Notes under the pieces: generated by a model | The model's input: only the letters and a program-made list of their open reading frames with translations | Told to the model about the DNA's origin: nothing | Databases searched by the model: none | Made by a program: the position numbers and the translations under genes | Source of the DNA: Promethearchaeia archaeon | GTDB lineage: Archaea; Asgardarchaeota; Lokiarchaeia; Sigyniarchaeales; SOKP01 | Assembly: GCA_046497275.1 (NCBI GenBank) | Contig: JAWOFX010000022.1 | Coordinates: 1-25,481, forward strand | Reading direction: 5' to 3' | Length of the DNA stretch: 25,481 nt | Shown here: positions 1 through 25,481 of the stretch, one piece after another | Numbering within the stretch: position 1 is the stretch's first letter | How the letters are laid out: each line of letters starts with the position of its first letter

Positions 1-1273
1 ATTTAGATTGGTGTTTTAACATTTCTTTTAGAATTTTTTCTGCTTCCGAATAACTATTAACTACCGGATCTGCCAAAAGTGCTTGGAGAGCAATACTTTT
101 AGATTTTTTTATTGCTGCCTCTACAGTTAAATCTTGAACGGTTGCTTGATTTCTTAATAATCCCGCTAACCCCTTAGGATACTCTCCAAGCTTTAGACCC
201 TCAATTCCATTCTTAGTTATTTTAGCAGGGCATTCTACAACTAAATCTTCAGGAAGATTTGTTATAATTTCGTCATTTGGAATATTCACAGACAATTCTG
301 TATGATTTGAGTCCGTTAGTATTCCTTCGATAATGGGAATTGCTCTTTCTTCATCGGGTTGAACAAGTCGTGCACCTTTACCCCGCTTGATGAGTCTTCG
401 TATCTTTTTCCCCTCATAATCTATTATTGTCATATACGTATCTCTAAATTCTTTTATACCTGAAATATCGGCTATTTCCCATGCCCAATGGATATATTCT
501 CCAAAATGAGAATCTGTTGTATATGGTATATAACCATATTTTTCAAGTATATATTTATTCAAATCAACATCAAGATTATCTAACCCTTCTAAATAGGAAG
601 GTCCCTTTTCTCTAATTTTTGGATATGCATCTTTTCCAGTATCTTTATAATTGATCTTTAATACCACGCCAAAATGATTTAATCCTCCCGCAATTATCTC
701 TAAGTTAGAAAGGTCAGTATTAAGTATTCGAGTATAATGTATCATAAAATGCCCCAATTCATGGCATAATCCAATAAATTTCAAATTTGGGAATTTTCGT
801 TTTATTGCTAAACAAATTCTACTCATTGGATTAGAAAAATTGATAAAAAATGCGTTTGGGCATAATTTCATCACATCTTCACAAATTTCCAAAATAGGAG
901 GGATAATTCTTAAAGAGTGAAATAACCCTCCTGGACCTCCATTCTCTCCAAAAACTTGTTTGTTACCAAACCAATGTGGGATATATAAGTCTTGATCCCA
1001 TAACTCGAATCGAGGCACTACCTCGATAGAATTAATTATAAAAGTTGCGTCTTTAAGAGCTTCTTCCCTATTGGTTGTAGATTGTAAAGTGAAATCTAAA
1101 TTTCGCTGATTTATAGCAGATTCACATGCTTCCTCAGCAAGTTTCAAAGATTTAGCATCAATATCATGGAGAGATATAGTTGATCCCTTTAAAATCTCAC
1201 TTTCCAAAATGCTACCAACAGATCCCAAACCAAATTGCAGCGAACCGGCTCCAATAAGAACTATTTTTTCCAT
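1..1273 (-). CDS. Family 4 glycoside hydrolase (NAD+/Mn2+-dependent alpha-glucosidase/alpha-galactosidase type), 3' end truncated by the window edge
   Basis: Not in the ORF track because the stop lies outside the window. Manual translation from ATG 1273 gives MEKIVLIGAGSLQFG (NAD-binding), FGENGGPGG, NFSNPM, IGLCHE (Mn-binding Cys), GGLNHFG, TTDSHFGEY and C-terminal QALLADPVV. Confidence 0.92.
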   Translation of the reverse strand, partial: MEKIVLIGAGSLQFGLGSVGSILESEILKGSTISLHDIDAKSLKLAEEACESAINQRNLDFTLQSTTNREEALKDATFIINSIEVVPRFELWDQDLYIPHWFGNKQVFGENGGPGGLFHSLRIIPPILEICEDVMKLCPNAFFINFSNPMSRICLAIKRKFPNLKFIGLCHELGHFMIHYTRILNTDLSNLEIIAGGLNHFGVVLKINYKDTGKDAYPKIREKGPSYLEGLDNLDVDLNKYILEKYGYIPYTTDSHFGEYIHWAWEIADISGIKEFRDTYMTIIDYEGKKIRRLIKRGKGARLVQPDEERAIPIIEGILTDSNHTELSVNIPNDEIITNLPEDLVVECPAKITKNGIEGLKLGEYPKGLAGLLRNQATVQDLTVEAAIKKSKSIALQALLADPVVNSYSEAEKILKEMLKHQSK

Positions 1274-1508
1274 TTTTATTCTAATATAGATAAAAATGGA
1301 TTTAATAAAAATAAAAGCGTTTTTCGAAACATAAGAAATAATGGAAGATGAATTTATAAAATAAAATAATGCATTATATATTTTTTCTTAAACTTTCAAG
1401 GATATTATCTATTAAACAATATAAGGTTTTTACAAAACCTATAAATTTTTATAGATATAATTGTCTTAGATATTAACAGTAAAAATTTTTAAAAAATGGG
1501 TTTGGGTT

Positions 1509-2123
1509 TTGGACCGAAAATTTAGATATAGTATATTAGTTGACAGAATATCATTAATACCTATTCCACTTTTTATGTTGGGTTTAATAATTTCTCTTAT
1601 TTTGGGGATGCACTATGGAAATTATTCTTTTTTATTCAATACAATTAGTGAACTTGGATCGATACATTTTACTCCTTTTCCGGAAGCAATTAATCTCACA
1701 TTCATTATTACATCCTTATTATTAGGCACATTTTATTATGTATTTTTCAGAAAAATCCATTCTAGTGTTATAGATTCTGAATTTCATAAGCGTCTTAGTA
1801 AATTTGGCTTCATTATGTTTGTTGTTTCAAATATTAGTTTCTTTTTCGTAGGTATCTTTTCTGTAGATGTATCATATATCATTCATATTAGTTTCGCTGC
1901 TACAGTGTTTATTTCCTTACTTTTAGGAGAGATTATATTTGGTTATTTAGTCATCAAATTTAATATTTTCAACAAAATCATTGGTTTTTCTATGATCTTC
2001 CTCCATCTTTTCGTCTGCGTGCTAATACCTATATTTCCAGCAGCGACATCAGTTTTAGAGTGGTGCATGTTTTTTGTTCTTATTATCTGGGGGATTCCTG
2101 TCTCAATAATCATAAGAAAATAG
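1509..2123 (+). CDS. DUF998-like multi-pass membrane protein
   Basis: About 5-6 hydrophobic segments with NTISELG, GIFS...IH..FA..F and LEW motifs. The TTG start is uncertain. Confidence 0.65.
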   Translation: MDRKFRYSILVDRISLIPIPLFMLGLIISLILGMHYGNYSFLFNTISELGSIHFTPFPEAINLTFIITSLLLGTFYYVFFRKIHSSVIDSEFHKRLSKFGFIMFVVSNISFFFVGIFSVDVSYIIHISFAATVFISLLLGEIIFGYLVIKFNIFNKIIGFSMIFLHLFVCVLIPIFPAATSVLEWCMFFVLIIWGIPVSIIIRK

Positions 2124-2251
2124 TAATAAATTAATTTTTAGACTTAAGGAAGAGACTTTAGTTGAGAATAATATTAATGTATTTCTAAAAATTAAGATTA
2201 TATAACAATTCATTTTTAAAACTAAAATCAACTATAATTTAAAGTTGAAAA

Positions 2252-2719
2252 ATGGATCCAGAAAAACTAACAGCTTTCGATACAAGAAGATTTCCTGTCA
2301 GACCTCATGTAGGCGTTGGAGTACTCCTAATAAGGAATAAAAAACTTCTATTGGTAAAAAGAAAGTACAATCCTGATGCTGGTTATTGGAGTATCCCTGG
2401 AGGGCATTTAGATCTTGGTGAAAGGGTTAGAAAAGCAGCTGAAAGAGAGGCTTATGAAGAAACTGGTTTTAAAGTTAAGGCAACAAAATTAGCTGGAATA
2501 ATTGATAAAATTATGTATGATGAAGAGGGAAATATAGAATATCATTATGTCTTACTTAATTATTTTGTTGAGCAAATAGAAGGTAATGAAAATCAAGAAC
2601 CTATTGCAGATGATGACGCTTTAGACGCTCGATTCGTTCCTTTCAATGAATTGAAATCCTATAATCTTACAACATCTTTGGTAGAACTCTTGAAACAATT
2701 AAAAATTGGGTATCAATAA
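2252..2719 (+). CDS. Nudix hydrolase (ADP-ribose pyrophosphatase/YjhB-like)
   Basis: Intact Nudix box GGHLDLGERVRKAAEREAYEETG, with upstream P.VGVG and WSIPGG. Confidence 0.92.
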   Translation: MDPEKLTAFDTRRFPVRPHVGVGVLLIRNKKLLLVKRKYNPDAGYWSIPGGHLDLGERVRKAAEREAYEETGFKVKATKLAGIIDKIMYDEEGNIEYHYVLLNYFVEQIEGNENQEPIADDDALDARFVPFNELKSYNLTTSLVELLKQLKIGYQ

Positions 2720-2844
2720 ACAATCTATAAAAATTTTCTTAGATTTACTTTAGTCAAATAAAGGCAAAAAATAAAATTCTATTAGCATTTATTTAATCTG
2801 AACTTAATTTTAAAAAATTTTAAAATAATTTAGAGGCAAAATTT

Positions 2845-4164
2845 TTGTCTACTTTAATGAAAGAAGCCAGAGACGGAAAAATTACTAAAGAAATGGAGAT
2901 CGTTGCTAATAATGAAGGAGTCGATCCAGAATTTATCCGTCGTGGCATCTCTAAAGGAAGGATTATTATTCCGAAGTCCAATAGAAGAGAATTAGATCCT
3001 CCTATAGGTATTGGAAAGGGATTACTCGTAAAAATTAACGCAAATGTAGGTTCTTCTAAAACCGTTTATAATCCAGATAATGAGTTAGAAAAAGCACAAA
3101 TTGCGGAAAAATATGGTGCTGATACTATTATGGATCTAAGTACTGGAATAACAGAATCTGATGTAAAACACATTCGGCAAATGATTTTGGATAATGTTAA
3201 AATACCATTAGGAACTGTCCCAATATATCAATCTGCCTTACATGCTATTGAAACCAAAGGTGCGATAATTCATATGGATGAGGATGATCTATTCAAAGTT
3301 CTCGAAGAGCAAGCAAAAGAGGGTGTTGATTTTTTTACAGTACATGTTGGAGTCACTCAGGAGATAGTCAATTATTTAGTAGATCATCCTAGAATAATGG
3401 GAGTAGTTTCTCGAGGAGGAACATTTTTAGCAGCATGGATTTTATATCACGAAAGAGAAAACCCCTTCAATGAACAATATGACTACTTATTGGAAATGGC
3501 TCAAGAATACGATTTTACTCTCTCTCTTGGTGATGGAATGAGACCAGGAGGGATATTTGATTCGACTGATTATCCTCAAATAAGAGAATTAATGGAAATT
3601 TCTAATTTGGTTAAAAGAGCATGGGAAAATAATGTTCAAGTGATGGTAGAAGGTCCTGGACATATTCCAGCACATCAAATAGAACAAAATATTAAAATTC
3701 AAAAATCCTTATGTGATGAGGCTCCATTTTATGTCCTTGGTCCCTTAGTAACTGATATTGCGCCAGGGTATGATGAAATAGTTAGTGCTATCGGAGGAAC
3801 GTTAGCAGGATTAGCGGGAGCTGATTATCTTTGTTACGTCACCCCCTCAGAACATTTAGGATTACCGAATAAAGAAGAAGTTAAGCGAGGAGTCATAGCT
3901 TCAAAAATAGCTGCACATGCAGTCAATATTGCGAGATATGGAAAACGAGTGTCAAGTTGGGATTATAAAATGGATATTGCCAGAAAAAATTTAGATTGGA
4001 AAGAAATGATTAACTTAGCAATCGATCCAGAACTTGCAAAGGAAAAGCACTTAAGATCTGGAGAAAAATTAGAGGATGAAGAATGTTCAATGTGTGGAGA
4101 GTTTTGTGCAATAAAACTTTTGCGCAAGGCTTTGGAAGAGAAAAAAAAGAATAATTTTCGATAA
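2845..4164 (+). CDS. thiC: Phosphomethylpyrimidine synthase ThiC (short archaeal/anaerobe type)
   Basis: KINANVGSS, GADTIMDLSTG, GTVPIYQ, SRGG, SLGDGMRPG, EGPGH, YVTPSEHLGLP and a C-terminal CSMCGEFC Fe-S motif. TTG start with AGAGG upstream. A thiN gene lies nearby. Confidence 0.93.
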   Translation: MSTLMKEARDGKITKEMEIVANNEGVDPEFIRRGISKGRIIIPKSNRRELDPPIGIGKGLLVKINANVGSSKTVYNPDNELEKAQIAEKYGADTIMDLSTGITESDVKHIRQMILDNVKIPLGTVPIYQSALHAIETKGAIIHMDEDDLFKVLEEQAKEGVDFFTVHVGVTQEIVNYLVDHPRIMGVVSRGGTFLAAWILYHERENPFNEQYDYLLEMAQEYDFTLSLGDGMRPGGIFDSTDYPQIRELMEISNLVKRAWENNVQVMVEGPGHIPAHQIEQNIKIQKSLCDEAPFYVLGPLVTDIAPGYDEIVSAIGGTLAGLAGADYLCYVTPSEHLGLPNKEEVKRGVIASKIAAHAVNIARYGKRVSSWDYKMDIARKNLDWKEMINLAIDPELAKEKHLRSGEKLEDEECSMCGEFCAIKLLRKALEEKKKNNFR

Positions 4165-4209
4165 ATAATAGAAAAGAGTTCACCATATATTTTTAAATTC
4201 TATCCCAAT

Positions 4210-5487
4210 TTATTCTTTTAATCCATCAAAATAATATGGTGTAAGAATTGGAAAAAATTCTCGATTCAAATCCTTGAAAACTTCCTCAGGTATTAAAGAC
4301 CCATCTTTTGGCGGCTCTTTATAAAGATTCTTTAATTGTCTCACATATTCTCTCATTTCAAGCTGCAAGAAATATGTCCCTTTCTGAGCGATTATTACTA
4401 AATAATACGGGCTGAGATATTCCACGATTATAGCTCTATCTCCAAATCTTAAAGAATCTATCCCGGCTTTTGATTTGGCAACTTCTTCAGAAACATTTGA
4501 GAAAGCTATAGTTAAGCCACCTATTAGCTGAGAACTAGCTCCACTTTCTCCAAAATCTGCAAATTCTTCAGAAAGAGGTTTATAGTAGTGTGTGATGCCA
4601 GCTTCATCAACTAAACTTACTACTTGCACATTGGGAGGTACTAATCCAATCAATTCAGGATTTATAAAATGGGGTAAACTTATCAATAGTAACGCTAACA
4701 CAAAAACGGGAGTATTATAGGTAGAAAATTCAATTCCAGCAACTTCCAGAATACCTTCTAAAAATTCAAAAATCACATTTATGAATAAAAGAACTATTCC
4801 AGCAAACTGCATACCACCTAAAATTCTTGCTCGACGGCTATGAGCGAAAAAAGCTTTTGACATCCTTATCCCTATCAAAAATACAGAAAAAAAGACAATA
4901 ATTGCTCCAATTTGTACTAATGTTCTCAATAAGATTTGAAATAAAGTATTTGTTCCGTAATCCAACGTAAGTAATGAATACAAATTCTTTAAACAATAAG
5001 GAATTAAGCAGAAAGTTATCAAAATACTCAACCAAGAACGTGGACTATCTCTATCATTGAGTTCAAAATGAAAAAACAAAAAATAAATAGAAAGTGTAGA
5101 AGTTAAAAGTTGGATCTCAAATAGCCATGTTTGAGGGACAGTTCCAGCAGGATTCCAGTTTAACCAACCAAAAAAATATGAGGTAGCGGATGTAAACAGA
5201 CCAATTACCATAAATATAAGTGAAGTTAATCCAAATTTTACAGCACGATAAATTATCAATAAACCAAAAAGGAACATCATAATTGCTAGTGAGAAAAAAT
5301 ATGGAGAGAAAGAACCAATTTGAGCATACACAATATATTTTCTAAACCAAGATTCTATTATAAAACTTGTTAGAATTAAATAGATGAGAGCAAATATCGC
5401 AACTATTCCTATAATAATTATAATATAATTTTTGACATCCTTTATATTAATGATTTTATTTCTTAAAGACAAATTTTTTTTTCCCAT
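4210..5487 (-). CDS. Multi-pass (~8 TM) membrane protein with C-terminal longin-like domain
   Basis: About 8 hydrophobic helices in aa 21-276. Residues ~286-412 fit the longin beta-beta-alpha-beta-beta-beta-alpha-alpha pattern (VQVVSLVDEAGITHYY / QLIGGLTIAF / IDSLRFGDRAIIVEY / YLVIIA / LQLEMREYVRQLKNLY). Confidence 0.7.
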   Translation of the reverse strand: MGKKNLSLRNKIINIKDVKNYIIIIIGIVAIFALIYLILTSFIIESWFRKYIVYAQIGSFSPYFFSLAIMMFLFGLLIIYRAVKFGLTSLIFMVIGLFTSATSYFFGWLNWNPAGTVPQTWLFEIQLLTSTLSIYFLFFHFELNDRDSPRSWLSILITFCLIPYCLKNLYSLLTLDYGTNTLFQILLRTLVQIGAIIVFFSVFLIGIRMSKAFFAHSRRARILGGMQFAGIVLLFINVIFEFLEGILEVAGIEFSTYNTPVFVLALLLISLPHFINPELIGLVPPNVQVVSLVDEAGITHYYKPLSEEFADFGESGASSQLIGGLTIAFSNVSEEVAKSKAGIDSLRFGDRAIIVEYLSPYYLVIIAQKGTYFLQLEMREYVRQLKNLYKEPPKDGSLIPEEVFKDLNREFFPILTPYYFDGLKE

Positions 5488-5509
5488 AATATATCTAAAA
5501 TTTATTTTT

Positions 5510-5517
5510 AATATAAA
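5510..5517 (-). promoter_or_regulatory. Candidate TATA box for a leaderless transcript of the TM-longin gene
   Basis: TTTATATT on the minus strand ends 23 nt upstream of ATG 5487. The AT-rich background lowers specificity. Confidence 0.35.
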
Positions 5518-5617
5518 TAAGAGATAAATGATCTTATTTAAAAATAAGCCTAAGTCCTAGGAGAAATCCTATTAAACATTTCATAGCTAATATATAATAG
5601 TTTGAAAAAAAGAGAAG

Positions 5618-6178
5618 CTATATAAGCTTTAATATCTTTTCTAACTTTTTTATCATATCTCCTGCTGATTTACTGAAGATCCGCATCATAGGTTCCTTTC
5701 CTTTTGCTCCCGTATCCCATATTATATCTGGTACTCTACCTAATTCATTTACTGTGTTTTTAATTAGCCACTGCATTGTGGAATGTTCTCGATTTTTAAC
5801 TTTTTCTGGTTGCTCATCTCTCCTTATCTCACGTAACTCTAGATTAGTATTTTCACTAATGCCTTTGGTTAATTCGGGATGAAATTTCAGATTCATTACA
5901 ACGTTTATACTTTTATCAAATTCTTTTGCCGTAAGAATGAGTCTAGCTGTGTGATCAGAAACCCCGAATTTAATATCTCCGACAGCTTTTGGATATCCTC
6001 CGATAACAGTTATCCGTCCTTCAATAGCAGCTATATCTTCTACAGATCTTGCCTCTTTAATAGCCACAGAAATATTTGTACGGACTTCTGGGATTAATAA
6101 ACTAAATTTTCTTAAACTTGAAAAATAATCATAAATCTCCTTAACTTGGTTTATTGCGTTTAATCTGAGATTCATCAT
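5618..6178 (-). CDS. thiN: Stand-alone thiamine-phosphate synthase ThiN domain protein
   Basis: LIPEVRTNI, AAIEGRI, FGVSDHTAR, VMNLKF and PDIIWDTGAKGKEPM motifs. No ThiD or HTH domain is fused. Confidence 0.85.
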   Translation of the reverse strand: MMNLRLNAINQVKEIYDYFSSLRKFSLLIPEVRTNISVAIKEARSVEDIAAIEGRITVIGGYPKAVGDIKFGVSDHTARLILTAKEFDKSINVVMNLKFHPELTKGISENTNLELREIRRDEQPEKVKNREHSTMQWLIKNTVNELGRVPDIIWDTGAKGKEPMMRIFSKSAGDMIKKLEKILKLI

Positions 6179-6258
6179 TGATTTGGTATTATCATCATCT
6201 TTATCTTTATTTTTATAAAAATGAAATTATCTATAAAAAGCCAATCATCTCGCATTTA

Positions 6259-6819
6259 TCACCCAGCTCTTTCAAACGCCCATTTTGCCTTATCATCTAA
6301 GCCCAATGCTTTATAAGCTCTGCCTAAGTATAAAAATGCATCTGGAAAATCAAAGCATTCCTTGACTAGTTTGAAAAGGTGATTAATTGCCATGTCATAT
6401 CTCCCCCTTAGATAATTTATTTTTCCTCTTAAAAACATAATTTCATACTTTTTATTTTTATAATCTTTAAATTCATCAAGGACCTCAAGAGCTTTCTTAA
6501 ATTCTTTCTGTTTAACAAAATCATGTACTAAATCTAATCCTTTCAAAAAAATCATTTTCTCTCCTATTTGATGAATTTTGTTCACATTTTCGATTTCTAA
6601 TTGATTTTTGAGTTCTTCCTCCTTTTCTTTTTCTTTCTCTCTTATGTATTCTTGAAATCTATTTATTATATTCTCATTATATTTAGTATTACACAAAGGA
6701 CAATTGAAAGAATGCGTTAACCATTCTCTTAGGCAAGATATATGAACAGCATGACCATTTGGGCACTCTTCATATGAATCTGAAATTTGCATATGGCAAA
6801 TTATACATGTGGGTGGCAT
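6259..6819 (-). CDS. RING-H2 zinc finger - charged coil - TPR protein (putative E3 ligase/adaptor)
   Basis: C5-x2-C8...C19-x3-H23-x2-H26-x2-C29-x3-W33...C40-P-L-C43. An E/K-rich helix follows (aa ~55-80), then TPR-type repeats (MFLRGKINYLRGRYDMAINHL; AFLYLGRAYKALGLDDKAKWAF). Confidence 0.85.
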   Translation of the reverse strand: MPPTCIICHMQISDSYEECPNGHAVHISCLREWLTHSFNCPLCNTKYNENIINRFQEYIREKEKEKEEELKNQLEIENVNKIHQIGEKMIFLKGLDLVHDFVKQKEFKKALEVLDEFKDYKNKKYEIMFLRGKINYLRGRYDMAINHLFKLVKECFDFPDAFLYLGRAYKALGLDDKAKWAFERAG

Positions 6820-6977
6820 TTGAATATTTTCGTTTCTTTTTAAGAATTATTTTGCAAAATATGAATCTTTAGATAATTATAAAAATCAAGTTTTTTTAAA
6901 TTGTCCTTTTCCAAAAAAGGTTAAAATGATATATTATTATAGTTGTTAAATAAATATCAATATGTAAGGGATATCTA

Positions 6978-8540
6978 TTGTCGATAAATCTAACAGAATT
7001 ATTTGAAACTTTATGCAATAATTTTTTTGAAGTGAATCAAGATATTGATGCGATTATTGTTTCTGATGTTGATGGATTAATTATTTTTGGTGAGAAAAGA
7101 GAGGAAGTGGACCTTGAGATAGTATCTGTTCTCACTTCAATAGTTCATCCCGTTTTAGAGAGAATCCGAGATGAATTTGCATTTCAACAATTTGGGACTG
7201 CCTCCTTTGACACAGAAATACATAGATTGCTTTTTATTTCAATCGATGAAAAAATTACATTAAGTCTTGTGATTGATACCATGGCATCTATAGATAAAGT
7301 ATCTCCTTACGCATATTTTTTAGCAGAAAAAACCGCAAGGATCTTAAATGCTGAAGAAGATGATGTTATCCAGCTAGATATTCCAAACTTCGAATATGAA
7401 GCGGAAAAAGCAAAAAGACTTAAAAATCAAATATATCAACTGCGACTTGATACGGGGAGAAAGTTCAGGTTTAAATTCATAATTATTGGGGATCATGAAG
7501 TAGGAAAAACTTCAATCGTGCGCCGATTTGTTGAGAATAAATTTACACATGATTATCGTGCTACAATCGGCTTGAATATCTTGACACATTCTATAAACTT
7601 CCTTGATAATGATGTAAAATTAAGCATCTGGGATATTGGAGCTCAAAAATATTTCCGTCGTTTTAGAAATACTTATTATATCGGAGCACAAGCGACTTTC
7701 ATTGTTTTTGATTTAACTGTAAGACAATCTTTTGAGAATGTAATAACTTGGTTTCAAGAAATTGATAAGTTTCTAAACACAGAAGACTTGCCTATAATAA
7801 TTGTTGGAAATAAATCAGATTTAAAAGATGAAAGAGTTGTGGATTATCAAGAAGGGGTAGAATTGACAAATTCATTATCTGAGAGAGGAATAAAAAATAT
7901 CTCTTATATCGAAACAAGTGCACTCACAGGTGAAAATATAAATGATGCATTCAGATTGATATCCTATCATTATATTATGAAAAGTAAAGAAATCGAGGAA
8001 AATAAACTTAAAGCAGATGTTTTAGAAGAAATTAATAGTATAATCCCCTTAAAAGAGAATTTAACTATTACATTTTTAACTGAGAGCAAATATTGGAGCC
8101 CAGCTCTCCAAATTTTAAATTCAATATTATCTGAATTTGAATTAGCTAATAAAATTGAAGAAAAAAATAGGCATATTTATGAATATAAAAATGGAATATG
8201 TCTACGTAATTATTCATATGATTCAATGGAGATTAAAAATTCTGATGGAATTTTTTGTATTTTCGATGCAAGGAATCGGGACTCCATTAAGCCTGAATGG
8301 AGAGATATTATTATTGAAATCATTAAAACGATAGATGAGAAAAAAGTTGTTTTAGTCGGAATTAGGGTTTCTGAAAATGTTGATTGGTCCAAAATTATGG
8401 AGGAATTTAATATAAATGAATATTTAGAGAAGAAAATGATATCCTTTTTATTTTTTAGAATTGGGGAGGAATATCGATTGGAAATTTTTGATCAATTAAA
8501 AGTAATGTTTAGTACGATTGAATCTGTTTTTCTTATATAG
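6978..8540 (+). CDS. Roadblock/LAMTOR-like domain + Rab-like small GTPase + degenerate GTPase-like C-terminal domain
   Basis: aa 1-125 are Roadblock-like (IDAIIVSDVDGLII). aa ~163-332 carry G1 GDHEVGKT, G2 YRATIG, G3 WDIGAQ, G4 NKSD and G5 ETSAL. aa ~360-520 echo the GTPase strands without the G motifs. TTG start. Confidence 0.88.
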   Translation: MSINLTELFETLCNNFFEVNQDIDAIIVSDVDGLIIFGEKREEVDLEIVSVLTSIVHPVLERIRDEFAFQQFGTASFDTEIHRLLFISIDEKITLSLVIDTMASIDKVSPYAYFLAEKTARILNAEEDDVIQLDIPNFEYEAEKAKRLKNQIYQLRLDTGRKFRFKFIIIGDHEVGKTSIVRRFVENKFTHDYRATIGLNILTHSINFLDNDVKLSIWDIGAQKYFRRFRNTYYIGAQATFIVFDLTVRQSFENVITWFQEIDKFLNTEDLPIIIVGNKSDLKDERVVDYQEGVELTNSLSERGIKNISYIETSALTGENINDAFRLISYHYIMKSKEIEENKLKADVLEEINSIIPLKENLTITFLTESKYWSPALQILNSILSEFELANKIEEKNRHIYEYKNGICLRNYSYDSMEIKNSDGIFCIFDARNRDSIKPEWRDIIIEIIKTIDEKKVVLVGIRVSENVDWSKIMEEFNINEYLEKKMISFLFFRIGEEYRLEIFDQLKVMFSTIESVFLI

Positions 8541-8546
8541 GAAATT

Positions 8547-9626
8547 CTAATTTTTCAAGTGATTCTTCAACTTTTCATTAATTAAATCACCCATTTGATC
8601 GGTGGTGAGAGTATCAAGTTTATTATTTTCAATATCAGTTGTACGCCCTTCATTAAGCGCCTCCTCAACACTTAGCTCAATATCATGAGCGATTTTTTCT
8701 TGTTTAAATGATTCTTCGAGCATTAATTTCACACTTAATATCGTCCCAATGGGATTTGCTATTTTTTTACCGGCTATATCAGGTGCAGACCCGTGAATTG
8801 GTTCATACATAGAAACTTTCCCTGGGTGAATATTACCACTAGAGACCATCCCCATGCTTCCAATTAAAAATGCTGCTTCATCACTAATAATATCTCCAAA
8901 TAGATTCCCAGTTACGACTGTCTCATAAGCATACGGTGTTCGAATTAACCATTGACAAAATGCATCTATATAGAGGTTTTCCTTTTGTATATTTGGATAG
9001 TTTTTTCCAATTTCTTCAAAAACTTCCCGCCAAAGTTGACTAGGTTTTAAAAGATTTGCTTTATCTACGGATGTTATTTTCTCATGATGATATTTTTTAG
9101 CGAATTGGAATGCGAACTCAATAATTCTTTCACATCCTTTTCGAGTATATATCATATTATTGATTGCTACTTCATTTTTCATAATTCCCCCGACATCTAC
9201 GTAAAGACCTTCAGTATTTTCTCTAACTATGGTGAAATCTATACCTTTACCAATATATTCTTCTTTTAATGGACATCTGTCTTTTAATGTGTCATATAAT
9301 TTAATGGGTCGTATATTTACATATAAATCCAAACCCTGTCGTATCCTTAATATTGCATATTCTGCTACCCCTTGTGGAAGATCGGGAAGCCCCACAGCAC
9401 CAAAAAGTAAAGCATCAGATTCTTTTATGATATTAAAAGACTTTTCTGGTAAGCTATTACCCGTTTTTTTCCAGATTTTTCCTCCTGCTGGAGCTTCTTT
9501 AAAAACAAAATTAAGATCTGAATATTCATTAATGGTCTTTAAGATTTTTACACCTTCCTCTACGACTTCAGGCCCTACTCCATCGCCCCTCGTAATAGCC
9601 AAAACCTTTTTTTCCATACTCTCCAT
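8547..9626 (-). CDS. leuB: 3-isopropylmalate dehydrogenase / beta-hydroxyacid decarboxylating dehydrogenase family
   Basis: GDGVGPEV, LRIRQGLDLYVNIRP, RENTEGLY, VDKAN, NLFGDIISD and EPIHGSAPDIAGK. Substrate specificity is not determined. Confidence 0.8.
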   Translation of the reverse strand: MESMEKKVLAITRGDGVGPEVVEEGVKILKTINEYSDLNFVFKEAPAGGKIWKKTGNSLPEKSFNIIKESDALLFGAVGLPDLPQGVAEYAILRIRQGLDLYVNIRPIKLYDTLKDRCPLKEEYIGKGIDFTIVRENTEGLYVDVGGIMKNEVAINNMIYTRKGCERIIEFAFQFAKKYHHEKITSVDKANLLKPSQLWREVFEEIGKNYPNIQKENLYIDAFCQWLIRTPYAYETVVTGNLFGDIISDEAAFLIGSMGMVSSGNIHPGKVSMYEPIHGSAPDIAGKKIANPIGTILSVKLMLEESFKQEKIAHDIELSVEEALNEGRTTDIENNKLDTLTTDQMGDLINEKLKNHLKN

Positions 9627-9743
9627 CCGTATTAAATAGTATTAATTTATTCTTGCAAATTTCAAATCCTAAAAAATTTTTTTGAAATTCTATGGTTTTA
9701 ATGCATTAACATTAAAAAGGATTATCAACCTAATTGATTTGCA

Positions 9744-10685
9744 ATGTCCATTCCTAATATAAAATCTAAATTTCTAGGAGGTATGATCGGAAGTGCACTG
9801 GGCGATTGCATAGGAGAATTAGCATTCAGATTCGGAAATAAAAAAGATCTGGTTAAAGAAATTAACAATAGGAACGTAATACAATATACTGATGATACTG
9901 CAATGGCTTTAGGAATTGCAGAAACAATAGTCTCAACCAATGGCGATTGGAACTCTCGAGATCTGGGAAAAACCTTTCATAAAAATTTTAATAAAGAACC
10001 ATATCGTGGGTATGGTCGTGGACCTCCTCAAATATTTCGGACTGTAGAAATGACGAACGAATCATATTATAAAGTCGCAAGCGAATTATTCGGGGGAAAA
10101 GGATCATTTGGTAATGGTGCTTCTATGCGAATTGCACCTTTAGGAATATTTTACTATGATCATCCAGAAATTTATAAAATCGCTAAAAAATCTGCAATTG
10201 TAACACATATACATCCATTAGGGATTGATGGCGCCGCCCTTCTTGCTAAATTAAATAGCATGTTAATTACGAGAAAACCCAAAGAATTAATTATTCAAGA
10301 AAAGCTGAATATTATAAATGATTTAATTAAGTTTTCAAAAACTAGTGAATATAGACAAAAATTAGAAAAAATTAAGGATTTAATCATTAACAATGAGAGA
10401 TTGATTACAGCAGAGCGAATCCTTGGTTCAGATGTTTTAGCTTATACTTCAGTTCCGTTTAGTATTTTTGCATTTTTAAATAATCCCGAATCATATAGAA
10501 CGAATTTATTAGAAACTGTTTTAATATCAAAAGATAGAGATACAGTAGGAGCTATGGTTGGGGGCTTATTAGGATCCTACTTAGGTATAGAGTTCATTCC
10601 GGATGAATGGATTCAAAGACTTGAAAATAAGGATTATATTGAACAGTTAGGACTGAAGCTTTTTGATTTAAAAAATTTAAAATAG
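9744..10685 (+). CDS. ADP-ribosylglycohydrolase family protein (DraG/ARH3-like)
   Basis: GSALGD, YTDDTAM (intact metal-binding TDD), SFGNGASMRIAP, TH.HP and DRDTVGAMVG. Confidence 0.92.
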   Translation: MSIPNIKSKFLGGMIGSALGDCIGELAFRFGNKKDLVKEINNRNVIQYTDDTAMALGIAETIVSTNGDWNSRDLGKTFHKNFNKEPYRGYGRGPPQIFRTVEMTNESYYKVASELFGGKGSFGNGASMRIAPLGIFYYDHPEIYKIAKKSAIVTHIHPLGIDGAALLAKLNSMLITRKPKELIIQEKLNIINDLIKFSKTSEYRQKLEKIKDLIINNERLITAERILGSDVLAYTSVPFSIFAFLNNPESYRTNLLETVLISKDRDTVGAMVGGLLGSYLGIEFIPDEWIQRLENKDYIEQLGLKLFDLKNLK

Positions 10686-10723
10686 TTTTAGGTTTAATAG
10701 GAACAATCTTTTAATATATCACT

Positions 10724-12262
10724 ATGAAAGAAATTATTTTCTACGGTGATGATGCTTTTTTTTATGAATTTCCTGAAGATATTGATATTTACTACGCTAA
10801 ACCTCCTATCACTCCTATTAAAAATCAGGAATTGGCAATCGAACATGCAATTAAAAACCCTATAAACTCACCAAAATTACAAGATTTGATTAATTCTAAT
10901 TCTACTATTGCAATCTGTTTTGACGATATAAGCGTCCCCTTACCTCCTATGAAAAATGAAATTAGAAAAATAGCCGCTGAGATTGTTTTAAAAATTCTTA
11001 AAGAGATTGGTGTTAAAGATGAAAATTTATATTTTTTATGTGCTACTGGTTTACACAGAAAATGTAAACCTAAAGAATTAAAATATCTTTTAGGTAAAAA
11101 ATTATACCGTAAGTATAAAGATCGCATATTTAATCATGATGCAGAAGATAAAATTAACTTAAAAACTCTTGGAAAAACTCAAGAGGGAGATAAAATACAG
11201 ATTAATAAATTAGCAACTGATGCAGATCTTATTATATATCTGAATATTAGTTTTGTACCATTAAATGGTGGTTGGAAGTCTATAATAGTTGGATTAGGAA
11301 GTTATAATACCATCATTCCTCATCACTCACCTCAAACGCTTAGGCAGGGATCATATATGGATCCGGAATCATCAGAATTACACCATATTATCTGGGAGAT
11401 GGGAGATCTTATTAAAGATAAGCTTAAAGTGTTTACAATTGAAATGGTTATCAATAATAATTTCTATAGTGGGATATATAAAAGAATATATAAACCACTT
11501 AAATCTACTCAGAGAAAACCATCTTTATGGAGGGGATTAGCGCTTACAACGTTAAAAGCCTTACCAAAATTTATAAAAGCATATGTTAGGAAAAATCTTA
11601 AAGCGAATTACGAACTGATAGATGTTTTTGCTGGAGATATTGAGGAAACTCATAAAAAATCATTAGAACTTATGAATACTCAATTAAATGTCGAAATTTC
11701 AAAAAAATATGATATTATCATATATGGAGTCCCTAATCTTACTCCCTATAATGTAGGTTCTGAAATGAATCCATTACTGCTACATAATCTTGTTTCTGGA
11801 TATCTTTTTAATATGCATCAAGGAGAATCCCCTTTAAAAAACAACGGCACTTTAATTATTTCAAATCCAGCGTATGAAAAATTTGATTCTGAACAACATG
11901 TTTCTTATAAAGATTTTTATTATGATATTATGACTAAAAATCATGATATTTTTAATTTAAAAGAAGTTGAATATGAATATTTGGATAATAAGAAATATAT
12001 TGAAAAATACAGAAATCAATATGCCTACCATCCAGTTCATGCTCCCATTGTATATTATTGGGGTGTAAGGGGACTCTTGAAAATCGAAAATATTATAGTT
12101 GCTGGGGCTAAAAATAAAGATGTGTTAAAAGTCTTAGGATATGAATATGCAGAAAATTTAGATGAAGCTATTGAAAATGCCAAAAGGCGGTATCCTAATA
12201 ACTGTTCAATTGCATATTTCTGCATTCCGCCACTATTCATAGCAAAATTAATTAAAAATTGA
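10724..12262 (+). CDS. LarA-like (DUF2088, nickel-pincer nucleotide superfamily) racemase/epimerase, long divergent subtype
   Basis: P(I)NSPKL, FDDISVP, ATGLHR, NHDA, GGWKS, PHHS, plus a C-terminal LarA-like domain. Confidence 0.82.
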   Translation: MKEIIFYGDDAFFYEFPEDIDIYYAKPPITPIKNQELAIEHAIKNPINSPKLQDLINSNSTIAICFDDISVPLPPMKNEIRKIAAEIVLKILKEIGVKDENLYFLCATGLHRKCKPKELKYLLGKKLYRKYKDRIFNHDAEDKINLKTLGKTQEGDKIQINKLATDADLIIYLNISFVPLNGGWKSIIVGLGSYNTIIPHHSPQTLRQGSYMDPESSELHHIIWEMGDLIKDKLKVFTIEMVINNNFYSGIYKRIYKPLKSTQRKPSLWRGLALTTLKALPKFIKAYVRKNLKANYELIDVFAGDIEETHKKSLELMNTQLNVEISKKYDIIIYGVPNLTPYNVGSEMNPLLLHNLVSGYLFNMHQGESPLKNNGTLIISNPAYEKFDSEQHVSYKDFYYDIMTKNHDIFNLKEVEYEYLDNKKYIEKYRNQYAYHPVHAPIVYYWGVRGLLKIENIIVAGAKNKDVLKVLGYEYAENLDEAIENAKRRYPNNCSIAYFCIPPLFIAKLIKN

Positions 12263-12277
12263 TTATTGATTAATCAG

Positions 12278-15169
12278 ATGGATAAAAAACAATTACTAAA
12301 AAAGCTTGGACACTATTCTGGGAATCGACGATTAGATGTTTCTAATTGTCAAGAACCTCGATTTGATGATGAAGAGACAAAGATAAAATGGATAGAAGGA
12401 GAACGTGAAGTAAGAATAAAAAGAAAGTTAAAGCGATGGCGCAATAACATTTTGAAAACAATTAAACCAAAAAATTTAACTATTCATCTCGTTGGACAAT
12501 CTCATATTGATTGTGCATGGATGTGGCGCTATGAACAGACTCGCAAAAAATCGCAAGTAACCTTCAGTAAAGCAATATTTCATTCCAATATATTCCCTAA
12601 TAAATTCTTATTCGCGCTAAGTCAACCAATACTCCTCGAATGGATAAAAGAAGATAATCCAGAATTATTTCATAAGATCCAAGAAAAAGTCAATAATAAA
12701 AATATAGAACTTGTTGGGGGCTCTTATGTAGAACCAGATTGTATGATGCCTTCTGGTGAAGCTATGATAAGACAGCGCTTATATGGAATGAGATTTTATA
12801 AAAAATATTTTAAAAAATTGCCTAAAGTAGAATGGTTCCTTGATTCTTTTGGCTTTAATTATGGGCTCCCCCAAATACTCGCAAAATCTGGAGCGAAATA
12901 CTTTTGGACTAGTAAAATGACTTGGAATAGAGAAACTACATTTCCATTTGTTCATTTCTGGTGGAAAGGTGCTGATGGGACTCAATTATTAGCTGCGAAC
13001 TTTCATTATGATCCACAGGTATTAGAAACATGGGAGGAATATGAAATAGGACGGCATCTTTTAAAACCAAACGGGAAAAAAGAATGGAAGTATTCTGATG
13101 ATTACTCTTTATTAAAAAATCATGTTCAAGAAAATGAAATATGTCCTCATGTTGGGTTCTTCTTTGGACAAAGTGATGGAGGTCATGGCCCAACTCATCG
13201 CGAAGTTGCTGAAGCGAATAAACTCTCTGAGTTAACTTGGTTTAAATGGAGTCGTGTAGAAAATTTTTTCAAAGAACTTGAGTATTATTCAGATGATTTT
13301 CCAGTATGGAATGATGAATTATATTTGGAATTTCATAGAGGGTGTTTCTCTAATCATGGACAAGTAAAAAGATACAATCGAAAATATGAAAATTTACTCC
13401 CAAGTCTTGAAAAATTAGCAGTATTAATTTCGTTAATGTTTCCTGATTATAAATATCCTCAAAAAGAGATTGAGAATTTATGGAAAATTACTCTCAAGAA
13501 TCAATTCCATGATGTTTTACCGGGTAGTTCAATTCCTGAAGTCTATGACGATTGTTGGGAAGATTGGAATATTCAAAATAGTATGGTTAATGAAGTAATC
13601 AGTAAGTTAGGAAAATTATATTCAACCGAACAGTCTCAGAGAATAAATAATCCTTCAAAAAAAGTAATATTATTCAACTCTTTGAGTTGGAATAGAACCG
13701 CACGAGTTTTTATTCCAATTGATATTTTTGATGAAAAAATTAAGTTTGATGATAAAGAAAAACCACCATATGCTAAATTCATTATTTTAAATGAAAATAA
13801 AAAGGAATACATTTGTCAACCCGTTTCAGCTGAGGATCCTAACACTATTGATCCCAAACCCGCTGGATGGTGGATGGTACTAGAAATAGAAAAATTAAGT
13901 ATAATACCTGGTGAAATTCAATTAATTCAAGATCAAGAAATTCATAAAATATATGGTACCAGTAAAAGCCAATTGGAAGCATCATCTACTACCTTAAAAA
14001 ATGGAGATATAAATTTAGAAATTGATCCCTCGACTGGTGCTCTTTTGAAACTCTCTTCACGGAAAATTAATAGCAAGAAAAACTTAATCAAGGGTGATTC
14101 TTCAAATTTGACATTTGGATTTTTTGATGATGTTCCTATTCAATATCACGCCTGGAATCTAACTCCAGAATATTGGAATCAACCAATTGAATTATCAAAT
14201 GAAAAGAATGTCGAAATTATACTCTCTGAAAACGGGCCGATATTTAACACTATTCAAATTAAAAGAAAACTAGGAAAAAATCCAGTAATCCAAAAACTAA
14301 CCCTCTTTAAAGACTCTCCTCTCCTTTATTTGGATTATATGGCAGATTGGAACCAAAAAAATATAATGTTAAAAGTTAAATATAGTCCCAATTTAGCTGC
14401 TGAAGAAGTCATTGCTGATGGAATGTATTGCGCAGTTTCTGCTAAAATGAATCCGGAAACTCCTTGCGATAAAGCCAGATTCGAGAAAATTTGTCATAAA
14501 TATTTTGATGTTAGTACTCCGGAAAAAAGCTGGGGGATGGCACTTATAAATGAAGATAAATATGCGTTCGATGTTAGAGATGGAGATATGAATTTAACAA
14601 TGCTACGAGCATGCAAATATCCAGAAACTGCTCCTGAAGCATGGGTTAATAAAGAGAGAGAATTGAATGAGAAATATTTTTCCCATAGAGTTCCCGAATA
14701 TAGCGGACTAGGTCCTTTTAGCTGTCGTTATGCATTATTCCCTCATAAAGGTAGCGCTTTAAAAAATTCTGATGGTTCTCCAAATGTGGTGGTAAATCAG
14801 AAAGCTGAGGAATTCAATAATCCCATCATGGTCATTCATGTAGAGAAAAATATCAATTTGGATAACAAAATTTTTAAAAGGGACATATCTATAGAATTAA
14901 CACCTGAAAATGTGTTTTTAAAAGTCATGAAAGAAGAGGAGTGGGATCAAGATAATTCAATTATCTTAAGATTTCATGAAGTTTGTGGAATTTCTTCAAA
15001 AACAAAAGTTAAATTTGGAAATATCATTACTCAGAAATTTTCTTCGATATCATCAATAGATCTTTTAGAAAGAACTGTTGAGAAGGAGTATATTTGGGAT
15101 GAAATAAAAAAAGTGTTAAAATTTGAAATTGGAAAATTTGAGATTGTGTCCTTTAAATTAACTATATAG
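12278..15169 (+). CDS. Glycoside hydrolase family 38 alpha-mannosidase
   Basis: QSHIDCAWMW (Zn ligands), WFLDSFG (nucleophile Asp), GQSDGGHGP, ELYLEFHRG and NQFHDVLPGSSI. The ORF track starts at TTG 12266; ATG 12278 is also plausible. Confidence 0.93.
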   Translation: MDKKQLLKKLGHYSGNRRLDVSNCQEPRFDDEETKIKWIEGEREVRIKRKLKRWRNNILKTIKPKNLTIHLVGQSHIDCAWMWRYEQTRKKSQVTFSKAIFHSNIFPNKFLFALSQPILLEWIKEDNPELFHKIQEKVNNKNIELVGGSYVEPDCMMPSGEAMIRQRLYGMRFYKKYFKKLPKVEWFLDSFGFNYGLPQILAKSGAKYFWTSKMTWNRETTFPFVHFWWKGADGTQLLAANFHYDPQVLETWEEYEIGRHLLKPNGKKEWKYSDDYSLLKNHVQENEICPHVGFFFGQSDGGHGPTHREVAEANKLSELTWFKWSRVENFFKELEYYSDDFPVWNDELYLEFHRGCFSNHGQVKRYNRKYENLLPSLEKLAVLISLMFPDYKYPQKEIENLWKITLKNQFHDVLPGSSIPEVYDDCWEDWNIQNSMVNEVISKLGKLYSTEQSQRINNPSKKVILFNSLSWNRTARVFIPIDIFDEKIKFDDKEKPPYAKFIILNENKKEYICQPVSAEDPNTIDPKPAGWWMVLEIEKLSIIPGEIQLIQDQEIHKIYGTSKSQLEASSTTLKNGDINLEIDPSTGALLKLSSRKINSKKNLIKGDSSNLTFGFFDDVPIQYHAWNLTPEYWNQPIELSNEKNVEIILSENGPIFNTIQIKRKLGKNPVIQKLTLFKDSPLLYLDYMADWNQKNIMLKVKYSPNLAAEEVIADGMYCAVSAKMNPETPCDKARFEKICHKYFDVSTPEKSWGMALINEDKYAFDVRDGDMNLTMLRACKYPETAPEAWVNKERELNEKYFSHRVPEYSGLGPFSCRYALFPHKGSALKNSDGSPNVVVNQKAEEFNNPIMVIHVEKNINLDNKIFKRDISIELTPENVFLKVMKEEEWDQDNSIILRFHEVCGISSKTKVKFGNIITQKFSSISSIDLLERTVEKEYIWDEIKKVLKFEIGKFEIVSFKLTI

Positions 15170-15232
15170 AAATGCGTGAAGAATTACCAATATAACTGTT
15201 CCTCCTAAATATAAAAACCCGCCAATAATCAT
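15158..15232 (-). pseudogene. 3'-terminal remnant of a paralog of the adjacent membrane-protein gene
   Basis: Translates as MIIGGFLYLGGTVILVILHAFLYS*, versus IIIGGFLYIMGSFLWFIYLLT* at the end of ORF 15363-15956. DNA 15209-15232 matches 15405-15428 at 22/24. Confidence 0.6.
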
Positions 15233-15270
15233 TTAAAAATCTTTTTCTTAACTGAATACTTTTGAAAGGT

Positions 15271-15305
15271 TTGAAATTGGAAAATTTAAAATTGTATTCT
15301 TTAAA
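15271..15305 (+). repeat. Degenerate direct copy of the GH38 gene 3' end (15123-15157)
   Basis: ttgaaattggaaaatttaaaattgtattctttaaa versus ttgaaattggaaaatttgagattgtgtcctttaaa, 31/35 identical. Confidence 0.8.
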
Positions 15306-15362
15306 GAAAATTTATCAAGATTTAATACTTCTTAATTTTTTATAATTTTTTTGACAACTTGA

Positions 15363-15956
15363 TCAAGTTAATAGATAAATAAACCATAGAAATGAACCCA
15401 TTATATATAAAAACCCACCAATAATGATATAATTATCTTTATTATGAAATCCATGAATAACTAAAAATATTATTGCAATAATAACGATAAGTGTAGAAAT
15501 TAGGCTTTTCTTCTTAGAATCTAATAATATGAAAAAATCAACAGAAAACCAATCTATCATGATATTTAGCAAAAGCATTAAGATTAATTCTATAAGTAAT
15601 AAAATTGAAGTAATCAGGAGGAAAAATCTGAATCTAATTGTATTATTGGCTGAGAAAATAATAAAAAAAATCAGACCAATTAAAGTTAATCCAAATTGAA
15701 TTATAGCAAGAAATATAATTTCAACATTATTAAAAATAAAGTTAATAGGCATGATATATTCAGTACCAACAGTAAAAATAAATCCTAACACAGAACTAAG
15801 TGCACCAAAGATACCATATATGAACAGGTAATTAGGAGTCTTAATATTGTCCTTTTGCTTACTAGATGATACAATTATCATAATATAATAAGCGGTTAGG
15901 AATAATTGTACCCAGCCTGTTATCTGCCAGAGAATTATATTAGTTTCTTCATACAT
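15363..15956 (-). CDS. Hypothetical ~6-TM membrane protein
   Basis: 197-aa ATG-initiated ORF made almost entirely of hydrophobic helices. No family was recognised. Confidence 0.75.
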   Translation of the reverse strand: MYEETNIILWQITGWVQLFLTAYYIMIIVSSSKQKDNIKTPNYLFIYGIFGALSSVLGFIFTVGTEYIMPINFIFNNVEIIFLAIIQFGLTLIGLIFFIIFSANNTIRFRFFLLITSILLLIELILMLLLNIMIDWFSVDFFILLDSKKKSLISTLIVIIAIIFLVIHGFHNKDNYIIIGGFLYIMGSFLWFIYLLT

Positions 15957-16450
15957 GGGCTAGTCTCACTTAAGATTAAATCAATTTGATTATCAAAATT
16001 TTATAAATTAACCTTTTTATCATAATTTAACAAAGAATAAACTAATTAAATCTTCGTATTTTCCATTTTTTATCTAATAGTTTTTTATAGGAACTTCCCC
16101 TCAATTTTTAAGGTTGGCTTGATATATTGATATAATAGTTTTCCTTTTAGCTTGTAAGGTTATAAAAATATTTAAATGGAGAAAAACTAAGCTAAACCTC
16201 AAATTTCCATTTATTATAGGTAAAATATGAAAGCGTCAGAGATCTAATTGAAATATTTACTGTTATTTTTCTTTTATACTATTAAGAATATTAGAGTGTT
16301 ATAATCTCTCTCATCTGTTCATTTATATAAAAATCTCATGGGAGAGGGCTCAGAGGGTACCTCCCGACTTTTCTTCTGGGACTTCAATTTTTTGTCGATC
16401 AAGCGAAATTTATCAATTTATTAACCCCATTATAAATTTTGGAAGATTTA

Positions 16451-16466
16451 ACGCAATCTTTAAATA
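16451..16466 (+). promoter_or_regulatory. Candidate BRE-TATA promoter of the histone gene
   Basis: ACGCAA-tc-TTTAAATA about 105 nt upstream of the ATG. A GGAGGA Shine-Dalgarno-like site sits at 16554-16559. Confidence 0.4.
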
Positions 16467-16569
16467 TTTGAATTGGATATTATTAGTTAAAGAAGTTTAT
16501 TGAAAAATTTGTAAACTTCCGAAAATTAAAAATTGTTAAAAAAACAAATAAGTGGAGGAATGAAAAAAA

Positions 16570-16782
16570 ATGGCTAAAAAAGTATTTGCCTGGTCACCAA
16601 TTCGAAAGTTAATGAAAGATAATGGCGCAGAAATGGTAGCCCGCGACGCTGTAGATGCCCTAATTGATTATTTAGAAAAGCTAGCTAAAGCTATGACGAA
16701 TAAAGCTCTTGAGATGACCAGACATGCTGGAAGAAAGAAATTAACAATCGAAGATATGAATATGGCAATAGATTTATCCTAA
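16570..16782 (+). CDS. Archaeal histone (HMf-type fold, no tail)
   Basis: Aligns ungapped to HMfB: SPIRKLMKDNGAEMVARDA...ALEMTRHAGRKKLTIEDM, with G16, H49, R52 and D59 equivalents conserved. Confidence 0.93.
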   Translation: MAKKVFAWSPIRKLMKDNGAEMVARDAVDALIDYLEKLAKAMTNKALEMTRHAGRKKLTIEDMNMAIDLS

Positions 16783-16800
16783 AAAATATTTATCATCAAT

Positions 16801-16840
16801 TTCTTTAATTTTTTTTTATTTTTTTTTATTATTTTTATTT
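16801..16840 (+). terminator. Oligo-T terminator after the histone gene
   Basis: Two T9 runs plus further T tracts beginning within 30 nt of the stop codon. Confidence 0.65.
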
Positions 16841-17673
16841 CTAAAACTTGTCCTCTCATATTAATAGAATTTTTAAAAATAATGTATTCTAGCATTTTTG
16901 TGAATTGGTCGGTCTATTCATTACATAATCTAAAAATTGTAAATCGTTTGGAATTTATGGAACCTTCTTTAAAAACACCGAATTTCAAGGGTTCAGTCCA
17001 AAGAAGGTAGAAATCAATATAAAAAAGTTAAGATCGTGTTTTCAAACTAAATCTTAGTTTAACAAAATCTGGATATTCGTAGTGCAAACTCTTGCCTTTT
17101 TCATGAAATTAGATTTTAAATATAGATCTATTGAAAAAGCGATGAATATAGGGTATATTTTAAGAAAATCTAGATGATTATTCCAGCTATCAAATTCCCT
17201 AATGTATTCATAGAGGCAAAATTAATGACTGTTTCAGAAGCAACATTAATAAGCCCAACTAAAATGCTTAAATTTTCAATAGACAGAATTATGATTCTTG
17301 TAAGGATGATTACATAAGAACTTAATTTTAAAAGTCTAAAAAAATTTTTAGAAGTCGACTTATCAATGCTTTCTTTTCGTTTCCAACGATTTACTTGCTA
17401 CTTTATCACATGATAAATCACATAACCAATTATGATTGCTAATCCAGATTTGATAAATCGTGGCAGATTTTTAGGTATCAATTTAATTAACTTAAAGAAA
17501 AAATTTATAATTTCTTTCTTCAACTCTAAAATTTATAGCTTAATAAAATATTTATTTTATATCCAAATTTACATTGACTTATTCTTTCTTAAAAATTAAT
17601 CATTTAAATTTAAAGACTTAAAAGATCATCAAAATCATCCATTAAAGTCATCTAAATCAAAAGAAAAATTAGG

Positions 17674-17685
17674 AAAAAAAAAAAA
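17674..17685 (-). terminator. Oligo-T terminator after the 17690-18121 gene
   Basis: A12 on the plus strand (U12 in the transcript) 4 nt past the stop codon. Confidence 0.55.
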
Positions 17686-17689
17686 GAAT

Positions 17690-18121
17690 TTAATGATATC
17701 TCCCTGATGTAAAGATTAACCAGAAAAATCCGAAGACTCCAATAAGAAATGCAATAATGGTAATCCAATTCACCCAATTTGTAAGATCAACTGTCCCAAC
17801 ACCTATCCAAGTTAGTATTATTGCTAAACCTTCAACAATCATCAATGAAAGGATAACTATGGCTACTCCAAATGCCCATTCTTTTTCCCCAAACATAAAT
17901 ATACCTGCTAAAATACACCAAACACCCATTACTGCAGTTAATAAGCCAGAACCTCCAAAAAAGGAAACTGCTGCAGCGCCTAACCACTCTGGTGCTATTA
18001 TTCCAAACCAACCAAGAACATTAATAAATCCTCTCAAGACATAGAGTATTCCAAGTATTATTAGTAAAACGTTTAGCAATTCATTCGAATCTCTTTGTCG
18101 TCTATCATTCATATTTAACAC
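17690..18121 (-). CDS. Hypothetical 4-TM membrane protein
   Basis: 143-aa Gly/Trp-rich ORF with four hydrophobic helices, followed by a terminator. Confidence 0.75.
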   Translation of the reverse strand: MLNMNDRRQRDSNELLNVLLIILGILYVLRGFINVLGWFGIIAPEWLGAAAVSFFGGSGLLTAVMGVWCILAGIFMFGEKEWAFGVAIVILSLMIVEGLAIILTWIGVGTVDLTNWVNWITIIAFLIGVFGFFWLIFTSGRYH

Positions 18122-18349
18122 CTTTATTTTTTATTAATTTTATCATGTTAAATTATTTTCTTATATTTAAAGTTTCTGCATTAAAAATTAATATTAAATT
18201 AACTATAGGATGTTTAAACAAATTTTTGGATAAAAAAGTAAAATGTGTAAATATTGTTATGAACCTACAAGAAAAGTTTGATGTTTACAAAAAGAATCTT
18301 CTTGATATTTTTTAATTAAACAAATTTTAAAAATTGCTATTTATTTAGA

Positions 18350-18662
18350 TTATTCATCAAAAATTCGCTTAACATCTTTTATTAAACTATTATAAAAGTC
18401 TTTTTCAATCCAGAGACCATTATATCATTGTATCAAGAAGTTCCTTAAATGTGTTTATAAAATTTTTAGGTATAGCATCTAGAAGAACTTCAGTTGTCCA
18501 TTTTGTATTAATTCCCATTTTTGTCGCTAAATATATTAATTCTTTCCAAACCTCGATAGGCAAATATAGGCAAATAAATAGTATTATAAAGTTTTTTTAG
18601 GAGAGTGTTTAAATAATTCCCCAAAAAATAATAATTGGGGCAACATCTGATATGACAATCAT
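18350..18662 (-). pseudogene. Decayed DUF3368-type PIN-domain (VapC-like) toxin
   Basis: Fragments across frames: MIVISDVAPII / LLKKLYNTIYLP-IEVWKEL / LATKMGINTKWTTEVLLDAIPKNFI / NGLWIEKDFYNSLIKDVKRIFDE*. It has frameshifts, a 10-bp tandem duplication (18557-18576) and no central PIN segment. Confidence 0.75.
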
Positions 18663-18674
18663 TACATCTCATTT

Positions 18675-18899
18675 TTAATGGTGTATTGGTATTCTAGCTT
18701 TTGATCGAATGAGATCGAATTCTCTATAAGACATTCGTGCGATCTCAGATGCTCTACCAATAGATATCTCTCCTCTCATATAAAGTTCTAAAGCACTTTT
18801 TACTCTATTTGAAAGGGTATTAAAATACTCCCAATCTATGGGTTTCAATAAGTTTTCCTCATCAAACCAGTATTTTTTTTTATTTATTTCTTGAACCAT
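18675..18899 (-). CDS. UPF0175-family protein (putative antitoxin)
   Basis: ALELYMRGEISIGRASEIARMSYREFDLIRSKARIP is the UPF0175 HTH pattern. The likely start is ATG 18899 (MVQEINK) rather than 18941. It lies directly upstream of the PIN remnant. Confidence 0.8.
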   Translation of the reverse strand: MVQEINKKKYWFDEENLLKPIDWEYFNTLSNRVKSALELYMRGEISIGRASEIARMSYREFDLIRSKARIPIHH

Positions 18900-19208
18900 T
18901 AAAATCATCATCCCATCTAAAAATACTAAAAGGAATAACAACTGTAAAATTCTATTTAAAATAAAAATGAAGATTGTAAAACAAACAAAGGTTTATTTTC
19001 ATTTTTAATCTATAATATTTTTTGATAAATAAAAGTATGATTTTTACTTTCAACTAGATTGAAATCTTCGAAAATGATACCTATTTGGTCCAAACTCAAA
19101 GAATTTTAAATAAATTTAAATGGTAAAAATTATTTATTATAATCAGAGACAAAAAGACAAGCGAAACTTGTAATAATGAAAATAACAAAAAAGACGAAGT
19201 AGTAAGTT

Positions 19209-19832
19209 ATGAATTGTTTATCAACTGAAGATGTAAAAGAATGGAAAGGAAGAACAATCGAAATCGATGATTCTGGCACTGGAGATATCGTAGGAGATGC
19301 ATTTATTGGATTTCACGATGTCCCTACAGGAAAAATAATCTTTCGAGGAATACCTGTTGGACTTTATACTGAAGAAAATAGAAATCAAGACGGTCCAAAA
19401 AAGGCAATTCTTGAAGCTGTGAAAGATGGTTTAAAAAGCCTCAATTTCAATAAAGAAAAAGATCGAATCCTTCTCTGTCGAGGTAGTTGTTTTGACCTTG
19501 TGAGAGAATGGTTTGAACAAGAGGAATTAAACTATTTACCCGCGATTGTTGAGGGTAAACTGCAAGACGCAGTTGAGGGAAGATTTCTCTCTCATTTGAG
19601 ATCACTCGGAATAAAGTCTGGGAGGTTATCAAAAACCGCTGGAAAAGAACGATTTTTTATTTTATTTAATTGGGTTTGCGAAGATTTTCCTAATCGAGAA
19701 AGATTTGTTAAGAGGGGGTTCCCTGCTTGGCAAAAGCGTTGGCGAGCGAAAGCTCAGAAACGTTATGAAAGTAAAGCTCAAAAACGCAGTTTTATAAAAT
19801 CTCGAGCGAAGAAAATTATGCAGCAAATGTAA
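19209..19832 (+). CDS. Conserved hypothetical protein with RNase HII/HIII-like N-terminal acidic motif
   Basis: TIEIDDSGTGDIVGDAFIG resembles the RNase HII/HIII motif (G.DE.G.G...GP). The C-terminal tail is basic. Confidence 0.6.
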   Translation: MNCLSTEDVKEWKGRTIEIDDSGTGDIVGDAFIGFHDVPTGKIIFRGIPVGLYTEENRNQDGPKKAILEAVKDGLKSLNFNKEKDRILLCRGSCFDLVREWFEQEELNYLPAIVEGKLQDAVEGRFLSHLRSLGIKSGRLSKTAGKERFFILFNWVCEDFPNRERFVKRGFPAWQKRWRAKAQKRYESKAQKRSFIKSRAKKIMQQM

Positions 19833-20048
19833 TTGTTCTTTCTATTTTTTATCTATTAAATTATTGAAATTTTTATTTTTAGTTTTAGAAAATTATAATA
19901 ATAAAGATTCCCCCATCTTAATTTATGAATTAAGATTCAGTTATCCGTAAAATTTGAATATTATCAATTATTCCTTATTTTGTACTTAGAATATAAGGAA
20001 AAGTAATTCTTATCCTTATATCAAATTTTTAGATGATTTTTATTTAAA

Positions 20049-20651
20049 TTGGTGATATTATTGTCAGAAAATGAAGAAAAAAAAGAAAGTGAAAAAGAAG
20101 AAGAAATATACACATTTATAGAAGGAGAAAATATCGATTTAACACCAACTAATTCCGAACATGTTGAAATTTATGCTAAATGGACTAATTCAGAGAAAAT
20201 AAGAAAATATGCTCGTAATGAAGTGCCCCGAACTATTGAAGAGATGAAAAAAAGACATGAAAAACCAAAAGAAGGCCCTCGAGAACATATTGGGATGGAG
20301 ATATGGCATAAAAAAGATAAAAAACTAATTGGGATCGGGGGGTTGAATCATATAAACTGGTACGCTAGAACTGCTAATATTTTTATGCAGATTGGTGAGA
20401 TGGATTACTGGAGTCAAGGTATCGGAACGGAAGCAGCAAAACTGATAGTAGACTATGGGTTTATGGAACTTAATTTACACAAAATATATGCAGGAGTACT
20501 TTCTAAAAATGTAGGTTCCTGGACGTGTGCTGAGAAAGTTGGATTTATTCAAGAGGCGACCTTAAAAGAAGAGGCATATGTTGATGGGGAATATCTAGAT
20601 GTGAAAAAATTTTACATCTTAAAAAATGATTGGCTTAATAAAAAGGAATAA
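20049..20651 (+). CDS. GNAT N-acetyltransferase, RimJ/RimL family (copy 1)
   Basis: IGEMDYWSQGIGTEA acetyl-CoA motif, YGFMELNLHKI and NVGSWTCAEKVGF. The start is uncertain (TTG 20049, GTG 20052 or TTG 20061). Confidence 0.9.
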   Translation: MVILLSENEEKKESEKEEEIYTFIEGENIDLTPTNSEHVEIYAKWTNSEKIRKYARNEVPRTIEEMKKRHEKPKEGPREHIGMEIWHKKDKKLIGIGGLNHINWYARTANIFMQIGEMDYWSQGIGTEAAKLIVDYGFMELNLHKIYAGVLSKNVGSWTCAEKVGFIQEATLKEEAYVDGEYLDVKKFYILKNDWLNKKE

Positions 20652-20664
20652 ATAAATATTGGTT

Positions 20665-21259
20665 GTGACTGACGATTACAAATGAAAAACAGACTGACGA
20701 GGTTGTCCCTTTTTTAGATGGTGAAAAAATTTGCCTTATTCCAATAAATATGAATCATGTAAATTTATATATGAAGTGGATGAATAATCCTGAAGTTCGA
20801 AGATTTGCTCGTTCAATGATTCCAACCACTAAAGAGGAAATAAAAAAATACATAGAGAACCAAGCAAATAAAATTAAAGATAGTTTTAGTTTTGAAATAT
20901 ACCATAAAAAAGACAAAAAATCGATTGGAGATTGTGGTTTTAATAAAATAGATTGGGTAGATAGACGGGGAAATATCGGATTAGGAATAGGAGAACCGAA
21001 ATATTGGAATCAAGGCCTCGCATCCGAAGCAGTAAGATTGTTATTACAATATGGTTTTGAAGAACTTGACTTATATAAAATAACTGCAGATATTTTTTCT
21101 CCAAATATTGGTTCTTGGAAAGCTGCTGAAAAAGTGGGGATGAGGCGTGAAGCTGAGTTAAGTAGATACACATATATAGAGGGGGAATATGTGGATAATT
21201 TAATATATAGTATTTTTAAAAATGAATGGTTGAGTCAAAAAAATAAATTAAAGGCATAA
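20665..21259 (+). CDS. GNAT N-acetyltransferase, RimJ/RimL family (copy 2), with disrupted 5' end
   Basis: The ORF track starts at 20750, but in-frame homology continues upstream (DEVVPFLDGEKICLIP). The candidate starts GTG 20665 and ATG 20682 are out of frame. Core motif IGEPKYWNQGLASEA. Confidence 0.8.
20667..20700 (+). repeat. 9-bp direct repeat GACTGACGA flanking 16 nt
   Basis: Exact copies at 20667-20675 and 20692-20700. Confidence 0.85.
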
Positions 21260-21270
21260 AGGTTATTATT

Positions 21271-21834
21271 ATGAAAGATAAAGACAAAATTGGGAAATTT
21301 TTGGAAGGAGATATAATAAGTCTTATACCCTCTTATAAGGAACATATCCAATTATATTTAAAATGGATGAATGATCCCAATGTGAGGAGATTTTCAAGAA
21401 ATACGATCCCTCTTTCCTTGGATGAAATTAAAAAATGGTTTGAGCCTTCCGAGAATCGATATAAGGAGTTTATTGTATTTGAGATTTATCATAATAAGGA
21501 TGAAAAATCATTAGGTACTGCTGGATTAAATCGAATTAATTGGTTTGCTCGCCACGCCAATATGTTTGCTAATATCGGTGAAACTGATTATTGGGGTAAG
21601 AAAATTGCAACAGAAGTGGCAGGATTGGTATTAGACTATGGTTTTAAAGAACTTAATCTAAATAAGATTTATGCAAATATCGCAGTACCTAATATTGGGT
21701 CTTGGAAAGTAGCCGAGAAAGTAGGATTTATTTTTGAGAATATAACAAAAGATGAGTTTTATGTGGATGGGCAATATGTTGATGCTAAAAAGTATTATTT
21801 ACTAAAGGAAGACTGGTTCAAAAACAAGCATTAA
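21271..21834 (+). CDS. GNAT N-acetyltransferase, RimJ/RimL family (copy 3)
   Basis: IGETDYWGKKIATEV, YGFKELNLNKI and NIGSWKVAEKVGF. Confidence 0.9.
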   Translation: MKDKDKIGKFLEGDIISLIPSYKEHIQLYLKWMNDPNVRRFSRNTIPLSLDEIKKWFEPSENRYKEFIVFEIYHNKDEKSLGTAGLNRINWFARHANMFANIGETDYWGKKIATEVAGLVLDYGFKELNLNKIYANIAVPNIGSWKVAEKVGFIFENITKDEFYVDGQYVDAKKYYLLKEDWFKNKH

Positions 21835-22190
21835 TAAAATAAATGAAATCTGCTTTACATTGTAAATTATCATTATAATATAATTCCAATTTAGATTTCT
21901 TGTTTATTCATTATAATTTTAAAATCATGATTTACAATTCTTATCTTTCATAAGATTTACATTTAAAAGGATTCTTTTTTTAGGGATTAACATCAATATT
22001 TCCTTTATATCCCTTAAATTTTTACTCTGATATTTCTACAAACAACGAAACTTAAATGAAAACTAAAATTTTATGAAAACTCCTAATTATTAAATTAAGT
22101 TTGAGAAAGATCGATTTATACGTAATATATGGGCGTACATAATGATTTTTTAAATATTAAGGAATAATGTTAAATATTGTACAACTAAGA

Positions 22191-22200
22191 TATATATAAA
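22191..22200 (+). promoter_or_regulatory. Candidate TATA box of the aor operon
   Basis: TATATATAAA 19 nt before ATG 22220, with AGAGGT at 22206-22211. Confidence 0.4.
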
Positions 22201-22210
22201 CATTTAGAGG

Positions 22211-23956
22211 TTGAATGAAATGACTAAAAAAATATTACGAGTCAATATGAAGACTCTTGAAACTAAATTTGAGGATTTTCCTGAAAAATACGCTGCATTA
22301 GGAGGTCGTGGATTAACATCCACTATAATATCTGACGAAGTGCCACCAACTTGTAATCCATTAGGTCCACACAATAAACTAATTTTTGCTCCTGGTATCG
22401 TAACTGGGACAAAAGCCCCTAGTTCTGGTCGAATTTCAGTAGGATGTAAATCACCGTTAACTGGAGGAATAAAAGAAGCGAACGCAGGCACAAAATTTGC
22501 ACAAATGTTAGGTAGGATGCAAATTGCGGCAATAATCATCGAAGATAAGAATGAGGGAGATGATTATTATGCTCTAAAAGTCACGCAAGACAGTGCGGCT
22601 TTAGTTAATGCTAATAAATGGGCGAATAGAGGCTTATATGAAGTTTATAAGGAAATATTTGATGAGTTTGGAGAGCATGTTGGTATTGCGGGAGTTGGAA
22701 TTGCTGCTGAAATGTTAGCTGCAAATAGCGGAGTTTCATTTAATGACCCGGAAGGATTGCCTAGTAGATATGCAGGAAGAGGTGGAGTGGGAGCAGTAAT
22801 GGCTTCTAAAGGATTGAAATTTGTGGTTGTTGATGAAACGGGAGCACCTGGAGTCACATTGGCAGATGAAGAGGTTTTTAAACAAGGTACGAAGAAACTT
22901 GCGAAATCCCTTACCAGTCATGATGTCACTAAACCCCATGGTGCTTTAAATTCATATGGAACAAGTGTATTAATTAATATAATAAACGAAGCTCGTGGAT
23001 TGCCTCAATGTAATTTTCAACGAGGCCAATCAGAAGATTCCGCAAAAGTCTCTGGTGAGGCTAAAGCGGAGGCTGTAAAGGAGAGAGGGGGTACAAGACC
23101 ACATGCATGCCATCCCGGGTGTATTATGCAGTGTTCCGAAATATGGACTGATAAACAAGGAAAGAATCCCGTTGGAGTTCTGGAATATGAATCTGTATGG
23201 GCATTAGGTCCAAATTCTGGAATTTATGATTTAGATATTATTGGTGAATTAAATCGAGCGTGTAATGATTTAGGAATGGATACAATTGAAGCTGGCAATA
23301 CAATCGCAGTAAGTATGGATGGAGGTCTCCTTGAATTTGGAGATGGTAAAGGAGCTCTGGAACTTATGGATGAAATAAGAAATAAAACTCCGTTAGGCAG
23401 GATTCTAGCAAATGGAACAGAATTCACTGGAAAAGCATTTGGTGTGACGAGAATTCCGGTTGTTAAACATCAAGCATTACCAGCTTATGATCCAAGAGCA
23501 ATTAAAGGTATCGGAGTAACTTATGCTACCAGTCCTATGGGTGCAGATCACACTGCAGGTTATGCTATTGCCACAGAGATTATGGGTGTTGGCGGAGAAG
23601 CAGATCCCTTAGATACAAATAAATCTGAACTTTCCCGAAATCTACAAGCTGCTACTGCAGTGGTAGACACAGCAGGATATTGTTTATTCACTGCTTTTGC
23701 GGTGCTTGATATTCCAGAAGGATTAGAGGGAATGGTTGAAAGTGTTAATGGTGTTCTGGGATCTAATTTAACTGTTGATGATATTGGAACCATTGGAATG
23801 TCAATTCTCAAAACCGAAAGGGACTTTAATAAAGCCGCTGGATTTACGAAAGAAGATGATAGGCTTCCTGAATTTTTTAGAGAAGAGAAATTCCCACCTT
23901 CAGGAGAGGTTTTTGATGTTCCAGATGAAGAATTAGATAAAGTATTTGCTGAATAA
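22211..23956 (+). CDS. aor: Aldehyde:ferredoxin oxidoreductase family (tungstopterin) enzyme
   Basis: GGRG, SPLTGGIKEANAG, GRGGVGAVMASKGLK, CHPGCIMQC, EYES, DLGMDTIEAG, YDPR and SPMGADHTAG. The start is TTG 22211 or ATG 22220. Confidence 0.93.
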   Translation: MNEMTKKILRVNMKTLETKFEDFPEKYAALGGRGLTSTIISDEVPPTCNPLGPHNKLIFAPGIVTGTKAPSSGRISVGCKSPLTGGIKEANAGTKFAQMLGRMQIAAIIIEDKNEGDDYYALKVTQDSAALVNANKWANRGLYEVYKEIFDEFGEHVGIAGVGIAAEMLAANSGVSFNDPEGLPSRYAGRGGVGAVMASKGLKFVVVDETGAPGVTLADEEVFKQGTKKLAKSLTSHDVTKPHGALNSYGTSVLINIINEARGLPQCNFQRGQSEDSAKVSGEAKAEAVKERGGTRPHACHPGCIMQCSEIWTDKQGKNPVGVLEYESVWALGPNSGIYDLDIIGELNRACNDLGMDTIEAGNTIAVSMDGGLLEFGDGKGALELMDEIRNKTPLGRILANGTEFTGKAFGVTRIPVVKHQALPAYDPRAIKGIGVTYATSPMGADHTAGYAIATEIMGVGGEADPLDTNKSELSRNLQAATAVVDTAGYCLFTAFAVLDIPEGLEGMVESVNGVLGSNLTVDDIGTIGMSILKTERDFNKAAGFTKEDDRLPEFFREEKFPPSGEVFDVPDEELDKVFAE

Positions 23957-23965
23957 AAAGCAGCT

Positions 23966-24271
23966 ATGAATGTTCGAGTAAAAATTTTTGGGAATCTAAA
24001 GAAAAAACTAGATCTAAAAGATGATGGTGCTGGCATTCCTACTATAATTAATATTGAATTTGAAAATGATTCGGCGATAATAAAAGACCTTTTCGATAAA
24101 TTAAGTCTTGATATAGAGGAAACTAGCCATATTTTTGTTAACGGAGATTACGCTGGACTTAAGCGAAAAATTAGAGAAGGAGATACAATCGCAATATTTC
24201 CACGAGATATGGCATTATTATACAAATGGTACTTTAATCGAGAGGGAGATATTGAGCGTAGAGAATATTAA
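23966..24271 (+). CDS. MoaD/ThiS-like beta-grasp protein lacking the C-terminal Gly-Gly
   Basis: MNVRVKIFGNL...HIFVNG...IREGDTIAIFP, then RDMALLYKWYFNREGDIERREY instead of PxxGG. Confidence 0.8.
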   Translation: MNVRVKIFGNLKKKLDLKDDGAGIPTIINIEFENDSAIIKDLFDKLSLDIEETSHIFVNGDYAGLKRKIREGDTIAIFPRDMALLYKWYFNREGDIERREY

Positions 24272-24497
24272 GGTCACAGTTAAATTTTTTGCGAATTTAC
24301 AAAAATATGGACCTGAAAAATCAACTGAATACTTTCCAATGAATAGCACTGTGAATGATATCTTAGAGAAATATGATATTCCCAAAAATGAAATGAAATT
24401 GATAATCTTGATCAATGGAAAACCTCATCAGACCGAAAAAACAAGTTTAAAAGAAGGCGATATTGTTGCTATCTTTCCACCTCTCGCAGGTGGATAA
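24252..24497 (+). CDS. MoaD/ThiS/SAMP-like ubiquitin-fold sulfur carrier
   Basis: IKVTVKFFANL...LINGK...LKEGDIVAIFPPLAGG*. The probable start is TTG 24252 after GGGAG (24244-24248), not 24135. It overlaps the previous gene by 20 nt. Confidence 0.88.
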   Translation: MSVENIKVTVKFFANLQKYGPEKSTEYFPMNSTVNDILEKYDIPKNEMKLIILINGKPHQTEKTSLKEGDIVAIFPPLAGG

Positions 24498-24504
24498 TAA
24501 AAAA

Positions 24505-24521
24505 TCTTTTTTTTCTTTTTT
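24505..24521 (+). terminator. Oligo-T terminator of the aor operon
   Basis: T8-C-T6 tract about 10 nt after the stop codon. Confidence 0.6.
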
Positions 24522-24853
24522 GTTGGTTATTTTATTTATAGATTTTTGCAATCATTTTATATTAAATTTTCAAATTAAAATGTTTTATGTGTAGCATTTT
24601 CTTAAGAAAAGCCTATTTAAAAAACCTTATTATAAATAATTGTTTCATTCTGTAAAAGTATAAAATGAGAGTCTTAAAAAACAATTTTTATCATTCTCAA
24701 TAATATTAATATCATTCTTGATCTAAATCAATCAAAAATCCTTATTATATGTAAATATTTAAATATAAAACCTTCATCATTTTATCTGAAATCTAATTTA
24801 TATTAAGAAAAACCAGATAAATTCAATAGAATAATTAAAATAAAGTAGATATT

Positions 24854-25183
24854 ATGCCGTATGTATTTATAACTTCTTATATCCCGAATGAAAAAGTTGA
24901 AGAAGCCGCAAAAATACATCTTGACACAATCCGAGAGTTCAGAAAAAAAATAAGAGGATTGTCAAAAGAAATTGTAAATGCGGTAATAGCACGTAAGGAT
25001 TGTATAGAGGTCACTGGAATTCATGATATAAAAGAAGGAAATTTAGAAGAATTTTTACTACTCGAATCAAAAGATATGACAAATTATCTCAAAGTTCCGG
25101 GATACAGATATGAAATAGAAGTTCGATTTAAAATAACAGAAGCATTAGAAATGATAGGAATGAAAGCGATTGAACCCGAATAA
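24854..25183 (+). CDS. Hypothetical protein (possible ferredoxin-like/dimeric alpha+beta barrel fold)
   Basis: 109-aa ATG ORF with an alternating strand/helix pattern ending EVRFKITEALEMIG. The fold guess is tentative. Confidence 0.7.
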   Translation: MPYVFITSYIPNEKVEEAAKIHLDTIREFRKKIRGLSKEIVNAVIARKDCIEVTGIHDIKEGNLEEFLLLESKDMTNYLKVPGYRYEIEVRFKITEALEMIGMKAIEPE

Positions 25184-25481
25184 TAATTCAAATTAATAAC
25201 GATTGAAAAAAATCATTCGCTTTTTAATTTTAGAGGAGGCTCTGATTAAGTTCATTTATGTAAGAAATTTTAGCCATTTTTCAACTTCAGAATAAATTTT
25301 CTTCTTTTAAATGAAAATCTAAATCCTTTATAATCTATATATTAATTTCAAAGGAAAAACTCATGATAAGTTTAAAAATTAAATTTAATTGCTTTTTATT
25401 TCAAATTGCAGCAAAATATTAAGAAATTATAAACTAAATTTTAAAAAATAGTATTTCCTTTAAAAAATAAAATATTCAGTC

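Follow-up and report, generated by a model that had tools for sequence, protein, structure and literature searches.

Longin and Roadblock domains are established platforms for GTPases. In the MglA-MglB and Rag-Ragulator systems a Ras-superfamily G domain works together with a Roadblock fold; the Rag proteins combine both in a single chain and act as dimers with one partner in a different nucleotide state. Among the E3 ligases, CHIP carries a TPR module followed by a U-box, while a membrane-held longin fold facing the cytoplasm is found in the longin SNAREs Ykt6, Sec22 and VAMP7 and in SRX (SRP receptor). An Asgard E1-E2-RING cascade has been reconstituted (bioRxiv 10.1101/2023.07.25.550441), and Tran et al. 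(2024, Commun Biol, PMC10933270) describe a cultured Lokiarchaeon with 74 GTPase-related genes, of which 26 are fused to Roadblock or longin domains, and with GTPase genes generally located outside the operons of their regulators.

The locus described here is part of a stretch of 25,481 nucleotides (hereafter the window) from a Lokiarchaeal genome, and comprises the following features:

4210-5487, minus strand: TM-longin gene, encoding a 425-aa membrane protein with eight predicted TM helices and a predicted C-terminal longin-fold domain
5618-6178, minus strand: ThiN gene, encoding a stand-alone ThiN (thiamine-phosphate synthase domain)
6259-6819, minus strand: RING-TPR gene, encoding a 186-aa protein with RING-H2 finger, charged helical linker and TPR; putative E3-ligase-type adaptor
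6820-6977, no strand: divergent intergenic spacer, 158 bp, 18% G+C, which must hold both promoters
6978-8540, plus strand: GTPase fusion gene, with a TTG start, encoding 520 aa with a predicted Roadblock domain, a Rab-like G domain and a G-like domain lacking a P-loop

The original prediction had placed four genes and a 158-bp divergent region at exactly these positions, and all four genes are real. Its grouping of three eukaryotic-signature-type genes is likewise borne out for this genome, with the domain calls holding, for longin and Roadblock at the level of predicted fold, as is its caveat that thiN lies between two of the genes, here TM-longin and RING-TPR. The overall order is NUDIX - thiC - TM-longin - thiN - RING-TPR, followed divergently by the GTPase fusion gene and an isopropylmalate/isocitrate dehydrogenase gene (IsoDH). 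The thiN gene follows RING-TPR in the same orientation, at a distance of 80 bp.

Domain composition of the encoded proteins

The GTPase fusion protein comprises a predicted N-terminal Roadblock domain (residues 1 to about 125), a Rab-like G domain (about 160-340) and a G-like domain (about 356-520). The central domain matches the Pfam Ras model (1e-46; 158.8 bits; residues 166-328) as well as Rab14 and Rab1 profiles (E 1e-46 to 1e-45), and aligns with the Rab3C structure (Z 27.6; rmsd 1.7 Å over 172 residues). Conserved motifs include G1 (GDHEVGKTS), the switch-I Thr196, G4 (NKSD) and G5 (ETSAL), while G3 in most orthologues reads WDIGAQ (DIGAQ vs DxxGQ), with Ala at the canonical Gly60 position. 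By its G motifs and fold the protein is a Rab-like small GTPase of the Ras superfamily, but it falls outside the eukaryotic Rab family proper, as its G domain lies inside the chain, ahead of a further domain of 180 residues, and a C-terminal Cys is absent.

The N-terminal domain has the topology a-b-b-a-b-b-b-a, as fits the Roadblock fold, and reaches TM values of 0.75/0.82 to a cluster with 100% Robl_LC7 members. It has no Pfam match at E ≤0.1, and a genome scan with PF03259 (Robl_LC7) also missed the gene; the domain thus fits Roadblock by predicted fold, not by sequence model. By its strand and helix order the C-terminal domain has a G-like alpha/beta fold, with TM values of 0.60-0.62 to EngB/Der clusters, yet 0.58 to flavodoxin-like clusters, and contains neither a GxxxxGK[ST] P-loop nor an NKxD motif. 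It is therefore a candidate pseudo-GTPase, putatively nucleotide-dead. CENP-M-like features (atlas score 0.89) provide a lead only: the domain shares with CENP-M a G-like alpha/beta fold free of nucleotide-binding motifs, but no detectable sequence homology. Homology of this domain to the protein's own G domain is not claimed: the hhalign match, although in register (b4-a3-b5), is too faint for that (probability 7%), and hmmsearch gave the same faint similarity. The two-G-domain protein MIRO1 aligns over 306 residues across both domains with a Z of 18.8, but with an rmsd of 21.7.

With its putative N-terminal Roadblock domain and eukaryote-like small G domain, encoded in a Lokiarchaeal genome with dozens of GTPase paralogues, the protein resembles the Asgard fusions of Tran et al. 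(2024). In that paper, however, the Roadblock- and longin-fused forms are described as Rag/Arf-like, whereas the present G domain is Rab-like, and the fusion adds a predicted nucleotide-dead G-like domain and a conserved divergent RING-TPR neighbour, although the architectures marked '?' in Fig. 1f of that paper may include it. The one-chain arrangement is shared with the Rag proteins, but the domain order is reversed, with Roadblock N-terminal, and the second, P-loop-less G-like domain in the same chain sets the protein apart from both MglA-MglB and Rag-Ragulator. Judging from the fold, the fusion would be a self-contained switch, in which the Roadblock domain, like MglB or the C-terminal domains of Rag proteins, may offer a platform for dimerisation or for regulators, and the putatively nucleotide-dead domain may act as a scaffold.

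The RING-TPR protein, encoded by a single-copy gene in the window's genome, contains a RING-H2 finger (Pfam zf-RING_2, PF13639; 29.4 bits against a cut-off of 27.3) with all eight zinc ligands in the C3H2C3 arrangement C-x2-C-x10-C-x3-H-x2-H-x2-C-x10-C-x2-C. Among 25 orthologues each of these residues (C5, C8, C19, H23, H26, C29, C40 and C43) is either invariant or conserved to at least 90%, and Trp33 and Pro41, both of the E2-contact type, are invariant. The complete ligand set and the E2-contact Trp and Pro are shared with eukaryotic RING-H2 E3 ligases. TPR repeats are also recognizable, if borderline for the window copy alone (TPR_14, 23.8 bits against a cut-off of 23.5), with TPR_11 (23.8 against 26.8) and several other TPR models just under their cut-offs, while orthologues from the sister family f2 match TPR_1 with up to 32.5 bits. 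As in TPR-bearing E3s such as CHIP, the TPR module is the likely client-binding part, but here the RING precedes the TPRs.

A UBC-type E2 (UQ_con, 75 bits) is encoded elsewhere in the same genome, as in the reconstituted Asgard cascade; the RING-TPR gene stands outside the Ub/E1/E2 or ESCRT cluster. Together with Trp33 and Pro41, this E2 lends indirect support to a putative RING-type E3 ligase, and the fold suggests that the protein may serve as an E2-recruiting adaptor whose TPRs choose the client. Two further similarities were discarded: in the long RING-TPR forms of genus g14, the first 460 residues reached no more than low atlas scores (<0.8) and matched none of the Roadblock, G or C profiles, and the TPR arrays fused to two GTPase paralogues in genome G232 have only general TPR character in common with the repeats of RING-TPR.

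The TM-longin protein has no Pfam or NCBIfam match. Its eight predicted TM helices (about 22-275) are followed by a C-terminal domain (about 287-410), which is probably cytoplasmic, since the helix count is even and the N-terminus rich in K/R. In the AF2 model (pLDDT 76; helix a1 <50) this domain has the topology b-b-a-b-b-b-a-a, and its best Foldseek PDB matches are all longin/roadblock proteins (AP sigma/mu, MON1-CCZ1, TRAPP, zeta-COP and MglB), at modest strength (E 4.5e-3 upward; TMt 0.5-0.65). A putative longin fold held at the membrane and predicted to face the cytoplasm recalls the longin SNAREs and SRX, but here it follows a membrane domain of eight helices, matches known structures only modestly and has no SNARE motif. 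The fold is consistent with a membrane-anchored longin platform. A 751-aa protein (L054) weakly similar to this longin domain proved unrelated to the genome's 684-aa RING protein. Look-alike models combining TM and longin parts are contained in other Promethearchaeota clusters.

The divergent spacer and the thiamine genes

The spacer between the RING-TPR and GTPase fusion genes measures 113-291 bp in 21/21 related loci. The spacers of 19 loci have a G+C content of 13-27%; inspection by eye of the 60 nt before each start codon revealed no block conserved between genera, and no operator is proposed. A scan for bacterial-type promoters and terminators, a method not applicable to archaea, remained at shuffle level. 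Pieces of RNA-library contigs with at least 99% identity touch every gene, including RING-TPR and the GTPase fusion, but such contigs can neither rank expression nor give strand or show an operon. Contigs from two studies start at 6948-6975, and one contig reaches from within RING-TPR as far as 6870, which weakly suggests that transcripts start back to back.

The ThiN assignment is firm (Pfam ThiN, 2.8e-51), and in most related genomes this domain forms the C-terminal half of a ThiD-ThiN protein encoded directly after RING-TPR. In family f1, to which the window's genus g1 belongs, thiN or thiDN follows RING-TPR in the same direction in 17 of 18 loci, with a median gap of 30 bp, and several loci of f2, distributed over four genera, also carry thi genes (Thi4, ThiW, ThiDN, ThiC) near RING-TPR. 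It could thus be argued that RING-TPR belongs with the thiamine genes, for instance in controlling the turnover of thiamine-biosynthesis enzymes, with the GTPase a bystander. We regard this as rather unlikely, as RING-TPR occurs without adjoining thi genes in three other f2 genera (g14, g20 and g21), an Rfam scan of the whole window returned no match, and hence no TPP riboswitch or other RNA element, and none of the RNA-library contigs bridges RING-TPR and thiN. Nor, to our knowledge, are RING proteins known to take part in thiamine metabolism.

Gene order within and beyond family f1

RING-TPR orthologues are present in 63/68 genomes of f1, with identities down to about 45% across its 12 genera, and in 7/7 genomes of f2. 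The GTPase fusion family is found in 67/68 f1 genomes and is confined to this family apart from distant copies in f3 and f4. In four f1 genomes without RING-TPR (G006, G232, G214 and G266) the ThiN match is likewise absent; the region is therefore probably unassembled or lost as a block, and no independent loss is inferred. Junction retention was counted in 21 f1 loci, with denominators varying by junction: NUDIX-thiC is kept in 6/14, thiC-thiN in 8/15, thiN(DN)-RING-TPR in 17/18, RING-TPR-GTPase fusion in 21/21 and GTPase fusion-IsoDH in 9/18. The divergent pair is thus unbroken in all loci inspected, and also, by coordinates, in 47 further f1 genomes, across 12 genera and in every f1 genome in which both genes are assembled on one contig, while three of the four neighbouring junctions are repeatedly broken. 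At 21/21 against 17/18, the RING-GTPase junction is nevertheless no better kept than that between RING-TPR and thiN.

We consider inherited synteny the best reading of these data (probability about 0.6), with the locus being the edge of a slowly rearranging block in which two eukaryote-signature genes lie amid housekeeping genes, rather than a dedicated three-component pathway. The divergent RING-TPR/GTPase arrangement would have arisen a single time, in the ancestor of one Lokiarchaeal family, with inheritance ever since, and the equally tight arrangement of RING-TPR and thiN/thiDN would have been inherited in the same way, so that adjacency mostly reflects ancestry and shared promoter space rather than demonstrated joint function. 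The original prediction had itself cautioned that such genes are numerous in Asgard genomes, and the window's genome indeed contains about 30 small-GTPase loci, 5 RING matches and 14 Robl_LC7 matches in 3.85 Mb. By our own rough estimate chance alone would give about 0.08 RING-GTPase adjacencies per genome, so that a single one is no great surprise. Given the abundance of eukaryote-signature genes and the stability of local gene order inside a family, family-depth adjacency alone does not indicate a pathway. The present result is mainly a caution on how gene adjacency in Lokiarchaeal genomes is read, for which the equally well kept thiamine genes beside RING-TPR provide a concrete case.

The TM-longin gene behaves differently from the pair. 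Only 20 homologues were found, all at least 46% identical; the gene is present in 6/6 genomes of g1, and a search of the other genera gave no match as similar as these. Within g1 it adjoins in G002 and G001, lies about 3 kb off in G004 and stands in unrelated contexts in G005 and G006. It has probably entered the NUDIX-thiC-thiN cluster recently, within this genus and between thiC and thiN, and travels independently. The prediction of a membrane receptor - GTPase switch - ubiquitin-type turnover unit, in which TM-longin would serve the GTPase fusion as a receptor or GEF platform and RING-TPR would be the ligase that reads or terminates the GTPase output, draws on three supported domain types, on the role of longin and Roadblock domains as GTPase platforms and on the clustering of the three genes into 4.3 kb, seen in three genomes of a single genus. 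The synteny largely refutes it, and we consider it highly improbable: TM-longin is genus-limited and mobile, has its own 130-bp upstream region and is separated from the pair by thiN, while the pair is present in the 11 other f1 genera with no detectable TM-longin orthologue. Furthermore, the most persistent neighbours of RING-TPR are the thiamine genes, and outside f1 its orthologues and those of the GTPase fusion are separated or one is not found. The three-part pathway is unsupported because only RING-TPR and the GTPase fusion stay neighbours and RING-TPR is equally tied to the thiamine genes. Across related genomes the linkage therefore stands for the pair throughout f1 but not for TM-longin nor for f2, f3 and f4, and the proposed unit fails on the very condition that the original prediction had set for its rejection. 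With TM-longin unlinked in two g1 genomes and the pair linked only within f1, the three do not constitute a conserved gene module.

Whether the pair itself forms a two-gene functional unit, co-regulated from one divergent promoter region, is a separate matter. The E3-like protein could determine how much GTPase is present or which state it is in; alternatively, the GTPase in its GTP-bound form could recruit or activate the ligase towards other clients. In favour of such a unit are the divergent pair with its 113-291 bp spacer in every f1 genome with both genes on one contig, the RNA-library coverage of both genes, an unrelated small-GTPase gene beside RING-TPR in two f2 genera, the UBC-type E2 in the same genome and the Asgard cascade reconstituted elsewhere. 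However, f2 retains RING-TPR while a homologue of the GTPase fusion C-domain was not found there (0/11 in one search, 0/7 in another), in the f3 genome G026 the two genes lie mid-contig on different contigs, and in f3 and f4 the GTPase gene is followed by a Glu/Gln-tRNA synthetase gene. The twelve GTPase paralogues, in 11 loci, never have a RING neighbour, the thiN junction is conserved equally well and the spacer shows no recognizable conserved operator. The C-termini of the GTPase orthologues compared are also not conserved, and there is thus no EEVD-like tail for TPR docking. Complex prediction for the two proteins (alignments A1 and A2) gave a score of 0.00, which is not evidence either way. 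On balance a two-gene unit is possible, with perhaps one chance in four rather than an even one. If the two proteins did work together, prokaryotic GTPase signalling would be wired to ubiquitin-type modification, a link at the heart of membrane traffic in eukaryotes; the two proteins are amenable to purified-protein tests.

Three observations speak against inherited synteny as a complete account. One is the never-broken RING-GTPase junction. A second comes from f2, where genomes of two different genera (G039 and G321) carry a plain Ras-family GTPase, not an orthologue of the fusion, just upstream of RING-TPR; counting this as a second, independent GTPase neighbour in some 7 different upstream contexts gives a rough, post hoc binomial p of about 0.005-0.05. 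That RING-TPR and the GTPase fusion truly couple a small-GTPase switch to a ubiquitin-type ligase in archaea, with expression from one divergent control region and with the f2 recurrence reflecting the same biology, is rather unlikely. The third is a proteasome subunit gene directly upstream of RING-TPR in one f2 genome, which fits a ubiquitin-type role.

Gene layout and domain composition

The clustering of eukaryote-like genes described in the original prediction was confirmed by ORF reading, with all four gene positions recovered exactly and a divergent spacer of 158 bp between the RING-TPR gene, encoding a RING-H2 and TPR protein, and the GTPase fusion gene.

4210-5487, minus strand: TM-longin protein, 425 aa
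5618-6178, minus strand: stand-alone ThiN, 186 aa
6259-6819, minus strand: RING-TPR, 186 aa
6978-8540, plus strand: GTPase fusion, 520 aa

The flanks are metabolic, with GH4, NUDIX and ThiC encoded upstream and an Iso_dh-family dehydrogenase (IsoDH), an ADP-ribosylglycohydrolase, a LarA-like enzyme and GH38 downstream, followed by AOR and two ThiS/MoaD-like genes. Homologues named in public sources trace to Promethearchaeota/Lokiarchaeota metagenome-assembled genomes. The domain composition first proposed was essentially right overall, given the fold and family matches of RING-TPR, the GTPase fusion and the TM protein, with the longin and pseudo-GTPase calls made by fold alone.

RING-TPR matches zf-RING_2 above the Pfam threshold as well as many TPR models, and its C3H2C3 ligands, Trp33 and Pro41 vary little or not at all among 25 orthologues. 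The Ras-family G domain of the GTPase fusion (residues 166-328) has Rab14, Rab1, Ypt1 and also a Thorarchaeal Rab as its closest solved relatives, and superposes on Rab3C with a Z of 27.6 in the AF2 model of the fusion (pLDDT 77.5). In the AF2 model, the N-terminal 125 residues follow the α-β-β-α-β-β-β-α order of Roadblock/LC7 and match Robl_LC7 clusters (TM: 0.75/0.82); the domain goes undetected by the Pfam Robl_LC7 model. The C-domain (residues 356-520), a putative pseudo-GTPase, has a G-like α/β fold without P-loop or NKxD, aligns with EngB/Der-type G domains (TM: 0.60-0.62), is likened to CENP-M by language-model features and, in profile comparison, shows a faint, in-register match to the protein's own G domain. 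In the G3/switch II region (window 7632-7646; residues 219-223) most orthologues carry WDIGAQ, with Ala at the canonical Gly60 position, which may alter switch II dynamics, and a minority carry WDIGGQ or WDFGGQ (orthologue alignment A1).

Family-model searches returned no family match for the 425 aa TM-longin protein. Its model (pLDDT 76) comprises eight TM helices and a C-terminal β-β-α-β-β-β-α-α domain, the best PDB matches of which are all longin or roadblock proteins, with modest scores, suggesting a longin-type fold. Full-length homologues were detected only in the window's genus (6/6 genomes), and a large protein collection contains 20, each at least 46% identical. Three genomes carry the gene between thiC and thiN, one has it about 3 kb away from thiN, and the other two have it in unrelated surroundings. 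The proposed three-gene pathway, running from membrane receptor through GTPase switch to ubiquitin-type turnover, is thus not supported, and the TM-longin gene has no part in anything conserved with the RING-TPR/GTPase pair. Look-alike structures combining TM helices with a longin-like domain are found in other Promethearchaeota clusters, so the architecture is wider than the gene.

Conservation of the divergent pair within the family

The window's Lokiarchaeal family (f1, 12 genera) provided 20 other genomes, and the window proteins were mapped to the orthologous regions of these. The entire recurring block reads NUDIX-thiC-thiN(DN)-RING-TPR<->GTPase-IsoDH, and its junction counts are non-independent events, since the genomes compared are kin.

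Junctions of the recurring block in f1 (non-independent counts)
NUDIX-thiC: kept in 6/14
thiC-thiN: kept in 8/15
thiN(DN)-RING-TPR: kept in 17/18, same strand, median gap 30 bp
RING-TPR-GTPase: kept in 21/21, divergent, median 155 bp
GTPase-IsoDH: kept in 9/18

In 47 further f1 genomes, coordinates from two phylum-wide searches place RING-TPR and the GTPase fusion divergently on one contig; 46 show the expected offset of 1.13-1.27 kb and one an offset of 1.9 kb. A split of the genes over different short contigs was seen in two genomes. The original interpretation holds in part. The two-gene divergent pair is real and stable inside one family. We consider inherited synteny its best explanation (probability about 0.6). 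That the two proteins are functionally coupled is a live minority reading, to which the RING-TPR/GTPase junction, unbroken throughout where three of the four adjacent junctions are broken, lends weight. The RING-thiN junction is, however, conserved equally, which shows the power of plain ancestry to hold genes together in this block.

The thiN gene or, in most genera, a ThiD-ThiN fusion gene (thiDN) lies on the same strand 3′ of RING-TPR (window 5618-6819, minus strand; loci L005-L019 and L050), and the RING protein and thiamine genes may form an operon. Where ThiN and RING-TPR seem to be separated, as in many genomes, the intervening stretch is the ThiD half of the fusion. Stand-alone ThiN (186 aa) occurs in the window's genus and at least four further f1 genera, and the fused form at nine f1 loci examined and also in the sister family, f2.

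Neighbours of the two genes in other families

A C-domain query recovered the three-domain GTPase in 67 of 68 f1 genomes and, among 28 other sampled families of the phylum, in none bar one 9%-contaminated genome. This exception, G314, assigned to the distant family f26, carries the RING-TPR/GTPase pair (47-54% identity) on a short contig (C309:1-3968), which is probably misbinned from the window's family. Distant copies of the three-domain GTPase are present in the more distant families f3 and f4, with a class I Glu/Gln-tRNA synthetase gene immediately 3′ on the same strand and no RING gene there.

L034:6902-9983, plus strand: GTPase followed by Glu/Gln-tRNA synthetase
L035:1461-4909, minus strand: GTPase followed by Glu/Gln-tRNA synthetase

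In an f3 genome, RING-TPR sits mid-contig on a contig other than that of the GTPase. In f2, RING-TPR is present in every sampled genome and the GTPase fusion was not found, so that RING-TPR evidently works without it there. These f2 and f3 patterns count against coupling.

The f2 neighbours of RING-TPR differ by genus and include Alba, an alpha/beta hydrolase, a proteasome subunit and an N-terminal fusion of 350-470 residues; thiamine genes (Thi4, ThiW, ThiDN, ThiC) lie nearby in four f2 genera and are deeper neighbours of RING-TPR than the GTPase. In G320 (L052:8008-9485, plus strand) the proteasome subunit gene is 105 bp upstream on the same strand, with ThiW and ThiDN after. In the genus with the fusion, RING-TPR forms the C-terminal end of a larger protein of 570-700 aa (L028:8801-10900, minus strand; L031:4212-6239, plus strand; L026:6987-8699, plus strand), the N-terminal residues of which match neither Pfam nor the Roadblock, G and C profiles.

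Coupling is favored by a plain Ras-family GTPase gene directly upstream of RING-TPR in two f2 genomes of different genera.

L025:6897-8644, plus strand: Ras-family GTPase and RING-TPR
L051:7401-9655, plus strand: Ras-family GTPase and RING-TPR

These GTPases (226 and 193 aa; 45% mutual identity) are not orthologs of the fusion, as the one tested, from G039, ranks only 14th among its own genome's GTPase matches to the fusion. In the other genome, G321, a single contig of 6.04 Mb, the Ras-like GTPase is about 0.9 kb upstream of RING-TPR. Of some seven different settings upstream of RING-TPR, two thus contain a GTPase independently, which is unlikely by chance given that GTPases make up 1-2% of genes (rough post hoc p of 0.005-0.05). 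A pyruvate phosphate dikinase gene adjoins this f2 gene pair.

Twelve paralogues of the GTPase fusion at 11 loci have other conserved neighbours, with a RING gene at none. A second paralogue group (544-559 aa; L041-L047, L049) has its own neighbours, namely a convergent downstream gene for a 415-425 aa protein that, where tested, matches no Pfam family (7/8 loci) and a divergent upstream gene for a 650-843 aa protein (6/8 loci), some copies of which have apolipoprotein-like, coiled-coil-type Pfam matches.

Ubiquitylation, transcripts and known systems

RING E3s have been described in Asgard archaea, as has functional ubiquitylation, with E1-E2-RING cascades active in vitro (10.1101/2023.07.25.550441). 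This, together with a UBC-type E2 encoded in the window's genome, is in keeping with coupling. The E2 gene (L057:2869-3340, minus strand, contig C79) reads as two short overlapping ORFs, perhaps through an assembly frameshift or non-standard start, with the HPN motif and ICLD catalytic-Cys context visible.

Every gene is represented among the RNA-library contigs of two studies, and several contigs start 3-30 nt before the TTG start codon of the GTPase, a weak hint of the 5′ end of its transcript that also fits coupling. In four metatranscriptome runs from two salt-lake studies, the contig starts fall at 6948, 6954, 6975 and 7022, and the ends all lie within 7277-7285.

Roadblock- and longin-fused GTPases have been described in a cultured Lokiarchaeon, where GTPase genes generally lie outside the operons of their regulators (PMC10933270). 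Three features were not found in the Lokiarchaeal GTPase and Asgard ubiquitylation papers cited here: the Rab-like fusion of three domains whose second G-like domain is putatively dead, the family-wide divergent RING-TPR/GTPase pairing and the multi-TM longin protein.

Speaking against coupling, the GTPase fusion tails hold no conserved TPR-docking motif in the orthologue alignment. Two three-domain GTPase paralogues of G232 carry an extra C-terminal TPR array (822 and 896 aa), a layout seen in only one genome of about 70.

L053:3687-6155, plus strand: TPR-bearing GTPase paralogue
L053:11526-14216, plus strand: TPR-bearing GTPase paralogue

Follow-up and report, generated by a model that had tools for sequence, protein, structure and literature searches.

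A RING-H2, helix and TPR protein family restricted to one order of Asgard archaea, a candidate E3 ligase-like adaptor

The stretch of DNA analysed here in full (the window; 25,481 nucleotides of a Promethearchaeia archaeon contig, with a G+C content of 24-40%) carries a complete minus-strand open reading frame of 186 codons, window:6259-6819(-), that opens with ATG and closes with TGA TAA. Its product, referred to here as the RING-TPR protein, joins an N-terminal RING-H2 domain, a long predicted helix and three tetratricopeptide repeats (TPR) in one short chain, and we read it, with moderate confidence, as a single-chain RING-type E3 ligase-like adaptor. In such an adaptor the N-terminal RING-H2 would hold two zinc ions in a cross-brace and dock a ubiquitin-charged E2 through a conserved surface formed by Ile7, Trp33 and Pro41, while a helix of about 50 residues with a Glu/Lys-rich segment would set a fixed spacing between the RING and the C-terminal module. 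The three-TPR module, conserved in its repeats B and C on the groove and on the last helix, would bind a specific partner or substrate, to which the E2 would then pass ubiquitin. Of this scheme, zinc binding, docking of an E2, activity as a ligase and what the TPR module does are inferred; gene context offers as candidate substrates the thiamine enzymes of the downstream genes and the product of the divergent Roadblock-GTPase gene.

Ubiquitin, E1, E2 and small RING proteins are already known in Asgard archaea, where the RING proteins studied are minimal and lie in ubiquitin/ESCRT clusters. Asgard RING E3s as such are not new, and the RING-helix-TPR arrangement is a new architectural variant among them. 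A conserved RING with its own repeat-type recognition module would show, in an Asgard order, the eukaryotic E3 design principle of E2-docking and substrate-binding domains in one chain. With its 186 residues and with relatives that may be in culture, the protein would be a compact, tractable starting point in the search for a native substrate of archaeal ubiquitylation; should it prove inactive, it would exemplify an early RING pseudoligase. Our literature search found no paper on an Asgard or Lokiarchaeota RING-TPR family, which may still have been described.

The features discussed below are the following (positions in the window, strand, description and basis):

6259..6819, minus: RING-TPR coding sequence, 186 aa plus stop, with RING-H2, long helix and three TPRs (ORF listing, orthologues)
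6688..6810, minus: RING-H2 domain, residues 4-44 (Pfam, family profile, RING-only model, orthologue invariance)
6562..6681, minus: predicted helical region, residues 47-86 (AlphaFold2 helices, per-column hydrophobic and charged fractions)
6262..6561, minus: three TPR repeats, residues 87-186 (Foldseek, VIA-align, Pfam register, conservation)
6820..6977, no strand: divergent intergenic region of 158 bp common to the RING-TPR and Roadblock-GTPase genes (genomic context, not protein)
5618..6178, minus: thiN, 186 aa, co-directional and 80 bp downstream of the RING-TPR stop (Pfam ThiN, 173.9 bits)

Family range and protein architecture

A collection of 5.8 billion proteins contains 112 close relatives of the RING-TPR protein, annotated as hypothetical, "RING finger domain-containing" or "tetratricopeptide repeat protein", and all the named ones derive from Lokiarchaeota/Promethearchaeota assemblies. 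Using a set of 61 close genomes (the window genome and its 60 nearest relatives), we found a match in 54. The genome family f1 accounts for 32 of these matches (36 genomes), with full-length proteins 45-67% identical and about 190 aa long, and the family f2 for 13 (14 genomes), with 32-40% identity and about 215-250 aa; in families more distant than these two, matches are at the level of the RING only. The earlier note had suggested an HMM search for the architecture across Asgard genomes, and a profile search of a phylum-wide sample of 251 genomes found it in 49 of the 54 f1 genomes and in all five f2 genomes, with no family member at E <= 1e-12 in 191 genomes from 26 other families of the phylum. 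Searched exhaustively with the HMM, a set of 1.84 billion representatives yielded 36 proteins at E < 1e-30, most of them spanning most or all of the profile, and outside the family and its fragments the matches span only the RING or only the TPR. The ESM Atlas holds one cluster for this protein, with 95 members, all archaeal, and NCBIfam assigns no family to it. The outcomes of the close-genome, phylum-wide, HMM and Atlas searches therefore define a discrete, order-restricted and mostly single-copy family, present in f1 and f2.

AlphaFold2 models the whole protein with a mean pLDDT of 94.5 and a pTM of 0.65 (31-sequence alignment). In this model the RING part consists of two short strands, which form a beta-hairpin, and a helix at residues 27-33, and it is followed by a short helix (49-54), one continuous helix of 48 residues (56-103) and the helices 107-115, 121-137, 141-154, 159-171 and 175-185. 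No solved RING-helix-TPR chain appears among the structure matches of the whole model by Foldseek and VIA-align, which are dominated by the TPR, and COP1 (RING, coiled coil, WD40) was found in the ESM Atlas at a TM of 0.41 only. An intact reading frame, a RING above the Pfam cut-off, a confident model and a conserved family show that the RING-H2/TPR gene of the earlier note is real.

Several relatives depart from the compact form. Longer relatives of 332-675 aa exist, and hints of a partner were sought in their extensions (Rosetta-stone), which carry no Pfam domain. In one f2 genus (L042:5901-8000 (-), L044:4212-6239 (+) and L039), the orthologue has 561-699 aa; in the two forms of that genus that were followed over their full length (675 and 699 aa), RING-helix-TPR is preceded by an additional RING at the N terminus, a coiled-coil-like segment and a long Ser/Lys/Pro-rich low-complexity linker. 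In one relative with a 100%-complete genome (G019:C37:16996-17522), in-frame TAG and TAA stop codons interrupt the orthologue, through either pseudogene formation or a mistake in the assembly.

The RING-H2 domain and its possible competence as a ligase

By sequence pattern, the putative zinc ligands are C5, C8, C19, H23, H26, C29, C40 and C43 (C3H2C3), spaced C-x2-C-x10-C-x3-H-x2-H-x2-C-x10-C-x2-C, with Trp33 four residues past the sixth ligand and Pro41 within the motif CPLC. Pfam zf-RING_2 (PF13639) matches residues 4-44 with 29.4 bits (cut-off 27.3; E 9.7e-7), and the RING of the window gene scores 32.2 bits for zf-RING_2 in a six-frame search of the genome. The RINGs of 32 orthologues, which are 36-73% identical to that of the window, keep all eight ligands, and C5, C8, C19, N21, H23, H26, C29, W33, C40 and P41 are invariant. 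The full C3H2C3 set with Trp33 and Pro41 that had been claimed from the single sequence is thus where it was placed and is conserved. With no change in N21, W33, P41 or any of the eight ligands over this range of RING identity, and with the family occurring in 54 of the 61 related genomes, the gene is beyond chance. The classical E2-contact positions of RINGs correspond to Ile7, Trp33 and Pro41; position 7 is Ile in 30 orthologues and Val in two, and the other two positions are the same in all 32. Further conserved residues are His9 (31 of 32) and the aromatic residue at position 47 (Tyr in 30, Phe in two), Tyr47 being invariant within the 31-sequence alignment.

The family profile matches the RING-H2 domains of RNF165/ARK2C, RNF24, HRD1, RNF38, Arkadia and EL5 with E values from 5e-7 to 3e-5, those for RNF165/ARK2C, RNF24, HRD1, Arkadia and EL5 lying between 5e-7 and 8e-6. 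An AlphaFold model of the RING only, made with the 32 orthologues, has a pLDDT of 91.6 and its best Foldseek matches are RNF165, gp78, HRD1, RNF38 and RNF12 (TMq 0.64-0.70, rmsd 1.5-2.0 A over 45-48 columns), with E values of only about 2e-3 because the domain is small. Nearly all the matches listed for this model are RING or U-box E3 domains and several were solved in E2~Ub complexes. As modelled, the domain has the cross-brace RING fold, and the ligand pattern predicts that it binds zinc. The protein resembles the eukaryotic RING-H2 E3s RNF165/ARK2C, Arkadia, RNF38, RNF24, HRD1 and EL5 in its C3H2C3 pattern, in the Ile/Trp/Pro E2-contact positions and in its predicted fold. It differs from them by the x3 spacing that separates the third ligand from the fourth (C-P-N-G-H, whose Asn is invariant), by a linchpin that is Asn, His, Ser or Asp and not Arg, by the family-specific His9 and Tyr47, and by the fusion of the RING to a helix and three TPRs.

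Closer in lineage, the srfp RING of Caldiarchaeum and the RING E3 of the Asgard operon are likewise RING-H2 domains with a functional Ile and Trp, from lineages that have Ub, E1 and E2 (PMC5654768; bioRxiv 10.1101/2023.07.25.550441). In the Caldiarchaeum protein, Ile30 and Trp58, which match Ile7 and Trp33, are needed for in vitro ubiquitylation, and the substitution R69A impaired activity (PMC5654768). These archaeal RING proteins are small and lie in Ub/E1/E2 or ESCRT clusters, and the Caldiarchaeum one needs its Arg69; the RING-TPR protein, unlike srfp, is encoded outside any ubiquitin cluster, has no cationic linchpin and is equipped with a TPR module of its own.

At the linchpin position, which comes right after the last Cys, the window protein has N44 and the 32 orthologues have Asn (15), His (7), Ser (3), Asp (3), Arg (3) or Phe (1). 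N44 is not the cationic residue (Arg or Lys) that marks a competent RING E3 and, of the sequence arguments against a fully competent ligase, the linchpin is the main one. In RNF38, Arg works most efficiently at this position, Lys and Met come next, and activity was minimal in the rest of the variants assayed (PMC12326332). With Asn or another non-cationic residue at the linchpin, the intrinsic activation of E2~Ub is probably weak, and activation may call for something more, for instance the invariant Tyr47, self-association or the binding of a partner.

A variable, non-cationic linchpin is also what would be expected of a RING pseudoligase or scaffold, in which the RING would be a zinc-stabilised interaction module, perhaps docking an E2 or another partner, and the whole protein a TPR adaptor without ubiquitin transfer. 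The near-inactivity of non-cationic RNF38 variants (PMC12326332) speaks for this explanation, as do the lack of an operon link to Ub/E1/E2 and the fact that the TPR, and not the periphery of the RING, is best conserved; RING pseudoligases exist (PMC11992055). We regard it as the main rival of the E3-like adaptor, possible although doubtful, since conservation of the Ile7/Trp33/Pro41 surface at 36-73% RING identity is hard to explain without E2 binding. Moreover, RBX1 has Asn at the equivalent linchpin position, yet is active.

The earlier note had held that a genome without E1, E2 and ubiquitin would speak against a ligase. This objection falls away, as the assembly (3.85 Mb, 98.9% complete) encodes a ubiquitin-family protein of 84 aa with a C-terminal GG-I, five ThiF-family proteins, one of them an E1-like ORF with a length of 459 aa or more, a UQ_con E2 (76.6 bits, with an HPN motif and a downstream Cys), a UQ_con-RWD protein and five JAB-domain matches. 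UQ_con is present in all 61 genomes, the window genome and its relatives. The Ub, E2 and E1-like genes lie on other contigs and none adjoins the RING-TPR gene.

Two of the E2-related genes have unusual structures. The sole strong UQ_con E2 gene of the assembly (L001:1462-1884, contig G000:C79, minus) is a 141-codon frame whose first 51 codons include neither ATG nor GTG nor TTG; three relatives (G004, G012 and G017) have frames of 141-145 codons that show this same partial UQ_con match, and the E2s of 170-180 aa that are present in most relatives were not found in the window genome. The second gene (L002:1405-3141, contig G000:C45) shares its contig with the E1-like ThiF gene; its product of 578 aa has UQ_con (36 bits) at the N-terminal end and an RWD/UBC-like domain at the C-terminal end.

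Five ThiF-family E1-like genes and this 578-aa UQ_con and RWD protein would suit an E3-like factor for another modifier (of the SAMP/Urm1/MoaD type), or a partner of the UQ_con-RWD protein instead of ubiquitin and a canonical E2. We consider such a role improbable in a genome that has a GG-I ubiquitin and a UQ_con E2; to our knowledge, SAMP/Urm1 conjugation needs no E2 or E3, and we know of RING domains working only with UBC-fold E2s.

The E3-like adaptor is thus supported by a RING-H2 above the Pfam cut-off, by profile matches to solved, active RING-H2 E3s, by the superposition of the RING-only model on RING-E2~Ub complexes together with the conserved ligands and E2-contact residues, and by a confident TPR fold with highly conserved repeats B and C. 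The Ile and Trp requirement of srfp, the reconstituted Asgard E1/E2/RING cascade (bioRxiv 10.1101/2023.07.25.550441) and the Ub, E1-like and E2-like genes of the genome point in the same direction. Counting against it are the non-cationic linchpin, the lack of an operon with Ub/E1/E2, unlike the characterised archaeal RING proteins, the missing canonical start before the first 51 codons of the strong E2 gene and the existence of RING pseudoligases.

The charged helix and the TPR module

Beside the RING, residues 47-59 form a predicted amphipathic helix with a conserved hydrophobic face (Y47, I51, I52, F55, Y58 and I59) that presumably packs on the RING. Then comes a Glu/Lys-rich stretch of ten residues (60-69) that is 48-87% charged across the family and that has no hydrophobic seam by per-column fractions; hydrophobic positions return at 70, 74, 79, 82, 85, 89 and 92, where the helix turns into helix A of TPR 1. 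This region had been described both as a charged helical linker and as a coiled coil. The linker agrees with the continuous predicted helix 56-103 and its Glu/Lys stretch, but the charged residues 60-69 leave no hydrophobic seam for the coiled coil. A dimer formed through such a coiled coil is likewise not supported, as this stretch has no heptad seam and the seam 79/82/85/89/92 continues into TPR-A. For this helix, a rigid charged spacer is a better reading than a coiled coil.

In the C-terminal part, Pfam TPR_14 scores 23.8 bits against a cut-off of 23.5, and TPR_11, TPR_2 and TPR_16 match residues 95-185, all below their cut-offs. The repeats extend over approximately 91-124 (A), 125-158 (B) and 159-186 (C), and the capping helix is absent; the register of B and C was set by the Pfam alignments and that of A was derived from A110 and L114. 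Repeats B and C contain the TPR consensus residues G8, Y11, A20, F24 and A27. Foldseek against the PDB superposes the model on CTPR3 over 90 columns (rmsd 1.7 A, E 9e-5), and VIA-align against 48,161 chains places residues 87-186 on 3-TPR domains with Z scores of 13-15.8 across 97-100 residues. Since residues 87-186 superpose on three-repeat modules with both programs, the two to three TPRs counted previously are three rather than two. Conservation in the protein is highest in TPR-B and TPR-C, over almost their whole length; the conserved positions include F129, L130, K133, Y136, Y164 and K/R167 in the groove and, on the last, uncapped helix, an invariant outer face of K177, A178, W180, A181 and R184.

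A chaperone tail had been proposed as a target of this module, which would make the protein a CHIP-like quality-control ligase that docks chaperone C-terminal tails by its TPR. The predicted module does superpose on CHIP (2c2l, Z 14.5, rmsd 2.4 A over 98 residues; 7tb1, Z 13.0) and on Hop TPR1 (1elw, Z 14.2), the latter almost without gaps (model residues 88-186 on chain residues 1-99), but dozens of unrelated 3-TPR modules score equally well. The residues that form the carboxylate clamp of Hop, which we take to be K8, N12, N43, K73 and R77, align with L95, H99, L130, D160 and Y164, and the family has mostly I/V/L, E, L, D and Y there. The Lys/Asn/Asn/Lys/Arg set of a two-carboxylate clamp is therefore missing, and with Leu/His/Leu/Asp/Tyr in its place an EEVD tail of the CHIP/Hop type is an unlikely ligand. 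A CHIP-like ligase would also have to account for a RING instead of a U-box and for the reversed order of domains, and we consider it very improbable; chaperone-tail binding was accordingly set aside as a candidate function of the TPR, the clamp Lys, Asn and Arg not being conserved and the CHIP/Hop superposition being no better than that of many 3-TPR modules.

As an arrangement of domains, the E3-like adaptor invites comparison with the TPR-bearing E3s of eukaryotes to which it had been likened. CHIP/STUB1 also has a three-TPR module and an E2-binding domain in one chain, connected by a long helical region, but its E2-binding domain is a C-terminal U-box and not an N-terminal zinc RING-H2, its TPR has the carboxylate clamp, and the sequences are unrelated beyond generic TPR. 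Rapsyn, TTC3 and LONRF1-3 likewise have TPRs and a RING in one chain. Rapsyn has its RING-H2 at the C terminus, together with seven TPRs and a coiled coil. A LONRF1 cluster is among the structure neighbours in the Atlas for its TPR part only (TM 0.48), and LONRF proteins, unlike the RING-TPR protein, have an additional Lon substrate-binding domain. We have no evidence for common descent of the architecture in rapsyn, TTC3 or LONRF and in this family. The analogy holds for the layout and not for the order, which is the reverse of that in CHIP and rapsyn, nor for the U-box; the architecture is analogous to those of CHIP, rapsyn, TTC3 and LONRF, and the protein is a member of none of these families.

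Gene neighbourhood and candidate partners

In the window, the RING-TPR gene is surrounded by thiN and by genes for a membrane protein, a Roadblock-GTPase and an Iso_dh protein. The 520-aa Roadblock-GTPase gene (6978-8540, plus strand), which is single-copy in the window genome, had been put forward as a possible target; the basis for this is the divergent arrangement. In f1, the RING-TPR gene is head-to-head with an orthologue of this gene in all 19 loci, with divergent intergenic distances of about 100-252 bp. This arrangement is absent from f2, where the three-domain Roadblock-GTPase is not adjacent to the RING-TPR gene and where the five genomes searched have only Roadblock-GTPase relatives of about 350 aa. 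In addition, two f1 genomes, G226 (L063, L064; 95% complete) and G028 (L065; 92% complete), each have two copies of the three-domain Roadblock-GTPase, 52-54% identical to that of the window, and no RING-TPR gene was found near them or anywhere in the assembly; three other f1 genomes lack both genes. Obligate coupling to the GTPase was rejected, as f2 does not keep the pairing and G226 and G028 have the GTPase without a detectable RING-TPR. Real as it is, the pairing is therefore only family-deep and indistinguishable from plain synteny.

On the other side of the gene, 16 of the 19 f1 loci have thiN or, more often, a thiDN fusion of 467-468 aa next in the same orientation, separated from RING-TPR by as little as about 20-27 bp; past it comes thiC in the convergent orientation. 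The thiDN fusion is found in relatives (for example L018:66-1472 and L024:2100-3503), and the window has the stand-alone thiN only. In f2, thiDN or thiN and thiC are near RING-TPR in four of the 14 loci, thiN or thiDN being 0-2 genes downstream. The thi linkage is older than the GTPase linkage.

An ABC transporter abuts RING-TPR in 7-8 of the 14 f2 loci (L042:1574-5830; L035, L039-L041, L044 and L046) and comprises a 424-aa ORF that is a candidate binding protein, a fused permease of 585 aa and an ATPase. Its assignment as a thiamine transporter was rejected: the NCBIfam models for ThiP and ThiQ score far below their cut-offs and are tied with those for molybdate, sulfate and phosphonate transporters.

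The boldest form of the E3-like adaptor, a first substrate-dedicated archaeal E3, specific to Lokiarchaeales, whose TPR client would be either the Roadblock-GTPase-pseudoGTPase or the co-encoded thiamine enzymes, is in our estimation unlikely. If it were true with the GTPase as client, ubiquitin would have controlled a small-GTPase switch before eukaryotes; with a thiamine client, the conserved block RING-TPR > thiDN < thiC would be a turnover system for short-lived enzymes of thiamine synthesis.

Finally, the alignment of 20 f1 intergenic regions reveals a conserved A/T-rich block in the middle of the divergent region, at about 6885-6905 in the window; in the alignment the block ends with ATTTTTAA, and its consensus is near TAATAAAAATAA-n-TATTTTTAA. 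From its sequence, this block is possibly a TATA/BRE element that serves one or both of the divergent genes.

Follow-up and report, generated by a model that had tools for sequence, protein, structure and literature searches.

A conserved Asgard archaeal protein that joins a Roadblock domain, a Rab-like GTPase domain and a predicted pseudo-GTPase domain in one chain

Can a small GTPase domain, a Roadblock domain and a second, degenerate G domain be combined in a single archaeal protein, and what would such a protein do? The question is raised by the open reading frame at positions 6978-8540 (forward strand, the strand of all protein features given below) of the window, by which we mean the whole analysed stretch of 25,481 nucleotides of contig JAWOFX010000022.1 of a Promethearchaeia archaeon. 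A first-pass annotation had read the 520-aa product as a Roadblock domain followed by an active Rab-like GTPase and a pseudo-GTPase, together resembling a one-chain Rag-like switch. This three-domain anatomy was borne out by Pfam, by the relatives and by predicted structures, and the strings quoted in its favour are all present in the translation (among them KLSIW, aa 214-218; YYIGA, aa 233-237; IVFDLT, aa 242-247; LTITFLTESKYWSPALQIL, aa 362-380; NSDGIFCIFDARNR, aa 421-434; and KKVVLVGIR, aa 455-463). The words active and Rag-like fared less well, as set out below.

The reading frame is a real, conserved gene. It starts with TTG, includes its stop codon and gives an N-terminus in agreement with homologues that start with MS-INLT; an identical 520-aa protein is on record, and full-length relatives number in the hundreds, with identities of 58-86%. 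Purifying selection acts on all three domains, as follows for the whole protein from a pN of 0.10-0.21 against a saturated pS of about 0.7-0.77, with a pN of 0.13-0.25, again against saturated pS, for the pseudo-GTPase domain (dS was saturated in every available pair, so that the dN/dS of about 0.03-0.17 is an upper bound only). Mean column identity in the family alignments was 60% for the Roadblock domain, 63% for the G domain and 52% for the pseudo-GTPase domain. Metatranscriptome libraries of two salt-lake studies contained short contigs at least 99% identical to the gene, which are compatible with its expression, with the reservation that they span only parts of the gene plus neighbours, that carry-over of DNA is possible and that the uncovered parts are uninformative.

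The first domain (aa 1-125, positions 6978-7352) was assigned to the Roadblock/LC7 fold on the basis of Pfam matches in the relatives and of predicted structure. In this protein the Pfam Robl_LC7 match stays below the gathering cut-off (E=0.13, 12.5 bits vs 23 bits, profile positions 3-87 of 91); a Robl_LC7 match was found in 21 of 35 family members (E<=1, best E 3.5e-4) and a MAPKK1_Int match in 6 of the 35. A PDB profile search gave the Roadblock protein 7yh1_D (E=0.5), and the Atlas model matched a Roadblock/LAMTOR2 cluster that is 100% PF03259 (TM 0.80/0.82 over 125 residues, both sides being predicted models). In the AlphaFold2 (AF2) model the elements follow each other as H5-19, E23-30, E35-40, H46-67, E74-78, E82-88, E93-100 and H105-123, which is the alpha-beta-beta-alpha-beta-beta-beta-alpha topology of the Roadblock fold. 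It is joined to the G domain by a linker (aa 126-160, positions 7353-7457) that the alignment shows to be conserved (P136, F138, Q151, Y153, L157, D158 and G160 are invariant) and in which AF2 places, at low pLDDT, a single helix (aa 145-157).

The identity of the second domain (aa 161-337, positions 7458-7988) is clear. Pfam Ras matches at aa 166-328 with E=1.1e-46 (158.8 bits vs a cut-off of 21.6 bits), TIGR00231 with E=1e-22, and the best PDB sequence matches are Rab1a (2rhd, E=4.5e-33) and a Thorarchaeota Rab (7ezb, E=6.5e-33). Four of the G motifs are intact and invariant or nearly so in 24 sequences, namely G1 (the P-loop GDHEVGKT, aa 171-178, positions 7488-7511, with G171, G176, K177 and T178 invariant), G2 (the invariant T196), G4 (NKSD, aa 278-281, positions 7809-7820, by alignment) and G5 (ETSAL, aa 312-316, with SAL at aa 314-316). 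As the first-pass annotation had stated, a prenylation motif is absent: there is no Cys in the last 13 residues of this protein, which ends with ESVFLI, or of 23 relatives. The G domain is followed by another domain and not by the chain end, and with no lipidation signal any membrane targeting would have to use a partner.

The fifth motif, G3, is atypical. It reads D-I-G-A-Q (aa 219-223, positions 7632-7646), and in the alignment Ala222 replaces the canonical glycine, the position of Gly60 in Ras, while the catalytic Gln223 is kept. For this reason the term active is unproven for this domain. The alanine is fixed as D[IVL]GAQ in GTDB family f1, two distant members have Ser at this position and divergent members from the sister family f4 have DFGGQ. 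D-x-G-G-Q, the ancestral G3 type, agrees with the style of Rag and Arf.

The same substitution suggests that the protein might be no switch at all but a constitutive scaffold, in which the Rab-like domain is locked, like Rnd proteins or Ras G60A, in a form that has GTP bound and hydrolyses it poorly or that corresponds to 'state 1', and both G-like domains are mere binding surfaces. We regard this as rather unlikely: H-Ras G60A is mostly found in the inactive state 1 and its GTPase activity is drastically impaired (PMC4867591), the alanine is fixed throughout f1, and AF2 is unsure in the switch I and interswitch regions, but the effect in Ras need not transfer to this protein, Gln223, Thr196, the P-loop and NKSD are all invariant, which would be needless in a pure scaffold, and the sister family retains the glycine. 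Our preferred reading is a G domain that would bind guanine nucleotide and, because of the Gly-to-Ala change, would go through a slow or unconventional cycle.

The third domain is present in 67 of the 68 genomes of one GTDB family, with divergent forms in two sister families, and was found in none of the 11 genomes of another sister family (f2), three of which are single-contig. NCBI labels on close homologues (Thor-, Hod-, Odin- and Hermodarchaeota) would make it an Asgard-wide family, a reading that is contradicted by the genome survey. This genome has a single copy of the gene and many relatives have tandem pairs. The genome also encodes two further Roadblock plus GTPase proteins (42% and 35% identity) that are without the third domain, and such two-domain paralogues fit an origin from a Roadblock-GTPase ('RG') ancestor.

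We also looked at the gene neighbourhood. Divergently transcribed and 158 bp upstream lies a gene for a protein of 186 aa (positions 6259-6819, reverse strand) with a RING-H2 domain (Pfam zf-RING_2, E=1e-6) and TPRs, which adjoins in 16 of 18 f1 loci at 45-66% identity. If the two proteins were partners, ours could regulate a ubiquitin-like ligase, serve as its substrate or act as its adaptor, with the pseudo-GTPase domain as the surface that binds the TPRs. The conserved adjacency of so divergent a gene agrees with this, but 14 of the same 18 loci also retain a housekeeping ThiN gene, so that the adjacency may reflect no more than gene order shared within one family, and the RING gene was absent from all seven more distant loci inspected. 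In some members of the family the pseudo-GTPase domain is followed by a long fused array of TPRs, as in P0127 with its 894 aa and in two open frames of G232 (897 and 837 aa), but these fused TPRs resemble those of the neighbour only as repeats in general do (26% identity). On balance we consider the partnership distinctly improbable. A larger module of membrane protein, RING protein and GTPase was discarded: the 425-aa membrane protein (positions 4210-5487) is a neighbour in one of the 18 loci, that of a same-genus genome, and the frequency of RING adjacency is barely above that of the unrelated ThiN gene.

What, then, is the third domain (aa 359-520, positions 8052-8537)? The claim that it had lost G1, G3 and G4 was confirmed, and extends to the relatives: GxxxxGK[ST], DxxG and NKxD are absent from the domain in all 24 sequences, which come from three GTDB families, and the loss must be old, as it is common to members of f1, f3 and f4. 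Other motifs are conserved in their place: the P-loop position holds [FW]-[SN]-P (W373, P375), beta4 ends with F-D-A-R (D430, R432), and the NKxD position holds G-I-R (G461, R463), where this protein has GIRVS. The invariant residues (W373, P375, Q378, D430, R432, G461, R463, W470, S471 and G496) fall at the G1, G4 and G5 sequence positions and at the end of beta4.

Such clustering where the nucleotide pocket used to be, with two Arg and one Asp among the invariant residues, could point to a ligand sensor, whose remodelled pocket (W373, P375, D430, R432, R463) would hold a nucleotide or another small molecule by non-canonical contacts and signal to the G domain along the long helix between them. 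This is very unlikely in our opinion, given that the domain lacks a P-loop Lys, Ser or Thr as well as motifs for Mg2+ ligation and guanine specificity, and that R463 and D430/R432 are not retained in the most distant members. A docking or relay surface that does not depend on nucleotide remains our preferred function for the domain.

Homology to GTPases is faint at the level of sequence. Neither Pfam (even at E<=1) nor NCBIfam gave a match in aa 345-520, the Arf-family signature (Pfam Arf, WDVGGQ, NKQD) is lacking from the domain, and phmmer against 1.84 billion representatives retrieved 42 proteins, all members or fragments of the family and none a recognisable GTPase. A profile search of the genome gave, at E<=1, no second copy of the domain and no match to its roughly 29 other small-GTPase matches. 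When the profile was compared with 177,635 PDB sequences it found Rho6/Rnd1 with E=1.4e-4 over beta4-alpha3-beta5, and eight of the nine matches with E<10 were Rho-type GTPases matched over this same segment. The first-pass annotation had aligned the domain to the protein's own G domain; hhalign pairs the same segment, weakly (E 0.004, probability 8%), and with a broader alignment of small GTPases from this genome the values were E 0.0014 and 17%, over one segment of 42 columns.

It is thus the predicted model on which the fold assignment rests, the sequence homology being so faint. The earlier reading had been staked on a small-GTPase fold of aa 360-520, and that expectation held. The AF2 model of aa 338-520 has a pLDDT of 94.5 and a pTM of 0.90, and its best match by VIA-align is HodArfR1-GDP (Z 14.0, 164 residues, rmsd 3.4 A). 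The top five VIA matches are all GDP forms of Arf/Sar/Arl proteins (Z 12.3-14.0, 151-168 aligned residues), followed among others by Loki Rag-like GTPases (Z 11.1) and Rab (Z at most 9.8). In Foldseek, GTPases fill the first 50 places, including rhodopsin-Arf1 chimeras matched on the Arf part (probability 1.00 and E down to 7e-6 for the top matches). An origin outside the GTPases, with the domain a generic alpha/beta fold of flavodoxin-like or Rossmann-like type whose likeness to a G domain is coincidental, is hardly credible: CheY-like receiver, TIR and B12-binding Rossmann-like folds reach Z 9-10.5 in the same VIA list, flavodoxin clusters reach TM 0.49-0.62 and the hhalign probabilities against GTPases are low, but GTPases take all the top places in both structure searches, the independent profile match to Rho6/Rnd1 is in the right register, and the model has three strands in succession after alpha1 (aa 389-413), as in Arf-GDP, which are missing in flavodoxin-like folds.

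The domain is therefore predicted to have a G-domain fold without nucleotide-binding motifs, i.e. to be a pseudo-GTPase. The proposed parallel with the G domain stands in so far as the resemblance to GTPases, in the Rho6/Rnd1 match and in the fold, is beyond chance; it does not stand as a specific mirror of the protein's own Rab-like domain, and since Arf/Sar/Arl and Loki Rag-like proteins come ahead of Rab, an internal duplication is not demonstrated. The likeness to Arf-GDP appears to be one of fold only, including its docked N-terminal helix.

That helix is of interest for the connection between the two domains. A long continuous helix is predicted at aa 321-358 (positions 7938-8051), in which alpha5 of the G domain runs on into a helix that packs on the third domain (H321-355 in the full-length AF2 model, H2-21 in the domain model). 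VIA aligns residues 10-183 of the domain model to residues 2-186 of HodArfR1-GDP, with the helix sitting at the position of the N-terminal helix of Arf-GDP. The full-length model has a pTM of 0.53, for which reason its inter-domain arrangement was set aside, and in its switch I and interswitch regions the pLDDT drops under 50; a complex prediction of aa 1-337 with aa 356-520 was uninformative either way (ipSAE 0.01, mark 0.32).

Taken together, our preferred reading, to which we give somewhat better than an even chance, is that of a conserved three-domain protein working as a self-contained small-GTPase module, with a Roadblock platform and a pseudo-GTPase docking surface. The Roadblock domain would act in cis as dimer platform and regulatory surface; in this genome, with its single copy of the gene, the dimers would be homodimers, and where relatives have tandem paralogues they would probably be heterodimers. 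The long helix would join the pseudo-GTPase domain rigidly to alpha5 of the G domain, and a role of this third domain in docking or relay is proposed because its conserved residues lie at the C-terminal ends of beta1, beta4, beta5 and beta6, the would-be nucleotide pocket.

A bolder form of this reading, which we think doubtful, is that we are dealing with a partly 'dead' archaeal equivalent of a Rag-type pair. Roadblock dimers would bring together a Rab-like G domain that works slowly and a G-like domain that never carries nucleotide, the asymmetric G/pseudo-G unit would be the signalling state, and in sister genera this role would have been split by tandem duplication into heterodimerising paralogues. 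If true, pseudo-GTPase scaffolds and the logic of paired G domains would have arisen in prokaryotes independently of eukaryotes.

Small GTPases and their Roadblock/longin regulators are central to the debate on the Asgard origin of eukaryotic membrane traffic and Rag/mTOR-type signalling. To our knowledge, a pseudo-GTPase inside a multi-domain GTPase has so far been described only in eukaryotes, and here one Asgard lineage appears to have built a multi-domain GTPase with a conserved one. The relevance to eukaryogenesis is limited, as the protein is confined to one family-level lineage. In the family the switch II glycine has naturally been replaced by Ala and the replacement is fixed, although the same change is crippling in Ras. 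A small size, a soluble look and high conservation also make the protein a tractable system for the role of a pseudo-GTPase beside a G domain and for the regulation of a GTPase by a Roadblock domain in cis.

How does the protein compare with known systems? Roadblock-GTPase fusions and Roadblock dimers of Asgard archaea have been documented (Tran et al. 2024, Commun Biol, PMC10933270), the fusions being mentioned also by Liu et al. (2020/2021, bioRxiv 10.1101/2020.10.19.343400). They share with the present family an N-terminal Roadblock domain, a Rab-like small GTPase, the lack of a prenylation signal and an Asgard host; the present family differs by the extra conserved domain of 160 aa and by the Ala at the G3 glycine. 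The combination of Roadblock and Rab-like GTPase is therefore a known fusion and the added pseudo-GTPase domain is the new variant part; in the literature searched, mostly outside the subscription journals, we found no description of an Asgard pseudoGTPase or of this third domain.

With Rag/Gtr and Ragulator the protein shares a G domain covalently joined to a Roadblock domain and two G-like domains per functional unit, and the pseudo-GTPase model matches the Lokiarchaeota Rag-like proteins LokiRagO and LokiRagM (PDB 8yl2, 9m28). However, the domain order is reversed, and one polypeptide holds both G-like units, the second of them without the canonical nucleotide-binding motifs. As the Roadblock domain is N-terminal, Gtr1_RagA scores below threshold (18.3 bits vs a cut-off of 22 bits, Ras scoring 158.8 bits) and the full-length pTM is 0.53, the one-chain Rag-like switch of the first-pass annotation is kept as an analogy only.

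Roadblock proteins serve MglA and Rag GTPases in trans, and in MglA-MglB of Myxococcus a Roadblock dimer is the GAP/GEF platform of a small GTPase. This system likewise pairs a Roadblock fold with a small Ras-like GTPase in a prokaryote, and MglA-GDP (5ymx) is one of the structures that the third domain resembles in fold (Z 10.8), but there the two are separate proteins, whereas here they form one chain with an extra pseudo-G domain. Eukaryotic pseudoGTPases (pG1 and pG2 of p190RhoGAP, CENP-M, dynein LIC and the GTPase-like domain of Fbx4) have in common with the third domain a G-domain fold with lost G motifs, which in eukaryotes is used as a scaffold, and in p190RhoGAP, too, a single chain contains both pseudo-G domains and a G domain that binds nucleotide. 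Fbx4 is found among the fold matches (3l82_B, Z 9.2). Unlike these, with which no sequence relationship was detected, the present domain is archaeal and lineage-specific, and its closest fold appears to be the GDP form of Arf/Sar with the docked N-terminal helix.

The open reading frame at 6978-8540 (+), delimited identically in the first-pass annotation, has 520 codons and a TTG start in a window of about 30% G+C. A database record exists for the identical protein, and hundreds of full-length relatives (515-530 aa) align with it at 58-86% identity along 95-100% of its length; their N-termini back the TTG start at 6978. In four pairwise comparisons with relatives pN was 0.10-0.21 per site against a saturated pS of about 0.7-0.77, and in the same pairs pN was 0.13-0.25 for the last domain, indicating purifying selection on all parts of the gene, the last domain included. 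The protein very likely comprises three domains, namely Roadblock (aa 1-125), Rab-like G domain (aa 161-337) and pseudo-GTPase (aa 359-520).

We accept a Roadblock fold, as predicted, for the N-terminal domain. Pfam Robl_LC7 stayed below threshold for the protein itself (E=0.13) but spanned 85 of the 91 profile positions, and was matched by 21 of 35 family members (best E 3.5e-4); MAPKK1_Int, a Roadblock-type family, was matched by 6 of the 35. The predicted element order is alpha-beta-beta-alpha-beta-beta-beta-alpha, and the ESM Atlas model of aa 1-125 aligned with the Roadblock/LAMTOR2 cluster at TM 0.80/0.82.

The central domain (aa 166-328) matched Pfam Ras with E=1.1e-46 and, in the same search, Arf with E=5e-18, Gtr1_RagA remaining under its cut-off. 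Its nearest solved structures are Rab1a and a Thorarchaeota Rab (E about 5e-33), and the Rab-type strings quoted in the first-pass annotation were found here. G1 (GDHEVGKT, aa 171-178), the switch I Thr196, G4 (NKSD, aa 278-281) and G5 (ETSAL) are intact and invariant in the family, and the catalytic Gln223 is kept, also invariantly. G3 is non-canonical (D219-I-G-A222-Q), with Ala in place of the universal glycine. The motif is D-[IVL]-G-A-Q in the window's GTDB family and D-F-G-G-Q, a style typical of Arf, Rag and G-alpha, in members from sister families, and two distant members have Ser at the position of Ala222; comparison across the wider clade thus indicates a Gly-to-Ala substitution and no shift of motif. 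In H-Ras, the G60A replacement shifts the protein towards the inactive 'state 1', with a drastic drop in intrinsic GTPase activity (PMC4867591). By analogy, the label 'active' given to this domain from the sequence would not be assured. The main rival to the mechanism proposed below would be a static scaffold whose G domain is locked.

The C-terminal domain has no Pfam or NCBIfam match, and when 1.84 billion representatives were searched exhaustively with phmmer, only 42 proteins matched it, all of the same family. A profile of 44 C-terminal sequences matched Rho6/Rnd1 (E=1.4e-4) and, more weakly, RhoE, its matches to Rho GTPases always lying over beta4-alpha3-beta5. This domain had been read as a parallel of the protein's own G domain; the Rho6/Rnd1 matches fall in that register, and hhalign against the own G domain gave the same register, concurring only weakly. 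The AlphaFold2 model built with the 44-sequence alignment (pLDDT 94.5, pTM 0.90) has the order helix, beta1, alpha1, three strands, beta4, alpha3, beta5, alpha4, beta6, alpha5. Its best 50 PDB matches in Foldseek were all GTPases save rhodopsin-Arf1 chimeras, in which the Arf part was matched. The independent VIA structure search gave HodArfR1-GDP as best match (Z 14.0, 164 residues, rmsd 3.4 A), then Arf, Sar and Arl (Z 12.3-12.5), Loki Rag-like GTPases (Z 11.1), MglA-GDP (Z 10.8) and Rabs (Z at most 9.8), with non-GTPase folds (TIR, receiver and B12-binding domains) at Z 9-10.5. The Arf-GDP match takes in the preceding helix, which is predicted to lie where Arf keeps its N-terminal helix. 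A small-GTPase fold for aa 360-520, on which the first-pass annotation had staked its reading, is predicted by the AlphaFold2 model with its Foldseek and VIA matches, and that reading is not refuted. P-loop, DxxG and NKxD are absent from this domain in 24 sequences from three GTDB families, pointing to an old loss. The place of the P-loop instead holds a conserved [FW]-[SN]-P (W373, P375) and that of NKxD a conserved G-I-R; F-D-A-R at the end of beta4 and W470-S471 are also conserved. On the modelled structure, 'pseudo-GTPase' is the right description.

NCBI names on close homologues point to many Asgard phyla, a spread contradicted by our genome survey. Of the 68 genomes of the window's family, 67 have the third domain; a divergent form occurs in two sister families within the order (1/1 and 4/4), and the domain was found in none of the 11 genomes of another sister family, three single-contig genomes among them. 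Elsewhere in the phylum just 2 of about 225 genomes matched, both outside the order, one marginally (E 2.3e-4) and one at locus L044 (G314:C309), a 4330-bp contig carrying a RING gene and a tandem pair in a bin with 9% contamination. Its pair groups tightly in the tree with that of locus L026, and together with the bin contamination this argues that the contig is probably mis-binned and no real occurrence. Genomes carry one to four copies, most commonly two in tandem. In the window's genome, which is 98.9% complete, there is a single copy, and its product groups with other single-copy genes in a clade that is well supported and distinct from two clades of tandem paralogues, the tree giving no firm order of branching among them. 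The same genome encodes two Roadblock and Rab-like GTPase proteins that end before a third domain, one of 337 aa (42% identity; locus L002, contig C32, 137-1150 (+)) with a canonical DLAGQ G3 and one of about 327 aa (35% identity; C74:10977-11918). Some family members have four parts, a long TPR array being fused after the pseudo-GTPase domain (protein P0127, 894 aa, and G232:C3:254769-255305 and 262632-263168, open frames of 837 and 897 aa). Separately, an Atlas cluster of stand-alone 196-aa Promethearchaeota proteins (1136 members, no Pfam family) has a predicted fold aligning with the pseudo-GTPase/GTPase model at TM 0.62/0.59; its members may be additional G-like or pseudo-G proteins that have escaped annotation.

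Divergently, 158 bp upstream of the GTPase gene, lies a gene for a 186-aa RING-H2 and TPR protein (6259-6819 (-); zf-RING_2 E=1e-6), which adjoins it in 16 of 18 family loci (45-66% identity). The ThiN gene beside it is kept in 14 of the 18 and an isocitrate/isopropylmalate dehydrogenase in 8; since ThiN is kept nearly as often as RING, a RING link is possible and indistinguishable from synteny. An upstream multi-pass membrane protein of 425 aa with a soluble C-terminal domain and no Pfam match (4210-5487 (-)) is kept in one of the 18, in a same-genus genome (79% identity), and was therefore rejected as part of a conserved module. None of these four genes occurs at seven more distant loci. An unrelated pair at 9744-12262 (+) encodes an ADP-ribosylglycohydrolase (E=1e-46) and, after a 38-nt gap, a LarA-like protein (Lar_N E=3e-43). 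Metatranscriptome contigs from two salt-lake studies are at least 99% identical to parts of the GTPase gene and its neighbours, which fits, and does not prove, its transcription. Three contigs from three RNA-library runs (X4, X7, X8) start at 6948-6968, 10-30 nt before the TTG, which hints weakly that a transcript with a short leader has its 5' end there; another (6709-6870) takes in the start of the RING gene and some of the intergenic sequence.

We tentatively propose, at rather less than even confidence, that the whole protein would be a self-contained GTPase module and not the locked scaffold. Its Roadblock domain might be the platform for dimerisation and regulation, as it is in MglB and in the C-terminal domains of Rag (PMC10933270), the G domain would switch slowly or unconventionally, and the pseudo-GTPase domain may offer a nucleotide-independent docking or relay surface; a long helix (aa 321-355) is predicted to carry alpha5 of the G domain on into the third domain. 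Asgard Roadblock-GTPase fusions have been published (PMC10933270; bioRxiv 10.1101/2020.10.19.343400), and the literature searched held no description of the third domain or the G3 change. The first-pass annotation had likened the protein to a one-chain Rag-like switch. Membership of the Rag family is ruled out by its opposite domain order, its Rab-like G domain and its dead second G-like unit.
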